NCBI GenBank assembly: GCA_963755715.1
Contig: CAVWLW010000002.1
Span: forward strand, 39,345-103,344
Length of the DNA stretch: 64,000 nucleotides
Reading direction: 5' to 3'
Origin: an uncultured delta proteobacterium
Lineage (GTDB): Bacteria > Desulfobacterota > Binatia > UBA9968
Below the pieces are notes generated by a model that worked only from the letters and a program-made list of their open reading frames with translations, was not told where the DNA came from and searched no databases. Both the position numbers and the translations under genes were made by a program. Positions 1-64,000 of this stretch are shown one piece after another (within the stretch, counting starts at the first letter, position 1; each line of letters opens with the position of its first letter).

Positions 1-252
1 GCGCCATTCCAAAACCTCCATTTGACGGATGCCACGGGCATGGTGCGGATCGCGCGCCGCGAGCGCTTTAGCTTCATCTAGACTCGTTGCTAACATGACG
101 TAGATGCCGTAAGCGCCGTCGGTGGTCGGTCCCGAGAAGAGCAGGCGGCCGGCCCGATGCTGATCATCGAGCCATTGCCGGTGCGCTTCATAATTGCTCT
201 GTTTGTCCGCTTCCTTTTCCGCCAATGAACGTGACATGACGAGGTACCACAT
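1..252 (-). CDS. YciI-like protein (runs off window start)
   Basis: Read manually, not in the ORF track. AAGGAG RBS, ATG at 252, MWYLVMSRS...YEAHRQWLDDQHRAGRLLFSGPTTDGAYGIYVM...EAKALAARDP matches the YciI pattern H-x3-L...G-x-L-x-x-S-G-P...D-P. Confidence 0.75.
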   Translation of the reverse strand, partial: MWYLVMSRSLAEKEADKQSNYEAHRQWLDDQHRAGRLLFSGPTTDGAYGIYVMLATSLDEAKALAARDPHHARGIRQMEVLEWR

Positions 253-411
253 GGTTTATCTCCTTGTTGAATTTACCGCCGCTAAATTTATGCGCCCATC
301 GTATCGGGTGCGGCACAAATTTGCCACTTGCGCAGCGGCTTGGCCGGCGATACAAGCTTGGGCAAATGGCGTCCACTTCGTCCCTGACAAACGATAAAAG
401 ATCGATCATAG

Positions 412-1659
412 ATGCTTAGTCGCGCAGAGAACGAGCTCTTGACCCAAGTTGGATCGGGCACGCCGATGGGCGCGCTGATGCGCTATTATTGGCTTCCCGC
501 GCTTTTGTCAGAGGAAATCGCGACGCCCGATTGTCCGCCTGTTCGGGTGCGTCTTTTGGGCGAAGATCTAATTGCCTTTCGAGATTCCCAGGGCCGGGTG
601 GGTTTGCTCGGCGAACACTGCGCCCATCGCGGCACGTCGTTGTTTTACGGCCGTAACGAAGAGTGCGGCTTAACTTGCATTTATCACGGTTGGAAATATG
701 ACGTGGACGGCAACGTCTTGGAGACGCCCGCCGAGCCGCGCGATCGCGATTTCAAGAAAAAGCTCCGTCATACCGCCTACCCATGCAAAGAAATCGCCGG
801 CATCGTTTTCACTTACATGGGGCCGGCGGAAAAGCTGCCGTTGTTGCCACGCTACGAGTGGGTCGGTCTGGCACCCGAACAGGTTTGCCCGGTCAAATCC
901 TATCTCGAGTGCAATTATCTCCAGGGCATCGAGGGTGACTTCGATTCATCGCACACGTCATTTCTGCACAAAAATGATTTGCAAAATGCCGCGCGCTTGA
1001 AGCGCGACGGCGCGCCGATGTTGGATGCAGAGGAGACCCCTTACGGTATGCGCGCGATCTCGATTCGAAAAGTTGGCACAGAGCAGATTTATATTCGTAC
1101 CAGCCCTTACATTCTGCCGTGTTTCAGCATCGTGCCCGGACCGCCGACGGCGAAATTCGAAGACGATGATATTCGCGGCTTCAGATTCTGGGTGCCGATC
1201 GACGACCGGACGACTTGGCTTTATATCTTGAACATGCGCAATAAGGCGTTTACAGCGGAGGAGCGAAAAAGCCTGCGCAGTTGGATTGGCGCCGACTACC
1301 GAAGAATTCGCAACGCGGCAAACAATTATCTGCGGAACCCCGAACTGCAAAGAACGACGAGTTATACCGGTATCGAGGCGGTCAACCCGGCGGAGCAGGA
1401 CGGTTGCGCAACGGAGAGCATGGGCGTGATTTGCGATCGCAGCAAAGAACACCTCGGTTACAGCGACAAGACAATCATCGCGCTGCGTAAGATGCTTTTG
1501 GCTGCGGTAAACGATTTGCAGCAGGGGAAGGAGCCGCGGCACATCGTGCGCGATCCGGCGATGAATGATTTTTCCCGCTTGCGCTCGATCAAGGGCGTCT
1601 TGCCGGCGGAGACGGACTGGCGGAAGCTCATGGAAGGGTTGGGGCCGAACGAGGGGTAA
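412..1659 (+). CDS. Rieske non-heme iron oxygenase alpha subunit, phthalate 4,5-dioxygenase/LigX-like
   Basis: Rieske motif C-A-H...C-I-Y-H-G-W, mononuclear Fe motif DSSHTSFLH, typical N-terminus (ENELLTQVGSGTPMGALMRYYW) and C-terminal EHLGYSD. Confidence 0.9.
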   Translation: MLSRAENELLTQVGSGTPMGALMRYYWLPALLSEEIATPDCPPVRVRLLGEDLIAFRDSQGRVGLLGEHCAHRGTSLFYGRNEECGLTCIYHGWKYDVDGNVLETPAEPRDRDFKKKLRHTAYPCKEIAGIVFTYMGPAEKLPLLPRYEWVGLAPEQVCPVKSYLECNYLQGIEGDFDSSHTSFLHKNDLQNAARLKRDGAPMLDAEETPYGMRAISIRKVGTEQIYIRTSPYILPCFSIVPGPPTAKFEDDDIRGFRFWVPIDDRTTWLYILNMRNKAFTAEERKSLRSWIGADYRRIRNAANNYLRNPELQRTTSYTGIEAVNPAEQDGCATESMGVICDRSKEHLGYSDKTIIALRKMLLAAVNDLQQGKEPRHIVRDPAMNDFSRLRSIKGVLPAETDWRKLMEGLGPNEG

Positions 1660-1675
1660 TAAATCATATCCGGGT

Positions 1676-1712
1676 TCCAGCCGTTCAAAATGTTCAAATA
1701 GTTCAAATCGTT
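1676..1712. repeat. GTTCAA-type short tandem repeat
   Basis: gttccagccgttcaaaatgttcaaatagttcaaatcgtt. The same 9-nt-period family occurs near 39270, 43580, 50280, 55765 and 62104. Confidence 0.6.
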
Positions 1713-1759
1713 GTACGGAAGTATTACCGATTGATGGAAAGAAGAAGTTTAGTGACACC

Positions 1760-2815
1760 GTGAAACAGGGGAAAACTAAGATTCGTCGTGCGATCGTCAT
1801 TGTGGCTTTTGTGGCGCTGTTCGGTAGCGGTGCGCCTTCGGTGACCGCCCAGCCGCTGCACAAAACGGTGGCGATGATCGGGGCGCGAAGCGGCGCTTCG
1901 TGGCCGTTGTGGATCGCCAAGGAATCGCGTCTCTACGCCAAGTACGGTCTTGACGTCGAGCTAGTTTACGCGGTTCATCCGGCGCCGATCGCGGCTGTTA
2001 TTACCGGCCAGGCGGCGATGACTTCTTCGGGCAGCGATCCAGCCTTGCTCGCAGTCGCGAAAGATCCTTCTCTCGTCGTGCTCGGCGGATTTATGAACAA
2101 AGGCTCCTTCGCGCTGATCGGGTCAAAGAGCGCCACTGATATGAAACAGCTGGCGGGGAAGAAGATCGGCATCGGCCGGGTCGGCGATCCGCCGTACCAC
2201 ATGGCGGTGAGTTTGCTGCGAAAGCACGGCTATACGGCGCGCGACGTGCAGTGGGTTTCCGTGGGTGTCGATGCCGCGACACGCGCGGCTGCGCTGCAAA
2301 GCGGCCAGATCGACGCGGCTTTGATCACCGCGCCGGCCTATTTTCGGCTCCAGGCCGCCGGCTTGCCGGTGTTGGCCACGTTGATGGATTACGACGACAT
2401 CTACGTCTCGACGTATTATCTGTTCCGGCGCGATGCCCTGACCAAAGAGCGCCCGACCGCGATCGCGTTTATCAAGGCTCACGCCGAAGCGATCAAAAGA
2501 TTCTACGACGACAGAGCTTTTGCGACCGAGACCATGATCAAATACGGCGGTACTCGCAATATCGACGATGCCAATCGAGTATACGAACTCTTTCGCAAGG
2601 CGCGCGTGCTGGAGCCGATCCCGTTTGCGCTCAAAGGTTCGGTGGACGCCGTTGTCGAGCGGCAGGGCCAAGAGCTCAAAGGGGTCGATTTCAGTAAAAT
2701 GATCGACAACAGTTTGGTCGACCAGTTGGTCAAAGAAAAATATTTCGAAACTGTTTTCGGACCGCCGATACGCGACGAGCAGCTGCGCAAACAGGCTCAG
2801 GCGTTCGGCAAGTAA
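1760..2815 (+). CDS. NitT/TauT (SsuA/THI5-like) ABC substrate-binding protein
   Basis: Signal peptide, PLWIAKE..LY.KYGLDVELV, L.GKKIGI. Start trimmed to GTG 1760 within ORF 1565-2815. Confidence 0.85.
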   Translation: MKQGKTKIRRAIVIVAFVALFGSGAPSVTAQPLHKTVAMIGARSGASWPLWIAKESRLYAKYGLDVELVYAVHPAPIAAVITGQAAMTSSGSDPALLAVAKDPSLVVLGGFMNKGSFALIGSKSATDMKQLAGKKIGIGRVGDPPYHMAVSLLRKHGYTARDVQWVSVGVDAATRAAALQSGQIDAALITAPAYFRLQAAGLPVLATLMDYDDIYVSTYYLFRRDALTKERPTAIAFIKAHAEAIKRFYDDRAFATETMIKYGGTRNIDDANRVYELFRKARVLEPIPFALKGSVDAVVERQGQELKGVDFSKMIDNSLVDQLVKEKYFETVFGPPIRDEQLRKQAQAFGK

Positions 2816-2873
2816 TCGTGAATTGTCGACGTCCGACAACGCGGCGGCTCGGCGAATTCCTTGATTCTACCCT

Positions 2874-3872
2874 TTACTTTTTCTGCAGCGACTTGAAGAA
2901 TCCCTGCTTATCCAGCTCGCGCAAGATATCTTCATTGACGAACTCCTGCGCCTTTTTTCCTTTCGCGTCGGCGCGACTGTTCGCCAGGTCGTCGACGGCG
3001 ACTTGGACGCCGGACAGTTCGGTATAGGGCGGAAAGGAAATCCGCGGCGCGTAACTCCGGTAAGCGCTTTCGAGCAGACCTTTGTCCTGCGTGCGCATCC
3101 ACTTCGACAGGCTCTTTTGTCCGAGCACGGGATCGCTTTTGAAAATATAAATCGCCTCGCTGATCCCCTGGAGAAAACCGCGCACAACACTGCGCTTGGT
3201 GTTTTGCAAGGTCCTGGACGTCAGCAAGCTTACCGTCGCAAACGAATCCTCCAGATCGCCAAGGTCGAGCAAGACCGGCATGCCCGCCGCTTTCGCCCGG
3301 TCGACGAAAGCGCCGGTAAGCACCGTCGCGTCGATCAGGCCGTTTTGCAGCGCGGTGAAGCGATCGCGGCTGCCGCCGCTGCGCACCAGCATGATACTTT
3401 TCTCGTCGATGCCCCAGTGCCTGAGCGCGGTGGCAACGACGATCTGATTCAATCCGATGACGGACAGGACGCCGATCTTTTTGCCGCGCAATTCCTGTGG
3501 CGAGCGGATGCCTGGCCGAGCGACGACGCTGTAAGTGTGTTTGTTGAAATAAGTGCCGATAATGATGATATCGGCGCCGGAAAGATCCGCGGCGATATGC
3601 GGCTGCGGCGCGACGACGTCGAACTGTATCTCGCCGCCGGTCAGCGCGTTGGCCGATTCCGCGCCACCGCGGAAAAGAATCGGCTCTAGATTCACACCGT
3701 ATTTCTTGAATAGACCGAGATCGACGCCGAGCCAGAGGGGCACTTGGTAGCCGGAAATGCCGCTGTAACCGGCGCGCACTCGCTCCTGTGCATGGGTCGG
3801 TGCAGCGCTGTAGAACGCGGCGACTAGCAGCAAACTTGGCAATAGAAATCTAGTAGTTAGTAATCGACTCAT
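2874..3872 (-). CDS. NitT/TauT ABC substrate-binding protein
   Basis: MSRLLTTRF signal peptide, PLWLGVDLGLFKKYGV, ELRGKKIG, C-terminal ELDKQGFF. Confidence 0.85.
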   Translation of the reverse strand: MSRLLTTRFLLPSLLLVAAFYSAAPTHAQERVRAGYSGISGYQVPLWLGVDLGLFKKYGVNLEPILFRGGAESANALTGGEIQFDVVAPQPHIAADLSGADIIIIGTYFNKHTYSVVARPGIRSPQELRGKKIGVLSVIGLNQIVVATALRHWGIDEKSIMLVRSGGSRDRFTALQNGLIDATVLTGAFVDRAKAAGMPVLLDLGDLEDSFATVSLLTSRTLQNTKRSVVRGFLQGISEAIYIFKSDPVLGQKSLSKWMRTQDKGLLESAYRSYAPRISFPPYTELSGVQVAVDDLANSRADAKGKKAQEFVNEDILRELDKQGFFKSLQKK

Positions 3873-3906
3873 CTGCGCTCGCGGATCTGAGCCCAATCCC
3901 TCCAGC

Positions 3907-4747
3907 TTATTCAGCCAGCGGCCAGCGCAGCCAGTTCGCGAGAGCTCGGCCCATGATCCACTCTTTGTCTTGCGCGGAAAGAAAATCCAGCTCTTCGGTG
4001 AACAATGTGACGGCTTGACGGTAGCTGCAGGGCATCTGCGACAGGTCGGTGCCCCAGAAAATTCTTTGCGGACCGAACGCGTCGACAACGCGACGGATCT
4101 GCGGATGCAGTGTTGGAAACGGATAGGGCTCGGCGACATAGCAGGGTAGGCAGGAAGCTTTGACTCCGACATTTTTCATGCGCGCGAAATTGAGCAAGAC
4201 ATCGATGCCGGGCCCTAAGTCTTTGCCCTTCCACTGAACGTTCAGTCCCATGTGGTCGACGATCACGCGCAGGCCGGGATGGCGCTCCGCGATCGCGCCG
4301 ATCTTGGCTACCGCGAAAGGCGCGAAGATCATGACCGGGATATCGTAACGCTCGCAGTCGGCCCAGAACCAATCCGCCGTGCCATCGTCGAGAAACGAGT
4401 GCGTGCCGCTGTGGCGAAAGCTGATGCGGAAGCCGAGCATGCCCGGCTGCTGGAGCCATGACGCGATTCGATCCTTGCTCGCTGGATCGTTGAGCGGCAC
4501 TTTCCCCATGACCGCGAAGCGGTCGGGATATTTCTGCGCTGCTTCGAGCGCGTAATCGTTGCGGTAACCTTCCCATGACGGAGGTACGAGGATCACGCGA
4601 TCGACGCCGGCGATTTTCATTTCTTCCAACAAACGATCGTAGGTCAGTGGGATCGGATCGGTGCGGTTTGGAAGCGTCTTCTTTGATGTAAGGTCGTTCC
4701 GCTGTCTCCGGCGGCCAGATGTGGACTTGGGCGTCAATGATGGTCAT
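3907..4747 (-). CDS. Amidohydrolase_2 family protein (LigI/L-fuconolactonase-like); frameshift near 4660
   Basis: N-terminal IIDAQVHIW in ORF 3911-4747 joins the body in ORF 3907-4737 (VIVDHMG, FGPQRIFWGTD). Confidence 0.8.
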
Positions 4748-4752
4748 GAGAA

Positions 4753-4785
4753 GGCATTAGTCAATAGGCATCAGGCAATAGTCAA
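4753..4785. repeat. GGCAATA-type heptamer tandem repeat
   Basis: aggcattagtcaataggcatcaggcaatagtcaat. The same family occurs at 9448-9495 and, inverted, at 32661-32690. Confidence 0.55.
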
Positions 4786-4814
4786 TCCGGGATTTCGAAA
4801 CAAGGATCGGCTTG

Positions 4815-5819
4815 TTATTTGCCGCTGTTGACCTGGCGCACAAAACGGTCGTCGAAAAATTGCGCGGGTTTGGCGGTTTTCGCTTCCGGTATCGATTCGG
4901 AGAGAAAATCCAAGATTCCTTGAAGACCCGGTTCAGACGTCACGAGCTCGCGGCGGAAGCCGGCTTTCTTATAAAACTCATAACTGCGGTCGAGCACATC
5001 GTGATCGGTCTCTTTAGCGTATTTGCCGATCACTTTCATGGCAAAAGCTTTGTCGGCGTAGTAGCGCTCGACACCCGCGCGGACTGCGCGCAGCAGCGGG
5101 ACGAGGCGAGATCCGAGCTCGTCCATGCGACCTCGCCGGACGACAAGGCCGACGTTTTGATAGGGCACATCCAGCAGGCTCACAAGTGAATGAAATCCAT
5201 CACGCTCCAATTTAAAGCTGGCGGGCGGCGAGCCGACGCCGCCGGCGATTTGACCGGCGTAAAACGCCGCGACGATTTGCGGACTGCTGCCGAGCGGGCG
5301 CAGTTGAACGTCCTTGGGGGTGAGGCCCATTTTCTTCAGTGCGACAAGCGTTCCGTAGGCGACCGGGGTTGCCGGGCGATCGGTGCCGATGATTTTGCCT
5401 TTGAGCTGCTCGACGTTCTTGATTTCCGGGCGCGCGTAAAAATCCCAGATCATCGTGTTCAACAGACCGGCGACGAACACGACGTCGATGCCGCGTAGAG
5501 ATGCGGTGAGCACCGGTGCCGCGGAGACCTCGACGACGTCAATTTCGTTGGCAATCAGTGCAGGGATGGCACTGCTGGAAGACATGGAAAGAACTTCCGT
5601 GTCCAGCGCTTCTCTTGCGAACCCGCCGCTATCCTTGGCCATCCAAACCGGCGCCATGGTTGCCGAAGTGCTCAGATAAGCGACGCGCAGAGGCCGGGCG
5701 CCACGCGTGGTCGCTTGCGCCTGGCTTGCGCTTGGCGCGATTAAGAACATAACCGTAAACAGGAGGCCTGCGTGAAGCCAGGCCGCGCCGAGGTAATCGG
5801 TGGAGACGTTAAACCGCAT
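4815..5819 (-). CDS. NitT/TauT ABC substrate-binding protein
   Basis: APVWMAKDSGGF, QLKGKIIG, C-terminal FFDDRFV; GAGG RBS. Confidence 0.85.
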   Translation of the reverse strand: MRFNVSTDYLGAAWLHAGLLFTVMFLIAPSASQAQATTRGARPLRVAYLSTSATMAPVWMAKDSGGFAREALDTEVLSMSSSSAIPALIANEIDVVEVSAAPVLTASLRGIDVVFVAGLLNTMIWDFYARPEIKNVEQLKGKIIGTDRPATPVAYGTLVALKKMGLTPKDVQLRPLGSSPQIVAAFYAGQIAGGVGSPPASFKLERDGFHSLVSLLDVPYQNVGLVVRRGRMDELGSRLVPLLRAVRAGVERYYADKAFAMKVIGKYAKETDHDVLDRSYEFYKKAGFRRELVTSEPGLQGILDFLSESIPEAKTAKPAQFFDDRFVRQVNSGK

Positions 5820-6177
5820 TGGAGCACCTCGCGATAGACAGACCCGATCTCAATCAATTCAATTGCGGGTAAAATAGGCAGATCATTCGGTAGCGTCAAG
5901 GCAAAATCCACTGTCAAGGCGAATGAACCGCCCTCTTGATAGGACGCTCAAAGTGCACAGGGGACAATAATGTGCGGATTTTTGGTCAGAATAACGGTGA
6001 AAACGCCCCCAGCGATCGAGTTTTTCGCTGCGGGCGCGGCGGTTCGGACCTTGCTGTTCTATCGAGAAGAAAATGATTGGATCGATCCGAGGAAAAACAT
6101 TAGTAAACGAATCTGCACTTCATACGTCTACTCATCATGTCTGCCGCGGCGTTTAAAATTTAGTTAGGAGGCAGCTT

Positions 6178-6339
6178 ATGAAGGGGTTACCGGCTACATT
6201 ATTGGCATTGGTTTTCGCGTTCTTCTCGTTACTCTCGCTGCTCATGACGCCACAAGATTCGGACAGGAGGATAGCGCTCTCGCCGGACAGCTCCGCGAGG
6301 GTTTCTGAGATCGGTCTTCGCGTCACGTTTCAGCGATAA
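6178..6339 (+). CDS. Small (53 aa) membrane-anchored or secreted protein
   Basis: AGGAGG RBS 6 nt before ATG; MKGLPATLLALVFAFFSLLSLLMTPQDSDRRIALSPDSSARVSEIGLRVTFQR*. Below the ORF-track cutoff. Confidence 0.55.
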   Translation: MKGLPATLLALVFAFFSLLSLLMTPQDSDRRIALSPDSSARVSEIGLRVTFQR

Positions 6340-6416
6340 TTCTTGAACTCGCGGTTTGACACCAGGCTCTGGTTCGATCTCCGGCCCATCAACAACACTG
6401 GCCGCGAACACTTTTC

Positions 6417-6977
6417 TTACGGCGTCGCTCGCACGGCCGGGCGGTCGAGCAGACGTTGCATCCAGGCTTTCACGTGCGGCAGATCGCTGCCGATCGTCGT
6501 TTGGTAGCGCTGCAAGCGGCAGAAGAACGGGATGTAAGTAATATCCGCTAAAGAATACTCGCCGGCGAGGTATTCCCTCTCGCGCATTTCTTGATTCAAG
6601 GTCGTGAGATAACCGCGCACCTTTTCTTTCGACTTCTCCACCTCATGATCGTGAGCAATATATCCGCCGGCTTGCTGTAAGCGCGTATTGCAGTAATCGA
6701 TCCAGATGCGCGCTCGCGCCCGTTGCAGAGGGTCGCGTGGCAAGAGCGGAACCTGCGGATATTTTTCTTCCAGATATTCGTCGATGATCGCCGATTCGTA
6801 GATGACGCCGTCGCCATCGACCAGCACCGGCACTTTAGCGTATGGATTCAGTCTCAGGAGGTCTTCCGGTTTGTTGCTGAGGTCGCACTCGATGAGTTCG
6901 TAGGAGAGTTTTTTCTCGGCCAGGACAAGCCTTGTCCTGTGGGCGTAGGGTCAAGGCTGGTAGGAATAAAGTTTCAT
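6417..6977 (-). CDS. Glutathione S-transferase family protein, probable selenoprotein (in-frame TGA at codon 9)
   Basis: AAGGAG RBS, then MKLYSYQP-TGA-PYAHRTRLVLAEKKL...LNPYAKVPVLVDG...YESAIIDEYLEE, all in frame with ORF 6417-6833. TGA at 6951-6953. Confidence 0.85.
6921..6939 (-). promoter_or_regulatory. Putative bacterial SECIS hairpin
   Basis: Minus-strand CAGGACAA-GGC-TTGTCCTG: a perfect 8-bp stem with a G-starting loop, beginning 11 nt 3' of the in-frame UGA. Confidence 0.7.
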
Positions 6978-6995
6978 GGCTTGCTCCTTTTCATT

Positions 6996-7370
6996 TTACT
7001 TGTCGTTGGCGAAACGTTTGGTGTTAATGACCGCACGTCTATGATTACCGGCGCCGATCTTGATCCCCTGGTCGTTAATCGCTGAGACGGAGTAGCGTAT
7101 TTTGTTGTCCTTGACTTCAGTCAACTCGGCCGTGATTGTAACGCTCTGGCCAATTCTTGTCGGCGCCAAATGGTAGACGTCCACGTGGATGCCGACAGTT
7201 TGCTCGTTTTCATCGAGATGCGGTTCCGTGAGATCGACGCAGGTCCGCTCCATGAGTCCGATCATCGCCGGTGTCGAGAAGACGTCGTTCTCGAGCTGGC
7301 TCGCGCGCATCGCCATAGTCGTGACGTAAGTCGCGGTTCGAGTGAGGCCGGATGCCAGACTGCTTTTCAT
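6996..7370 (-). CDS. FlK-like (fluoroacetyl-CoA) hotdog thioesterase
   Basis: VFSTPAMIGLME...TVG.HVDVYHLAPT (Thr/Glu/His triad), G.H.RAVI. Confidence 0.85.
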   Translation of the reverse strand: MKSSLASGLTRTATYVTTMAMRASQLENDVFSTPAMIGLMERTCVDLTEPHLDENEQTVGIHVDVYHLAPTRIGQSVTITAELTEVKDNKIRYSVSAINDQGIKIGAGNHRRAVINTKRFANDK

Positions 7371-7513
7371 GAAAAGAATATACGGGAGAGCGGAGGCCTG
7401 GCGCAACTCCGAGCAATGCACGGGGTCTGTTACGTGGGGTCTGGCGCTTGATTTTCACCTCTTGCTTCTGCCTTTTGAATTCCTGGCTAGGATTATATTA
7501 GCGCCGAGTCAAA

Positions 7514-8149
7514 TCAGTACAAACCGGGAATCAATCGATAACGTACCGCAGCCATGTAGTTACGATAGATCTCATCCTGAGCGAGTAATCGCTCTTCGAA
7601 TCTGATGCGCCACATCATCAAAACGACGCCGGCGAGAACCACGCTGCTATTGTAAAGGCTCGGATGGCGCATGAGGGTGCCAAGCGCCGCGACTATGTAG
7701 GAAAGATAAATAGGATGACGCACGAAGCGATACACGCCGGAGGTTCGGATATCTCGAAGAGAGGGCAGCACAGCGAAGCTGCGGCCCAAGCACTGGATGG
7801 AAATGATCGTTGTTATTGAGCCGATGGCAGTGACCACGCCACCCACGAAACCAAGCACGGCCGAAGACGTCGGCTTGACATCGAAGGCGAGAAAGTAAAT
7901 CAGCGATAACAACGTGACCAGGATTTCCAGCGGGCGTTTGGTTGAGTACCGCGCCGGTTGACGGATGGCGAAGATGTAAGCGCATTGGATGTGAAGAGCC
8001 ACGAACAACCATATCGGGGTATACGCATCGGGTATGGCATAGCGCCAGGTAAAGACGGCCAATACCAGCGATAGGGCGACCCAGAGCAAATCGAGCTTGC
8101 GATGCTTAATTTCAAGCGATCTCGACATTGTCAATGATTGTGTAGGCAT
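7514..8149 (-). CDS. Isoprenylcysteine carboxyl methyltransferase/PEMT family membrane protein
   Basis: LGRSF, G.YRFVRHPIY, R..FEE..L, Y..Y...VRYRLIPGLY. Confidence 0.85.
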   Translation of the reverse strand: MPTQSLTMSRSLEIKHRKLDLLWVALSLVLAVFTWRYAIPDAYTPIWLFVALHIQCAYIFAIRQPARYSTKRPLEILVTLLSLIYFLAFDVKPTSSAVLGFVGGVVTAIGSITTIISIQCLGRSFAVLPSLRDIRTSGVYRFVRHPIYLSYIVAALGTLMRHPSLYNSSVVLAGVVLMMWRIRFEERLLAQDEIYRNYMAAVRYRLIPGLY

Positions 8150-8397
8150 GGCGGTCCCAATCCCGGATCTGAAACAATTTTACACTGTCACCCGGTTAGG
8201 GAGAAGAATAAAGTAGTCAAGCGAAATCGGCAGGCTTGAATCGCCATCGTTCGTTCAAGCCCTCAGCCTCGTTGAAGTTTAAGCATTGGATTCGGGGCGA
8301 GGAATCTAGCAATCGGATCTGGTCTCTTTAAACTCCGCGCTAGCTCACTATGACCCGGAAATCAATTCATGTTATGACATGAGAAAAATCCTTAGGA

Positions 8398-9447
8398 GTG
8401 AGCGAAATGTTATTACCCTTTCGTGAACATCTCGATTTCGGTCCGACGCCGTACGACCAATTGCAGGCAAAAGAAGGAATTCCGATCATCAAGGGCAACG
8501 TCGTCGCCGATGTGACGGCCTTGGAGCTCGGCAGATGGGAGCGCACGGGCGCGATGGGTTGCTATCTCAATCTTTCCAATCAGCAACTGACAGACGCCTA
8601 TGTGTGCGAGATTGCTCCCGGCGGCCAGACGTTGCCGCAGCGGCATCTGTTCGAGGAAATCATTTATGTCGCCAAGGGGCGCGGCGCGACTTCGGTTTGG
8701 CAGGAAGGCGCCGGCAAAGTCACCTTTGAATGGGCGCAGGGCGCGATCTTCGCGATTCCGCTGAACGCCTCGTACATTCACTACAACGGTTCGCGCGACG
8801 AACCAGTCCGCCTGTTTGCCGGCACGACTTGCCCGCGCATGATCAATATTTTTCACAACGAGGATTTCATCTTTCGCAATCCATTTAATTTTCGCGATCG
8901 CTTCCACGAAGGCGACGAGTTTTTGCGCTACAACAAGCACATGGCAGAGCGCTACTGGGAAACCAATTTGGTGCCGGACGTCAATCAATTCGCCCTCGAC
9001 GATTTTCCCATGAAAGGCAAAGGCGTTAAGCACATGCGCTTTACGCTCGCCGACACCACCTACGGCTGTCACGTCTCGGAGTTTCCGCCGGGCTGCCGCA
9101 GCACTTTTCATCGCCACGGCCCGGGCGCGGTGATCATCATTACGCAAGGCGAAGGTTACGTCGTGCTGTGGAAAGACGGCGAAGAACGGCAGCTCCATCA
9201 GTTTAAAGTCGGCACCGTCTATTCGCCAGACGATCTCATGTGGCACGGCCACTTCAATACCGGCAGCGGTGCCATGCGCCACTTTGCCATGCGCGGCGAC
9301 AGCCCGAAGTACAGCCATGACCGCTTTCGCAATCCGTTGTGGACGATGATCCCGATGGATGAAGAGCCGCCCGATATTCACCGCGAGTACGTCGATGTGC
9401 TCAAGGAAAAAGGCGTAAAAGCCGCGGTGTCGGTGGTGGAAGATTAA
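8398..9447 (+). CDS. Bicupin protein (gentisate dioxygenase-like fold)
   Basis: Two cupin motifs: QRHLFEE.IY...G.G and FHRHGPGA...WHGHFN. AGGAG upstream. Confidence 0.75.
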   Translation: MSEMLLPFREHLDFGPTPYDQLQAKEGIPIIKGNVVADVTALELGRWERTGAMGCYLNLSNQQLTDAYVCEIAPGGQTLPQRHLFEEIIYVAKGRGATSVWQEGAGKVTFEWAQGAIFAIPLNASYIHYNGSRDEPVRLFAGTTCPRMINIFHNEDFIFRNPFNFRDRFHEGDEFLRYNKHMAERYWETNLVPDVNQFALDDFPMKGKGVKHMRFTLADTTYGCHVSEFPPGCRSTFHRHGPGAVIIITQGEGYVVLWKDGEERQLHQFKVGTVYSPDDLMWHGHFNTGSGAMRHFAMRGDSPKYSHDRFRNPLWTMIPMDEEPPDIHREYVDVLKEKGVKAAVSVVED

Positions 9448-9538
9448 GCAGGCAATAGGACAATAGCCAATAGGCAACAGGGAAGAGGCAATACAAGAAA
9501 AATCATCGCCATAGACCAAGAGCGACGTAATTCTATGG

Positions 9539-10525
9539 TCAACGCAGCTTCAGCTCCTTTTGCACTTCGCGCAGGGGCGCAAAGTCGCGTAGTTGATCGA
9601 GTGACGCCGGCTTTGGCAAACCGAGGGTCTGCACGCGCAAGTCAACGATGGCCTGCATCGTGGCGTCGCTGATACCGCCGTCGCTACTGAAACCCGGCAG
9701 GACCAGGTCGTAGGACTTGGAAGCGACGTCAGGTTTTTGACCGAGCCACTGCGCCATAATCGCGACAGTGTCATCGCGCCGATCGCGCACAAAACGCAAC
9801 CCGCGCACCAGCGCGCGAATCACTCTTTTGACTTCAGACCGCCTTTCCGCGAGCCTCTGGTTCGAAGCGCTCAAACCCATCGTCGGGCTGCCGACTTTAA
9901 CATCATTGGGCCCGGCGATGATCCGGTAGCCGTCGCGTTCGAGCAGGACGGGGCCCGGCGGCAGCAGGCAAACCGCATCGGCAAGGCCGCTGGTCAGCAC
10001 GCTCATGCGCACCGGCAGGTCGCCGCTGATCGTGACAAACTGAACGTCCTTGAGGTCGACGCCTTTGGATTCGAGAATCGCTTCAGCGGCAATGCGGTCC
10101 GATAAGCCGCGCGGCTGGGCGGCGAGTTTTTTGCCGCGCAGCTCGGCGACGCTTTTTATGCCGGGACGCGCAACGATATAGTAAGGCGGCTTTTCGGTGA
10201 TCACCGCCAGCAGCTTAGCGGGCACGCCTTGCATGATCGCGTTTAAAATACTGCCGAAGGTTGTCGTGTATTGGATCTCATTGTTGATCAGCGCCGGCGC
10301 GGCCACGGGCGGCCGCATTTGAACCATTACCGGCTCGAAGCCTTCGTCGCGAAAAAATCCTTTGGTCGCCGCCACGTGGGCCGGAAGAAATGCGAAGTCT
10401 CTGCTGGAGTAGGAAATAATTATTTTTTCTTCTTGGGCGGCATGAGTCGTGGTTGGTCCCAGAGCCAGAGCCACACTGATAAGAAGCGAACCGACAATTG
10501 GGCAATCCAGACTGCGCTTGAACAT
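9539..10525 (-). CDS. NitT/TauT ABC substrate-binding protein
   Basis: AAGGAG RBS before MFKRSL; VAATKGFFRDEG, ELRGKKLA. Confidence 0.85.
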   Translation of the reverse strand: MFKRSLDCPIVGSLLISVALALGPTTTHAAQEEKIIISYSSRDFAFLPAHVAATKGFFRDEGFEPVMVQMRPPVAAPALINNEIQYTTTFGSILNAIMQGVPAKLLAVITEKPPYYIVARPGIKSVAELRGKKLAAQPRGLSDRIAAEAILESKGVDLKDVQFVTISGDLPVRMSVLTSGLADAVCLLPPGPVLLERDGYRIIAGPNDVKVGSPTMGLSASNQRLAERRSEVKRVIRALVRGLRFVRDRRDDTVAIMAQWLGQKPDVASKSYDLVLPGFSSDGGISDATMQAIVDLRVQTLGLPKPASLDQLRDFAPLREVQKELKLR

Positions 10526-10705
10526 TGTTTTCTCCTTGGTGATTAGCGACGTGATCGACTCGAACATAAGTGAAGCGACACAAATCTGTCAACGTGAAAG
10601 GGGTTTTTGGCTTCCGCTTGGTTTTTCACGCGGCCTGGTAGGCATTGTTCCTTGACAGCGGTCGAATGCTGTAACTATATCGTAAGTACCAGCAAGGAGG
10701 TCGTC

Positions 10706-11749
10706 ATGATGAATGGTCCGGTGATCGACGCCGATGGGCATGTTTTGGAAAAAGAACGTTACATCCGCAAGTATCTCGAAGCGCCCTGGGACAAGCGGTC
10801 GACGTCGCTGCGCACGCGGGATCAGCCCTGGGACGCGAATCTGTTCGATAGCTTCGAAATGGCGGTGCGCTGGGAAGATCTCAGTCCCAAGGAACAGATC
10901 GACGAATGGCATGCGGTGATGGAGCGCGAGGGGATGGTTCATGCGATTTGTTTTCCCACCGGCTCGGGCAATGTCTCGAAAATCCAAGAGTTGGATTTCG
11001 CTCTTGCGGTGGCGCGCGCGTGCAACACCCACTTTGCCAAAGAATTTAACGCCCTGTCCAATCGCGTGAGCTGTGTCGGCGTGCTGCCGTTGCGTGATCC
11101 GAAGGCCGCCGCTGAAGAGCTGCGGCGTGGCGTGACGGAGTTGGGCTTGAAGGGGTTCGAGATCTTGCCAATGGGCTTGCCCATGGCGCTGGGCAGCACA
11201 TTTTACGATCCGGTCTACGCCGAAGCGGAAAAGTTGGGCGCGGTGATCGGTATCCACGGCTCGCGCAGTAATTCCCATGAGATCGGCGCGGCGAATCTGT
11301 CGACTTTCGCAGAGGTGCATTCGTACGCCTTTACTGTCGGCTTGTTGTTGCAGTTTACGCATGTCGTTTGCCAGGGTTTGCCGGTGCGTTTTCCAAACTT
11401 GAAATTAGCTTTCTTGGAGATCGGCGCAACTTGGCTGCCGTATTATTTGGACCGGCTGGACGAGCACTGGGAGAAGCGCGCCAAGCATGAAATGCCGCTG
11501 CTCAAGGACAAGCCGAGCGATTTGGTGCGAAAGTCGAAAATGTATTTCAGCCTCGAGTCGGGCGAGTCGTTGCTGCCCGAGTCGATCCATTACCTCGGCG
11601 CGGAGCATTTTCTTTATGCGTCGGATATTCCGCACTGGGACAATGAATTTCCCGGCAATCTTCACGCGCTGCGCAATCATCCGCGCATCTCGGATGCCGA
11701 CAAGGAGAAAATTCTGTACAGCAACGCCAAGCGGCTTTTTAACCTGTAG
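10706..11749 (+). CDS. Amidohydrolase_2 family protein (ACMSD-like)
   Basis: AAGGAGG RBS; VIDADGHVLE, LAFLEIG..W, YASDIPHWD, NA.RLF. Confidence 0.9.
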   Translation: MMNGPVIDADGHVLEKERYIRKYLEAPWDKRSTSLRTRDQPWDANLFDSFEMAVRWEDLSPKEQIDEWHAVMEREGMVHAICFPTGSGNVSKIQELDFALAVARACNTHFAKEFNALSNRVSCVGVLPLRDPKAAAEELRRGVTELGLKGFEILPMGLPMALGSTFYDPVYAEAEKLGAVIGIHGSRSNSHEIGAANLSTFAEVHSYAFTVGLLLQFTHVVCQGLPVRFPNLKLAFLEIGATWLPYYLDRLDEHWEKRAKHEMPLLKDKPSDLVRKSKMYFSLESGESLLPESIHYLGAEHFLYASDIPHWDNEFPGNLHALRNHPRISDADKEKILYSNAKRLFNL

Positions 11750-11764
11750 CTTTTATGCTCCTCC

Positions 11765-12781
11765 GTGAGGTCTTCCATGTTTAGTCGCAGACTAAATATC
11801 GTTCGCTTTTTGCTTTTTGTCATCCTCTGCGCGCCGTCTCCGCTCGCACAGGCGGCCGACAAAATTGTCGCGCTTTATTCTTCGCATGCGGTCCCCTATG
11901 TGATGCCGTGGGTCGCTGAGGAGCTGGGAGCGCTCAAAAAATACGATATAGAGCTGGAGTTCGTCTACATACCGTCATCGTCAGCGGCGACGGCGGCGAT
12001 CCTCGGCGGCAATGTCGAAATTGGTTTGCTCGGGGGCGTCGGTATCGTCAATGCTTACTCCAGCGGCGCCACGGACGTAGTCTTTATCGGCAGTATCAAG
12101 AACATCATGACGCAAAGCATTCTCGCCAAGCCGGAAATCACCCGGCTGGAGCAGCTTCGCGGTAAACGGATCGGCGTGACGCGCATCGGCAGCAACACGC
12201 ATTTTTTCACGGTACAGGCGTTTCGCCGGGCCGGCATGAACCCGGACAAGGATTTTATTTTTATTCAGACCGGGGGTGACAACGAAACCTTGGGTGCGCT
12301 CGCATCGGGTCGGATCGACGCCGCGACGATGCTGCCTCCCACCGACGGCCGGGCGATTGCGCTGGGGTTTCGTTACGTAGTCTTCGGACCGGACATCGCA
12401 ATTCCCTATGCCGCTTCGACCATCACCTCACGGCGGTCGGTCATCGCGCGGCGCGGGCCGGTGATCGGCCGCTTCATGCGCGCCATGGCCGAAGCCTCAA
12501 AGGCGATGCACCGTGACCGAGAGCTGGTTTATCGCGTGATGGAAAAGAAACTGCGCATTAAAGATCGCTCGATCCTCGAGGCCAGCTACAACATCGAGAT
12601 GAAAGTGATGGAGCCGCGCCTGGAGCTCAAAGCGCCGGCGATCCAACCGATGATCGAGGAAGTCGCCAAAACCAATCCGCGCGCCAACGACGTCAAGCCG
12701 CAGGATCTGATGGATCGGCGCTATTTAGCGGAAATGGAAAGCAGCGGCTTCTTTAGTCAACTGTGGGGTGAAAAGCGTTAA
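11765..12781 (+). CDS. NitT/TauT ABC substrate-binding protein
   Basis: Signal peptide, QLRGKRIGVTRIGS, C-terminal EMESSGFF. Confidence 0.85.
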   Translation: MRSSMFSRRLNIVRFLLFVILCAPSPLAQAADKIVALYSSHAVPYVMPWVAEELGALKKYDIELEFVYIPSSSAATAAILGGNVEIGLLGGVGIVNAYSSGATDVVFIGSIKNIMTQSILAKPEITRLEQLRGKRIGVTRIGSNTHFFTVQAFRRAGMNPDKDFIFIQTGGDNETLGALASGRIDAATMLPPTDGRAIALGFRYVVFGPDIAIPYAASTITSRRSVIARRGPVIGRFMRAMAEASKAMHRDRELVYRVMEKKLRIKDRSILEASYNIEMKVMEPRLELKAPAIQPMIEEVAKTNPRANDVKPQDLMDRRYLAEMESSGFFSQLWGEKR

Positions 12782-12868
12782 CATCTTCGAGGATGGAGAA
12801 TGGGGAGGATCGAAGATAGAGCACACAGTCCTCCTCTATGCTCGGTTTCTCTGTCGCCGTGCTTCTGT

Positions 12869-14010
12869 TTATCTCGCGGGCAAATCTTCGTTTTCAGATT
12901 GAACCAATTGCGTGCATTCTCGCCGAGGACGTGACGGAGCTTGTCTTCGGTCATGCCGGGAATTTTCTTCACTTCTTTAACCGAGTCGGGAAACTCCGAG
13001 TCCCAGTGGCGATAATCGGAGGCATACATCACTTGCGTGATGCCGATATCGTCGAGCACATAAGGCAAAATAGTTTCTTCCGGCTCGCAGGTGAAAGCGA
13101 CTTGGGAACTCTTGATGATTTCCGACGGTTTCCGTTTCAGCAACGGCCACTGCGGCCGCAGCTTGTGAAAGTGTTCGTCCATGCGTTCCGACCAGAAGGG
13201 CAGCCAGCCGCAGGCGCCTTCCATGAAGCCGACTTTGAGCTTGGGATAGCGGTCGAAGACGCCTTCGCCGATCATGTGCATGAGCGCGATCATCAGCTCG
13301 AAGGGAAACGACGTCATATGCACATAGCTGTATTTTTCCATGCGCTCGCTGCCGGCGCCCATGACGCCCCACACGCCATACTGGCCGTCATGTTCGGTTT
13401 GCGGATGAACCGAGAGCGCCATGCCGATTTCCTGCGCCGCGGCGTAAACCGGGTCGAACATGCGATGTCCGAGATTGATGCCATAAACATTGGTCGGCAG
13501 CATGGCGCTGACGATGGCGCGATGCTGCGCGAGGTATGCCAATTCTTTAACGGCGGCCTGCGGATCTTGCACGGGAAGCAGCCCGACGCCTTTCAAACGT
13601 TTCGGATCGGGCGCGAGATATTCTTCGACGAGCCAGCGGTTGACCGCATGGCAGATCGCCGCGGCCAACGGTTTGTCGGCCATGCCGTTGACCGACAACG
13701 CGATGGAAGTGCCGAAGATGATCGCGACGTCGATGCCTTCTTCGTCCATGTCGGGCAGCCGCTTGAGCGGATCAGTCATGCCGGGTCGGGCGCGCTCGAT
13801 GTGCGGCGCGAAAACCTCGGCACGGTCCGGTCCACCCCCCCAGCGCCGGCGGCTGGAGAGCCTGCCTTCGATCATCAAGTGCGAATAACCGGAGCTGTCG
13901 GTGACTCGATTGGGCGCTCGTTTGGCAAACTCCGCGGGCATCCACTTCGCCAGATCGTTGTCCGGTTCGTAACAATGGCCGTCGGCATCAATCACTAGAT
14001 GGGTCGCCAT
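12869..14010 (-). CDS. Amidohydrolase_2 family protein; probable indel near 12890 extends the ORF to 12778
   Basis: GGAGG RBS, MATHLVIDADGH, FMEGACGW, YASDYRHWD. Restoring one A in the run near 12892 gives ...NLKNEDLPAR*. Confidence 0.85.
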
Positions 14011-14288
14011 AACACCTCCAAGAGCGTTTGATAGGGATGGATTTTTACCTATTCGGGTTGGCGGTGAATTGCAAACGGGCAACGAAACTCCCGGCTTTCA
14101 CCCGTTGCCCGAGTCGATATCATTGCACGCCCTCGTGCGCGTCGATTTCCGCCGGCGCGAAAAAGGCGGCAGAGCCTCGGGCAAAATCATGCAGCTTTAC
14201 TTCGAGTATACGTTCTGGTGTCTGCCGGCCGGGGTCGATCCCGAAGTGGCCGCGGCCTTAAATTGGCAAGAAATAATTTTCTAAGTGG

Positions 14289-15320
14289 CTAACCGGCGGC
14301 AATTTCGGCGACTATTTCAGGGAGGGAAAAGCCGCAGCGGGCGATGAGTAAGCGCTCGAAGTCGGCGTCGGTAGAAAACTTAAAGCGGACCGCGCCGGTC
14401 TGGTCCCAAAGCTCCTTAGACGGTATCTGACACTGATTGCAGGAAGCTCCCTTGTCGCAACTCGACAGTTTAGCGCCGCTCGTGACGGTGGCGGTTGTGC
14501 CGATGCGCGGGTCCACGCCGCGCGAGTTTACGCGCACGACGACGCCGCTGCCGCGGTAATCGATCCCAGGGAATTGACGCGCTTGGCGGTTCGGATTGAG
14601 ATCCACCGGGGTTTCCGAAAGCACGCCGCGGCGGATCTCGTGGGTCTCGGCGTCGAATTCGACTTCTTCTCCGGTCGGCAACGTAACGATGTTTCGGCCG
14701 CCTGAGTTGACGATGGCGGGCAGAAATTTGCGCGGAAAAAATAACATGAGGGTGTTCATGATTTCGCTCAAACGAAAGACCCGGTCGCGCGCAGGGGCCC
14801 AGTCCGAGACCATCAGATAGATGTCTTGGCGGGCGCGCTCATCGAAGCGGAATTGAAAATCACGGGTGAACAACTGATTTTTTACCGCGTCGTGGCGGGG
14901 CGCGAGGATCGGGTTGCCGCCCTGATTGGAAAATTCAAAGCCGACGATCTCGCCGCGCCGATTCATGCGATACTGCCAAGCGACCTTGCGTGAAGGTTCG
15001 CTTGACCGGCTGTTGATCGTCGTATTGTACTCGACTCGGCGCGACACCGTCTCTTTTGTCGGCGCGCCGATGAGCGATTCCGGCAGCAGTCTGGGGATGA
15101 TTTCCTTGTTTTGTTTGAGTGCCGTATCGACGCCGCTTTCCGGCAGCTTGGCGCTTTCGAGCGGGACGTCGGTTTTCGTTGGCTCGACTTCCTGGACGCC
15201 AGTAGTCGGCGGCGTCGAAATCGGCGTCGATCGGCAGGCGCCTAAGAAAAACGGCGTGAAGACGCAAAGCAGCAGGGCCATAGTTTTGCGCCGCATCGGA
15301 TTTCCTAGAACTGGCTTCAT
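14289..15320 (-). CDS. Hypothetical lipoprotein
   Basis: MRRKTMALLLCVFTPFFLGAC lipobox, low-complexity linker, Cys-rich C-terminal segment. No family recognised. Confidence 0.65.
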   Translation of the reverse strand: MKPVLGNPMRRKTMALLLCVFTPFFLGACRSTPISTPPTTGVQEVEPTKTDVPLESAKLPESGVDTALKQNKEIIPRLLPESLIGAPTKETVSRRVEYNTTINSRSSEPSRKVAWQYRMNRRGEIVGFEFSNQGGNPILAPRHDAVKNQLFTRDFQFRFDERARQDIYLMVSDWAPARDRVFRLSEIMNTLMLFFPRKFLPAIVNSGGRNIVTLPTGEEVEFDAETHEIRRGVLSETPVDLNPNRQARQFPGIDYRGSGVVVRVNSRGVDPRIGTTATVTSGAKLSSCDKGASCNQCQIPSKELWDQTGAVRFKFSTDADFERLLIARCGFSLPEIVAEIAAG

Positions 15321-15505
15321 CGGTCGCTAAGCTTCTCCATAATAGCTAACAATTGAACGTTGTTCTGCGCAACGTTTGTGCCTTGCCCGCCGTCCGAACG
15401 GAATGTGAATCGCGCGCAAGGCTTAACCGTAAAACGCATTTGCCGGCGCCGACTGCGCGGGGAGCACGCCATTTTTGCTCATGACTTTGGACAAAATAGA
15501 CGACC

Positions 15506-16146
15506 TTATCGTGGCTGGTTAAGCTTGCCGATCTGTTCGGCGAGCTGACCCGCTGTGATCACATAACTGGGCGCGATCGGCAGGCCCGCTGACTCGAGCG
15601 CTTCGGCAACCCAGCCGTTGCAGGTCCTCAGAAGGCTGAACCTGCGCGTGGCGGGATAGAAATAGCTGTGGACAAAAAGGCCAGGGTAGGATTGAGCGCG
15701 ATACCCCGGCGCCGGGCGTGAAAAAGTTTTTGAGACAAAATCCAGCAAACGTCCATAAGCGGCGGGCATTAAACGCAGCTCGATGATTGCCGCGCCAGCA
15801 TAGAAAGCTTGCCAGTCGCCGCTCAACCCGACAACGTGGACTACGCTGCCGCTCGACCAAAATGCCGCCTTGAGCCCCGCAAATACGCCGGCGTCCGGGT
15901 TGGGAAAATAATCCTTGTCGCCCCAGCTGAATTCGACGAATTGCGCGCTCGGGAAAATCAACGAGCTCCGGCACACCTCGGAAGCGATATCGCCCTTGCG
16001 CAGAACGATCGCGGCATGCCAAGCGCTATGCACGATGAAGACGGACCGGCAACTTGGTGGCGGCGCCGTGCACTCCCATTCCATGCGCTTGCGTGCGCCG
16101 GCGGGGCGAGCAGCAACAGGCAAAGCAGAACAGCTCGGCAGACCAT
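15506..16146 (-). CDS. DUF2459 (TIGR02117-like) protein; several frameshifts
   Basis: Signal peptide in one frame; WHAAIV, FSWGDKDYF, FSLLRTCNGWVAEAL in others. Confidence 0.65.
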
Positions 16147-16248
16147 AGACGTAAGAAAGTGCGAAAGCGCGACGTCGTTTCCAGCCGAACATAGCAAATG
16201 GGATCGTTACAATTTTAGCGATCCGACCAGTGGGGCTTACGGCACCGA

Positions 16249-17766
16249 TCAGTGTCGTTCCATGCGCAAGACGAAGCCGTTGCGTTTGATAGAAACTCGT
16301 ACAGGGGCTTTGCGTTTGCTGATTTGTTCGATCAGAGTAACCAGCGGCGTCGACGCGGTCGGATAATCTTTCGGTGCGCCGGCGGCTTTCATCGCGGCGA
16401 CGGCCTCCTCGCCGGCAAAATAGTGGAGCAGCTTATCATCATCGCTCACCGATGCGCCGCCGAATTTGCGGCGAAATTCTTTGAGCGACATTTCCGGCGC
16501 TTTTAGTTTGGCCAACTCCCGGCCGCGCGGACTATAGAGAAGGCGGTCTTTCAAATCGGCGTCGATGGCCTGCGCTTCTTCTTCGCCCCAAAATCCCAGC
16601 GCATAAAGCAGCACTTCGTCGGTGACTTCCTTGTAACGCGCGCCGACCATGACGTTGATCGCGGCTTGAACGCCGAAGAATTGCGAATAGGGTGTCACCA
16701 TAATCGGATAACCGAACTCGGCACGGACGCGCGAAACTTCTTCCAGCACCGCGGGCAACTGGTCGAGCTTGCCTAGATTGGCAAGCTGAAAACGGAAGTT
16801 GGAAATCATGCCGCCCGGCACTTGATGCAGCGGGTGATAGGCGTCGTATTCGAGCGGCTTGCCCACGGGCAGATTTTCTTGTTTGGCAATGGCGGTGAAA
16901 TAATCGCGCACCGGCTTGAGCGATTCTTCGTCGACGTGGGTCTTGTAGCCGAGCGCCCGTGCGTTCATGGCGACGTTGAAGATCGACGGGTTGGACGAGC
17001 CATCGGCGAGCGGCGGAATCGCCGTATTGATCGAGGTGATGCCGAGCTTGATCGCTTCGAGACAACACAGCGCGCCGAGTCCGGTGTTGCAGTGGGTATG
17101 AAATTCGACCGGTTTGTCCTTCGCTTCGCGCCGGATCAACGGCACCAACCGGCGCGTGGTTTCAGGGGTGAGCAATCCGCCCGGGTCTTTGAAGCAGATA
17201 CGCTCGACGTCGAGCTTGGCGGCCGCGCGCGCTCGCTCGATGAAATACTCGTCGGTATGCTTCGGCGAAATCGAATAGATGATGTTCAAAATAGTTTTGA
17301 GACCGGCCCGTTTGGCGGCCTCGACCGCTTGCCGCCAATAGGCCGGCGTGTTCGAAGGGTCCGAAGTGCGCAGCTCGTCGATGCCGTTGGCGGCGAGCCG
17401 TTCGAGCCAGAGATCGGCTACGGCCGGCGGCGTGATCTGAAACGCCAACATCGAGCGGCTGCGGATCGAACGCAGCGGTGTTTTTCTCAAGCGTTGCTTG
17501 AGCAAGCGAACGCGCTCCCAAGGATCTTCCTTGAGATCGCGCACGCATTTTTTATAAAACGCGGAGGACATGACCTCGACGGCCTCGAAGCCGGCGCGAT
17601 CGAGCCGCTCAGCGACCGGCAGCATCATTCCCGTGCGCATATTGGACGCCCACAAGCTCAAGTGGCCATCGCGCAGGGTGGTGTCGACGAAGAAGATCGT
17701 ACCGGAGTTTACTTGATCGCTCACGTTAGAGCGTCCGACGGATTTGCCATTTGGCAAGGAACTCAT
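16249..17766 (-). CDS. Pyruvate carboxylase subunit B / oxaloacetate decarboxylase alpha-like carboxyltransferase without biotinyl domain
   Basis: DTTLRDGH, KDPGG, FHTHCNTG, HQVPGGMISN, GYPIMVTPYSQ. No C-terminal biotin-attachment motif. Confidence 0.85.
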   Translation of the reverse strand: MSSLPNGKSVGRSNVSDQVNSGTIFFVDTTLRDGHLSLWASNMRTGMMLPVAERLDRAGFEAVEVMSSAFYKKCVRDLKEDPWERVRLLKQRLRKTPLRSIRSRSMLAFQITPPAVADLWLERLAANGIDELRTSDPSNTPAYWRQAVEAAKRAGLKTILNIIYSISPKHTDEYFIERARAAAKLDVERICFKDPGGLLTPETTRRLVPLIRREAKDKPVEFHTHCNTGLGALCCLEAIKLGITSINTAIPPLADGSSNPSIFNVAMNARALGYKTHVDEESLKPVRDYFTAIAKQENLPVGKPLEYDAYHPLHQVPGGMISNFRFQLANLGKLDQLPAVLEEVSRVRAEFGYPIMVTPYSQFFGVQAAINVMVGARYKEVTDEVLLYALGFWGEEEAQAIDADLKDRLLYSPRGRELAKLKAPEMSLKEFRRKFGGASVSDDDKLLHYFAGEEAVAAMKAAGAPKDYPTASTPLVTLIEQISKRKAPVRVSIKRNGFVLRMERH

Positions 17767-17826
17767 TGGGGGTGGCGTGAGGAAGTACGGCTGAATCGGG
17801 ACGCAAACTCCAATACTTCATCTCTC

Positions 17827-18795
17827 TCAGTATCCTTGTTTGCGCAGTTTGTCGAGAATACTGCTATCGAAGAAATCGTCTTTCTTGATCTTGGCGCTTG
17901 CTGCATTGGCCTTGCGTTCCTGTTCGAGAAATATTTCGACGCCGTTATCGTCGGGGTATAAGTCGCGATCGATCTGGCCCAATAATACTTTCTGATAATA
18001 ATGTTTCAGAAAAGCGTCATCTTTCAGCTTGAGTTGGCTGGCAAGAAAGTTGATGGTGCCGTGGGCATTGGAAAACACGTATCGAGTGGCGTCGAGGAGC
18101 GCTCTGACGGTATTTTCCATGATCCGCGGATTGTCTCGGATATACTCGCGGCGGGTGAAGTAGCCGGAAGAGAAGTAATGAGGAATCACGGAGGCGTATT
18201 CCAGCACGGGGCGGAAGCCTAAACGCTCCGCTTCCATGGTATAGGGAGGGGCCAGAACGACGGCGTCGACATTTCCCGATTGCAGCATGGCAAGACGGGT
18301 TGGTTGTCCCCCCACGGTCTGAACAAACACGACGTCCGTGCCGACACGCATGCCTAGTTTTTCAAACACAACCCGGCCCCGGTAGTCCGGACCGGCGCCC
18401 GCCGTGCCGACGGCGATTTTCTTGCCGCGAAGTTGCTGTACTGATTTGATGCTCTTATCGGCGAACACGACGAGATCCATACGGTTGCTGATAGCCCCGA
18501 AATAGATGAAATCTGTGCCGCGCAGATTGGATTGGAGCACCGCGCCCGGCGCCGAGATGGCCATTTGCAAGCGGCCGGTTAACATTTCCTGGATAACGCT
18601 ATGTCCGCCGGGCATGTACACGACATTGGCATCGATCTTATGTTTCTTAAAAAACCCCGCATCTCTGGCGATCCACAAGGGCGATTGAATGCCGATGAGC
18701 GAGCTGTAGGAAAAGGTGATGCTTTGACAGAAGCCTTCACCGTAAAGCGAGATGAAACTCAAAATCGCCAAGATCGCGATAAAAAGTCGGCCCAT
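17827..18795 (-). CDS. NitT/TauT ABC substrate-binding protein
   Basis: PLWIARDAGFFKKH, QLRGKKIA. Confidence 0.85.
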   Translation of the reverse strand: MGRLFIAILAILSFISLYGEGFCQSITFSYSSLIGIQSPLWIARDAGFFKKHKIDANVVYMPGGHSVIQEMLTGRLQMAISAPGAVLQSNLRGTDFIYFGAISNRMDLVVFADKSIKSVQQLRGKKIAVGTAGAGPDYRGRVVFEKLGMRVGTDVVFVQTVGGQPTRLAMLQSGNVDAVVLAPPYTMEAERLGFRPVLEYASVIPHYFSSGYFTRREYIRDNPRIMENTVRALLDATRYVFSNAHGTINFLASQLKLKDDAFLKHYYQKVLLGQIDRDLYPDDNGVEIFLEQERKANAASAKIKKDDFFDSSILDKLRKQGY

Positions 18796-18865
18796 TGCTA
18801 TCGCTCCGTTGCGTTATAAATCGCAGATGAGAAATCTCGAAAGGAAATGTCTCCAACGAATGATG

Positions 18866-19201
18866 TCAATCAAGATTCACATAGGCTCGCACCCATTCGT
18901 GCGGCGTCGCGGTGTGTCCTTGACCGCTGGTATCCTCGGCGAGGAAGACGTCGCCGGGATAAAAGCTCGTGACTGTGCCGTCGCCGAGTCCGATATCGAC
19001 GTGGCCGGAAAGCGTAATTACCCAGCGCCGGCGCGGCGCCCTGTGAAAATTGACAATATGCGGCGCAAAATCGTTGCGCAACAGCAATCCGGTTGCCGGT
19101 CGTGTCGCGTTGAAAAACTCGGACTGAGCGCCCGCGTCCAACGGCTCGAAATGCGATTGCTCGTCGGGTCCGGTGAATAAGCGATAAAACTTCATGCCCA
19201 A
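18866..19201 (-). CDS. Small cupin-fold protein
   Basis: R.FTG.D..SHFE, H.APRRRW.ITLSG, PGDVFLAEDTSGQGH. Paralog of 48865-49194. Confidence 0.8.
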   Translation of the reverse strand: MGMKFYRLFTGPDEQSHFEPLDAGAQSEFFNATRPATGLLLRNDFAPHIVNFHRAPRRRWVITLSGHVDIGLGDGTVTSFYPGDVFLAEDTSGQGHTATPHEWVRAYVNLD

Positions 19202-19399
19202 TTCGTTCGCAGGTCAATCTAGAGCTTTCGATCGACTCTTCACGGCTTTGTCTGCCACGACTATTTCTCTGCCGGATAATATAGCAAACTTATCGGCTTT
19301 GAGGCGAGGAAAAATTGGCGAAAATCGTGGCCGTTATGAATATGAGGCGGCGCCAGGAGGATCGCATGCCGTTGCGAATCCTCCTGGCCAAAAGCGAGC

Positions 19400-19504
19400 T
19401 TAGGACTGGAGATATGAATGAAGCATACCCCAGATTGAATAAATCACGGTCAGGCCGATGGTTCCCCAGATGATAAGCTTTAGCCAAATAGGAAAATCTT
19501 CCAT
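19400..19504 (-). CDS. 34-aa single-pass membrane peptide
   Basis: GAGGAG RBS; MEDFPIWLKLIIWGTIGLTVIYSIWGMLHSYLQS*. Below the ORF-track cutoff. Confidence 0.6.
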   Translation of the reverse strand: MEDFPIWLKLIIWGTIGLTVIYSIWGMLHSYLQS

Positions 19505-19637
19505 TTTATTCTCTCCTCAGAAGCGCCGAATGCTGTCGGGCTTCGCTCGATCGTTTGCCCTGTTTTCCGGCGACAAGGCAACGTAATCCTTGTGCGCTTG
19601 CCGGATGCGGATCAGCGGCGTGGATGGCAGCGATGAT

Positions 19638-19940
19638 TTAAATGAGGAAGACAGACTTTCTTTTATAGAGGGGGCGCGCAGCCGGAGCGGGCGGCGCTTT
19701 ATCGATGGCGTTGTCTGTTCGGCTTGGCGACGCTAACGACGAGGAAATTTCGATACAAAAGCATGTCGATGCCGGGGCATGACGGTGCTCGTCGTCGATG
19801 TCGATCGGTGCGATGAGCGAAGCAGCGGTATTTGGAACGGCAATTGAAAGTTCGCTTCGGTCCGTCGCAAGATTGAAAGACCAGCTCTGACTGAGCAGCG
19901 GCGGGATCAGGACCAGTATGAGAAGAATTCTTGCGATCAC
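19638..19940 (-). CDS. Exported His/Cys-containing protein, possible leader/regulatory peptide
   Basis: Hydrophobic N-terminus, DDEHRH..STCFC, C-terminal KAPPAPAARPLYKRKSVFLI*. Confidence 0.5.
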   Translation of the reverse strand: MIARILLILVLIPPLLSQSWSFNLATDRSELSIAVPNTAASLIAPIDIDDEHRHAPASTCFCIEISSSLASPSRTDNAIDKAPPAPAARPLYKRKSVFLI

Positions 19941-20000
19941 ATGCGCTCACCGAGAGACGATATCAGACCTCGCGCGAAAATCGCTGCATCGCGCGGTCGC

Positions 20001-21485
20001 TCAAAGCGGCGTTACGCTCGCAGGTGGTTTGCGATGCCGCGTTGCTTGTTCGTAGCCATAAGCATACTGAATCATCTTACCGTCATCGTAGGGTCTTCCC
20101 AGGAACGTAATCCCGGCCGGTAACTGATCCCGGGTAAATCCTGCGGGCACGACGATCGACGGCACGTAGACCAAAAATGTGTTGATGTGCGGCGCGCCTT
20201 TTTGATCGACATAGGGCGGGTTGACGCCGTCCTTGATCAGAGTCGGTTGGTGTTCGACCGCCTTATGAACGATGGCGTCGAGGCGCCGATCGGCCATTAC
20301 TTTCAATAAATTATTCATCAACTGCTCGCGCGCTTTCAGATATTCATAATGGGCTTCTTCGCTGGCTCGCCGCATCCAGCGTTCACGCGCGCGCTTGACG
20401 ACCTTTTCGAACACAGGCGCGTTCATCGCCTCCGCCCGCGATTTGTAGGGCGCCTGCTTGCTACGGCTCATGTAGGTCTTAAATGATTCCTCTTCATCGG
20501 TGAAGCTGCCGGCTCGTTTGGCCAAGAGCACTTTAAGGTCCGGAATCTCGACCGGGTCGACAATTTCCGCGCCGGCGGCTCTTAAATCTGCCACTGCTTT
20601 ATCGAAGACTTCTGAGATTTTGTTGAAGTCCTCCGACCCTGGCTCGGCGTCATAGCCCATCGACTCGCGCAGTATTCCAAAGCGCGCGCCGTGCAGGCCT
20701 TGCTTATCAAGGAACGCGGTGAAGCTTTGGCGAATCCGGCCGACGCCGTGTGCGGTGACAGGATCGTCAGGATCGTAGCCGGCCATCACGTCCAACAGTT
20801 TCGTCAAGTCGGTAACCGTGCGCGCCATCGGGCCGAGCGAGCCGTTAACCGAGGGCCAGCCGGCGAACACACCGGAGCGACTCACCAGGCCCGCGGTGGG
20901 GCGCATGCCGACGACACAGTTCCAGGTCGAAGGACGACGGATCGAAGCGAACCCTTCCTGACCGACCGCGACGGTGCAGAAGTTGGCGGACACGCTCGCG
21001 CCTGACCCGCCGGAAGAGCCGCCCGCCGTGCGCGCCAGATCGTAAGGATTTTTCGTCGAGCCGAACAGCGAGCCGTGCGTATCACCGCCGCCAAGCTCGC
21101 CAAGCGTCGCTTTGGCGAGAATGATCGCGCCGGCTTTTTTGAGCTTATCGACGACAAAGGCGTCGCGGTCGGGATAATAGTCTTTGAACAGCACGGAGCC
21201 GAGCGTGGTCGGCATGCCCACCGCATCGCCTTGGTCTTTCATGATGATCGGAACGCCGTGCAAGGGCCCGACGAATGCACCGGCTTTGAATGCCGCATCT
21301 AGGCGGTCCGCTTCTTTTAGCGCTGCGGGATTGATGGTAATGATCGCATTAATTGCCGGGCCTTGACGATCGTAATTTTCGATGCGGTCGAGATAGCTCT
21401 GCACGAGTTGCCGGCAAGTCAATTGGCCGGACCGATACGCGGCATGCACGTCAGCGATGGTGGTTTCCAGGACGTCAAAGCTCAT
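20001..21485 (-). CDS. Amidase signature family protein
   Basis: GPLHGVPIIMKD, GGSSGGSG, SIRRPS catalytic motifs. Confidence 0.9.
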   Translation of the reverse strand: MSFDVLETTIADVHAAYRSGQLTCRQLVQSYLDRIENYDRQGPAINAIITINPAALKEADRLDAAFKAGAFVGPLHGVPIIMKDQGDAVGMPTTLGSVLFKDYYPDRDAFVVDKLKKAGAIILAKATLGELGGGDTHGSLFGSTKNPYDLARTAGGSSGGSGASVSANFCTVAVGQEGFASIRRPSTWNCVVGMRPTAGLVSRSGVFAGWPSVNGSLGPMARTVTDLTKLLDVMAGYDPDDPVTAHGVGRIRQSFTAFLDKQGLHGARFGILRESMGYDAEPGSEDFNKISEVFDKAVADLRAAGAEIVDPVEIPDLKVLLAKRAGSFTDEEESFKTYMSRSKQAPYKSRAEAMNAPVFEKVVKRARERWMRRASEEAHYEYLKAREQLMNNLLKVMADRRLDAIVHKAVEHQPTLIKDGVNPPYVDQKGAPHINTFLVYVPSIVVPAGFTRDQLPAGITFLGRPYDDGKMIQYAYGYEQATRHRKPPASVTPL

Positions 21486-21969
21486 GGGGCGATCCTTCCC
21501 TGTGTCGATAATGTCTAACTACTGCACCGGTTTAAAAATGTCTAGCGACGGCACTGACGGAGAGTCCCAGTTTTAACTTCCACGGATGCCGCCGAGTTTC
21601 GGCGCGCTCTCGCTGGCGCGCCGGCAGCCGTGTCCTCATGGGTAGTCTTATCTCTATCTGATGGACTTGATAACGACGAAAGATGTCGGCCAACCGCGCA
21701 GTGGACCGCGCCGCTTGGCTGGCCATTCACGAGACCTGTTGCCGCACCGGCGACAACGGCCGGCCGATGCGCAGCGTTCTACAATACGACCCCGCCCACG
21801 AGGGCGCCAAAAGAAATATCGAGCAAGCCGAGCGGATGCTCAAAGGTTTGCAGGTGCGCCAACAAAAGCAGGGACGCTAAAGTCCCGGCCCTCGCCGCCG
21901 CTATTCAGAAATGTCAATTGGGTTTGAACTTGCCCGCGACAACATCGTTGTGCGCATCATCCGAATTAG

Positions 21970-22852
21970 CTAGACCTTGTCTGTTTGGACGGCCATAAAT
22001 TGCCGTTCGATCTTTTGCCAGTCATCCAGGGCGACGACGCGGTCGCGCTCTTTGAAAGTCGTGAGCATTGCATCGATCGATTCGGTCGTGCCTTCGCGTT
22101 TGAGCGTGGCAAGCGTTGTGCGCATGGCGTGAATCGCCGCGCGTTGCGTCTCCGAAGGATAGATTGCGATCCGGTAGCCCATTTGTTCGAGGCGCTGCAT
22201 GGGCAGCATCGGCGTCTTGCCGCCTTTGAAGACGTTTACGAGCAGCGGGACATCGGGAATCCGGCGCGGAATTTCGGCCAGCTCTTCTTCCGATTGCGGC
22301 GCTTCGACAAAGATCGCGTCGACGCCGAGCTTGGCGAAGGCTCGCGCTCTTTGGATCGCGTCGTCGAAGCCGTTGACGCCGCGCGCGTCGGTGCGAGCGA
22401 TGATGCAGAAATCCGGATCGGTACGGGTCTTCAGCGCGGCTGCTAATTTCATTTCCATCTCGCTAAGAGGAATCACTTCTTTGCCGTCCAAGTGGCCGCA
22501 GCGCTTGGGCGTGATCTGGTCTTCGATATGGATCGCCGCCACGCCGGCCCGCTCAAATTCTCGCACGCTACGCACGAGATTCACCGCGTTGCCATAACCG
22601 GTGTCGGCATCGGCGATGATCGGAATCTTTATCGCCGAGACTACCTGTACGGCTCGCTCGATCGATTCCGACATGGTGACGAGGCCGATGTCAGGGATGC
22701 CCATGCTGCGCGCGACCGCGCCGCCGCTCAGATAGGCGGCTTCAAAACCGGCTTCCTCGACGAGTCGGGCCGAAAGACCGTTGAAACAGCCGGGCGCGAC
22801 CAATAATGTTGTTGCGTTGCAGCAGTTGCTTGAGTACTTGCCGTGGGTTCAT
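21970..22852 (-). CDS. prpB: 2-methylisocitrate lyase-like (ICL/PEP mutase family); N-terminal frameshift near 22805
   Basis: DADTGYG, HIEDQ..PKRCGH, ARTDA. Downstream of prpC/prpD; true ATG at 22852 has a GAGG RBS. Confidence 0.75.
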
Positions 22853-22940
22853 GTATCACCTCAGAATAGTTAAAGCTGTTTCGAGTCTATGGTCTAGAGT
22901 CTCGTGTCTCGATTTTCGACTCAATGCTAGCCACGAGACT

Positions 22941-24378
22941 CTAGACAGCTTTCACGAACATGTCAGTAAACTCATCGACGGGCGTTGCGTCGAGCGTCTT
23001 GGCATCCTTACAAACGCGCATAATCGCGTCGCATTGCTCCGGCGCGAAGCGCGACGCCAGATTGGCTGCGAATTTTTTCACCAGCAGCGGCATGCCTTCG
23101 GCGCGGCGGCGGCGGTGGCCGATCGGATATTCGACGGCAACTTTCTCGGTGCTCGACCCATCTTTGAAAAAAACTTGAACGGCGTTGGCGATGGAGCGCT
23201 TCTCGGGGTCGAGATAGTCTTTCGAATACTGGGGATCTTCGACGCAGATCATTTTGTCGCGCAAGGCATCGATGCGCGGATCACGCGCAATCGTATCTTC
23301 GTAATGATCGGCGGTGAGTTCGCCGAAGATCAAACCAACGGCGGTCATATACTGAATGCAATGGTCGCGGTCGGCGGGATTGTGCAACGGTCCGGACTTA
23401 TCGATGATGCGGATCGCCGATTCCTGGGTGGTGATAATGACCCTTTCGATTTGCTCAAGCCGATCCTTCACCCTGTCGTGCAAGTTGAAGCGCGCACTCC
23501 ACCGCGGTCTGCGCATGAAACTCGGCAGGAAAGGAGATTTTGAACAGCACATTTTCCATCACGTACGATCCGAGCGGCCGGCCGAGGATGAACGGCTTTC
23601 CTTTGAAAAGCACGTCGTAAAATCCCCATTGCTTGGCCGTAAGCGCCGACGGATAACCCATCTCGCCTTGCATGGCCATGAGGGCCAAACGCACACCGCG
23701 GCTGGTGGCGTCGCCCGCCGCCCATGATTTGCGCGGGCCGGTGTTGGGCGTGTGGCGGTAAAGGCGCAACGCGCCGCCGTCGGTCCAGGCGTTGGAGAGA
23801 GCGCTGATGATCTGATTTTTGTTGCCACCGAGCATCGCTGTCGCGACGGCGGCGGTGGCGACTCGGACGAGCAGCACATGATCGAGCCCGACTCGGTTGT
23901 AACTATTCTCCAGTGCCAGGATTCCCTGGATCTCGTGCGCTTTGATCATCGCTGCCAGGACGTCAGCCACGGTAAAGGTTTTCTGCTTGACGCGGCTGAG
24001 GTAGTCGGCGAGGGCAAGAATGCCGCCGAGATTGTCCGATGGATGGCCCCATTCGGCGGCGAGCCAGGTGTCGTTGAAATCGAGCCAGCGGATCATCGCG
24101 CCGATGTTGAACGCCGCCTGCACCGGATCGAGCTGCCACGCGGTGCCCGGGACGCGCGCGCCGTCGATTAAAGTCGCGCCGGGCACAACCGGTCCTAAAT
24201 GTTTCACGCATTCGGGATAGCGCAGCGCGAGCAAGCCGCAGCCGAGCGTGTCGATGAGATTGTAGCGGGCGGTGTCGATCGCTTCGCGGCTGTCGACAAC
24301 GTAGTTCGCGGCGTATTCTGCGAGCTCGACGATCAGCTCATCCGGCGCAGGACGAATATTTGAAACCGTGTCGCTCAT
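22941..24378 (-). CDS. prpD: 2-methylcitrate dehydratase; frameshift near 23490
   Basis: [62 protein letters not shown]. Confidence 0.9.
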
Positions 24379-25511
24379 TATCGCTTACCAATCGGCACAA
24401 AAACGCGCGGGTCGGGACCGATGTAATCGGCATTGGGTCGAATGAGCCGATTGTCCGCGCGCTGCTCGATGATATGCGCCGCCCAGCCGGTGATGCGGGA
24501 AATGACAAACAGCGGCGTAAACATGGCGGTCGGGATGCCGCAGAAGTGATAGGCGCTGGCGCTGTAAAAATCCAAGTTCGGAAACATCTTCTTTTCGCGC
24601 CGCATGACTTGTTCGAGCCGCTCGGAAACCGGAAAGAGGCGGTGATCACCATTGGCCTCGCCGAGCTTTTTCGCCCAAGCCTTGATGACATCCGAGCGCG
24701 GGTCGGAGATTTTGTAAACGCGATGGCCGAAGCCCATGATGAGCTTTTTGGCGGCGAGCATGTCCATCAGTCCTTTTTCCGCCTCGTCGGGCGTCGCGAA
24801 CTTTTCGATCAACTCCATGGCCGCTTCATTGGCCCCGCCATGCAACGGCCCGCGCAGCGCGCCGATTCCGCCGGTGACCGCGGAATAAAAATCGGGCAGG
24901 GTCGAAACAATGGTCCGCGCCGTGAAAGTCGAGGCGTTGAACTCATGTTCGGCATAAAGGATCAGCGATACATCGATGGCGCGGCGGTGCAGCTCATCGG
25001 GCTTTTTGCCGTGGAGCAAATGCAGCAAGTGGCCGGCGGTGCTGTCGTCGTCCGTTTCGGTATCGAGGCGCGTGCCGTTTTCATGAAACTGGTGCCAGTA
25101 GAAAAGCATCGCGCTGAAGCAAGCGGTAAGACGATTGGCGACGGCGATTTGATCGTGGCCGGGCCCTTCGGGCTCGAGCGTGCCGAGCATCGAGCATCCG
25201 GTGCGCATCACATCCATCGGATGGGTGCTGCGCGGGATAAGCTCTAAAACGGTTTTCAGCGCCGCCGGCAAGCCGCGCAGCCCACGCAGCTTCGCTTTGT
25301 ATTCATCGAGCTCGGCGCGCTTGGGCAGTTGTCCATAAATCAGCAAGTAAGCGACTTCTTCGAAAGTCGAATGCTCGGCCAGATCGTAGATGGAATAGCC
25401 GCGATAGGTAAGCCCCTTGCCTTCTTTTCCCACCGTCGCGATTGCGGTGTGGCCGGCGACAATGCCGGCGAGTCCTGCTCCTGGTTCCATTGCCATACAT
25501 TTTCCCTCCAA
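24378..25511 (-). CDS. prpC: 2-methylcitrate synthase
   Basis: [34 protein letters not shown]; adjacent to prpD. Confidence 0.9.
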
Positions 25512-25637
25512 GTCCTATTTGCACCGAAGATCGAGTCCATTTCAAGTTGTCTAATTCTTTTCTGCGGCTCTTGACAGTTTGCCTCTACATTCGGTACCGC
25601 TTGAGAGAAGAATTTATCAGAGATTAGGAGTGGACGC

Positions 25638-26639
25638 ATGGCTTTACCGCAGACATTTAAAGCGATGGTCGTTTCCGAGACCGCAGAAAAAACTTTCTCG
25701 CGGGAGGTCCGCGAGCGTGCGCTGGGCGATTTGCCGGCGGGAGAGCTGATCATCGAAGTCAAATATTCTTCCTTGAATTACAAAGACGCGCTGTCCGCCA
25801 CTGGCAATAAGGGCGTCACCAGAAAATATCCGCACACGCCCGGCATCGATGCCGCGGGCGTCGTGGCCGACTCGACGACCAAACTTTTCACCGTCGGTGA
25901 TCAAGTGACAGTGACGGGTTTCGACCTCGGCATGAACACATCCGGCGGCTTCGCCCGGTACATCAGCGTGCCGGCCCTTTGGGCGACTAAATTGCCGCAA
26001 GGATTATCGCTGAAAGATAGCATGAGCCACGGCACCGCCGGCCTCACCGCGGCGCTGTGCATCATTCGTTTGATGGCAAGCGGATTGACCAAAGAATCAG
26101 GCGAAGTGCTGGTGACCGGCGCGAGCGGCGGCGTCGGCAGCGTGGCGGTCGCGATTCTCGCCAAGTTAGGTTTCAATGTCGTCGCCGCGACTGGAAAAGC
26201 GAGCGAGCATGATTTTCTGAGTGGCTTGGGCGCCAAAGCGATTATTTCCCGTGAAGAAGCGAACGATACGTCCGGCCGCCCGTTGCAAAAACCGCGATGG
26301 GCCGGTGTCGTCGATACCGTCGGCGGCAATATTCTTGCGACCGCGCTTAAGACGACAAAGTACGCTGGCCTGGTCGCCGCCTGCGGCAACGCCATGTCCG
26401 CCGAGCTCAACGTCAACGTTTTCCCATTCATCTTGCGCGGCGTCAGTTTGCTCGGCGTCGACTCGGTCGAGATTCCCATGCGCGCGCGGCAGATGGCGTG
26501 GAACAAGCTCGCCGGCGAGTGGAGTATCGATGTGGGCAGCCTTGTAACCGAGGTTTCGCTTGAAGAATTGAATCCGAAGATCGATGAGATTCTCAAAGGC
26601 GGTATCCGCGGCCGGGTGCTGATCAATCTCAGCAAATAA
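25638..26639 (+). CDS. acuI: Acryloyl-CoA reductase AcuI/YhdH family oxidoreductase
   Basis: YSSLNYKDAL, GIDAAG, VLVTGASGGVG, PFILRGV.LLG.DS; AGGAG RBS. Confidence 0.85.
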   Translation: MALPQTFKAMVVSETAEKTFSREVRERALGDLPAGELIIEVKYSSLNYKDALSATGNKGVTRKYPHTPGIDAAGVVADSTTKLFTVGDQVTVTGFDLGMNTSGGFARYISVPALWATKLPQGLSLKDSMSHGTAGLTAALCIIRLMASGLTKESGEVLVTGASGGVGSVAVAILAKLGFNVVAATGKASEHDFLSGLGAKAIISREEANDTSGRPLQKPRWAGVVDTVGGNILATALKTTKYAGLVAACGNAMSAELNVNVFPFILRGVSLLGVDSVEIPMRARQMAWNKLAGEWSIDVGSLVTEVSLEELNPKIDEILKGGIRGRVLINLSK

Positions 26640-26652
26640 ACCCTAAAAGATA

Positions 26653-26908
26653 TCTCACCACGAAGGACCGAGTGCACGAAATTAGAAAGTTCGTATTCGA
26701 ACTCGTATTCTAAGTCAAAAATTTGCGCGGCCTGGCATAATCGGCATCGAAAGTCTCGGAGTCGAATTCCTCCGCCAAGGCGCCAAGGTATGGGGAGGAC
26801 AAAGACTCTTATCAAGATTTTCACCCAATCCCGAACTTTGCGCCTTGCGTCTTGCGAGATACTCCGAGTTCGGTTGCGACTCAGCCGCACTGGGTTCTTC
26901 GTGGTGAA
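26653..26908. repeat. Nested REP-like inverted repeat pairs
   Basis: Outer TCACCACGAAG(26655)...CTTCGTGGTGA(26897); inner CGCCAAGGCGCCAAG(26773)...CTTTGCGCCTTGCGTCTTGCG(26836). Confidence 0.65.
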
Positions 26909-26925
26909 CGAATATTTTTCGGATC

Positions 26926-29345
26926 ATGCAGAACGGTAATCACTTGGCAGAAACAAACATCGACGAGTCCGCTTTAGGCCATCTTCGCGTCGTCGAGCTC
27001 GGCGATATTCCCGCATCCTACGCGGCGCGCTGGCTCGCCGACCTCGGCGCCGACGTCATTAAAATCGAACCGCCCGGTGGCGATCCGAATCGTCTGCTGC
27101 CGCCGTTCGCCGGCAATATCGAACATCCCGAGCGCAGCCTGACGTTTATTCACGCCAACACCAACAAGCGCAGCATCGTTCTCGATCTCGAACGCGAAAG
27201 CGACCGCGAGACTTTCACCAAGCTGCTGGCGTCGGCAAATCTATTTATTGAAGCGACGCCGCTCGGTTATCTAGAGGAATTCGGTTTCGACGACACGTGT
27301 TTCAAAGAGAAATTTCCAAACTTGGTTGTCGTTTCGCTGACGCCTTTCGGCCGCACGGGGCCCTATCGCCATTACAAAGGCAGTGATGCCATCACCAACG
27401 CCACCGGCGGGTTTCTGTTTGGCCAAGGCGACAACACCAAAGGGCAATGCACGGCGCCGAGCCATCTCGCATATCAAGTGGCCGGCGCGATGGCGGCGAT
27501 GTTGGGGCTTGCCGGCATTCGCCACGCGCGCGAAACCGGCGCCGGCCAGCGCATCGATATGTCGCTCCAGGAAGCGCTGACTTTCACCAACAGCAGCTCC
27601 ATCGCGCGCTACAGCCGCGAGAATCGGCTCGAGCGCCGTCCCGGCGGAAAATCCTACGGCGGCGCGGGAACGAACATTTATCGCTGCAAAGACGGCCGCT
27701 ACGTTCACTTCACCACGAACATGCCGCACATGTGGAAGGAGTTTGCGCAGAACTGGATGACCGATAAGTCCCTCGCCGGACCCGAATGGGAAAATCCGCG
27801 CTATCGCGACGAACACTCCAATGAAGTCTCCCGGGCGTTTGCCGCTTTCATCGGTCAATTCGGCGCCGATGAATTCGCCAACCAAGCGCAGGCGCGCCAT
27901 CTTGCCGCGGCGCCGCTCAATACCATCGGCCAGTTCGTCGACTGCGAACAGAATCGCGCGCGCGAGTGGCTGCAAGAGATCGAGCATCCGGTGATCGGTA
28001 AATACCGCGCGCCGGGCGCACCGATGCGTCTGTCGCTCACGCCCATGCGCGTGCGTCGCGCCGCGCCGTTGCTCGATCAGCATCGAAAAGAGATTCTTGC
28101 GGAACTTGAGAAACTATCACCGAGCTCTCAGGAAAAAAGAGTCGATGAAGTACAGAGCGCGGCGGCCGATGCTCACTGGCCTGCGTATGGCCGACTTGAC
28201 CCAGCAGTACGCGGGACCGCTGGGAACTGCATTGCTGGCGTATTACGGCATGGAAGTAGTCAAGATCGAGACCGGCACGATTCCAAGCAAAGAACGGGAA
28301 GCGGCGGTGCACGCTTGCATGAACCGGGCGAAGGTCGGCTGCACGCTCAACTTGCGTAATCCCGAAGGAAAAGAATTATTCAAACAGCTGGTCGCGAAAT
28401 CTGATGTGGTCGTCGATAACTTCAGCTCCGGCGTGTTGGAAAGGCTGGGTTTTGGTTTCGACGTTTTGCAGCAAATCAATCCCGGCATCGTGCAAGCGGT
28501 CATGCCCGGCTGGGGATTGACGGGCCCGCTGAAATCCTGGGTTGCCTGGGGCTGGCAGTTGCTCGCTTACACCGGAATCATGCGGCTTTGGGGTTATCCC
28601 GACTCGCCGATGGAAACCCGCTGCAAGATTGCCTGGCCGGACCGCGTCGGGTCGGTGACGATGGCGCTCGGCGTACTCGCCGCGTTGGAATATCAAGCGC
28701 GCACGGGAAAGGGCCAGTTCATCGAAGCCGGCATGCTCGAAGCTCAAGGCTCGATGATGGGACCGGCGATTCTCGACTACACGGTTAACGGCAATGAATG
28801 GGACGCGTTGGGTTACCGAGAAATTCTCGGCGAACCCTACGCGCCGTACGGCTGTTATCCGTGTTACGGCGAAGATAACTGGATCATCATCGCCTGCGCC
28901 GGCGACGAAGAATGGCAAAGCATGGTGAAAATCATCGGTAAGTCATCGTGGGCCGCCGACGCGAAGTTCGCGACCAAAGCAGGACGAAAAGCGAGCCAAG
29001 AAGAGCTTGATCGAAAACTTTCCGAGTGGACACGCAAATACACGGCAAAACAAGTTTTTCGTTTACTGCAGGAAAGCGGGCGTGGCCGCCGGTATTCCAT
29101 CGTCCGGAGAAGATCTTTTTCACGACATCCATCTGCGCGCGCGCGGCCACGTCGTCGAAACCGACGGGCAGCCTTGGGGTAAAATGATGCATCACGGTTT
29201 GCCGGGCATTCCGTCTATTTCGGCCGCCAACGCCGCGCGCCCGGCGCCGTGGATCGGCGCGCACAATGATCACGTGTTCGGTGAGATTCTGGGTTTGAGC
29301 AAAGAGAAGATTGAGGAACTCAAGAAAGCAGAGGCGATCAAGTAA
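26926..29345 (+). CDS. Class III CoA-transferase (CaiB/BaiF), two tandem domains; frameshifts near 28135 and 29080
   Basis: LADLGADVIKIEPPGGD, N.NKRSI.LDL, AP.L.QH; second domain MNRAK..TLNL, DVVVDNF, PAPWIGAHN. Either one fused gene or two coupled genes. Confidence 0.8.
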
Positions 29346-29371
29346 TTCAGCTGCCGCTTGCTTACCTACGG

Positions 29372-29871
29372 TGTCATTTCGACCAAAGGGAGAAATCTTT
29401 CTTCTCTCCTTCCCGCCAGGACAATGCCCACTGAAAATCGCTATTACGTTTATCTTCTGACTAACTGGAATCACCGAGTCATGTACGTCGGAGTCACCAA
29501 CGATTTGGTGCGGCGCCTCTACGAACACAAAAACAAACTCGTCAGAGGATTCACCGAAGAAGTACAACGTGAGCAAACTTGTCTACTTCGAGGAAACCAA
29601 GGATGTGCATAGCGCTCTCGCGCGCGAAAAGGAAATCAAGAAATGGCGCCGGGAGAAGAAGGATGCTTTAGTGGTCAGCATGAATCCGGAGTGGAAGGAG
29701 CTTTCGGAAGAGGGGAAGGATTTCTCCCTGCGGTCGAAATGACAGAATGGGACGGACATCGCGCTGTTCCGAAATATGCCGTGTCGAGTGATCTGCTTCG
29801 AATTTCTGTCGGCGATACTAACTCGACGGCACTCTCCACAGGTTTGTCATTTCGACCAACGGGAGAAATCT
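29372..29871. repeat. Three copies of a 27-bp TGTCATTTCGACC-N3-GGGAGAAATC repeat
   Basis: 29372-29398 (+), 29718-29744 (inverted), 29845-29871 (+). Confidence 0.85.
29424..29742 (+). CDS. Small GIY-YIG nuclease (UPF0213/YhbQ-like); frameshift near 29558
   Basis: YYVYLLTN...MYVGVTNDLVRRLYEHK...GFT | KYNVSKLVYFE...ALAREKEIKKWRREKK...NPEWKEL. Confidence 0.85.
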
Positions 29872-29891
29872 TTCCGAAATTTCGCGGCGCT

Positions 29892-30326
29892 CTACGCCGG
29901 CCGAAACTTCGGCAGCGTGTACTCCTCGTTGTCCTCGTAGACCACTTCCACCGTCATGCCGATCTTTACCTGATCGGGCGGACAGCCGATGACGTTGCTG
30001 ATCAGGCGCGGGCCTTCGTCGAGATCGACGAGCGAAACATTGTAAGGTGTCTTGCCTTCATAGGACGGGTGCCAAGCGCGGTGATAGCTCACGAACGAGT
30101 AGACTTTGCCTTTACCGCTGAGCTGCGTCCATTCATAATCCGTCGACAGGCAGTGCGGACAGGAGCCTTGCGGCGGGTAGGTGAAAAACTTGCCGCAGGC
30201 TTTGCAGCGCTGAGCCGTGAGTTTGTGCTCGCGTAGATTCGCCCAAAAAGGTTTGGCTTCGAGCTCTTCGAGAAAAGGTTTAACTCTTGCGATTGCTCTG
30301 CCGCGGCTGTCACTGGTTTCGCTCAT
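29892..30326 (-). CDS. DUF35 Zn-ribbon/OB-fold protein
   Basis: QRCKACG...CPHC, SGKGKVYSF, V.L.EGPRL.SN. Overlaps the thiolase stop codon. Confidence 0.9.
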   Translation of the reverse strand: MSETSDSRGRAIARVKPFLEELEAKPFWANLREHKLTAQRCKACGKFFTYPPQGSCPHCLSTDYEWTQLSGKGKVYSFVSYHRAWHPSYEGKTPYNVSLVDLDEGPRLISNVIGCPPDQVKIGMTVEVVYEDNEEYTLPKFRPA

Positions 30327-31477
30327 AAGGCCCCCAAAATTAAACTTGCGTGCATGCACAGGCTGCCGCCGTGGCCGCTGACGATGCCGGCTTTGGCATT
30401 CTTCACCTGGCGCTCCGGTTCGACTTCATTGCCGCGCAGTTGGCGCGCCGCTTCGGTCACGTGCAGCATGCCTTCGATATGCGCTTGCGAGAGCAAGCCG
30501 CCGTGCGTGTTGACCGGCAATTCGCCGCCGACCTCGATACGGCCGTTCTTGACGAAATCTTTGCCTTCGCCTTTTTTGCAAAAGCCGTAATCTTCCAAGG
30601 TGATCATCGTCGTGATCGTGAAGCAGTCGTAAATCTCGGCGAAGTCCATGTCTTTCGGACTCAGTCCGGCCATTTTGTAGGCAAGCGCCGATGAATTTTT
30701 GCCGCCCAATGTCGTCAGGCTCGGCGCGTCCATCAAACTGAAATGGGGATGGTGCTGGCCCATGCCGAGAATCGCCACCGGTTTTTTCGGAAAATCGCGG
30801 GCGCGCTCGGCGCTGGTGACGATGACAGCGCCGCCGCCGTCGGATTCCAAGGCGCAATCGAACAGCCGCAAAGGCTCGCAGATAAAGCGCGAAGCTTGGT
30901 GATCGGCGACGGTCATCGGCTTGCGCATGGTGGCGTTGCCGTTCATGCAGGCATGTTTCCGCGTCGCGACCGCGACGTGGGCAAGATCTTCGCTGGTGGT
31001 GCCGAAGTCGTGCATATGGCGCTGCGCGGCAAAAGCATGATTGGCCACGGCGGAAAAATGGCCCCAGGGTTCTTCCCAATGCTCGTCGCCGTGGCGGATC
31101 GGATTGCCCGGCGAAGGATCGGGGGTGCCGCGCTTGCGCGCGTGCACGCACAGGACGGTGTTCGCCATGCCGGCTTCGATGGCCATGACCGCGTTCTGCA
31201 CCATGGCGATCGGCGTGGCGCCGCCGAGCGCCAAATCGGTGGCGTAGTTCGGCCGCATGCGCGCCATGTTCGACATCCTGACGGCGTAACTTCGGTGCGC
31301 GTCGTTGAGCGGTTGGTTGGTGATAAAGCCGTCCACGTCGGATGCTTTGAGGCCGGCGTCATCGAGGCAGGCTTTGATGCACTCGAGATGCAACGAATGC
31401 GTCGAGGCGTCGGGCCGCTTGCCGACTTTGGTTTCGGCGACGCCGACGATGGCGTACTTGCCGGTGATATTGCTCAT
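30323..31477 (-). CDS. SCP-x/Ltp2-type thiolase-family protein
   Basis: AIVGVAET, EPLRLFDC..ESDGG.A, EIYDCFT, NTHGGLLS.AH; GGAGG RBS. Confidence 0.9.
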   Translation of the reverse strand: MSNITGKYAIVGVAETKVGKRPDASTHSLHLECIKACLDDAGLKASDVDGFITNQPLNDAHRSYAVRMSNMARMRPNYATDLALGGATPIAMVQNAVMAIEAGMANTVLCVHARKRGTPDPSPGNPIRHGDEHWEEPWGHFSAVANHAFAAQRHMHDFGTTSEDLAHVAVATRKHACMNGNATMRKPMTVADHQASRFICEPLRLFDCALESDGGGAVIVTSAERARDFPKKPVAILGMGQHHPHFSLMDAPSLTTLGGKNSSALAYKMAGLSPKDMDFAEIYDCFTITTMITLEDYGFCKKGEGKDFVKNGRIEVGGELPVNTHGGLLSQAHIEGMLHVTEAARQLRGNEVEPERQVKNAKAGIVSGHGGSLCMHASLILGAL

Positions 31478-31495
31478 GAATCCTCCGGATCATAA

Positions 31496-31573
31496 TTGGA
31501 GTAATGGAGTGTTGGAGTGATGGGTGCGGATAAGATGCCAGCACTCCAATACTCCATCACTCCATCGTTCCAT
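31496..31573. repeat. TGGAGT(N2) octamer tandem repeats in inverted arrangement
   Basis: ttggagtaatggagtgttggagtgatgg...cactccaatactccatcactccatcgttcca. Confidence 0.75.
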
Positions 31574-32600
31574 TCTGCTTACTCTGTTGGTAAATTATTT
31601 TCCAGCTCAACGGGATAGATTCTTGATGAAGCCGCGTCTTTTCCAGTTCGGCGATGAAGCTTGAGTCCATGAACGCCTCGGGCTTTTGATTCCAGATCTC
31701 CGGCCGCTGCGCCGCGACGTATTCGTAGGTCGGCTGCAGTCCTTGCGTGATCGGGTAGGGAATGGAGATGAAGTCTTTGCGGTAAATCTCGTAGGAGCTT
31801 TCGAGCAATTCTCGATCGTTGGTTTTTAGATACTTGCCCAAGACCTTCATGCTGAACTCCTTGTTGGCCTTCAAGTAGTGGATTGCTTCGACGTGCGCCT
31901 TGACCATACGCATCACGGTGTCGCGGTCTTCGGCAACCCATTTGCGCCGCGTGACAATCGACATGGACGGATAGGCGACTTCCTGCTTAGCGTCCCACAG
32001 GATTCTAAATCCTTTGCGTTCGGCTTGGGTGTCGGCGGGATGAGAGAGGTCGGCGGCGTCGACTACGCCGTTTATCAATGCCTGAATCCGGTCGGGCTGG
32101 GTTCCGATGGAGAGCATCACGACATCCCGCCCAGGTTCGAGGCCGTATTTCTTTAGGATGTAGCGCTCAAGAAAATCTCCCAAAGAGCCAAAGCCCGAAA
32201 CCGCAATTCTTTTGCCGCGCAGATCCTCCGGCTTTTTGATCTCCGGCCGCACCAGCAACTTGCTTTGCACGCCGGCCACGGTGTGCGCCACGGTGACGAG
32301 ATCGGCGCCGCTCAAGTCCGCGCTCATCACCGTCGTCAGCGTGCACGGAGCGCCGAGAATGCTGTTGCCGATGATCGCCTGCGCCGACTGCCCCGATCCG
32401 CGCAGCAAGACGAGCTCGGCTTCCAAGCCGTATTTTTCGTAAAGCTTTGCGTCCTTGGCGATCCACGGTATCCACTGCGACGCCGAAAGCGAGGTGACGC
32501 CCCAGCGAAATTTCTTAAGGCCTTTCTCCTGTGCGTCAGACTTGCCGAAAGTCAGCCATAAAAAGACAACGGTCAAACAAAAAAGTTTTTGCGTTTTCAT
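31557..32600 (-). CDS. NitT/TauT ABC substrate-binding protein; probable C-terminal frameshift near 31635
   Basis: MKTQKL signal peptide, IPWIAKDAKLYEKYGL, DLRGKRIA. Confidence 0.85.
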   Translation of the reverse strand: MKTQKLFCLTVVFLWLTFGKSDAQEKGLKKFRWGVTSLSASQWIPWIAKDAKLYEKYGLEAELVLLRGSGQSAQAIIGNSILGAPCTLTTVMSADLSGADLVTVAHTVAGVQSKLLVRPEIKKPEDLRGKRIAVSGFGSLGDFLERYILKKYGLEPGRDVVMLSIGTQPDRIQALINGVVDAADLSHPADTQAERKGFRILWDAKQEVAYPSMSIVTRRKWVAEDRDTVMRMVKAHVEAIHYLKANKEFSMKVLGKYLKTNDRELLESSYEIYRKDFISIPYPITQGLQPTYEYVAAQRPEIWNQKPEAFMDSSFIAELEKTRLHQESIPLSWKIIYQQSKQNGTME

Positions 32601-32618
32601 TGACACGTTCGCCTCGGA

Positions 32619-32645
32619 GGGCGGACACATAGGTCCGCCCCTACA
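32619..32645 (-). repeat. GTAG-type REP
   Basis: Minus strand TGTAGGGGCGGACCTATGTGTCCGCCC. Related copies at 42663-42685 and, degenerate, at 55715-55738. Confidence 0.75.
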
Positions 32646-32691
32646 AAACACCCGGTTTCACTATTGCCTAGCGCCTGATGCCTATTGCCTT

Positions 32692-33778
32692 TCATATGTT
32701 ATACAGCCGCGCCGCGTTGTCGCACATGAGTTTCTGCAGCTGACTTGCGCTCAGATTTTTGCGCTCGGTAACCGATTTCACCGTATGAGGAAACTTGCTG
32801 TCGCCGTGATTGTAATCCGAGGCAAATATGAGACGGTCTTCGCCGACGTAATCCATGACAAAGTTCAAAGTGTGTTCGTCGGGCTCGAAAGAATAATAGA
32901 CCTGCTCGCTGCGCATATATTCGCTCGGCGGCTTTTTTATCAGCGGCACGGTTGGCTGGAGGTACTCGTAGTGCTCATCCAAACGCTCCATCCAGTAGGG
33001 CACCCAACCGGCGCCGGCTTCGAGAAAGGCAACTTTCAATTTCGGATAAAGCTCGAGAATACCGCCGCCGACGATGCACATGACGCCGATCATCTGTTCG
33101 AAGGCGTGCGTGGTCGCGTGCACAAAAAAAGCGTTATCGAAGCGATCGGCCGCAGCCGCCGGCCTGCCGGAACCGACATGGACGCACACGGGAACGCCGA
33201 GCTCCTCGGCCTTGGCGTAGAAAGGATAGAGATCCGGATGGTCCAAGTTGCGGCCCGCTGAATGCGCGGCAGTGGCGACGGCGACAAAGCCCAGCTCTTT
33301 GACGCAGCGTTCGAGCTCCTTGACGGCTTCCTTGGGCTCCTGCATGGCGACCAGCGCCACGCCTTTCAAACGCTTCGGGTTGGTCTTGCAATAGCCGTCG
33401 AGCCAAGTGTTGTAGGCATGGGCGATGGCACAGGCGAGATCGTGGTTTTCGAGGAACGGCAGGCTAAGAAACACAGTGGTGCCGAAGTTGACCGCGGTGT
33501 CGATATTTTCGAGATCCATGTCTTTGATACGCTGAATCGGGTCGAACATGCCCGTGGTTTTCTGCGGCCTGCGGCTGTAGGGCGCGGTGCCGATGCCGAG
33601 GCCGGTGCCCGAGGGCTTCGCCCAGATTTTTCCCTCCAACAGCAGTTGCTCCTTGCCGTCGGGACCGGCGATCATTTTGGGCGCATGCTTTCGGTAGGGC
33701 GCTTCTAACAGTTCTTGCCAGTTGGCGTCCCGCTCTTGGACGTGTCCGTCGGCGTCGATGATGCGTAAGATTATCCAT
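32692..33778 (-). CDS. Amidohydrolase_2 family protein; N-terminal frameshift near 33767
   Basis: GGAGG RBS, MDNL|RIIDADGHVQE, AFLEAGAGW, FASDYNHGD. Confidence 0.85.
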
Positions 33779-33822
33779 TTCGTTCCTCCATCTCGTGTTT
33801 CCTCAAATCCGCATAATCACAT

Positions 33823-34869
33823 TTATTTACGTGTGATCGAATGCAGAAGCTTGTCCCAACGCTCCAGCTCTTTTTCGTACTGATCGGTTGTCAGTCCGTG
33901 CTCGGGGCGCCATTTCTTAAATCCATAATCCTTTGCGCCGCTGCCGTAGTAGTATTTTTCCAGCACCTGCTGTCCGTCGGCGCTTAGCAGAAAATCCGCC
34001 ATTAGCAGCGCCGCATGAGGATGAGGCGGATTTGCGGCGATCGCCGCGCTGCCGACATTGGTCGGCACCAAGTCCATGGGAACCCACTCCACCGGCGCGC
34101 CTTTTGATGCCGCGAGCAACGTGTGAGTCTGAAATATCGCCGGAGAGGCGGCGATCTCTCCGGCCGCGATGTTGTTGACCAGCGCCGGCGCATCGATGGA
34201 ATAAAGCTTGATCTCCTGCGCTTTGAGTTTCTTGACGAATTCCTCGCTTCGGGTCTTGAGCATGGCGCCGATAACCTTGTCGCTCGTCTGGCCGATACTG
34301 ATGCCCATTTTTCCTTTGAGCTGCGGGTGCAACAAGCCATCGAAATTTTTCGGCACGGCTTCTTTGGGCACGAGCGTCTTGTTGTAAGTCAACCCGATGT
34401 ACGACTCCCTGGCGAGCGCCCAATACACGAGATTTTTGTCGGCTCGTTCCTTGCCGTCTTCCGGATATCTATCCAGATGCGGAGAATCATAAGGGCGAAG
34501 CAGTTTTTCATCGCGCAAGAAGATCAGGCTTCCTTCGGTGGTCTCGATGGTATCCGCGATGTTGCGGCGCGCTTTGCCTTCCTCCTCTAAGCGCACGACC
34601 AATTCCGCGCCGGCGGCACGGTACGATTCGACTCTGACGCCTTGATACTTGGTTTCGAAGGCTTTGACCAGCTCCTTATAAGAGTCGCCGGCGAGCGAAG
34701 TATACCAAATGATTTTGCCTTCGGTTTTTGCGCCGGCGTAAAGCAGCGCTTCGCGATCGGCGCCGCGGTAGGTTACCAGCTCGGCGATCGTTGAGGGTTT
34801 GCGAGCTTGTGCCCACGCTGGTGGCGCGACGAATAAGAGAGCCAAAAATAGGAAACTTCGGCGCTTCAT
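33823..34869 (-). CDS. ABC substrate-binding protein (Fe3+/polyamine/thiamine-type)
   Basis: MKRRSF signal peptide, AKTEGKIIWYTSL, YNKTLVP, APVEW, PHPHAALL. Confidence 0.85.
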   Translation of the reverse strand: MKRRSFLFLALLFVAPPAWAQARKPSTIAELVTYRGADREALLYAGAKTEGKIIWYTSLAGDSYKELVKAFETKYQGVRVESYRAAGAELVVRLEEEGKARRNIADTIETTEGSLIFLRDEKLLRPYDSPHLDRYPEDGKERADKNLVYWALARESYIGLTYNKTLVPKEAVPKNFDGLLHPQLKGKMGISIGQTSDKVIGAMLKTRSEEFVKKLKAQEIKLYSIDAPALVNNIAAGEIAASPAIFQTHTLLAASKGAPVEWVPMDLVPTNVGSAAIAANPPHPHAALLMADFLLSADGQQVLEKYYYGSGAKDYGFKKWRPEHGLTTDQYEKELERWDKLLHSITRK

Positions 34870-34928
34870 CGTTCGGACTCCTTTTCTCTCGGACTGGCAT
34901 CCGAGCAAGGTCAATCGCCGCAGCTTCC

Positions 34929-35932
34929 TTAATTGCTCTTCCAAAAGATCTCTCGATAAATTTTGTTGTGCTCTTCGTAGCTGTCGGACAACGTCCAGTC
35001 GGCGGGAAAAATTTGACTCCACGCAGATAGTCGGGCTGAAACTTGGGCAGCGCCGGCGGCTTGTCGATGTTCAGAACTTCCTTTTGACCTTCGTCCGATG
35101 CGAGATAATTCATAAATAAGCGAGCGGCGGCCGGGTGTTTCGCCTCGCGAGTAATCGCCGCGGATACCAAAACGGTGATATGAGGCTCGGCTCGTACCCA
35201 GTCGATCGGCGCGCCTTTTCTTTTCAATTCTTCGGTTCTGGCGATGTCGCTGTAGATGATGACTGGAAATTCGCCGGCGGTGAGCAGCATCGCCTGATTG
35301 CTATGGCCGTTCACCATCAGCAGGTCTTGCTGCGCCAGCTTTTTAAAATATTCGATCCCTTTCTGCTGCCCAAGATATTGCATGTGCGCCTGAGTCACCA
35401 GATATTCTTCTCGTTCCAGGGAAATGCGGCCTTTCCAGCGTGGATTCAAAAGGTCGTCGAAAGATTTGGGCGCGTCACTCTTCGGCACCAGTTTGGTGTT
35501 GTAGGTGATCGCGTACGGGACCAGGTAGAATCCGACCCAATAACCTTGCTTGTCGATGAAGCCCGCGGGAAAATTGCCCGCCGCCGGCGGCGAGTACGCG
35601 GTAATGATGTTCCTCTTCATGAAGATCCGGTGGGTGTAATTGTTGATCAGAACGACGTCGGCGCTGAGCTGTTTGGCGGCAACCTCGCGCAAGATCTTCG
35701 AAGTCAGCGCTTCGCCGGTGGTGCGGGAGTATTGGGTTTTGATGAAAGGATAACGCCGTCTAAACGGCTCCGCGAATTTATCGAATTGAGCAGCAAGCGC
35801 GGTCCCGTAGACGACCAACTCACGCTCGTTCTGTGCTTTGGCCGCGAAGTCCTCTTGCGCGCGCGCCAAAGGAACGGCCCATGCCAAAAGTGTTATCAAA
35901 AATGCTGTGAATGTTGGAAAAGCGGATCTCAT
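34929..35932 (-). CDS. ABC substrate-binding protein (same family); frameshift near 35005
   Basis: YNTKLVP...DLLNPRWKG, GAPIDW, HPAAARLF. Corrected C-terminus ...YREIFWKSN* ends at 34929. Confidence 0.8.
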
Positions 35933-36155
35933 GAAATCTCGCCCCTTCTCCTCATCGGTTGCGCCGCGGTCGCAAAATTAAACGAGATGGTGTCCTTCGC
36001 GAATCGTATTTTGGCTATAGTCCGATTGACGCCGATGTGTCAACGTTTACTCTCCGCTATGAATGTTTTGGCGTCGATTGCCGCCGCCGCGCCATTCGTG
36101 AGATATTCGTATTCGCGTGCCAACGAGTTTCGAACACCATTCTCAAAGGAGCAAA

Positions 36156-37220
36156 ATGAAAAAGTCCAGCCTTACTTTGCTGTTGCTTGTGTTAATGGTT
36201 TCGTCGAGCTGGGGACAAGGCAGGAAACCGAGGACGCTCGATGAACTAGCCGTCTATACGGGACCGGACCGACATCAGATTCTTCTGGAAGGGGCTAGAG
36301 CAGAGGGAAAAATTGTTTGGTACACTTCGCTTTCCGGGGTTTATCGCGAGCTCGTGGACGCGTTCAAGAAGAAATATCCCGACATCGCGATTGACGTGTA
36401 CCGCGGCGGCAGCACGGATTTGGGGCCGCGCTTGTTAAATGAGGCGCAAGCCGGACGTTTCGTTGCCGATGCTTTGGAAAGCACGCCGGGACTGTTGATG
36501 CTGCTCCGGGAGCGCGGCATTCTCAAACCTTATGTATCACCTGAGCTCTCCAGATATCCCGACGAAGCGAAGACCAAATCAGACGGCGCGCGGGTTTACT
36601 GGGTGACCGATCGCGAGGCGTATTTAGGATTCGGTTACAATACGAAAATGATACCGGCAGCGGACGTGCCGAAGAACTTCCAGGATCTTTTGCGGCCGGA
36701 GCTCAAAGGCAAATTAGCGGTGACGACAGAGAGCTCCACCAGCCGAGTGATCGGCTCCATGATAAAAACCAAAGGCGAGGAATTCGTCAAGCGGCTGCAA
36801 GCACAAGAGATACGAATGTTTAAGGCATCGAGCGCCGGCTTTCTCGATCTTATCGCCGCCGGCGAAGTCGCTGGGTCCTTCGTGGTGTTTCGCAATCAAG
36901 TGGCGGTCATGAAAGAGCGCCGCGCGCCGGTCGAATGGGTTCCGCTCGACGTGGCGCCGGCCAACGCCGGCGGCTCGGCGATCATTGCCAATGCGCCCCA
37001 TCCCCATGCGGCGCTGCTCTTCACCGATTTTGTCATCGGCGCCGACGGGCAAAAGCTAATGGAACAGTTTCGCTACGGCGTTGCTTGGAAAGATTATCCG
37101 TTCAAACGAGATTATCCCGAGCGCGGCATGACGAGCGCCGAGTACGAGAAAAACGAAGATAAGTGGCTGCAATTAACGCGAGCGATAACGAAACGGCAGG
37201 GTGGCGGCGATCGATTCTAA
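36156..37220 (+). CDS. ABC substrate-binding protein (same family)
   Basis: AAGGAG RBS, MKKSS signal peptide, EGKIVWYTSL, APHPHAALL. Paralog of 33823-34869. Confidence 0.85.
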   Translation: MKKSSLTLLLLVLMVSSSWGQGRKPRTLDELAVYTGPDRHQILLEGARAEGKIVWYTSLSGVYRELVDAFKKKYPDIAIDVYRGGSTDLGPRLLNEAQAGRFVADALESTPGLLMLLRERGILKPYVSPELSRYPDEAKTKSDGARVYWVTDREAYLGFGYNTKMIPAADVPKNFQDLLRPELKGKLAVTTESSTSRVIGSMIKTKGEEFVKRLQAQEIRMFKASSAGFLDLIAAGEVAGSFVVFRNQVAVMKERRAPVEWVPLDVAPANAGGSAIIANAPHPHAALLFTDFVIGADGQKLMEQFRYGVAWKDYPFKRDYPERGMTSAEYEKNEDKWLQLTRAITKRQGGGDRF

Positions 37221-37252
37221 TTTTCTCTCGGGATGGTTGAAATCCCACGCCA

Positions 37253-37337
37253 CGTCATGCCGGTGAAAACCGGCATCCAGGTTCGGTTTCTCTTAAGTAC
37301 AAAACCTGCCTGGATTCCGGCATGCGCCGGAATGACG
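37253..37337. repeat. RPE/dRS3-like palindromic element
   Basis: CGTCATGCCGGTGAAAACCGGCATCCAGG ... CCTGGATTCCGGCATGCGCCGGAATGACG. Half-copy at 48790-48815. Confidence 0.8.
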
Positions 37338-37432
37338 GGAACTAGAGTCGGACTTCTAGTCACCACGCCGAAACCCCCTCGGTGGAGCTGAGGGTGGTTC
37401 AGGTGCTCTTCTTCACGCCTGCTGGCTGTGTC

Positions 37433-38312
37433 TCACTTCTTAGAGTTAGGTCCGAACGGTTCGGGCTGAAACGGCGCATCGCGTTCTTTTAGAAACGCTT
37501 CCAAGCCGCCTTTCTTCTTGGCATCTTCCAATTTTTTATTGAATTCTTCGCGCTTGCTCAGGCGCGCCATCGACGCCAGCTCCGCATTGAGCATCCAGGC
37601 TTTGCGCAGCCCCATCATTTCCAAGCCCTTGGGTCGAGATGTGCAGGTTGATTTTCACCGTTTCCGGCGGCACGTGCGCGATGCGTTCGACGAATTTAAA
37701 ACAGGTCTCCAGCAGTTCGGCCTTGGGCACCACTTGATTGATGAGTCTGATGCGCAGCGCCTCTTGCGCGTCGACGTGGTCGCCGGTGAGTGCGTAGCGC
37801 AGAGCATTTTTGAATCCCACGAGCGCGACCCAGATAAAATCCGTATTGGCGGCATGGCGGACTTGAGGCTGGCCAAAAACAGCGTCATCGGCGGCGATGG
37901 TCACGTGGCAGGTGAGGGCGAGCGAAGCGCCCGCGCCGAGACACCAGCCGCTCACCGCCGCAATGATCGGTTTCGGGTACTGCCAGCGGTAGAGTTGGCG
38001 TTGGAGAATGTCTTTGCGGTCGGCGTCGCGAAATTTGTTGTAAGTCGCATTGAGCGAAGTTCCTTCGGGAACGCCGTAGGGCCAGGCCGTCGGCGGCTCC
38101 TCGCCGCTGACGTCTTCGCCGACCGAGAAAGCGCCGCCGGCGCCGGTGATAATGACCCCGCGAATCTCCGGATCGGTCTCGGCTTCGGCAAGCGCGCGGT
38201 CGAGCTCGCCCATCAGCTCTTCGTTCATCGCGTTTAACTCTTTGGGCCGGTTGAGCGTAATGAGCACGCCGCTGCGCTGCTTCTGATAAAGAATGGTTTT
38301 GTAATCTGCCAT
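37433..38312 (-). CDS. Crotonase/enoyl-CoA hydratase family protein; frameshift near 37630
   Basis: ITLNRPKELNAM, KPIIAAVSGWCLGAG, C-terminal RDAPFQPEPFGP. Confidence 0.85.
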
Positions 38313-38336
38313 CGTGTCCTCCTGTGTTCTCTTGGC

Positions 38337-39256
38337 TTAACTGAGTTGGCTTCTGTTGCCATCCTGATGCCGTTCCATTCGCCTTCTTCTTCGCCCTCGG
38401 TCCGAACGGCTCGGGCTGGAACGGGCCGTCGCGCATCTGCAGATACTCTCTAATCCCTTTGTTCGCGCGCGCGTCGTCGAGCGGTTTGCGCAGCTCTTCG
38501 CGCAGCATGACGTGCGCCGGCGCGGACATTTGTTTGTCATAGGTGAGCGCGTCGCGTAACCCCATCATGTCGAGCCCCATGGTGGCGACATGCAGGTTAA
38601 TCTTCACCGTTTCCGGCGGCACGTGGGCGATGCGCTCGACGATCTTGAAGCATTCGTCGATCAATTGATCCGGCTGGCACGACTTTGACGACCAGACCGA
38701 TGCGCAATGCTTCTTGCGCATCGATGTGATCGCCGGTGAGACCGTAACGCAGGGCGTTCTTGTAGCCGCCGAGCAATGTCCACATGAAGCTCGTATTCGA
38801 GCCGTGGCGCACTTCGGGTTGCGAGAAGACGGCGTTTTCAGACGCGAGGGTGATGTGAGTGTAGAGCGAGAGCCACGAGCCCGCGCCCATGGCCCAGCCG
38901 TTGATCGCGCCGATGATCGGCTTGCCGAACTCCCACATGCGGCGAAAATTCCTCGGATCGACGCGCCACGAGTCGATGACTTCCGCGGCGGTTTGTCCGG
39001 TCACGATGCCGTACGGCCAGTGCATATCGCGGCGCCGGCCGGCTCGATTTCCCTGGTCCATGCCGGCGGAAAAGGCGCGCCCGGCGCCGGTGAGCACGAC
39101 GGCGCGTACCTCGCTGTCTTCTTCCGCTTCGTCGAGCGCTTGCTGCATTTCTTTGATCATGCTGCGGCTGATCGCGTTCATCGCATCGGGCCGATTGAGC
39201 GTGATCAAGGCGCCGCCGCGCTGCTTCTCGTAAAGGATTTCTTTGTAGTCGGGCAT
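38337..39256 (-). CDS. Crotonase/enoyl-CoA hydratase family protein; frameshift near 38670, exact stop uncertain
   Basis: ITLNRPDAMNAI, GRAFSAGMD, QPEVRHG, RDGPFQPEPFGP. Confidence 0.85.
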
Positions 39257-39320
39257 CGAAACTCCTTGGGTTCAAATCGTTCAAGTCGTCCTGTTCTGGA
39301 AACGCTTTGAACGACTTGAA

Positions 39321-40469
39321 CTATCTTTTAGCTTTTCTCTCTTCTTCCAACTGCTTTAGAAAAGACAGATCCATCACATCGGCGCCGTTGATATTCATCG
39401 TCGATAGCATGCGGTCGCTGGCGATCATGTTTTCCATCGCCTTCAACGTGACCACCGGCAAACCCGGCGTGACTTGGGTGTAGACGCGGCGGGTTTCCTC
39501 GAGTTCGTCCGTGTTGTTGGATTTGTAGAACTCGCCTAAATATTTATGCACGGCGTCTTTGTTTCTTTCATCGCGGTAAAAATCCATGCCGTCGGCCAGG
39601 CCGCGCATAAAGTTCATCACCGTCTCGCGATCGCTCTTGATGAAGGAGCGCAAGGTCACCGGTCCGGCGACAACGTATTCGTAGTCGCTCTTGGAGAAAT
39701 CTACCCAAACGGGCAAACCCGCTTTGCGCGCGCGCAGAGTGATCGGCGGCTGAAACACCGACGCGTCGACGTGGCCGCCGGCCAGCGCCGCCCATCTCTC
39801 GCCTTGGGCGCCGATGCTAAGCAGAGTCACGTCTTTTTCATTGAGTCCGAGCTGGCGCACCGCCAGGCGGGCGATGAAATCGGTGCTCGCGCCCAACTGG
39901 CTGATCGCAACTTTCTTGCCTTTGAGATCCGCCGGCTTTTTGATGGCAGGAGTGCTGACGAACACATAGTCCAGCTTGTTTCCGGTGGCGCCGAGCACGA
40001 CCAGGTCTTTCGCGCCCTGAGCCCACGCCAGGATGACTCCGGAACTCCCTTGTTGGAGCACCGTGACATCGCGCGAGATGAGCGCCTGGACGGCTTCGCG
40101 GCCGCCGCGCATGAAGATCGGCAAAACCTTCAGTCCATATTTTTCAAAGGAGCCGGAGCGCTGCGCCACCCAGAAAAAACTGGTCGAACCGCCGAGAGCG
40201 TAGGGCACGCGAATCTCTTTGAGCGGCTTGGGTTGGGCTGAGAGCGACCATGGCGAGAGCAAGCTTAAAACAATCGCAATGACTGAGAAGATTACGGCTT
40301 CAAGAACGCCACCAAGCGCGTAAGAGATTCTGAATCGAAATTTGTATTCTGTCATCCCCCTTTGAAAAAGGGGGAAAGAGGGGGATTTGAGTTTGCGACA
40401 CTGCGAAATCCCCCCTTGCCCCCCTTTTTCAAAGGGGGGCACAACATAGAAATTGCGGGACGTGATCAT
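39321..40469 (-). CDS. NitT/TauT ABC substrate-binding protein
   Basis: FWVAQRSGSFEKYGL, DLKGKKVA. ATG 40469 overlaps the upstream TGA; alternative ATG at 40355. Confidence 0.8.
   Translation of the reverse strand: MITSRNFYVVPPFEKGGQGGISQCRKLKSPSFPLFQRGMTEYKFRFRISYALGGVLEAVIFSVIAIVLSLLSPWSLSAQPKPLKEIRVPYALGGSTSFFWVAQRSGSFEKYGLKVLPIFMRGGREAVQALISRDVTVLQQGSSGVILAWAQGAKDLVVLGATGNKLDYVFVSTPAIKKPADLKGKKVAISQLGASTDFIARLAVRQLGLNEKDVTLLSIGAQGERWAALAGGHVDASVFQPPITLRARKAGLPVWVDFSKSDYEYVVAGPVTLRSFIKSDRETVMNFMRGLADGMDFYRDERNKDAVHKYLGEFYKSNNTDELEETRRVYTQVTPGLPVVTLKAMENMIASDRMLSTMNINGADVMDLSFLKQLEEERKAKR
40355..40439. repeat. CCCCCTTT-N3-AAAGGGGG double-hairpin palindromic element
   Basis: TCCCCCTTTGAAAAAGGGGGAAAGAGGGGGATTT ... 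AAATCCCCCCTTGCCCCCCTTTTTCAAAGGGGGG. Confidence 0.8.
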
Positions 40470-42647
40470 TTTATCTCTACCAGCGCGTCGACGGCGACAA
40501 CGCCTTGTCCTTTCGGCAAAACGATCATTGGATTGATGTCCAACCCGACGAGCTGATCGCCGAGCTCGATGGCGAGACGCGATACGCCGACCATCGCGTC
40601 GCACAGCGCATCGATATCCGCGGGCGGTTTGCCGCGGACTCCCTCGAGAATCGCAAAGCCGCGCAAGCGCTCCAGCGTGTCGCGCGCTTGGTCGCGTGTT
40701 AACGGCGGAATGCCGACGGCGACGTCTTTGAGCAGTTCAACCAGAATACCGCCGATGCCGCAGAGAACGACCGGCCCGAAGAGCGGATCGCGCTTGATGC
40801 CGAGAATCATCTCCACGCCGTCGCGCGCCATGCGCTGCACGACAACGCCGTCAATCTTGGCGTTAGGCGCGCGGCGGCTGACTTCACTCAACATGCGCGC
40901 GTGAGCCTCGCGAACTTCGCTGGCGTTAGACAACTTCAGCGCCACGCCGCCGACATCGCTCTTGTGCGTGATCTCGGCCGATTCGATTTTTAGCGCGACG
41001 GGAAAACCCATGCGTTCGGCAGCGGCCACCGCTTCATCGGCGCTCTGAGTCAGCACCGTCGGAACGACGGGTATGCCGAATTGCTCGATGAGATGAAAGG
41101 CGGCTTGCGCCGGCAAAATCCCGGAGGGGAGCTTCGCTGGAGGAGTGGGCGTGGCAGTCCTAACCGGCTCCGGCTTGCTGGTTTTTTTGAACTCGTGATA
41201 ATCGGCTAAATTTCGGATGGTGGCGGTGGCGCACTCGGCGCCTTCCATGAGCGGCACACCGGCTTGGCGCAAGGGCAACAGAATCTCCGGATCCACCGGG
41301 CCGCCGACAACCGAGCTAAAGCAGACGATGGGTTTGGGGCTCGATGCCGCGGCTTTTTCGATGGCCGCCGAAAAGCGGTTCCCGCTCTTTAGCTCTTTCG
41401 GCCGCGGATCGTTGGCTTCGAGATTGATGGTCACCACGTCGATGTTGGCGTCGTCGATCAGCGCCTGAAGCAGGCGCGGAAAAATCTTATCGTCGTCGTA
41501 CATGGCGCCGGTGCCGTCGAGCGGATTGTTCATGTTGCCGAAATCGGCGACGCTCTCTTGCAGTTGCGCTTTTGTTGTTTCGGTCAGCTCGGGAACTTCG
41601 ATGCCGACGTTGGCCGCTGCATCGGACACCAACGTGCACTCGCCGCCCGAGCCGCTCAGCACGCCGATGCGGCGGCCGCCGTTGTAGCGCTTGACGAAAG
41701 TCTCGCAGGAAAAGACGCTGACGGCATCGATCAATTCATTGAGACTGCGCGACCGAAACAATGCCGCCCTGGCGAAAGGCGGCGTCGACGACTTCCGCCG
41801 AGCCGGCCAAGGAGCCGGAATGCGTTGCCGCCGCGCGTTTTGAAACTTCGGATCTTCCGCCTTTGAGAATGATCAGCGGCTTGTCGTGCTCGCGCGGCTT
41901 TGCGCGCGACGGCGAGTAGTTTTTCCGGCTGCTTGAAGCCCTCGACGAAGGCGGCGATCACGCGCGTGTTTTCGTCTTCGACGAAATAGTTGAAGTATTC
42001 CTCGAAGGTCGCGCCGGACTGGTTGCCGCAGGAAACGATGTGACTTAAGCCGACGCGGCGATTGAGCATCAAGGCATTGGCGATGGTCGTGCTGAGACCC
42101 CCGCTTTGGGAAACCAGCGCGACCGGGCCGGCCAAAAAGCCGGAAGGAATGGCGGAGGCAAAGAGCGGCGCCTTGCCGAATACATTCAATACGCCGTAGC
42201 AGTTGGGTCCGCAGATGAGAAAACCGCGCTCGCGCGACAAGGCTTCGAGGCGCGCTTGGCGCGCTTTTCCTTCGGCGCCGGTCTCGGCGAATCCCGCGGC
42301 GAAGACAACGGCGGCGCGAGTCCCGGCGGCTGCGGCGGATTCCAACAAGTCCGGCACATGCCGGTTGGGCACCGCGAGCACGACGCAATCGACAGGTTCC
42401 GGAATCGCGCCGATATCCGGATAGCAGGGGCAATCCATCACCTCGGAGTATTTTGGGTTAATGGCAACGATTCGGCCAGGATAGCCAAAGTTTTTCAAGT
42501 TACGGATGACCCGATTGCCGCGCGGCTCGCGATTGGGCAGGGCATCGCTGCGCTGCGACGCGCCGATGATCGCGACGGAACTGGGGTTCATCAGGGGAGA
42601 GAGGTCGCGCCAGACGACGGACTGTCAGGTTGTAGCTGTGTGTTCAT
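40466..42647 (-). CDS. NDP-forming acyl-CoA synthetase (acetate-CoA ligase family); several frameshifts
   Basis: P.SVAIIGAS, ICGPNCYG, SQSGG, phospho-His region H-S-G-S-L-A-G, NNPLD, ATP-grasp HKSDVGGV, DPLFGP, LDINP. Confidence 0.85.
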
Positions 42648-42681
42648 AATATATTCGACATCGGGCGACCGCCGGTCGCCC

Positions 42682-43557
42682 CTACCGCTTTTTCGATCTC
42701 GGTCCAAACGGTTCCGGTTGAAACGGGCCGTCGCGCATTTGCAAATAAGCTTTCGTCCCCTGCGTCGCACGCGTTTCGTCGAGAGGGCGGCGAAATTCTT
42801 CGTTGAGCATCATGTGCGCGGGGATCGACAGGGTTTCATCCATGCGCAGGGCGTCGCGCAGGCCCATCATCTGCAATCCCATGGTAGAAATCTGCAGATT
42901 GATCTTCACGGTCTCGGGCGGCACATGGGCGATGCGCTCGACGATCTGAAAACATTCCTCGAGCAGTTGATCGACCGGGACAACTTTGTTGACCAAGCCG
43001 ATGCGGAGCGCCTCTTGAGCGTCGACGTGATCGCCGACCAAGCCGTAGCGCAGGGCGTTTTTAAAGCCTGCGAGGAGCGTCCACATGAACGTCGTGTTGG
43101 AACCGTGGCGCACTTCGGGCTGCGCGAAGACGGCGTCTTCGGCGGCAATGGTGATATGCGTGTAAAGCGCGAGCCAGCAACCGCCGCCCATCGCCCAACC
43201 GCGCACGGCGCCGATAACCGGTTTGGTCATTTCGAAGATGCGAATCAGCTTGACGTCGTCGGCGCTCCAGTAATTCATCAGGTCCGCGGCGCTCATGCCG
43301 GTTTGAATGCCATAGGGCCAGTTGATATCGCGGCGCCGACCGCTGGTTGTCGCCTGATCGAATCCGGAGCTGAAAGCGCGTCCGGCGCCGGTGATGACGA
43401 TGGCGCGGATCTCCGGATCAGCTTCGGCTTGATCGAGCGCGTGATGGATCTCCTTCAACATCGGCCGGGTGATCGCGTTCAAGGCTTCAGGGCGATTCAG
43501 CGTGAGCAGCACACCGCCGCGTTGTTTGTCATAGAGAATTTCTTTGTAGTCCGGCAT
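42682..43557 (-). CDS. Crotonase/enoyl-CoA hydratase family protein
   Basis: Intact; LTLNRPEALNAI, GRAFSSGFD, QPEVRHG. Its stop codon lies in the GTAG REP at 42663-42685. Confidence 0.9.
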   Translation of the reverse strand: MPDYKEILYDKQRGGVLLTLNRPEALNAITRPMLKEIHHALDQAEADPEIRAIVITGAGRAFSSGFDQATTSGRRRDINWPYGIQTGMSAADLMNYWSADDVKLIRIFEMTKPVIGAVRGWAMGGGCWLALYTHITIAAEDAVFAQPEVRHGSNTTFMWTLLAGFKNALRYGLVGDHVDAQEALRIGLVNKVVPVDQLLEECFQIVERIAHVPPETVKINLQISTMGLQMMGLRDALRMDETLSIPAHMMLNEEFRRPLDETRATQGTKAYLQMRDGPFQPEPFGPRSKKR

Positions 43558-43668
43558 TAGGGCTCCTTAGCGAAGGCTATTCAAGCCGTTCGAATCGTCA
43601 GATCGCTTACAATAAACGGTTTGAACTTATTGAACGTGTTGAACGGCTGGAACGAGTTCCCACCGTTT

Positions 43669-44703
43669 TCATCGATACTCCGTCTCGTAGAGATGTTTGA
43701 TGAAACCGCTGGCCTCAACTTCTTTTACGATGCTTTCGTCAACGAACTGTTTGACATCAGCGCCGCGCGCCTTCGGTTCGGTTGCGGCGATGAATTCGAG
43801 AGAAGTTTCTACCGCCTTGGGTGTAGCATAGAGCGTGGGGTTGTAATATTTCGTCGCCAAAAGATTGTAGGACGCTTCAAGATATTTGATGTCTTTTTCC
43901 TGGGCCGACTGAATGCGCAGCTTTTTTTGCAACACTTCGAGACTCTCTTTCTTGTATTTTTTGAAATAAGCAACGCCTTCGATCAAACCTTTGGCGAAGC
44001 GGATGGCCTGGGCGCGATTGGCTTTTAGATAACTACGCGTGGTGTCGACGGAGTTTTGCAAGTAATAAATATCCATCTCGGCGGGGTCGGCGAGGGTGCG
44101 AAAACCTTTCTCCTCTGCGACGAAGAACGACGGCATCGTCAAAACCGCGGCTTCACAGCCGCCTTTTTCCAAGTTGGCAAACATCGCCGGTGAAGCCTCG
44201 AGTTGGATGAGCTGAAAATCTTCCGGGCGCATGCCCCATTTTTTGACGAAGAGTTGGAAAGCCCAATGGCCGGCGGAACCGAAGCGAGTGATCGCGACGC
44301 GCTTGCCTTTGAGCTCAGCCGGCGTTCGTATTTCGGGACGCGAGATCAAGCGCTGCAATCCCCGGTTCATCGGCGAGAACGCCAGCACGGTGTCGGCGCC
44401 GCGCAGAGCGGCGCGGATCACGGCGTCGCCGCCGCCAACGGAAAACTGAATTTCACCCGAAAGCAAAGCGCTCACGACCCGCGCCGCGCCGCCGCCAATG
44501 AAAATCAATTCGACGTTGACGCCGTGCTTTTTGAAGAGCCCCTTTTCCTCGGCAACCCAGATGCTGCCGGAAGTCGCGCTGATGGAGCTCAAGCCGACGC
44601 GGATTCGCTCTTGCGCGGCGCCGAATCGAACCCCCGCGAAAGCACTGACCATAATCGCCATGCACAGAATTAAAAGTGAACCCACCACGAACCTCCAACG
44701 CAA
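43669..44703 (-). CDS. NitT/TauT ABC substrate-binding protein
   Basis: SIWVAEEKGLFKKHG, ELKGKRVAITRFGS. Close paralog of 47714-48718. Confidence 0.85.
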   Translation of the reverse strand: MRWRFVVGSLLILCMAIMVSAFAGVRFGAAQERIRVGLSSISATSGSIWVAEEKGLFKKHGVNVELIFIGGGAARVVSALLSGEIQFSVGGGDAVIRAALRGADTVLAFSPMNRGLQRLISRPEIRTPAELKGKRVAITRFGSAGHWAFQLFVKKWGMRPEDFQLIQLEASPAMFANLEKGGCEAAVLTMPSFFVAEEKGFRTLADPAEMDIYYLQNSVDTTRSYLKANRAQAIRFAKGLIEGVAYFKKYKKESLEVLQKKLRIQSAQEKDIKYLEASYNLLATKYYNPTLYATPKAVETSLEFIAATEPKARGADVKQFVDESIVKEVEASGFIKHLYETEYR

Positions 44704-44797
44704 AGAAAGCTTCGATTCTTCTTACTATTAGAAAGCGAGGTTAGGCGTCAAGCACATGGCGTGAAAAAGACCAAACGGGGCAATGAGTCTGACGCCG

Positions 44798-45845
44798 CTA
44801 TTTCCAAACACTATCGAGAAAGCCGCTCTGCTTCAGTTCCGCGACGTAACTATTGTCGAAGTAAGCGCTGGTCGGGGTCGATTGCGCGGATTTGGCGTCG
44901 ATCATATTGACTTGAACCATGCGCTGTACCATCGATTGCATCGTGCTTTCCGGCACGAAAGGCTCGCGCACAAAAGTCTCGCCGATGTACTGATAGCTCT
45001 GGCGCTGAAGATCCGGATCGGTAATCCCAAGATATTTGGCGATCGCGCGCTTGGTAAAATCTTCGTTGCTCATGGCAAACTTCGTGGCCTCGACCGTCGA
45101 TTTGATCAAGCGGACAACGATATCGCGATGCGTCGCGCCGAAGGACTTGCGCGCGACGATCCCTTGAGTCAGAAAACCGCTGCCCAAAGCGCGGAGATCT
45201 TTGGGCGCAGCCAGTTCGCGAAAACCTTCTTTGATCATGCGAAAGCTGTGAGGCGGCGATAAAACCGCGCCGTCGATCGCGCCGCGCGCCAGTCCCGCGA
45301 CCGCTTCCGGGAAAGCCGCCCATTTGCAGGATGTTTACGTCCTTGATGTTGTGGCGTTCGAGGAGCGTCCTGATCGCGAAGTCGGTGACCGATCCAAAGC
45401 GCGTAATGCCGATCTTTTTTCCTTGCAAGCCCTTGAGATCGCGGATGTCGGAGCGCACGACCACGGACTGAGTAAAATAAGGCGCCATGGCGGCGACTTG
45501 AATGATATCGCCGCCGCGAAGCACGTTGGTGATGACCGCCGGACCGCCGAAGCCGGCAATATTGGCGGAGCCGGACAGCATCGACTGAACGATCACTGCG
45601 GAGGCGCCGATGTACACCATGTCGACGTCGAGGCCGTTTTTCTCGAATATGCGTGTTTGTTTTGCGATCACCCAGGGGAGGCTGTTGAGTCCCAATGGCC
45701 CGTAAGGGAATGCCACTTTGGTTAGCTCTTGAGAAAAGGATGGGGAGGGAATCAACAATAGAAGGAAAAAAGCGAGGGAGCGGAGAAACGGACCATGAAC
45801 GTGATCCGAAGCTAGCTCAAAGAATCGTCTTATCCGTGTCTCCAT
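44798..45845 (-). CDS. NitT/TauT ABC substrate-binding protein; frameshift near 45310
   Basis: LPWVIAKQTRIFEKNGL, LQGKKIGITRFGS; C-terminal half in ORF 44798-45238. Confidence 0.8.
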
Positions 45846-46009
45846 GGTGTATTGATGACATAACGCGAGAAACAGTTTTCGGTCAAGCCATCCTTGATAA
45901 GTCGCGGAGGATAGCGCGGCCAGCCGTTGCTCCCTTGCGACAAACGGACGGTTGGTTTATGCAAGAAATGATTCGACAAACAGTTTACAAGCGCAACGAG
46001 GAAACGTGT

Positions 46010-46816
46010 ATGCCCAAGGTCAAACTGAACGACGTTGAAATTTATTACGAAGAGCACGGCCAAGGCCGGCCGATGGTGTTTCTCAGCGAAACTGCGTGCG
46101 ACGGCGAGGTCTGGAAAATCAATCAGGTCGGAGAGTTTTCCAGGGACCACCGCGTGATCATTCACGACTATCGCGGCACCGGGCAATCGAGCAAACCTTC
46201 GACCGACTACACGACACGGATGTTTGCCGAAGACGTGGTTGCGTTGATGGACCATCTCGGTGCCGAAGACGCGATTATTGTCGGCCATTCGATGGGGGGA
46301 AGAGTCGCGCAATTCCTCGCTCTCGATTATCCGAAGAAGGTCCATAGGCTGATCTTGGCTTCCACCGGCGCCCATTATCCCCAGACCAAAGGATTGCCGC
46401 TGAAGATCTGCAAGGAAATGATCGAGTGGGGCTATGAAAAGTACGAACGGGAACACACGATCCTGGTCGGTTGGACCGAGGAGTACGTTAAAAACAATCC
46501 GGAAAAAATCGAAAAGTATTTGAAAGTTAGAATGCACAACCTCTGCCCGGTGGAGTTCTATCTCCGCCATCTGATCGCGCGCCAGGGCCACGACACCAGC
46601 GAGCGATTGAAGGACATCAAGCAGCCGACGCTGATTATCGTCGGCGACGGCGACCGCAACATGACCAGCGAAATCAATCACCGAATGTCGTCCGAGATCC
46701 TGGCCAAGGGCATTCCCAATTCCAAGCTCGTGGTGTTGTCCAACGAGCGCCATAGCTATTTTTTTTCGAATCCCGACGAAGCACATCGGATAATTCGTGA
46801 GTTCATCAAAGACTAG
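46010..46816 (+). CDS. Alpha/beta hydrolase (PcaD/RutD-like)
   Basis: IYYEEHG.G.P, D.RG.G.S, GHSMGG nucleophile elbow. Confidence 0.85.
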   Translation: MPKVKLNDVEIYYEEHGQGRPMVFLSETACDGEVWKINQVGEFSRDHRVIIHDYRGTGQSSKPSTDYTTRMFAEDVVALMDHLGAEDAIIVGHSMGGRVAQFLALDYPKKVHRLILASTGAHYPQTKGLPLKICKEMIEWGYEKYEREHTILVGWTEEYVKNNPEKIEKYLKVRMHNLCPVEFYLRHLIARQGHDTSERLKDIKQPTLIIVGDGDRNMTSEINHRMSSEILAKGIPNSKLVVLSNERHSYFFSNPDEAHRIIREFIKD

Positions 46817-46885
46817 TGTCGTGTCCAGAAGTTGACGAGAAAGAGCCAACGACTTGTTCAACAAACTTCTGGGTCAGGACACAAG
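46813..46885. mobile_element. Short MITE-like inverted repeat
   Basis: CTAGTGTCGTGTCCAGAAGTT ... AACTTCTGGGTCAGGACACAAG imperfect terminal IR between two hydrolase paralogs; overlaps the TAG stop. Confidence 0.5.
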
Positions 46886-46900
46886 AACCTGGAGGGCGCG

Positions 46901-47708
46901 ATGCCGACGATACGAGTCAACGAAGTTGAAATCTATTATGAAGTGCACGGCGAGGGCCAGCCGTTTATCTTTTTTAGCGAGACAGCGTGCGACGGTGAGA
47001 TTTGGAAACTTTATCAGGTCCCCGAGTTCTCTAAAGATCACAGGGTGATCACCCATGACTATCGCGGCACCGGAAAGTCGAGCAAGCCCTCGATCGATTA
47101 CACGACCCGGATGTTTTGCGACGATGCGATGGCAATCCTGGATCATTTACAAGTCGACCAGGCAATTGTGCTAGGCCATTCCATGGGCGGGCGGGTAGCG
47201 CAACTGCTTGCGTTGGCATACCCGGAACGGGTCAAAAAACTCATTCTTGCGTCGACCGGCGCATCGTTTCCCGGCGCGACGGGTTTACCGCTCGCGATGT
47301 GCAAGGAAATGATCGAATGGGGTTACGAGAAATACGTCAAAGAACATACGATTCAAGTAGGGCTTTACCGACGAATTTGTCAAAGAGCATCCCGACCGTT
47401 TGGAAGCGTTCTTCCGCGTCCGGCTTGGTAATCTTTGTCCGGTGGAATTTTACTTGCGCCATGTTTTAGCGCGCCAAAGCCATGATACCAGCGCAAGACT
47501 AAAAGATATTCGCGTGCCGACGCTCGTCATGGTTGGTGAGCGTGAGGGCGATCCCGGCGCAGCCATGAGCCATCGCATGTCTTCCGAAATCCTCGCGCAA
47601 AATATCCCGCATGCGAAATTTGTCGTGCTGCCGAATCAAAAGCACAACTATTTCGCGAGCGATCCGGCAACGGCTCATAAAGTGATCCGCGATTTCTTAA
47701 GTGAATAG
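46901..47708 (+). CDS. Alpha/beta hydrolase paralog; frameshift near 47362
   Basis: GGAGG RBS; SETACDGE.W, GHSMGG and NLCPVEFYLRH shared with the upstream copy. Confidence 0.85.
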
Positions 47709-47713
47709 CCTCT

Positions 47714-48718
47714 CTAGCGGCCGTAAAGCGCTTTGGTGAAACCGCTATCTTCGATCTCCTTGATCAGGCTCTCATCGACGAACGAGCGGATATCTCGTTC
47801 TTTTACTTTCGGGTCCTCTTCGGCGATCTTGTCGACGATCGACTGAACGGCTTTGAGCGAGGGGTAGGGGACATCACTATAAGCGGCGGTCACGAAATTA
47901 TAAGACATCTCCATATAGCGCACGTCGCGTTCCTGGGATGATTGGATGCGCAGTTTCTTACCCATGATGTCGAGACTTTCCTTTTTGTTCTTTTTGAAAT
48001 AAGCGATCCCTTCGATGTAACCCCTCAGAAACTTAATCACCTGCTCGCGATTCTTGCGAACATAGCTGCGGGTGGTTTCCAAGGTATTCTGCAGATAGTA
48101 GATGTCCATGGTAGTGGGGTCGCCGACCACTCGATAACCTTTATCTTCGGCGAGAAAGAACGTGGGCAAGGTCAACACGGCCGCGTCGATGCCGCCTTTG
48201 TCGAGGCTGGCGAGGAGAGCCGGCGATGAGCCGACCTGGAGAATTTGCACCTGATCCGGGCGCATGTTCCATTTCTTGAGCATGAGCAGCAGCACGAGAT
48301 GCGCCGCCGAGCCGTATTGCGTGATACCGATCTTGCGACCCTTGAGATCCTGATAGGTTTTTATCTCCGGCTTGGCGAGAATTCGCTGTAGACCTTTGCT
48401 CAGCGTCGATGACGCGATAACCGTTTCGGCGCCTCTCATCTGCGAACGCACGGAGCCTTCACCGCCGCCCACGGAAAACTGAATATCGCCGGCGAGCAGC
48501 GCGCTGAGGACCCGGGCGCCACCGCCGCCGAGAAAAATGACTTCGACGTCGACGCCGTTTTTCTTGAAGAGTCCTTTTTCTTCGGCAACCCAGATGCTGC
48601 CGTTGGTTGCGCCTATGGAGCTATGGCCAAGCCTGATTTTATCTTGTGCCGCGGCGCGCGGCGGTGGACAATAGGAAACAGTTGCAAGGTAAGCAAGTAT
48701 CACAATGCGAACGTTCAT
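47714..48718 (-). CDS. NitT/TauT ABC substrate-binding protein
   Basis: SIWVAEEKGLFKKNG, DLKGRKIGIT. Confidence 0.85.
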   Translation of the reverse strand: MNVRIVILAYLATVSYCPPPRAAAQDKIRLGHSSIGATNGSIWVAEEKGLFKKNGVDVEVIFLGGGGARVLSALLAGDIQFSVGGGEGSVRSQMRGAETVIASSTLSKGLQRILAKPEIKTYQDLKGRKIGITQYGSAAHLVLLLMLKKWNMRPDQVQILQVGSSPALLASLDKGGIDAAVLTLPTFFLAEDKGYRVVGDPTTMDIYYLQNTLETTRSYVRKNREQVIKFLRGYIEGIAYFKKNKKESLDIMGKKLRIQSSQERDVRYMEMSYNFVTAAYSDVPYPSLKAVQSIVDKIAEEDPKVKERDIRSFVDESLIKEIEDSGFTKALYGR

Positions 48719-48864
48719 CAATAATATCCATCCCTCTTTCACGGAACCGAAGTTTGCACCAAAATTGAATCCAGGAGTTTCGAAGACATCTGGATGCGGT
48801 TTTCCCCGGCATGACGGCACGGTGGCTGGGGTTTACGCAACGGACCTTGGTCCGCGACTTGCGA

Positions 48865-49194
48865 TTACAGGTGAATAAACGCTCTGACCCAGTTGTTCGG
48901 CAACGCGGTGTGTCCTTGGCCTGTAAGATCTTCGGCAAGAAAGACATCGCCGGCACCGAAGGTTCTTGCGCTGCCGTCGCCGATACCGATCTCGACAGTG
49001 CCGGACAGCGTGATGCACCACTGGCGGCGCGGCGCGTTGTGCCAGCCATGCAGATCTTCACGATTCATATCGTTCTTAAAAACCAAAGTCTTGACGTCGA
49101 GACCGGTCAGAAAATGTTTCGCTCCCTGGTTTTGGTCGAAATCTTCGAAATGAGACTTGCCGTCCGCTCCGGTGTAGATTCGGCAGAATTGCAT
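48865..49194 (-). CDS. Small cupin-fold protein
   Basis: GGAGG RBS, RIYTGADGKSHFED, WHNAPRRQW, GDVFLAEDLTGQGH. Confidence 0.85.
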   Translation of the reverse strand: MQFCRIYTGADGKSHFEDFDQNQGAKHFLTGLDVKTLVFKNDMNREDLHGWHNAPRRQWCITLSGTVEIGIGDGSARTFGAGDVFLAEDLTGQGHTALPNNWVRAFIHL

Positions 49195-49276
49195 GCCACC
49201 TCCAAAGCCAAATTTTAATTATTCGCTTAGCAGCAATCGCAGGATTGTTTCAAGTCATCGCTCGTAGGATCGCGCC

Positions 49277-49436
49277 GGTAGTGGTTCAGTTAGCGCAAGA
49301 TCTCTCACGGAGTTTACCCTGAGTATTCCCGAAGGGTTCGAGATGACAGGTTAGTTGTTTGTTGTCATTCCGAGCGAAAGCGAGGAATCTTTCTTTACGG
49401 TACGGCTCGCGGAAAATTCTAACTGAACCCATTACC
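49277..49436. mobile_element. IS1-family-like MITE (160 bp) with 8-bp target-site duplication
   Basis: TIRs GGTAGTGGTTCAGTTAG / CTAACTGAACCCATTACC; flanking ATCGCGCC at 49269-49276 and 49437-49444. Confidence 0.8.
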
Positions 49437-49507
49437 ATCGCGCCGATTGCGTTGACAGCCTCGCAGCGGTCGGCTAGCTATGAGAAATATTGGTTCGCGG
49501 AGGCAAC

Positions 49508-50269
49508 ATGGCAGAATCCAATTCAGTGTCGTCCATAACGGACGCTTCATGGCAACAGACTTGGGGCAGCCAGGAATTCATCGAGCACTGGGCCAGCAAA
49601 GGCGACTGGCAGGCGCCGATTCGCGAAGCGCAGACCGCGATGGTACTGCGCATGATTCCGCAACCGGTCGAAGCGCCGATCCGAATCCTCGATATCGGTG
49701 CGGGTTACGGCGCGTTGGCGATGGCGGTTTTACACGAGCGACCGAACGCGACCGCCGTTTGTCTCGACGCGTCCGAAGCGATGTTAAACCTGGGAAAAGA
49801 GCGCAACGCCGACCTCAGGGATCGCATTAGCTTTGTTCAAGCATCGCTTGAAAGTCCGGAATGGCTCAACTTTGTCGATGGAAAGTTCGACGCCGTGATT
49901 TCGGCGCGCGCGCTGCATCATTTCACCGACAACCAACGGCGTCGTTTTATTTTCAAGGAAGTATTCGGGTTGTTACGTCAAGGCGGCTGTTTTATCAACG
50001 CCGACAACGTGCGCGCACCGACAAAAGAATTGACTGAACGATATCGGAAAGCTAGGAATGAATACCTCGACTATTTCATCAGACGGTCGACTCATGGCAA
50101 AACCAATTTGGCGGAGGTGCGCGCGGCAACGCCGAGCACCTATCACGGGCCGCATAACAACGGCTATCTCGACGAGGAGCTTGCCTGGCTCAGTCAAGCT
50201 GGGTTTGTCGACGTGGATTGTTTCTGGAAGTTTGCCACGACCGTGGTGTACGGCGGATTTAAATCGTAG
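49508..50269 (+). CDS. Class I SAM-dependent methyltransferase (CmoA-like)
   Basis: ILDIGAGYG, FDAVISARALHH, AGFVDVDCFWK. Confidence 0.85.
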   Translation: MAESNSVSSITDASWQQTWGSQEFIEHWASKGDWQAPIREAQTAMVLRMIPQPVEAPIRILDIGAGYGALAMAVLHERPNATAVCLDASEAMLNLGKERNADLRDRISFVQASLESPEWLNFVDGKFDAVISARALHHFTDNQRRRFIFKEVFGLLRQGGCFINADNVRAPTKELTERYRKARNEYLDYFIRRSTHGKTNLAEVRAATPSTYHGPHNNGYLDEELAWLSQAGFVDVDCFWKFATTVVYGGFKS

Positions 50270-50322
50270 GCGCGATGCAAAACGTTCAAGACCGTTCATA
50301 TCATCGAAACATTTGCAGCGGT

Positions 50323-51075
50323 TTATTCTCGCACCGCTTTGAAACGGAGGCGCACGTAATCGGCAAGCCAAGCGCCGTCCGGCCGTTGCAGTATTGGCGC
50401 CAATTCATTGCGAACTTCCTCGAGATATTTTCCCCGCTCCGTCTCGACGAGCGCTTTGAAAAACGGTTGAGCAAAAACTTCCAGCCAGGCAAGAATATCG
50501 CCGGGAAGCTTGGTCGGCCGCGGGATTAGCTCGATGGACTCGACCGTGAAAGCGAACTTGTTCAGCAACCGCGTGTATTCATCAGGCGACGGATAGTACC
50601 AAGGGTCAACTGTCCATGGATCGATACCGCGCTTGTCGAGCGCGGCGTGGAGCGCCGCGCGAATAATTTCGACGTTGCCTTTGCCACCGAACTCGCCGAC
50701 GAAACGGCCGCCCGGCTTCAAGCAATTCGCCACGCCTTCAATAACTTTTTCGGGCTCCCTCATCCAATGCAGCGCGGCATTGGTAAACACGGCGTCGAAA
50801 CGCGGCTTGAAGCTGAGCCGTTGCCCGTCCATCACCGCCACGAGCAGGCCGCTTTGCTGCGCCGCCAGGACTTGAGCCGCGCTGGCATCGACGCCGATCA
50901 CGAAGCTGCCGAGAGCAGCGATTTTCTCGGTCAAAGCGCCATCGCCGCAGCCAAGATCCAAGATCCGCTCGTTCGCGCGCGGATCGAGCAGCTGCAACAA
51001 GGGCTCGCCCAGATCCGAGACGAAGCGCGCGTTTTGAGAATAGGTTTGCGGATTCCACGAGGTCGATGAGCTCAT
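50323..51075 (-). CDS. Class I SAM-dependent methyltransferase (Tam-like)
   Basis: W....Y, ILDLGCGDG, FDAVFTNAALHW, ADYVRLRF. Confidence 0.85.
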   Translation of the reverse strand: MSSSTSWNPQTYSQNARFVSDLGEPLLQLLDPRANERILDLGCGDGALTEKIAALGSFVIGVDASAAQVLAAQQSGLLVAVMDGQRLSFKPRFDAVFTNAALHWMREPEKVIEGVANCLKPGGRFVGEFGGKGNVEIIRAALHAALDKRGIDPWTVDPWYYPSPDEYTRLLNKFAFTVESIELIPRPTKLPGDILAWLEVFAQPFFKALVETERGKYLEEVRNELAPILQRPDGAWLADYVRLRFKAVRE

Positions 51076-51143
51076 ACATCGGCAAGTTAACATTTCGCTG
51101 TTGTCTTGCAAAAGCGCGAATTCTCCGTACCCTGGAATACTTT

Positions 51144-52340
51144 ATGGCAACGACAGATTCGGATTTGTCATCCTTGCGGATCGATCGCTCGTCGCGCGGC
51201 GAGCAATCGTCGCGCCAGCGACGATCCGGCGGTCGGTGGATCGTTTGGACGATTGTCATCGTGGTTTTCCTCGCAGGCGCGCTCCTACTGAAAAACTGGT
51301 TCAGCTCCGGCGTCGAGGTGCAGCTCGCCACTGCGACGTTGACGTCTCCGTCTCAGGCCAATGCCGTTTTGACGGCGAGCGGTTACGTGGTCGCGCGGCG
51401 CAAAGCCGCGGTGGCGTCCAAGGGAACCGGCACCTTGGTGTTTCTCGCCGTGGACGAAGGCGATCGCGTTAAGAAGGGACAGCTCATTGCTCGCCTGGAC
51501 GATTCCGACGTGGCGGCGAGTCTGCGGCGCGCGCGGGAAAATTTACGCGTCGCCGAAGCCGATCTCGATGATGCCAAGATAAACTTCGAGCGCATGCAGA
51601 AATTGGTCGGCACGCGCGCCATCGCGCAGGCCAATTATGACGCCGCTGACGCGCGCTACAAACGGGTGCTGGCCACCATCGAGGCGGCGAAGTTCGCCGT
51701 GCAAGAAGCGGAGGTCGCGGTGGAAAACACGCGCATCATCGCGCCGTTCGACGGCACGGTCTTGAAGAAGAATGCCGACGTCGGCGAAATCGTCGCGCCG
51801 CTGGCCGGCGCCGTAAGCTCGAGGGCGGCGGTGGTCACCATCGCCGATATGTCATCGTTGGAAGTCGATGCCGACGTTTCGGAGGCGAATATCACGCGCG
51901 TCAGCGCGAACCAGAATTGTGAAATCACCTTGGATGCCTATCCGCAGCAGCGTTATCCCGGCTACGTCAGCAATATCGTGCCCACCGCGGACCGGGCCAA
52001 GGCGACGGTGATGGTGAAAATTAGATTCAAGCAATACGACCAGCGGGTGCTGCCGGAGATGGGCGCGAAGATTACCTTTCTCGTTGCCGGTGCCAGCGCC
52101 GACGCCACCAACGTGAAGCCGGTACTGACCGTGCCGGCCGCCGCGGTGGCGACGCGCGACGGCCGCCAGGTCGTCTTTCAAATCAAAGAGGACCGGGCGG
52201 TGGAGGTACCCGTGACTACGGGGCGAAAGCTGGGAAACGCGATCGAGATCACCGGCGGGCTGAAAGAAGGCGATAAGGTGATCAGCAAAGCCGACGAGCA
52301 GATCCAGGCCGGCACGAAAGTGACTCTCGGTAAAAAATAA
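51144..52340 (+). CDS. MacA-like periplasmic adaptor (membrane fusion protein)
   Basis: N-terminal TM, V.EGD.VKKGQ.IARLD, I.APFDG.V. Confidence 0.9.
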
Positions 52341-52353
52341 ACATGAGCGGCTG

Positions 52354-53031
52354 ATGGAAACTCTCATTCAAGTCGAGGAGCTGTACAAGTCCTATCGACG
52401 CGACAGCCTGGAAATACCGGTCTTGCAAAATATCAATCTGGAGATTGCTCAAGGTGAATTTATCGCGTTCATGGGGCCATCCGGCTCGGGCAAGACGACG
52501 CTGCTCAATCTCATCGCCGGCATCGATAAACCGACGTCGGGAAGAATTGTGATCGGCGGCGTCGATGTCGCCGAATTGAACGAGACCGAGCTCGCGGTCT
52601 GGCGCTCGCGCAACGTCGGTTTTATTTTTCAGTTTTATAATCTCATTCCCGTGCTGACCGCCTTGGAGAATGTCGAGCTGCCGCTGATCCTGACTCCTTT
52701 GCCGAAAAAAGAGCGGCGCGCTCACGCCGAAACAGCTCTGAGCGTGGTCGGATTGGCCGAGCGCATGGACCATTACCCGCGCCAGCTTTCCGGCGGCCAG
52801 GAGCAGCGGGTCGCCATCGCGCGCGCGATCGCGACCGATCCAGCGATCCTCGTCGCCGACGAGCCCACGGGCGATCTCGACAAGACATCGGCGGAAGAAG
52901 TGCTCGGTCTGATGGACCGGCTCAATCGCGAGCTCAACAAGACGATCCTCATGGTGACGCACGATCCGCGCGCGGCCGAGCGGGCGCGTGTGGTGCGTCA
53001 CTTGGAAAAGGGCGAGCTCGCAACCGGCTGA
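52354..53031 (+). CDS. ABC transporter ATP-binding protein (LolD/MacB-type)
   Basis: [33 protein letters not shown]. Confidence 0.95.
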
Positions 53032-53148
53032 AAAAGACTCATAGGCTTCGTTGCGCTCGATCGCTACTCGTCAACGTACCGCGGCAGTACGCCTCCTCGC
53101 ATCGATCCTTCGCGCGCCTCGCCTCTGAGATCTTTTTGAGCCGGTTGC
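53020..53148. mobile_element. MITE-like element
   Basis: TIR GCAACCGGCTGAAAAAGA / TCTTTTTGAGCCGGTTGC, central CGTAC..GTACG. Contains the ATPase stop codon. Confidence 0.7.
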
Positions 53149-53179
53149 AATTGCTTACGTTCAATCTCTAAGTAGAGTC

Positions 53180-54340
53180 ATGGAACTGTTGAGACTACTG
53201 TTGCGCAATACCTTGCGCCACAAACTTAGAAGCCTGCTCACGGTCGTCGGCGTCGGCGTGGCGGTGATGGCTTTCGCTCTGCTGCAAACAGTCGTCACGG
53301 CTTGGTATGCGGGGGTCGAGGCCTCGGCGGCGAACCGCTTGATCACGCGCCACGCGGTCTCGTTTGTTTTTCCGCTGCCGCTCGCTTATCGCGATCGCAT
53401 TGCCCAAGTGCCGGGCGTGAATAAAGTCACTTATGCCATCTGGTTTTCCGGCGTGTATGTCGACAAGAACCAGTTTTTCGCGCGCTTGGCGGTCGATTCC
53501 GATACGTTTTTCGACGTCTATCCGGAATTTGTCATTCCGCCCGAGCAGTTCGAAGCGTTCAAGCGCGAGCGCAACGCCTGCGTCATCGGCATCGACATCG
53601 CCAACCGGTACAATCTCAAGATCGGCGACATCATGCCCGTGGAAGGCGACGTTTATCCGGGCCAATGGGAGTTCGTCGTGCGCGGCATTTATCAGCCGCG
53701 CGACCAGACGACCGATCCTTCGTCGATGATGTTTCACTACAACTATGTCGATGAAAGGGTGCGCCAGGAGGCGCCGCACCGGGCTGGGCAGATCGGCTGG
53801 TATATTGTCCGCATCGACGATCCGGACAGCTCGGCCAGGATCTCGCAAGATATCGATAATCTATTCGCCAACTCGCGGGCGGAGACCAAGACCGAAACCG
53901 AGCGCGCTTTTCAGCAGGGATTTCTGTCCTCCGCCAGCGCGGTCATTACGGCGATGAACATCATGTCGTTCGTGATTATCGGCATCATCTTGCTGGTCGT
54001 CGGCAATACCATGGTCATGTCGGCGCGCGAGCGCAGCCACGAATTCGCCGTGCTCAAGGCGCTCGGCTTTTCCGGCCGGCAGTTGTTCTTATTGCTCACC
54101 GGTGAATCGATGATCCTGTCGATCGCCGGCAGCGCGCTCGGGCTGTTGGTGACGATTCCGGCCGTCGAAGGTTTTCAAAGCGCCTTGCCGAAAGGCTGGT
54201 TTCCGGTATTTTACATCAAGCCGGAAACGATCGTCATCGGCGCCATCGCGGGGCTCGCCGTCGGTTTTATCGCGTCCTTGATTCCGCTGCGGCGGGTCTT
54301 GACGACGCGCATCGTCGAAGGGCTCCGCTATGTGGGATGA
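53180..54340 (+). CDS. MacB/FtsX-type ABC permease
   Basis: RN..R.K.RS.LT, periplasmic domain, ER..EFAVLKALGF. Confidence 0.9.
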   Translation: MELLRLLLRNTLRHKLRSLLTVVGVGVAVMAFALLQTVVTAWYAGVEASAANRLITRHAVSFVFPLPLAYRDRIAQVPGVNKVTYAIWFSGVYVDKNQFFARLAVDSDTFFDVYPEFVIPPEQFEAFKRERNACVIGIDIANRYNLKIGDIMPVEGDVYPGQWEFVVRGIYQPRDQTTDPSSMMFHYNYVDERVRQEAPHRAGQIGWYIVRIDDPDSSARISQDIDNLFANSRAETKTETERAFQQGFLSSASAVITAMNIMSFVIIGIILLVVGNTMVMSARERSHEFAVLKALGFSGRQLFLLLTGESMILSIAGSALGLLVTIPAVEGFQSALPKGWFPVFYIKPETIVIGAIAGLAVGFIASLIPLRRVLTTRIVEGLRYVG

Positions 54341-54350
54341 GGAAAGGGAT

Positions 54351-54495
54351 TTCACCGCAGAGGCGCTGAGCCGATTCTACGGGACAATTCGAACTAACCA
54401 CGAAGGTCACGAAGCGCACGAAGTTCGGAAATATTAATATCCTAACCCTTCGTGGTCTTCGTGTGCTTCGTGGTGAGATTGGCTCTTGCGGTGAA
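54351..54495. repeat. Nested REP-like inverted repeat pairs
   Basis: Outer TTCACCGCAGAG...CTCTTGCGGTGAA; inner ACCACGAAGGTCACGAAGCGCACGAAG...CTTCGTGGTCTTCGTGTGCTTCGTGGT. Confidence 0.75.
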
Positions 54496-54516
54496 TCATA
54501 GTCCAAGTTTCGGTTC

Positions 54517-55690
54517 GTGATGCAAATCCCGCTGAAATATATCGTGCGCAGCTCGATCTCGCGCCGTTTGACGACGGTGATCACCATGCTGGGTGTCGCT
54601 CTGGTCGTGTTCGTCTTTTCCGCCGTGCTGATGATGGCCAACGGCGTGCAAAAGACGCTGCGCTCGACCGGCTCCGACGACAACATGATCGTGGTGCGCA
54701 AAGCGGCGATGAGCGAGATCATGAGCATCCTCGACCGCGAGGCCGCGGGGATCATCGTGAACCTGCCGCAGGTGGCGCGTGACGCCGATGGCCGGCCGCT
54801 GAGCTCCAAGGAAGTCGTCGTGATCATCAATCTCAACAAGCTCGGCACCGCCGGGATCAGCAACGTCACCGTGCGCGGCGTCGAAGAAGCGGCGTTTCAG
54901 TTGCGGCCGCAGGTGCGGATCGTTCAGGGCCGCATGTTTCGTTGGGGCGCGCGCGAAGTGATCGCCGGCGCCGGGATCACGAATCGATTCGTCGGCGCGC
55001 AGATCGGCGAGCAGGTGAAGTTCGGCGGCGACCTTTGGACGGTGGTGGGGATCTTCGATGCGGAGGGCAGCGGCTTCGACTCCGAGCTCTGGGGCGATTT
55101 GAATCAGATCGCCGATGCTTTCAAACGGCACGTCTCTATCGACGGTCACACTGCGGCTAAAAAACCCGGATGAGTTCGCAGAAGTCATCTCCGCCTTCGA
55201 GGCCGACAACCGGCTGCAATATTTCGCGCCCAAGCGCGAGAAAAAATTCTTCGAGGAACAGTCCGAAATGATGGCGACGTTCATCCGCATCCTGGGGATC
55301 TTCATCACGGTTATTTTCAGCACGGGCGCGATGATCGGCGCGATGATCACCATGTACGGCGCCGTGGCCAATCGGACGGTCGAAATCGGCACCTTGCGCG
55401 CCCTCGGTTTTTACCGCCGGAGCATTCTGCTGGCGTTTTTACTCGAGTCTTTGTTCCTATCGCTCGGCGGCGGTTTGGTCGGCCTTGGGATCGCGTCGCT
55501 GCTGCAATTTTTCACGATCTCGACGCTCAACTTGGGCTCGTTTTCGGAGCTGGCGTTTTCTTTCGCTCTGTCGCCGTCGATCGTCGCGATCTCGCTGGGA
55601 TTCTCACTGTTGATGGGCTTTATCGGCGGATTCCTACCAGCCGTCGGCGCGGCGCGGCTGAATATCATTCAGGCGCTGCGCGCGGTGTGA
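54517..55690 (+). CDS. MacB/FtsX-type ABC permease; frameshift near 55130
   Basis: N-terminal TM, NVTVRG, R..EIGTLRALGF, PA..AARLNI.QALR. Confidence 0.85.
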
Positions 55691-55836
55691 GAAACGGGAT
55701 TCCGTTTACCAGAAGGACGCGATGAATCGCGCCCCTCCATGTACCTTCGGTCTATGGCGGCTTTTGAACGGACCCCGGACTTGATCCGGGGGATTGAACG
55801 GCTTGAACGATTGGAACGGGCTTCGGTATTAGAAGG

Positions 55837-55975
55837 GCCGAGTTGAAGAAGAAATACGACGCGCAGTTCAAGGTCGTCTTGGACGCCATCCGCCAGCTCA
55901 TGGCGCCACCGGACGAAGAAACGGAAGATCGGATTTCTGGTAGAAGAGAAGGTCGCTTCGCACGGACGAAAGTAA
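55837..55975 (+). pseudogene. C-terminal remnant of an ORF6N-domain DNA-binding protein
   Basis: Read manually: AELKKKYDAQFKVVLDAIRQLMAPP..RKIGFLVEEK...*; no N-terminus. Confidence 0.7.
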
Positions 55976-56083
55976 AACGCTTCATTTTGACGTTTTGAGA
56001 ATCGTCAAAACGTGCAAGTTCCCGCCCAGTGTTTCAATTCCCAAACGGTTTGAACGGAGCGGATAAGTTCTCTGAATTCGGTA

Positions 56084-56136
56084 TTGCATCGAGTGCGGCA
56101 CGTGTTATGATGCATCGTGCTGCAAGGTTGCAGCAC
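56084..56136 (+). promoter_or_regulatory. Putative promoter and operator of the vapBC-like operon
   Basis: TTGCAT-16-TATGAT followed by the perfect palindrome GTGCTGCAA-GG-TTGCAGCAC (56117-56136). Confidence 0.55.
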
Positions 56137-56147
56137 AAGAGGAGTTT

Positions 56148-56408
56148 ATGAAAGCGGTCACGTTGAGAAGTCTCCCGCCCAATGTCGCCGAAGCTATTCG
56201 CAAAGAGGCGCATCGGAAGGGCATGAGCCTTAACAAGGCCGTCATCAGTTTGCTTGAAAACCGAGTGGGGGCGCGGGAGAAGAAAAGCCGGCAAACCCGA
56301 CACCATGATCTCGATGATCTAGCCGGATCATGGTCCAAACAAGAAGCGGCCGAGTTTGACAAGTCCCTGGCGGATCAGCGGACCATCGATCCCGATCTCT
56401 GGAAATAA
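56148..56408 (+). CDS. FitA/VapB-like ribbon-helix-helix antitoxin
   Basis: MKAVTLRSLP...A...G.SLNK...L; GAGGAG RBS; overlaps the PIN toxin start. Confidence 0.8.
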   Translation: MKAVTLRSLPPNVAEAIRKEAHRKGMSLNKAVISLLENRVGAREKKSRQTRHHDLDDLAGSWSKQEAAEFDKSLADQRTIDPDLWK

Positions 56409-56803
56409 TGCGGCTGTTGGTCGACACCTCGGCTTATTCCGCGTTCATGCGCGGACATGGCGAAATCAAAGCGGCCCTACAGGAAGCTGATGAGATTTTC
56501 GTAAACTCGATTGTCCTTGGCGAGCTGAGGGCCGGATTCATAAAAGGCCGGCGGCGGCGCAAGAACGACGATGAGCTGAATACATTTCTCGCTTCACCCC
56601 GAGTGAAGCTTCTCGATGTAACCGAAGAAACCGCCGAAAGATACGCGGTCATTCTAAACTCCCTCTGGCAAGCAGGAACGCCGATTCCCACAAACGATAT
56701 CTGGATTGCGGCCAGTTCCATGGAGCATGGGCTCGAGCTGTTGACCACTGATGAACACTACCAAAAAGTGCCTCAAGTCATAGTCAGTTATTTCCGAGTC
56801 TAG
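56408..56803 (+). CDS. vapC: PIN-domain toxin
   Basis: LLVDTSAY, VLGEL, PIPTNDIWIAA, LLTTD.HY. Confidence 0.9.
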   Translation: MRLLVDTSAYSAFMRGHGEIKAALQEADEIFVNSIVLGELRAGFIKGRRRRKNDDELNTFLASPRVKLLDVTEETAERYAVILNSLWQAGTPIPTNDIWIAASSMEHGLELLTTDEHYQKVPQVIVSYFRV

Positions 56804-56834
56804 GCCACCATCCACGATTTTATCCCGCAGCCCT

Positions 56835-56917
56835 TAGCTCAGGGCGCCTTCGAAGCCGAAGAAACTGAAAATCGGCTTTCCGGTGGAAGAGAAGGCGTTG
56901 CGTACAGACGAAGGTAA
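56835..56917 (+). pseudogene. Second ORF6N-type C-terminal remnant
   Basis: LRAPSKPKKLKIGFPVEEK; nucleotide similarity to 55896-55975. Confidence 0.55.
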
Positions 56918-57181
56918 ACGCTTCACTTCGACTTTTCGAGAATTCCCGAAACGTGGAAGTTCCCACTCTAGGTTTTTGATCTCAAACGGATTGAACGAAA
57001 ACGCAGTGGGAACACGAACACGTTCCACGTCTTTTCCTATCCTTTATCCTTTATCCATTTGCCTTTAGTATTGCGCCGCCCCAGCGAAATCATTTAAGTT
57101 CGAAGCACTCAGCTGGGGGAATCCCAAAGGGTTATCGCCATCCGGGTCACGATTGAAAAAGGGCCGTAAGCGGGAAACAAA

Positions 57182-58189
57182 ATGAGCGCCATGAGACGGT
57201 ACTCTCCTCTGACTGTGATCTTCCTGCTGGTTGGCTGGAATACATTCGCTGAAGCACAGCTCACCAAATTGACGGTCGGTTACAGTGCGATCAGCGAAGT
57301 CGACATGCCGGCGTGGGTGGCCAAAGAGACCAAGCTCTTCGAAAAAAATGGCCTGGATGTTCAATTGATCTATTTTACCGGAGGGACGACAGCCGTTCTG
57401 GCCCTCGTCTCCGGCGAAGTGCCGATCAGTCAGGTGGCAGGTCCTGCTGTCGTGAACGCCGCGCTGGCGGGTTCCGATGTCGTGATGATTGCCGGAGGCG
57501 CGACCTCCGCGGACTATTGGCTCATGAGCGGCCGAGAGATCAAAAAAGCCGACCAGCTCAAGGGCGGCTCCGTCGCGATTAGTAATTTTGGCGCAGGTTC
57601 GGATTTCATTGCGCGCTACGCGCTCGAGAAAATCGGTTTGATTCCCGGAAAGGATGTCTCGATCGTACAAGCGGGAGGCATCTCGGATCGGCTGTCGGCC
57701 GTTCTCGTGGGAAGAGTCCAGGCCACTGTGCTCAATCCTCCGGCCAGCTTCATCGGACAAAAGAAAGGGTTGAACGTTCTCGCCGATGTCGCCAAGCTGG
57801 GTCTCGCTTTTCAGAATACCGGCGTCGCCACCAGCCGAAGATTTAGGCGCGAGCAGCCCGATATGGTCAGGAGATATATTAGAGCGCAGGTGGAAGCCGT
57901 GCACCGGATCTACACGGACAAAGAAACCGCCCTCCAGGTCCTGACGAAATACTTCCGCGGCAATGTAGAACGGGACATCCTGGAAAAGACCTGGGAACTC
58001 CTGACGGAAGGCACTTTGCTTCCCAAGAAACAATATCCGACGCTTGAGGGTATCAAATTCATTTTAGCTCCCTTGGCAGAAAAGGACGCCAAGGCGAGGG
58101 CCGCCAAGCCTGAAGACTTTGCCGATTCGAGCTTGATAAAAGAGCTCGACGAAAGTGGCTATATCGATAACCTCTACAAGAAAAGGTGA
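57182..58189 (+). CDS. NitT/TauT ABC substrate-binding protein
   Basis: PAWVAKETKLFEKNGL, QLKGGSVA, ELDESGYI. Confidence 0.85.
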   Translation: MSAMRRYSPLTVIFLLVGWNTFAEAQLTKLTVGYSAISEVDMPAWVAKETKLFEKNGLDVQLIYFTGGTTAVLALVSGEVPISQVAGPAVVNAALAGSDVVMIAGGATSADYWLMSGREIKKADQLKGGSVAISNFGAGSDFIARYALEKIGLIPGKDVSIVQAGGISDRLSAVLVGRVQATVLNPPASFIGQKKGLNVLADVAKLGLAFQNTGVATSRRFRREQPDMVRRYIRAQVEAVHRIYTDKETALQVLTKYFRGNVERDILEKTWELLTEGTLLPKKQYPTLEGIKFILAPLAEKDAKARAAKPEDFADSSLIKELDESGYIDNLYKKR

Positions 58190-58273
58190 TCGATCCAACA
58201 CGAACACGAATCACGAGCACGACGCAGGTTGAAAAGATAAAGGCTGAAGGATAAAGGATGAAATCCATCCACC

Positions 58274-58378
58274 ATGTCCACCATCGATCTCAAAATCAGG
58301 ACGAAAGACTATGCTCTTTCGGTGATCCGGCTTTTTGATGTCCCGCTCCGCTCGCGTAAGTGCTTCGCCATAATTTAA
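58274..58378 (+). pseudogene. N-terminal remnant of a four-helix-bundle (TIGR02436-like) protein
   Basis: MSTIDLKIRTKDYALSVIRLF then stop; preceded by AAGGAT(A) heptamer repeats at 58233-58260. Confidence 0.6.
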
Positions 58379-58397
58379 CGCCAGTCGTTCCTTTTTA

Positions 58398-58836
58398 GTG
58401 CCGGACGGCAGAGGCAACGTCGACCACTTGGTGATGGGCCCCAATGGCCTGTTTGCGATCGAGACCAAAAACTATTCGACCTTCGTCAAATGCTCCGGCG
58501 ACGACTGGTTCGTCAACGGCAAGAAGATTCGTAGCCTGAGCAAACAGGCTAAGCGCAATGCCATCGCCGTGAGAGAGACTGGCGGCCGTTTTTGCGGACC
58601 AAGGAAACCGCCTCCCATTCGTCACTGCCTTGCTTGTTTTCGTCAATGGGAACGGCCGGTTCTCGATTAAAAACCCCACGGTTCCTGTCCTGCGCTCATC
58701 AGAGCTCGCTGAATTTATCGCTCGGTACAACAGCGCGAGACCGCCATCGATTACGTCGCCGAAGTTAAGGCGTGCGATCGTCCACCATCTCCACCTTCTT
58801 CAGCAAAAGCCCGACAAATGGGTCGCGAACGGTTAG
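58398..58836 (+). pseudogene. NERD nuclease-related domain, 5'-truncated and frameshifted
   Basis: NVDHLVMGPNGLFAIETKNY...KQAKRNA; continues in ORF 58630-58836. Confidence 0.7.
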
Positions 58837-58947
58837 TCTTTTTCAAACCATGCCGTCAATACGTCCCGCCTCATTTCGACGTTTCGGGAATCTCGATACG
58901 TCGAAGCCAGCTTGACAGCGATAATGGTTTCGCCGTACACCGCGGCG

Positions 58948-59247
58948 ATGGATGAAACCCAATATCGTGAATCGCGGATCTGTCGGCTCCTCGGTAATCC
59001 GGTGATCTACCAGCTCGTCGTTCTTCTCGATGACGGCGGGCCGATGACTCCTAGTCATCTTGCCAAGCTTGCCGGTCGCTCGGTGCAGACGGTCAGCGGT
59101 CATCTCGCCAAGCTACGCACGGCTGACATCGTCCGGTATGATACGGCCGGGAAAGAAGTTCGCTATTGGCTCAAGCACCGCGGCGAAACGCGCGCGCTAT
59201 TGAAAGCTCTTGAGAAAATCATCCATGCGTCGAGCCAGCTTGCTTAG
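58948..59247 (+). CDS. ArsR-like winged HTH protein
   Basis: ICRLLGNPVIYQLVVLL...PSHLAKLAGRSVQTVSGHLAKLR...IV.Y...G.EVRYWL. Confidence 0.8.
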   Translation: MDETQYRESRICRLLGNPVIYQLVVLLDDGGPMTPSHLAKLAGRSVQTVSGHLAKLRTADIVRYDTAGKEVRYWLKHRGETRALLKALEKIIHASSQLA

Positions 59248-59399
59248 ATCCTCATTTCGACGTTTCGAGAATTCTCGAAACGTGGAAGTTCCCCATAGGT
59301 TGGACCGGAATCTCGAGGACGCCTTTTCTCCTTTCGCACTGCCACGAACACGGCACTTCTCCCCACGCCGGATGAACTCGAATCCAGTGCCATTGTCCG

Positions 59400-59583
59400 C
59401 GCCATTACTTCAGAAACCAGTCATATCTACGCTGACATCCGTCATGATCTCCGCGTGGCCGGCCAGCCCATTTCCGGAGAACGATCTTTGGATCCCGCTT
59501 TGGCAAGGCAGCACGGACTGCCGGTTCTCACCAACGACGCGCACTTCGATCAAGTGTCCGGACTTGAACGGATCGGTTGGTGA
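59400..59583 (+). pseudogene. PIN/VapC toxin C-terminal remnant
   Basis: Across two shifts: YADIRHDLRVAGQPI|ENDLWI|ALARQHGLPVLTNDAHFDQVSGLERIGW*. Confidence 0.7.
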
Positions 59584-59838
59584 CGGCCTAAACAAATCGC
59601 TTTGATTTCGACATTTGCGCAATTCCGCACATGAAAGTCCCCTCCGACGCTGTGATTGAACCTTGAACTTTTGAACCGCCGAAGGCTTTGAGCGGGCCGC
59701 AGTATTAAATAGCGACGATCATAAAACACGATCACGGTAGTTCTCCGTTCACGTCCACGGTTTTATCCTTATCCGGCTGCTTCCCCCTTCATCCCTTATC
59801 CTTTTGCCCTTATCCTTATCTAAGACTGAGGTGAACCG

Positions 59839-61126
59839 ATGAAAACAACCACGGCAACTTCGCTGGGAAACGTTTCGCTTGCCGTCTCCGTCGGGGGATT
59901 GATCGCCACGGGATTGGCATTGCGTCAGGGATGGATCGCGGCTCCCGGTTGGATGATTCTGCTGCAAACCTTCGAGGCGGCGACCGTCGGCGGACTGGCG
60001 GACTGGTTCGCGGTGAGCGCGTTGTTTCGCGAAGTGCCCGTGCCGCTGATACGGCGCCATACGAATATCATCATCAAAAATCGCCAGCGCATCGCCGCCG
60101 GCATCGCGGACATGGTGCAGAACCGCTGGCTTGCCCCTCACATCATCCGCGAGCACCTGGTGCATTTCTCGGCGTCCCACTATGTGCTGGATTTCTTCGC
60201 CAACGAGAAACATTTGGAAACTGTACTCGCGGTGGCCCGGGACCTCATCCGGCAATTGGCGCGCGGCATTACCGCCGACGAAGCCGCGGCGTTTCTCGAG
60301 CGCACGCTCAAAGACCGGCTGCAAAATATGCAGATCGCCGCGCCGCTCGGGCGCTGGTTGGGGCGGCGGCTGCGCAGCGGCGACCATCACGGTTTGTGGG
60401 ATACGCTGCTCGCGTTCGGGGAAACGGCGGTTCAGGGGCCTGAGGCTAAGGCGATCGTCCAACGGACGATCGCGCGGGCGATCGAAATTTACGAAGAAGG
60501 CGGGCCGCTGAAGCGGCTGACCGTCGGTCTGGCGCGGGGACTCAAGCTCGTCGATGAGGAAAAGATGGTCGCAACGATCCTCGCCAAGATCAGCCGAGGC
60601 GCTGCACGCCGCCCGCGCCGATCCCGGCCATCCGCTGCGAGCGCGCATGGATGCCATCGCGCTTGAATTCGCGGATAAACTGGCAGCCGGCGACGCCGAT
60701 GCGGCGGCCACGCTCGACCGGCTGCAAGCCGGGCTCATCGACGGCGCGGACCTAGAGGAGATGCTCCAGCGCGCGCTGCGCTGGCTCGGGGATTTCCTCG
60801 AGAAAGAATTTCACGAGCCGGGCTCCGCTTTCGACGCTCTCATGCGCCGCACGGTGCGCGATCGGCTCGAGCATTTTCGCGCCGACGGCGCCGCGCAGGC
60901 GAAAGTCGATCGCTGGGTGACGAACGCCGCCCTCGAACTGCTCGAGAAAAGGCATGAGATGATCGGTCAAATGGTCCGCGGTAGCCTCGATAGGCTGTCC
61001 GATCTCGACCTCGTCGGGCAGATAGAAGAGAAGGTCGGTCCGGACCTTCAGTACATTCGTCTCAACGGCGCCATCGTCGGCGGCCTCGCTGGAGCCGCGC
61101 TGGCGGCCATTAAATTGTTAACGTGA
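59839..61126 (+). CDS. DUF445 family membrane protein; frameshift near 60595
   Basis: EAATVGGLADWFAVSALFR, HTNII, IEEKVGPDLQYIRLNGAIVGG. Confidence 0.85.
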
Positions 61127-61433
61127 CGGGCTTCTAAAGCCACGAACAGGGTCCGCTTGGCTTTGTGCTCGTGGCCGCGCCATTAGCCAGCGCTCATTTC
61201 GACGTTTCGAGAATTCTCGAAACGTGGAAGTTCCCTCCGAATCTAACGTTGAACCCTTCGACGGTGAGGGCAGACTCAACGCCCAGGAACATGAGCACGG
61301 CACCATCCCGCGCGCTCACGCATCATGAACAAGCGCGCTCCACTCCTTATCCTTTTCCTGGATTGACGTTCCTTGTCAAAGACAAGGCGGCGGCATATAG
61401 AGAACGATAGTCTTTCAGTTTAACGGGACATCG

Positions 61434-61694
61434 ATGCCGACGATCAGTTTCTTTTACGGTATTGTCATCCAAATGTTCTGGCGTGACCATGGCCCGCCTC
61501 ATTTCCATGCTTTATATGGCGATGATGAAGTACTTATTGACCTCAGAAACCTACGCGTGATGCGTGGTTCTTTACCGCGGCGGGCGATGGCGTTAGTATT
61601 GGAATGGGCCGACGAGAACCGCGTTGAGCTCATGGAGGATTGGAATTTATGCAGCCAACTGCAACCCCCCAAACCCATAAAACCCCTGATGTAG
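61434..61694 (+). CDS. DUF4160 family protein (putative toxin)
   Basis: MPTISFFYGIVI.M...DH.PPHFHA.Y, V.EWA, I.PL. Confidence 0.9.
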   Translation: MPTISFFYGIVIQMFWRDHGPPHFHALYGDDEVLIDLRNLRVMRGSLPRRAMALVLEWADENRVELMEDWNLCSQLQPPKPIKPLM

Positions 61695-61984
61695 AGACGA
61701 CAATCCGGCACACCGTTGCTTGGCGAGTAACGGCCGTCGCCGTGATTGCCGACGCTCGCTTGAGCGTTACGTTTGTGGATGGAACGACGGGTGATGTTGA
61801 CCTCGGTGCGTTTCTAAGCGACGCAAAAATCAACGGCACCGTTTTCGAAGGGCTGCGCGATCCAGCGACTTTTAGCCAAGCCCAGGTTGTTCTCGGCGCG
61901 GTCCAGTGGCCCAATGGCGCCGATCTCGCCCCCGACACGATGTATGATGCTATCCGCGAGCGCGGTGTTTGGGTTGTGGAGTGA
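61649..61984 (+). CDS. DUF2442 family protein (putative antitoxin)
   Basis: L.VTF.DG..G.VD, F..L.D...F, V.WPNGADLAPD..Y; GGAGG upstream; start uncertain. Confidence 0.85.
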   Translation: MQPTATPQTHKTPDVETTIRHTVAWRVTAVAVIADARLSVTFVDGTTGDVDLGAFLSDAKINGTVFEGLRDPATFSQAQVVLGAVQWPNGADLAPDTMYDAIRERGVWVVE

Positions 61985-62192
61985 GCGGTCCGTCGAGTCT
62001 ACTATCCATCACTTCTGGCTAGAGATTTTAACTCTGAACCATTAAACCGTCCGGTTGCTTACTATTGCTGTTGGCTCGTGCCTCACACCTGTTCGTAAAC
62101 GTTTTGAACGGACCCCGGACTCTCGATCCCGGGGATCGAACGACTGGAACTTGGAACGGGCTTTAATATTATTTAGAAGCAGGAGAAATTCT

Positions 62193-62405
62193 ATGGCCGA
62201 AAAAGTAAAAGTTTGGTTCGATCCCGAAGGGGACTTTTTAGAAGTGCGGTTCAGCGATGCGCCCGGGTTCATGCGCGAAACCGCCCATGACGCACTGATG
62301 GAGCGAGTCGATGAGCATGGACAGTTGGTCGGGTTCAGCATTCTCGGCGTCAGCCGCTTTCGCAAGGAGCGGCCTTTTGAAGCCGAGCTAACGGCTGGTA
62401 AGTAA
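62193..62405 (+). CDS. DUF2283 family protein (orphan)
   Basis: AGGAG RBS; KVWFDPEGDFLEV.F...RVDEHGQLVGFSIL. Confidence 0.8.
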   Translation: MAEKVKVWFDPEGDFLEVRFSDAPGFMRETAHDALMERVDEHGQLVGFSILGVSRFRKERPFEAELTAGK

Positions 62406-62575
62406 ACTACACCCAGCCAACGGCCGGTAGCGGTGAAACTGGAGCTGCGTTGCACGATCACGAATCACGAAGTGCCACGATCACGTCTTTTCCGTTTTCA
62501 TCCCTTATCCCTTTGCCTTGATCCTCCCGCGGTCCTTCAGGCAAGCCGAACCATCCTAGCCGTTGGGACCCATTC

Positions 62576-62878
62576 CTACGCCGCCTTCGACGACTCTTCC
62601 AACTCGACTCTCAATCGCGCGCCGAGCGCCGCCGCCACCTTTTCGAGCGTTGTTAAGGAGTAGTTTCGGTAGTTGGGGTTTTCCAGCCGTGAAATTCCAG
62701 CTTGCGTTGTTCCAACCTTGTCGGCCAGCTGCGCCTGGGTTAACCCGCATTTTTCCCTCAGTTCAGTGATCCGATGCGCCAAACGCAAGCGGCCGAGTTC
62801 GTCATCGTAGGCTCTACGGAACTTCGCACTCTGAGCGCCGATTCGAAATCGATAAGGTGCAGTCCGTTTTTTTTTCAT
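62576..62878 (-). CDS. XRE-family HTH antitoxin (HigA-like)
   Basis: LREKCGLTQAQLADKVGTTQAGISRLE...TLEKVAAALG. Confidence 0.9.
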   Translation of the reverse strand: MKKKRTAPYRFRIGAQSAKFRRAYDDELGRLRLAHRITELREKCGLTQAQLADKVGTTQAGISRLENPNYRNYSLTTLEKVAAALGARLRVELEESSKAA

Positions 62879-62879
62879 G

Positions 62880-63199
62880 TCAAACTTCCTCCATCCGTTT
62901 TTGGGCTATCTCCATTTCCCGGCGCGGTGTCTTCTGGCTTTTCTTGATGAAGCCATGAAGCAATACAATCACGCCGCCGGGCTTAAAACAGTAAAAAATC
63001 CGGCTGGCTTTCACTCGCAGTTCAAAGAGCCCGCCTCCCAGGCTTTTCGACAAGGGTTCGCAGGCACGATTGCCAATTTCCGCTAAGAAATCGATGCGGG
63101 CTCGAACACAGCACGATCGTGGACGGGGAGTGCCTCGATGAATTCTTCCACCGGATTGTTTTCCTTGCCATCGAGGTAGCATTCAATTCTCCAGGGCAC
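62880..63199 (-). CDS. RelE/HigB (Gp49/DUF891-like) toxin; frameshift near 63110
   Basis: GTG-PWRIECYLDGKENNPVEEFI | LFELRV...RIFY...IVLLHGFIKKSQKTP.RE...A..R. Confidence 0.85.
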
Positions 63200-63204
63200 G
63201 GCTA

Positions 63205-63233
63205 ACATTACAAAATTGTGATGCAGGTGTCAA
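63205..63233 (-). promoter_or_regulatory. Sigma70 promoter with overlapping operator; probably leaderless transcript
   Basis: TTGACA-17-TAATGT on the minus strand, 5 nt before the GTG; near-palindrome CATTACAA-AA-TTGTGATG at 63206-63223. Confidence 0.65.
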
Positions 63234-63784
63234 TGCAAAGGGTTGTTGAGCCCGCCGGTGACAAATCACGATCAGGACTACGACGACGGTAGTATCCACA
63301 AATCCGGTTCACGGCACTTCTCCCCACCACGTGCACGGTTTTTATCCTTATCCCTTATCCTTTCCCCCGGCCCCGAGATTCTTTTCAAAATTCTAGGCTG
63401 TAATCCGTTTCGAGCCTGCTTAGGTTAGATTCTCGCGAGAAGTACGTGGCGGCGGAACTTACCTGGCGAGACCAGGAGGCAAACATCATGTCGAAGTGGA
63501 TCGTCGCCCATCTTGGGCGTTAATTTACATTTCGACGTTTCGAGAATTCCCGAAACGTGGAAGTTCCCCGTTCGAGTTGTAATTGTCTTTAACGATTTGA
63601 ACGGGCGCCAGTATTGATTGCCACGATCACGAATCACGAACACGGCCCTTATCCTTTATAAACTCGCCCTTGCCCGAAACCCGCCGAATCTAATAAACTA
63701 CAAAAAACTTTTGGCCAAACCAGGAATGACGCTATAGCCAGATCTCCGCGCGGGATTACGCCGGGAATCACCGTTAAGCGTTGA

Positions 63785-64000
63785 CCTTTGGCTCGACGGC
63801 TCATGAAGCTGCGAAAGTTCAAACCAAGGGATGCGCTTCACGTGGCGTGCGCCCAACACGGTGGATGCGACTTCTTCATTACCTGCGACGATACATTGAT
63901 CCAACGCGCGTCGAGAGGTGGTCGTCAGTCGGTGCTTCAAGTGAAAGTCGTTAATCCGGTGGAATTCATACGAAACGAGGGCAGTCGTTATGGCAAAGGT
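63785..64000 (+). pseudogene. PIN-domain protein C-terminal part (5'-truncated, runs off window end)
   Basis: Read manually: KFKPRDALHVACAQHGGCDFFITCDD...VKVVNPVEFI; in-frame TGA at 63782 upstream. Confidence 0.7.

Follow-up and report, generated by a model that had tools for sequence, protein, structure and literature searches.

Positions 6977 to 6417 on the minus strand of the window, i.e. of the whole stretch of 64,000 nucleotides of DNA that we analysed, very probably code for a cytosolic, Cys-type glutathione S-transferase (GST) of 186 residues whose predicted catalytic residue is selenocysteine (Sec). Its ninth codon, a UGA, would be decoded by means of a SECIS element and SelB, and the protein would have a redox role. 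A preliminary description of this DNA had put forward a selenocysteine-containing GST, and this proposal is supported by the conservation of the TGA, the constraint on the hairpin that follows it, the pairing of the TGA with Cys in homologues and a genome that encodes the Sec machinery. The features of the locus are collected in Table 1.

Table 1. The putative Sec-GST gene, its predicted elements and its neighbours (positions in the window).
Feature	Positions	Strand	Description
Putative Sec-containing GST, complete CDS	6417..6977	minus	186 codons + TAA; thioredoxin-like N domain, helical C domain
Shine-Dalgarno (SD) sequence AAAGGAG	6984..6990	minus	6 nt 5' of the ATG (6977..6975)
UGA codon 9, predicted selenocysteine	6951..6953	minus	U-P-Y motif, predicted catalytic position; N-terminus of helix alpha-1
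Candidate SECIS apical hairpin	6921..6939	minus	CAGGACAA / GGC / UUGUCCUG; begins 11 nt 3' of the UGA
FlK-like hotdog thioesterase	6996..7421	minus	PF22636, 4.6e-32; 18 nt from its end to the GST start codon
Bicupin gene	8398..9447	plus	Kept nearby in 12/34 named related loci
NMT1-like substrate-binding protein	4815..5819	minus	Kept nearby in 11/34 named related loci

The gene elements that had been pointed out, namely a ribosome-binding site, an ATG, a TGA as codon 9, the residues P-Y-A and an open GST frame, can all be read directly on the minus strand. The ATG is followed by seven sense codons (K-L-Y-S-Y-Q-P) and then by the TGA (6953..6951). On its 3' side the frame continues with P-Y-A-H-R-T-R-L-V-L and stays open until the TAA at 6419..6417, which gives 186 residues on read-through. 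The gene was indeed missed by ORF calling, as the ORF listing of the window contains at this place only a 138-residue ORF that starts at the GTG at 6833. In Pfam searches, the read-through product matched GST_N_3 (PF13417; 7e-21, residues 3-75), PF13409 (4.9e-20) and GST_C (PF00043; 6e-12, residues 111-180). Since the matches to GST_N_3, GST_N_2 and GST_N fall on residues 1-75, the TGA is located inside the N-terminal domain and not 5' of the gene.

When 60 related genomes were searched in six frames, homologues turned up throughout this set, and we fetched 70 homologous loci. The codon aligned to codon 9 is TGA in 69 of them; in the remaining locus (L051), which a contig end truncates, the sequence starts at residue 23. 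We analysed 68 genes, i.e. the 69 TGA loci minus one (L029) that belongs to an unpublished genome (G005), and the alignment column of codon 9 contains TGA in all 68. Among the matches listed, all those with at least 49% identity that cover residue 9 hold exactly one TGA. The TGA form was found, among the matches listed, in 56 of the 60 related genomes, or in 54 of 58 if the unpublished genomes G005 and G035 are left out. No TGA form is present among the matches listed for G001 (65% complete), G004 (92%), G048 (93%) and G033, the match of the latter being cut by a contig end. Most of the related genomes harbour two paralogous putative Sec-GST forms, among the matches listed. The source genome of the window similarly has a second one (L074; G000:C43:138076-138633, minus strand), 59% identical to the first; the corresponding codon is again TGA, and the same hairpin follows with a GGA loop.

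The TGA was also checked in public sequencing runs. Four runs, each from a different study (two DNA and two RNA libraries), have contigs that bridge the site and keep the same codon, and no other letter occurs at positions 6951..6953 in these contigs. One of the DNA runs may be the source sample of the window, so that these data amount to at most three independent confirmations. One RNA-library contig (X16) represents the sequence of a relative, with three nearby substitutions and the same TGA.

We then considered whether the frame behaves as a coding sequence on both sides of the TGA. All 68 genes have an in-frame start 5' of the TGA with no intervening stop. An SD-like motif accompanies it in 67 of them, 8 codons before the TGA in 58 genes, 9 codons in 8 and 6 codons in 1; start and SD motif are thus conserved 8-9 codons 5' of the TGA in 66 of the 68 genes. 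The pN/pS ratio, calculated over 2278 pairs, is 0.50 for codons 2-8 (seven codons), 0.25 for codons 10-48 and 0.37 for codons 49-186. The earliest possible restart 3' of the TGA is a GTG at codon 49. Codons 10-48, which lie between the TGA and this first downstream start, would therefore be untranslatable if the TGA terminated translation, and nowhere else in the protein is the constraint as strong. Purifying selection acts on the frame both before and after the TGA.

The preliminary description had noted a perfect stem of 8 bp with a GGC loop, 11 nt after the UGA. This hairpin is present at 6939..6921. Its 5' arm (CAGGACAA, 6939..6932), its loop (GGC, 6931..6929) and its 3' arm (TTGTCCTG, 6928..6921) make eight perfect pairs, and the 11-nt spacer that separates it from the TGA occupies positions 6950..6940. 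A lower stem of 2-3 bp between GCC (6944..6942) and GGC (6921..6919) is possible and appears only in some single-sequence folds. The 19 nucleotides of the hairpin are almost invariant in 62 distinct sequences, whereas the flanking third codon positions vary freely. Thus, within codons 13-19, His is encoded by CAC, Arg16 by AGG and Val by GTC in 68 of 68 genes, and Thr by ACA in 61 of 68. The mean normalized synonymous entropy is 0.12 for codons 13-19, as compared with 0.76 for 57 other conserved degenerate columns, none of which has a value of 0.1 or less, and none of 100000 permutation draws was as low as 0.12. Selection therefore acts on the nucleotide sequence itself over the hairpin, as expected for a SECIS element located within a coding region.

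The evidence for pairing as such is of another nature. In the 62 sequences, 96% of the 496 cells (stem pairs in each sequence) are paired, and sliding the 3' arm lowers this proportion to 25-51%. Five of the eight stem pairs are invariant, and a single compensatory change, from A-U to G-C, was found (L042). The 20 unpaired cells are due to mismatches at pair 2 (C-U) and pair 7 (U-U) and to sequences that have lost the closing C-G pair. The covariation score was reached by 8 of 500 shuffles, a nearly uninformative result as the stem hardly varies. Single-sequence folding gave z-scores between -1.45 and -1.64, with 10-18 of 200 shuffled sequences folding equally well, and when 71 nt are folded together, the fold of minimum energy is a competing helix of which the UGA is part. 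The folding energy was discarded as evidence in either direction; the non-randomness of the hairpin is shown by the comparative data. Pairing is plausible and the predicted element is appropriately positioned, its formal support coming mainly from invariance; the constraint could in principle act on the primary sequence and not on pairing.

A search of the whole source genome for the TGA-plus-hairpin pattern found it at two places only, which are the two putative Sec-GST genes, and this exact hairpin is therefore not the general SECIS of the genome. An Rfam scan of positions 6700..7100, at E values up to 10, yielded no SECIS family; a match to a retron msr on the other strand was dismissed, as its score of 16.5 bits is at chance level, the gathering score being 52. 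Numeric limits are known for bSECIS elements, the E. coli fdhF SECIS follows an 11-nt spacing rule, and the loop of this classic element is larger than the 3 nt seen here. The description of bacterial SECIS elements in a passage of PMC1088965 is that of a stem-loop directly 3' of the UGA, its apical loop being small and including a G, and the 8-bp stem that starts 11 nt after the UGA, with a GGC or GGA loop among homologues, corresponds to it. This compact, nearly invariant 19-nt hairpin is a natural candidate SECIS suited to testing of SelB recognition.

The source genome (7.4 Mb in 76 contigs, 93.6% complete) contains the machinery that a Sec-GST calls for. As the preliminary description would lead one to expect, selA (617 bits), selB (416 bits), selC (tRNA-Sec, 76.7 bits, contig 69) and selD (213 and 155 bits, in two pieces) were all found, with scores above the curated cut-offs. 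The genes selA, selB and selD are contiguous and arranged head to tail (C3:71086-75411). The selD gene (G000:C3:71086-72013; L010 and L011) has a TGA of its own, at the catalytic position of the G-x-A-A-K motif ('...KAAG*AAKLGP...'). In addition, its reading frame seems to shift at an A-run near C3:71650, so that the gene is split over two frames. This frameshift, if true, would disable Sec synthesis; it is probably an assembly indel. ARAGORN predicted no tRNA in the window itself.

To look at the residue at the aligned site in more distant proteins, we used an exhaustive HMMER search of 1.84 billion cluster representatives, which gave 15155 matches at E <=0.001. Among the best 150 of these 15155 matches, 128 cover the site, with Cys in 102, Ser in 22, Asp in 2, Trp in 1 and Asn in 1. 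The 102 Cys forms from these best 150 include 61 with CPF, 38 with CPY and 3 with other motifs, so that 99 have a C-P-F/Y motif. The expected pairing of TGA with Cys at position 9 is thus borne out, with TGA in 69 of the 70 related loci and Cys in 102 of the 128 distant representatives from the best 150 of 15155. The closest full-length Cys forms among the matches listed (P0124 and P0125) are 48-51% identical to the window GST. All entries closer than these two, among the matches listed, are N-terminally truncated fragments, a pattern characteristic of Sec genes that ORF finders have miscalled. Among the matches listed for the 60 relatives, there is no orthologue of the Cys form. The same genomes also encode non-Sec paralogues, the nearest of which are ~40% identical and have Ser in an S-P-N/S context (20 of 20 fetched). 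In the source genome, such Ser-type paralogues are L094 (G000:C43:154242-154832) and L095 (G000:C59:200869-201450), which are 37-41% identical to the window GST and in which the aligned site reads S-P-N or S-S-N. One Ser-type paralogue is encoded 16 kb from the second putative Sec-GST gene.

The AlphaFold model, built with an alignment of 45 sequences, has a mean pLDDT of 96.9 and a pTM of 0.92 and shows a canonical GST fold in which the G-site is intact. In the model, the protein begins one residue before strand beta-1, and residue 9 is found in the beta1-alpha1 loop, at the N-cap position directly before the helix spanning residues 10-21. The best fold matches in the PDB are 4qq7, 4hoj and 6v91 (TM scores of 0.87-0.88, ~35% identity), followed by plant tau and human omega GSTs. 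The same three structures, from Burkholderia (6v91 and 4qq7) and Neisseria (4hoj) and deposited as SspA/RegF proteins, are also the best sequence matches (E values from 2e-35 to 1e-33). Their C-P-F motif aligns with the U-P-Y of the window GST, and the titles of 4qq7 and 4hoj indicate bound glutathione. In contrast with the window GST, they have Cys and not Sec, and they are 197-211 residues long as compared with 186; what these proteins do is itself poorly defined. With the window GST, all NCBIfam models score below their cut-offs.

Omega GSTs have a catalytic Cys in a C-P-F context, an N-terminal extension of ~20 residues before beta-1 and a thiol-transferase/reductase chemistry that proceeds via a mixed disulfide with GSH; the mechanism that we propose below is modelled on this chemistry. 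The sequence of human GSTO1 (1eem) matches residues 2-184 of the window GST with an E value of 1e-26, and both proteins have Cys or, as predicted for the window GST, Sec in a C-P-F/Y-type motif at the N-terminus of helix alpha-1. The window GST differs in being bacterial and in having Sec where omega GSTs have Cys. It also lacks the N-terminal extension, as its residue 2 aligns to residue 25 of the 1eem chain, and is therefore not a formal omega GST. By analogy, it would work like an omega GST, and we do not file it as one.

In the mechanism that we propose, the UGA at codon 9 would be decoded by SelB and Sec-tRNA(Sec), recruited by the short candidate SECIS hairpin within codons 13-19 of the coding sequence. 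The protein may act as a glutathione-dependent oxidoreductase, as Cys-type GSTs and engineered seleno-GSTs would suggest. Its selenolate would attack a disulfide, a glutathionylated substrate or a hydroperoxide, and the resulting selenenyl-sulfide or selenenic acid would be resolved by GSH from the G-site. In the engineered seleno-GSTs (theta, zeta and Lucilia enzymes with a Ser-to-Sec change), Sec similarly occupies the catalytic position beside the G-site; in contrast with the window GST, they were obtained by chemical conversion or by expression in Cys auxotrophs, on Ser-type scaffolds and with no natural recoding of UGA. According to PMC9944854, engineered GSTs in which Sec takes the place of the catalytic Ser have glutathione peroxidase activities of the same order as natural glutathione peroxidases. 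A rather doubtful extension of this analogy is that the whole branch might be a natural GSH-dependent selenoperoxidase on a GST scaffold, i.e. a second independent origin of a 'glutathione peroxidase', organized in this genus in an operon with the FlK-like thioesterase. Nature would then have its own equivalent of the engineered seleno-GSTs. The occurrence of the Sec form in 56 of 60 relatives, usually in two copies and with no Cys orthologue seen among the matches listed, suggests that selenium confers a real catalytic advantage.

Other readings of the locus must be weighed against that of a Sec-GST enzyme. The TGA might be a genuine stop codon, in a pseudogene or as the result of a sequencing or assembly error, and the product, if any, would then be the 138-residue ORF from the GTG at 6833. 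This is extremely unlikely. ORF callers and public databases do give only truncated products of 136-177 residues, and the assembly holds at least one apparent indel, in selD. However, the error to be expected in this assembly is an indel and not a substitution, and the same TGA recurs in 69 of 70 loci from dozens of independent assemblies and in the contigs of four runs. Purifying selection on codons 10-48 (pN/pS 0.25) argues in the same direction, and a protein starting at codon 49 would be deprived of the beta1-alpha1-beta2-alpha2 part of the thioredoxin fold. We also regard as very unlikely that the UGA is read through without Sec, by near-cognate insertion of Trp or Cys or following a lineage-wide change of the code, with the hairpin being only a read-through stimulator or a pause site. 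TGA is otherwise a normal stop in the source genome, with 20 of the 49 stop-to-stop frames of at least 300 codons in the window ending in TGA, and the genome has the full Sec machinery. A public record from JGI (P0006) has W at the site, which would fit this explanation, as would a hairpin that is short and shows little covariation, the Sec assignment of the UGA being itself a reading of the sequence; yet the site corresponds to the catalytic Cys in 102 of 128 homologues (from the best 150 of 15155), and a Trp would kill catalysis.

Finally, the protein could be a true Sec-GST with a regulatory role, as an SspA-like factor associated with RNA polymerase, and not an enzyme. What speaks for this highly unlikely possibility is that SspA (NF007016) is the best NCBIfam match and that the best sequence matches in the PDB were deposited as 'stringent starvation protein A'. 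The NCBIfam score, however, is 115.4 bits for a cut-off of 314, and the deposited proteins 4qq7 and 4hoj were crystallized with glutathione and keep the C-P-F motif. Canonical SspA is not known to have the Cys, and the two representatives with Asp at the site, among the best 150 of 15155, fit such an SspA without Cys. Moreover, the costly Sec would hardly be maintained at a site without catalytic use. A Sec-GST that functions as an enzyme thus remains the preferred reading.

A Sec-GST is not new in kind, as selenoproteins with U-P-Y/W motifs have been published since 2005. The part of Zhang, Fomenko & Gladyshev (2005; PMC1088965) that deals with the Sargasso Sea data lists GST among 15 new selenoprotein families, with four sequences. 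Its supplement includes sequences with '...uPWVQR...' (TGA at 37..39) and '...uPYAIR...' (TGA at 34..36), in which the TGA is 12-13 codons from the start. Twelve GST selenoprotein sequences are counted in a passage of the 2008 GOS study (PMC2398784), and a 'GST-like protein' appears in tables of the 2022 and 2026 reviews (PMC9312934 and PMC13188914). No natural Sec-GST is known to have been characterized biochemically; according to the 2026 review, the functions of such selenoprotein families are largely uncharacterized.

The GST-like selenoproteins of 2005 and the window GST share GST domains (COG0625/PF13409), one TGA-encoded Sec, predicted in the case of the window GST, ~9-13 codons from the start and, as compared by eye only, a P-Y or P-W following the Sec; Cys homologues are widespread in both cases. 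In contrast with the published sequences, which are marine metagenome reads, the window GST belongs to a branch from soil and sediment. This soil branch has two putative Sec paralogues per genome and a near-invariant candidate SECIS, and its likeness to the marine sequences is one of domains and motif. Our literature search found no paper that combines 'Binatia' and 'selenocysteine'. What is added here is an order-restricted soil branch, its order-wide fixation with two Sec paralogues, an almost invariant SECIS and a correction of annotation. All the public protein records that we found for the branch (P0002-P0121) are either truncated products of 136-177 residues that start after the TGA or, in the case of P0006, mistranslated with a W at the site, and the catalytic residue of a widespread enzyme of soil bacteria is consequently invisible in databases. 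Similarly, as no NCBIfam model matches at its cut-off, annotation pipelines are without a rule for this selenoprotein. The general picture of selenoprotein biology is unchanged by these results, and what is gained is one well-supported member and a correction of its annotation.

With regard to genomic context, the thioesterase gene is directly 5' of the GST gene in 12 of the 34 named related loci, all of them with a GST identity of at least 67%. The distance of 18 nt between its stop and the GST start suggests an operon, and the two genes are probably co-transcribed. A PEMT/ICMT-like gene (7514..8149) was rejected as a conserved neighbour of the GST gene, as it is found in 0 of the 34 loci.

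The titles of the records for the related loci are mostly those of 'Candidatus Binatia bacterium' or '(uncultured) delta proteobacterium' metagenome-assembled genomes (MAGs), and most of the runs that contain the sequence are metagenomes of soil, rhizosphere, mines and sediment. In two soil RNA-seq libraries, contigs X15 and X16 cover positions 6750..7058 and 6895..7049 of the window, respectively, and span the start, the TGA and the hairpin. This coverage is compatible with expression of the GST in soil and is not proof of it, as DNA carry-over is possible. At the strict threshold of E <=1e-45, a search with the window GST found no match in a sample of 150 other genomes of the phylum, four of which belong to the same class. 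Orthologues with 73-85% identity were also found in three MAGs titled Verrucomicrobiia, Chloroflexota and Eisenbacteria (L118, L121 and L127). The titles of their nearest relatives read Binatia or Deltaproteobacteria, and these three cases likely reflect inconsistent taxonomic labels or binning errors, and not transfer.

Follow-up and report, generated by a model that had tools for sequence, protein, structure and literature searches.

A 41-bp hairpin repeat bounds shared gene units in chromosomal arrays of a Candidatus Binatia family

A 41-bp hairpin repeat punctuates a row of small accessory genes at the end of a 64,000-nucleotide stretch of DNA (the window) from an uncultured Binatia genome. 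The same gene units occur in different arrays, in different orders and in different genomes with their boundaries at the repeat, which is the behaviour by which gene cassettes are recognised. We give about an even chance to the reading that the repeat is a cassette-junction hairpin, attC-like in its behaviour, whose protein partner is not linked to the arrays.

The repeat and its gene units in the window

The first-pass annotation of the window listed seven same-orientation copies of the repeat. A search with the 41-mer at up to three mismatches returned four matches (56924, 59253, 61195 and 63528), all on the + strand, and none in 100 shuffles; repeat finding brings in a copy at 55983 with 84% identity. 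An nhmmer profile built from 235 pooled copies and run against the whole genome gave six significant matches in the window, at 55982, 56923, 58870, 59251, 61193 and 63527. The repeat is real: five strong same-strand copies stand, together with a degenerate but significant one at 58872, and the copy claimed at 59604 received no nhmmer report at E ≤ 10 in the whole-genome search (Table 1). Contig C2 carries no copies outside the array, so the first 55 kb are free of the repeat, as the annotation had it. The end of the window is the end of the contig, and the array is therefore cut. Two arrays of this genome stop at contig ends.

Across the 235 pooled copies the conserved span is 38-41 nt, and flank identity is at background by positions -2 and +42. 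The repeat forms a single stem without bulges, whose parts are an inner stem of 10 bp, a G·G mismatch that is conserved (pair 7-32, 196/235 copies) and a short outer stem; its two feet differ, the left one being CATTTC and the right one GGAAGT. The arms co-vary, the 14-25 pair being C-G in 168 of the pooled copies and T-A in 49. Variants of either arm, left or right, go with the flank on their own side, and some repeats are hybrids in which the symmetry is broken, for example at L027:7904. The perfect 24-bp palindrome ACGTTTCGAGAATTCTCGAAACGT, originally described as the core of the repeat, is present in the copies at 59253 and 61195, while the other copies have one to three changes within it. 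Each copy had also been placed 4-68 bp after a + strand stop codon. This fits the copies that follow the winged-helix (wHTH) gene (5 nt past its stop at 59247) and the DUF445 gene (68 nt past its stop at 61126), but not the copy at 55983, where the open frame stops within the repeat (55998).

Table 1 Features of the array in the window.
Feature	Position	Strand	Basis or remark
Leader motif at array start, TTGAACGG repeats around a CCCCGGA...TCCGGGG hairpin	55762..55835	+	
3' remnant of ORF6N-type gene	55843..55998	+	frame ends within repeat copy 1
Repeat copy 1, TTTTGA...TCAAAA subtype	55983..56023	+	6 mismatches to consensus; E=2.6e-11
vapB-like (RHH) and vapC (PIN) pair	56148..56803	+	Pfam
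Repeat copy 2	56924..56964	+	3 mismatches; mismatch search and profile
NMT1-type solute-binding protein gene	57182..58189	+	Pfam
NERD gene, frame broken in this assembly	58398..58836	+	Pfam; intact 275-aa copy in G018
Degenerate repeat copy, immediately 5' of wHTH gene	58872..58908	+	E=1.6e-5; followed by TTGACA
ArsR-like winged-helix (wHTH) gene	58912..59247	+	Pfam
Repeat copy, consensus	59253..59293	+	0 mismatches
PIN C-terminal remnant, weak	59455..59583	+	Pfam E=0.021
Claimed seventh repeat copy, at most a decayed remnant	59604..59644	+	by reading; nhmmer negative
DUF445 gene, split over two frames	59839..61126	+	Pfam
Repeat copy, consensus	61195..61235	+	0 mismatches
DUF4160 and DUF2442 pair	61434..61984	+	Pfam
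DUF2283 gene	62193..62405	+	Pfam; 87% identical to DNA in G019 array, there adjoining a wHTH unit
HigBA-like pair (Gp49 toxin, HTH_3 antitoxin)	62576..63182	-	Pfam; 93% identical copy in contig C5 array
Repeat copy	63528..63568	+	1 mismatch
PIN gene, cut off at contig end	63788..64000	+	100% identity over 215 nt to G018 array unit

Most of the names first given to the cargo agree with Pfam, which confirmed FitA/VapB-like and PIN, NMT1-type, NERD, HTH_20/HTH_5, DUF445, DUF4160, DUF2442, DUF2283, Gp49 and HTH_3 matches and the PIN gene at 63788; support is weak for the PIN remnant at 59455, and the ORF6N remnant has no Pfam match of its own. In its 3' flank, the ORF6N remnant matches the end of an ORF6N gene in locus L118 at 84% identity. 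A second ORF6N-type 3' remnant lies at about 56838-56920. At the NERD locus, contigs from three soil runs have 2 extra bases at 58577/58579, and at the DUF445 locus contigs from all four soil runs have one base fewer at 60591/60593. The leader motif of the array start recurs at 62093-62171 and in the arrays of genomes G015, G018 and G019. The array occupies a variable hot-spot, flanked on one side by a conserved ABC operon and on the other by genes with homology to contig C12.

Distribution of the repeat and sharing of units

In the 7.4-Mb source genome (G000), about 22 copies reach E<1e-3. Fifteen of them lie in three clusters, on contigs C2 (6), C5 (4, beside tRNA-Asn) and C50 (5); a few have core-looking genes nearby (C33, C43), and copies that follow core genes are almost absent. 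The repeat is present in 18/36 other genomes of the same Binatia family (f1) and in 0/24 genomes of its sister families (f2 and f3), and a scan of public genomes returned more than 118 stretches with the repeat, nearly all titled Binatia or soil 'Deltaproteobacteria'. All genomes compared are metagenome bins. Within eight arrays (two each in G000 and G018, one each in G015, G019, G061 and G062) 71/71 copies are co-oriented, and the median spacing is 1225 nt (n=59).

The repeat is not a genome-wide REP: rather than lying scattered in both orientations beside core genes, its copies are few, mostly clustered, and co-oriented in arrays. A dispersed hairpin repeat of another type in this genus (window 54394-54477) fits the REP role better. 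In common with REP/REPIN sequences, the Binatia repeat is short and extragenic, lies 3' of genes and forms an imperfect palindrome whose mismatch is conserved. About 10 of about 148 loci with the repeat also contain a Y1_Tnp gene or fragment, and G018 and G019 have such genes within 10-25 kb of their arrays. A REP/REPIN-type or IS200/IS605-type hairpin mobilised by a Y1 (HUH) transposase is nevertheless a very improbable identity for the repeat: there are some 22 copies and not hundreds, they are clustered and not dispersed or paired, and they mark the edges of exchanged gene units. Of the nine Y1_Tnp matches in G000, even the nearest is separated from a copy by about 16 kb, and G019 has only five Y1 matches. 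The nearby Y1 genes are separate elements; the one looked at, in locus L145, has its own terminal inverted repeats, which are unlike the 41-bp repeat. REP/REPIN-RAYT identity was rejected, the copies not being dispersed and a Y1 gene flanked by the repeat being absent.

Between G000, G015, G018 and G019 the wHTH unit can be aligned from one repeat to the next, with unrelated flanks, and DUF2283, HigBA, PIN, ORF6N and MqsA-like units are found in other arrays in other orders. At least six unit families take part in this cross-array sharing, with wHTH dominant. The right ends of the aligned segments (HSPs) fall within 10 nt of the 3' end of a repeat in 47/116 cases, compared with 1% under random placement. 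This count takes the HSPs in both directions and comes from related genomes, and a single unit family, the wHTH, accounts for about 32 of the 47 sharp ends. The left ends of the shared units are not sharp (0/116 within 10 nt). The initial description of the region as a cassette-like array is borne out, the repeat is clustered and co-oriented, and gene order varies between genomes rather than being fixed, with the homology interrupted at the repeat. Because the repeats are all alike, a stop of homology at the repeat is also expected from homologous recombination between repeats. We found no clean gain or loss of a single unit between two arrays among the 235 copies. Contigs from the four soil runs show many alternative flanks at repeat edges, which, as these contigs are short, may equally be paralogous copies or rearrangement.

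Comparison with integrons, Xer modules and terminators

Integron attC sites have a 5' end RYYYAAC (R'') complementary to a 3' end GTTRRRY (R'). They are roughly 55-140 nt long and contain R and L boxes, an unpaired spacer and extrahelical bases. The Binatia arrays resemble sedentary chromosomal integrons and CALINs (Vibrio VCR-type) in consisting of 0.3-3 kb units set in a row, each closed by a foldable repeat, with repeats co-oriented and near-identical within a lineage, a content of TA pairs and small unknown genes, units common to genomes in differing order, and, in each genome, a single large array accompanied by small clusters (G061, G062). They differ in the repeat, which lacks the RYYYAAC/GTTRRRY boxes, is 41 nt long and carries a G·G mismatch in place of extrahelical bases, and in the array start, which has no intI, attI or common promoter. 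Unlike most integron cassettes, the Binatia units also seem to have their own leaders. The absence of RYYYAAC...GTTRRRY ends, noted at the outset, was upheld: a scan found 0 pairs in 55700-64000 and 0 in C5:1-5400, while in the positive control, a separate integron with canonical attC sites on contig C45 of the same genome, it found 2 beside intI. Rfam returned no match in 54000-64000 at E ≤ 0.1. The repeat was rejected as an attC site, having no R''/R' pairs and a 38-41-nt single stem without bulges.

The arrays could in principle be served in trans, in the manner of CALINs, by the integron integrase of the same genomes acting on an aberrant attC. Their layout, an IntI-like gene in G000 and a GTT at the inferred 3' boundary of the G000 copies are in keeping with this, but we hold it to be extremely doubtful: besides lacking R and L boxes, the repeat has a mismatch where attC has bulged bases. 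No integrase adjoins any of the arrays examined. The IntI genes of G015 and G019 are 700 kb off or on other contigs with no repeat copies nearby, and none was recovered from G018 (15 copies) or G027. IntI is present in 12/19 repeat-bearing and 6/18 repeat-free f1 genomes (p=0.10).

The arrays share with Xer-dependent modules (pdif modules, IMEX elements) the small accessory or TA modules and the short, partly palindromic bounding sites. The enzyme of such modules is a distant housekeeping recombinase, and the Binatia arrays likewise have no enzyme beside them; unlike the alternating sites of pdif modules and IMEX, the Binatia sites are direct. A search with a dif motif gives a dif-like candidate at C8:27829, at the GC-skew switch. 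It has no arm sequence in common with the repeat, and an Xer/dif-type site was rejected.

The first-pass annotation proposed a recombination or capture site with a dedicated enzyme outside the window. This part of the proposal was not borne out: in six genomes with longer contigs there is no tyrosine recombinase within about 30 kb of the main arrays. Searches detected no serine recombinase in G000 or G018 and no Y2 transposase in G019; serine, Y1 and Y2 enzymes show no consistent linkage to arrays, and no recombinase is linked to any array examined.

This lack of a linked recombinase is also what would be seen if the hairpin were a 3'-end structural element (a transcription stop, insulator or mRNA stabiliser) travelling with horizontally acquired genes, the arrays being hot-spots shuffled by homologous or hairpin-stimulated recombination with no dedicated enzyme. 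Such an element is possible, though we doubt it. The repeat does lie 3' of co-oriented frames, with a same-strand stop in -45..+100 nt for 65/124 copies compared with a convergent stop for 28/124, the units have leaders of their own with TTGAAC-type motifs, and the array locus is a general variable hot-spot. However, the stem has no T-run and is followed by GGAAGTTCCC, and the number of terminator-like sites in the region is what chance would give (12 found, 11.3 expected). The sequence as well as the shape is conserved over six genera, including the fixed mismatch and the asymmetric feet. The scarcity of copies and their near absence after core genes do not suit a 3'-end element either, and the dispersed role is filled in this genus by the other hairpin repeat. 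An intrinsic terminator was rejected, as no T-run follows the GC-rich stem and a consensus terminator scan omits the copies.

A possible mechanism and protein partner

On the cassette-junction reading, small gene units of one Candidatus Binatia family would share the 41-bp repeat as a conserved terminal piece. A unit would begin with a non-coding leader of its own, continue with one or two accessory genes and finish with the hairpin; such units would follow one another head to tail at variable hot-spots of the chromosome, their hairpins co-oriented. The hairpin is most likely bound by a protein encoded elsewhere in the genome, and is most likely the site at which units are excised, inserted and exchanged; this behaviour would be attC-like, with the hairpin itself outside the attC family. 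Site-specific exchange, a dedicated hairpin-binding protein and the identity of the folding strand are the parts of this model that we infer.

The most recurrent small protein near the repeat is the ArsR-like wHTH: we found 17 different sequences, in 11 cases with a repeat after the gene, and most of about a dozen loci have a repeat-gene-repeat layout at 60-95% protein identity. Homologues are present in 13/19 repeat-bearing and 4/18 repeat-free f1 genomes, and at ≥60% identity in 8/19 and 0/18, respectively. The repeat 5' of the wHTH gene abuts a TTGACA box, and the nearest solved relatives of the protein are dimeric ArsR/SmtB repressors. The palindrome might accordingly be the binding site of this array-borne protein, which would regulate, silence or mark units, with shuffling secondary. 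We judge this quite improbable, since the association is equally expected of any cargo gene that travels with the repeat, the constant gap between wHTH and the upstream repeat is also expected of a short-leader unit, and 6/19 repeat-bearing genomes have no wHTH homologue. A bolder form of the cassette-junction reading is a second, IntI-independent cassette system that coexists with classical integrons in Binatia, in which the wHTH, perhaps with ORF6N, would bind the 38-41-nt hairpin site and an enzyme encoded elsewhere would carry out catalysis. This we regard as unlikely.

Apart from integrons, no well-described system is known that accumulates and reshuffles cassettes of single genes. The 41-bp repeats break up metagenome assemblies, and the accessory gene content of bins such as these is therefore under-reported. 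If the cassette-junction reading is true, such arrays escape integron-finding software, a new pair of hairpin site and protein is left to identify, and cassette-style gene capture arose more than once: in Binatia, an abundant, uncultured soil lineage, a structurally different junction site would be doing an integron-like job.

Repeat copies in the studied genome and its family

A search of the window for the 41-mer at up to three mismatches returned four matches, and a shuffle control returned 0 in 100 shuffles. A repeat search of the window added a fifth copy, and an nhmmer scan of all 7.4 Mb of the genome (G000), using a profile built from 235 pooled copies, recovered these five together with a degenerate sixth (see table). 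The first-pass annotation had counted seven: five are good and one is degenerate, but the copy placed at 59604 is absent from the profile matches in G000 even at E ≤ 10. Its statement that the first 55 kb hold no copies stands, with no profile match on the rest of contig C2 outside the array. Mapped genome-wide, a check that the annotation had proposed, about 22 copies have E < 1e-3, and they are mostly clustered, co-oriented in arrays, and not scattered.

The window covers the final 64 kb of C2, so its array is truncated where the contig stops. The C5 array, followed in the repeat's own orientation, likewise runs into a contig end: the assembly breaks at both because they have units (the genes between repeats) and leader sequences in common. 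GC skew is positive on C2 and negative on C5. A location of the arrays at the replication terminus was ruled out, as the switch in skew and also a dif-like site are on contig C8; that site is likely the terminus of G000.

Scanned with a 34-nt pattern at up to three mismatches, the repeat is present in 18 of the 36 other genomes of the GTDB family of G000, spanning 6 of the 7 genera there, and in 0 of 24 from two sister families; these tallies take in the unpublished genomes G005 and G035, and all genomes compared are metagenome bins, the relatives being kin rather than independent samples. The reversed pattern gave 0 matches everywhere. A scan with one genome per species found at least 118 stretches with the repeat, and the titles of those listed are, with few exceptions, Candidatus Binatia or soil/groundwater "Deltaproteobacteria". 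Viral contigs gave 0 pattern matches and plasmids none. The better-assembled genomes have one main array each, plus small clusters and single copies. Within eight arrays, 71 of 71 copies point the same way, with a median spacing of 1225 nt (n=59); G019 has two copies of opposite orientation 22-30 kb outside its array.

Repeat copies, main arrays and accompanying features (G000, studied genome; other G numbers, related Binatia genomes; C, contigs of G000; L, numbered repeat-bearing loci)
Feature	Location	Copies	Remarks
Repeat, close matches	window 56924, 59253, 61195, 63528		+ strand
Repeat, further copy	window 55983		84% identity
Repeat, degenerate	window 58870		E=1.6e-5
Repeat copies, G000	C2	6	
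Repeat copies, G000	C5	4	at contig start, directly after tRNA-Asn gene; all on opposite strand
Repeat copies, G000	C50	5	
Repeat copies, G000	C43	2	
Repeat copies, G000	C7	2	
Repeat copies, G000	C16 and C33	1 each	
Main array	G019	13	22 kb
Main array	G061	~19	22 kb
Main array	G062	8-9	26 kb
Main array	G015	5	
Hybrid repeat	L027:7904		broken symmetry
Unit spacers	window 57022-57071, 58199-58262, 59714-59816, 62453-62525, 63304-63375, 63622-63671		short low-complexity motifs, 7-8-nt period: CACGAAN, TTATCCN, TTGAACN
Hairpin of CACGAAG-type repeats	window 54394-54477		~85 nt, after FtsX gene; 30-nt arms, 83% complementary
Soil-run difference, DUF445	window 60591/60593		1 base, all four runs, exactly at frame change
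Soil-run difference, NERD	window 58577/58579		2 bases, three runs, exactly at frame change
Integrase-like gene, broken	C45:103717-105090 (L001, L002)		frame change near 104430
GIY-YIG-looking ORF	C45:104744-105007		short inverted repeats around; within conserved C-terminal motif of the IntI-like gene
Y1 transposase gene	L145:4530-5580		~300 aa; own terminal inverted repeats (GGTGTCAGGCTTGAGTT)
dif-like site	C8:27829		GATAA GATATA TTATGTAAACT; exactly where contig GC skew goes from positive to negative
Second dif-like string	C5:13653		G000

Anatomy of the repeat and comparison with known elements

In the 235 distinct copies, conservation climbs above background from -2 and returns to it at +42; the stretch so delimited reads TCATTTCGACGTTTCGAGAATTCTCGAAACGTGGAAGT, with a weaker nnCC after it. 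Pair 14-25 co-varies (C-G in 168 copies, T-A in 49) and pairs 16-23 and 6-33 change on both arms too. Of the 235 copies, 196 have a G·G mismatch at pair 7-32 and 177 have T·G at pair 3-36. The T·G at 3-36 hints that the top strand would be the folding strand, other pairs being mixed in this respect. Folded as single-stranded DNA, the consensus copy forms a 10-bp stem, a mismatch and then three more pairs (-12.2 kcal/mol; z = -3.95 against shuffles), and the two feet are unlike each other. Such a combination of conserved sequence, symmetry, fixed mismatch and asymmetric feet would be expected of a site whose recognition by a protein depends on its structure, and it exceeds the requirements of a plain RNA stem.

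The repeat has two subtypes, TTTCGA...TCGAAA and TTTTGA...TCAAAA, and some junctions carry one copy of each as a tandem pair at a spacing of 51 or 63 nt. The 63-nt spacing occurs three times in the G061 array (L152/L153) and the 51-nt spacing elsewhere (L084, L144). A tandem pair could be a mini-unit without an ORF or a composite site.

The attC, REP, dif, hix and IS91 features used for comparison are general knowledge. The TTATCAAAAC half-site may resemble hix sites, and GTTC may resemble the IS91 target. Contig C45 of G000 carries an IntI-like gene (TIGR02249, 250.6 and 151.6 bits in two frames), then cassettes whose sites have the canonical form GCCTAAC...GTTAGGC, as far as the contig end. 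Complementary R''/R' pairs numbered 2 at this integron, the positive control, and 0 in both hairpin arrays, which bears out the earlier statement that the repeat is not attC. That it is nevertheless a substrate of IntI acting in trans we consider very improbable. Of the family genomes, 12 of the 19 with the repeat and 6 of the 18 that lack it gave an IntI (p=0.10), and in G015 and G019 IntI is encoded at a distance of 700 kb or on a different contig, with no repeat near.

A dif-like site and a textbook terminator were likewise rejected for the 41-bp repeat, as was a REP element, the copies being few and clustered. The hairpin at the FtsX gene, a better REP/REPIN candidate, is dispersed in the genus in both orientations (30 of 31 genomes, with well over 100 copies among the matches listed) and is also present in genomes that lack the 41-bp repeat. 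No sigma-70-type promoters were found against 4.1 expected, and Rfam gave no match for the repeat array. At the record level, literature searches turned up no account of a hairpin-cassette repeat in Binatia, only integron work and an unrelated study.

Units shared between arrays

The ABC transporter operon 5' of the window array is conserved in the genus, with matches in 29 of 30 other genomes. It is followed in G015, G019 and G027 by 5.5-14.6 kb of unrelated DNA, past which the gene order is syntenic again, the genes concerned being those of contig C12 in G000, and G018 has three opposite-strand repeats at the same locus. Because the operon is conserved and the DNA downstream variable, the window array is taken to fill a general variable hot-spot. 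Arrays of other genomes have different neighbourhoods: no flanking gene conserved across arrays was found except paralogous binding proteins, and the neighbours overall are defence and mobile genes that vary from array to array, with differing sets around the G019 and G061 arrays (RadC, methylase, IS3, STAND, Mu-like, Mutator).

The unit with the ArsR-like winged-helix gene (wHTH) aligns from repeat to repeat in G000, G015, G018 and G019, and the outer sequence on both sides is unrelated. The DUF2283 unit (87% DNA identity) lies beside it in G019 and 3 kb off in G000, the HigBA pair has a second copy in the C5 array (93%), and 215 nt of the PIN gene cut by the contig end are 100% identical to a unit at a different position in G018. 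Protein comparison revealed more units in common between arrays, in differing order. Among 116 HSPs of at least 150 nt between eight arrays (different genomes only, each pair counted both ways), 47 have right ends within 10 nt of the repeat 3' end, where random placement would give 1%; these counts are not independent since the genomes are kin. About 32 of the 47 are wHTH pairs, and the others belong to six or more further unit families. Left ends within 10 nt of a repeat number 0 of 116, and 22% fall within 50 nt.

In copy pairs with only one flank in common, left-arm variants track the left flank and right-arm variants the right flank (14 and 25 pairs), and hybrid repeats with broken symmetry occur. 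Both features fit an exchange within the repeat; since every copy resembles the others, they do not part site-specific from homologous recombination. That the repeat is a 3' hairpin which merely hitch-hikes with its genes, the shuffling being due to homologous recombination, is a possible reading, to which we assign a clearly minor share.

The first-pass annotation had proposed to compare related genomes for gain, loss or shuffling of cassettes with breaks at the repeat. Reordered units and right ends at the repeat agree with shuffling, but no clean gain or loss of a single unit between otherwise identical arrays was found among the arrays compared. A circle-like junction (L084 versus L144) was rejected as a mosaic of related 3' ends, and no excision event was seen in the data examined. 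Twenty runs from 12 soil studies contain part of the stretch, 11 of them at least half its words. Contigs of four of the soil runs show many different sequences and loose ends at both repeat edges; these joints do not establish rearrangement because the contigs are short and paralogous copies look the same as rearrangements.

Cargo and candidate enzymes

Pfam matches in the window array (RHH and PIN, an NMT1-type binding protein, NERD, ArsR-like HTH, DUF445, DUF4160/DUF2442, DUF2283, Gp49 with HTH_3, and PIN) agree with the accessory cargo named at first reading. The DUF445 and NERD frameshifts of the window are absent from the soil-run populations, so some of the gene "remnants" may be assembly artefacts or mutations private to the bin. 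The motifs of the unit spacers also occur elsewhere in the genome (16-21 matches each), and a further one, TGCCTNN, stands upstream of many repeats in relatives.

The commonest large genes near the repeat encode binding proteins and amidohydrolases, not DNA-acting enzymes. The commonest small protein is the wHTH (17 distinct sequences), followed by ORF6N (10); both are DNA-binding folds. The repeat-gene-repeat layout of wHTH is kept from 60% to 95% protein identity, a TTGACA box directly abuts the repeat upstream of the gene, and the closest proteins of solved structure are CmtR and ArsR, both ArsR/SmtB repressors. Close homologues (at least 60% identity) are found in 8 of 19 repeat-bearing versus 0 of 18 repeat-free family genomes. 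This association is a lead, not a result, because any cargo travelling with the repeat would show the same link, and we regard it as improbable that the repeat is the operator of the array's wHTH.

The first-pass annotation had suggested an enzyme outside the window. No tyrosine recombinase was found closer than about 30 kb to the main arrays of G000, G015, G018, G019, G061 and G062. The recombinases of G000 gave one weak match by tblastn against about 148 repeat-bearing loci. Serine recombinases were not found in G000 or G018, and two large ones lie beside the G061 array only; Y2 (IS91-type) transposases were absent from G019 and from the vicinity of the arrays. Genes or fragments of Y1 transposases occur near the repeat at about 10 of about 148 loci, a slight enrichment, and the one at L145 has terminal inverted repeats of its own; mobilisation of the repeat by Y1 seems to us highly doubtful. 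The reading that we favour, at roughly even confidence, is that the repeat is a putative cassette-junction hairpin, which would act like attC by means of a protein encoded elsewhere.
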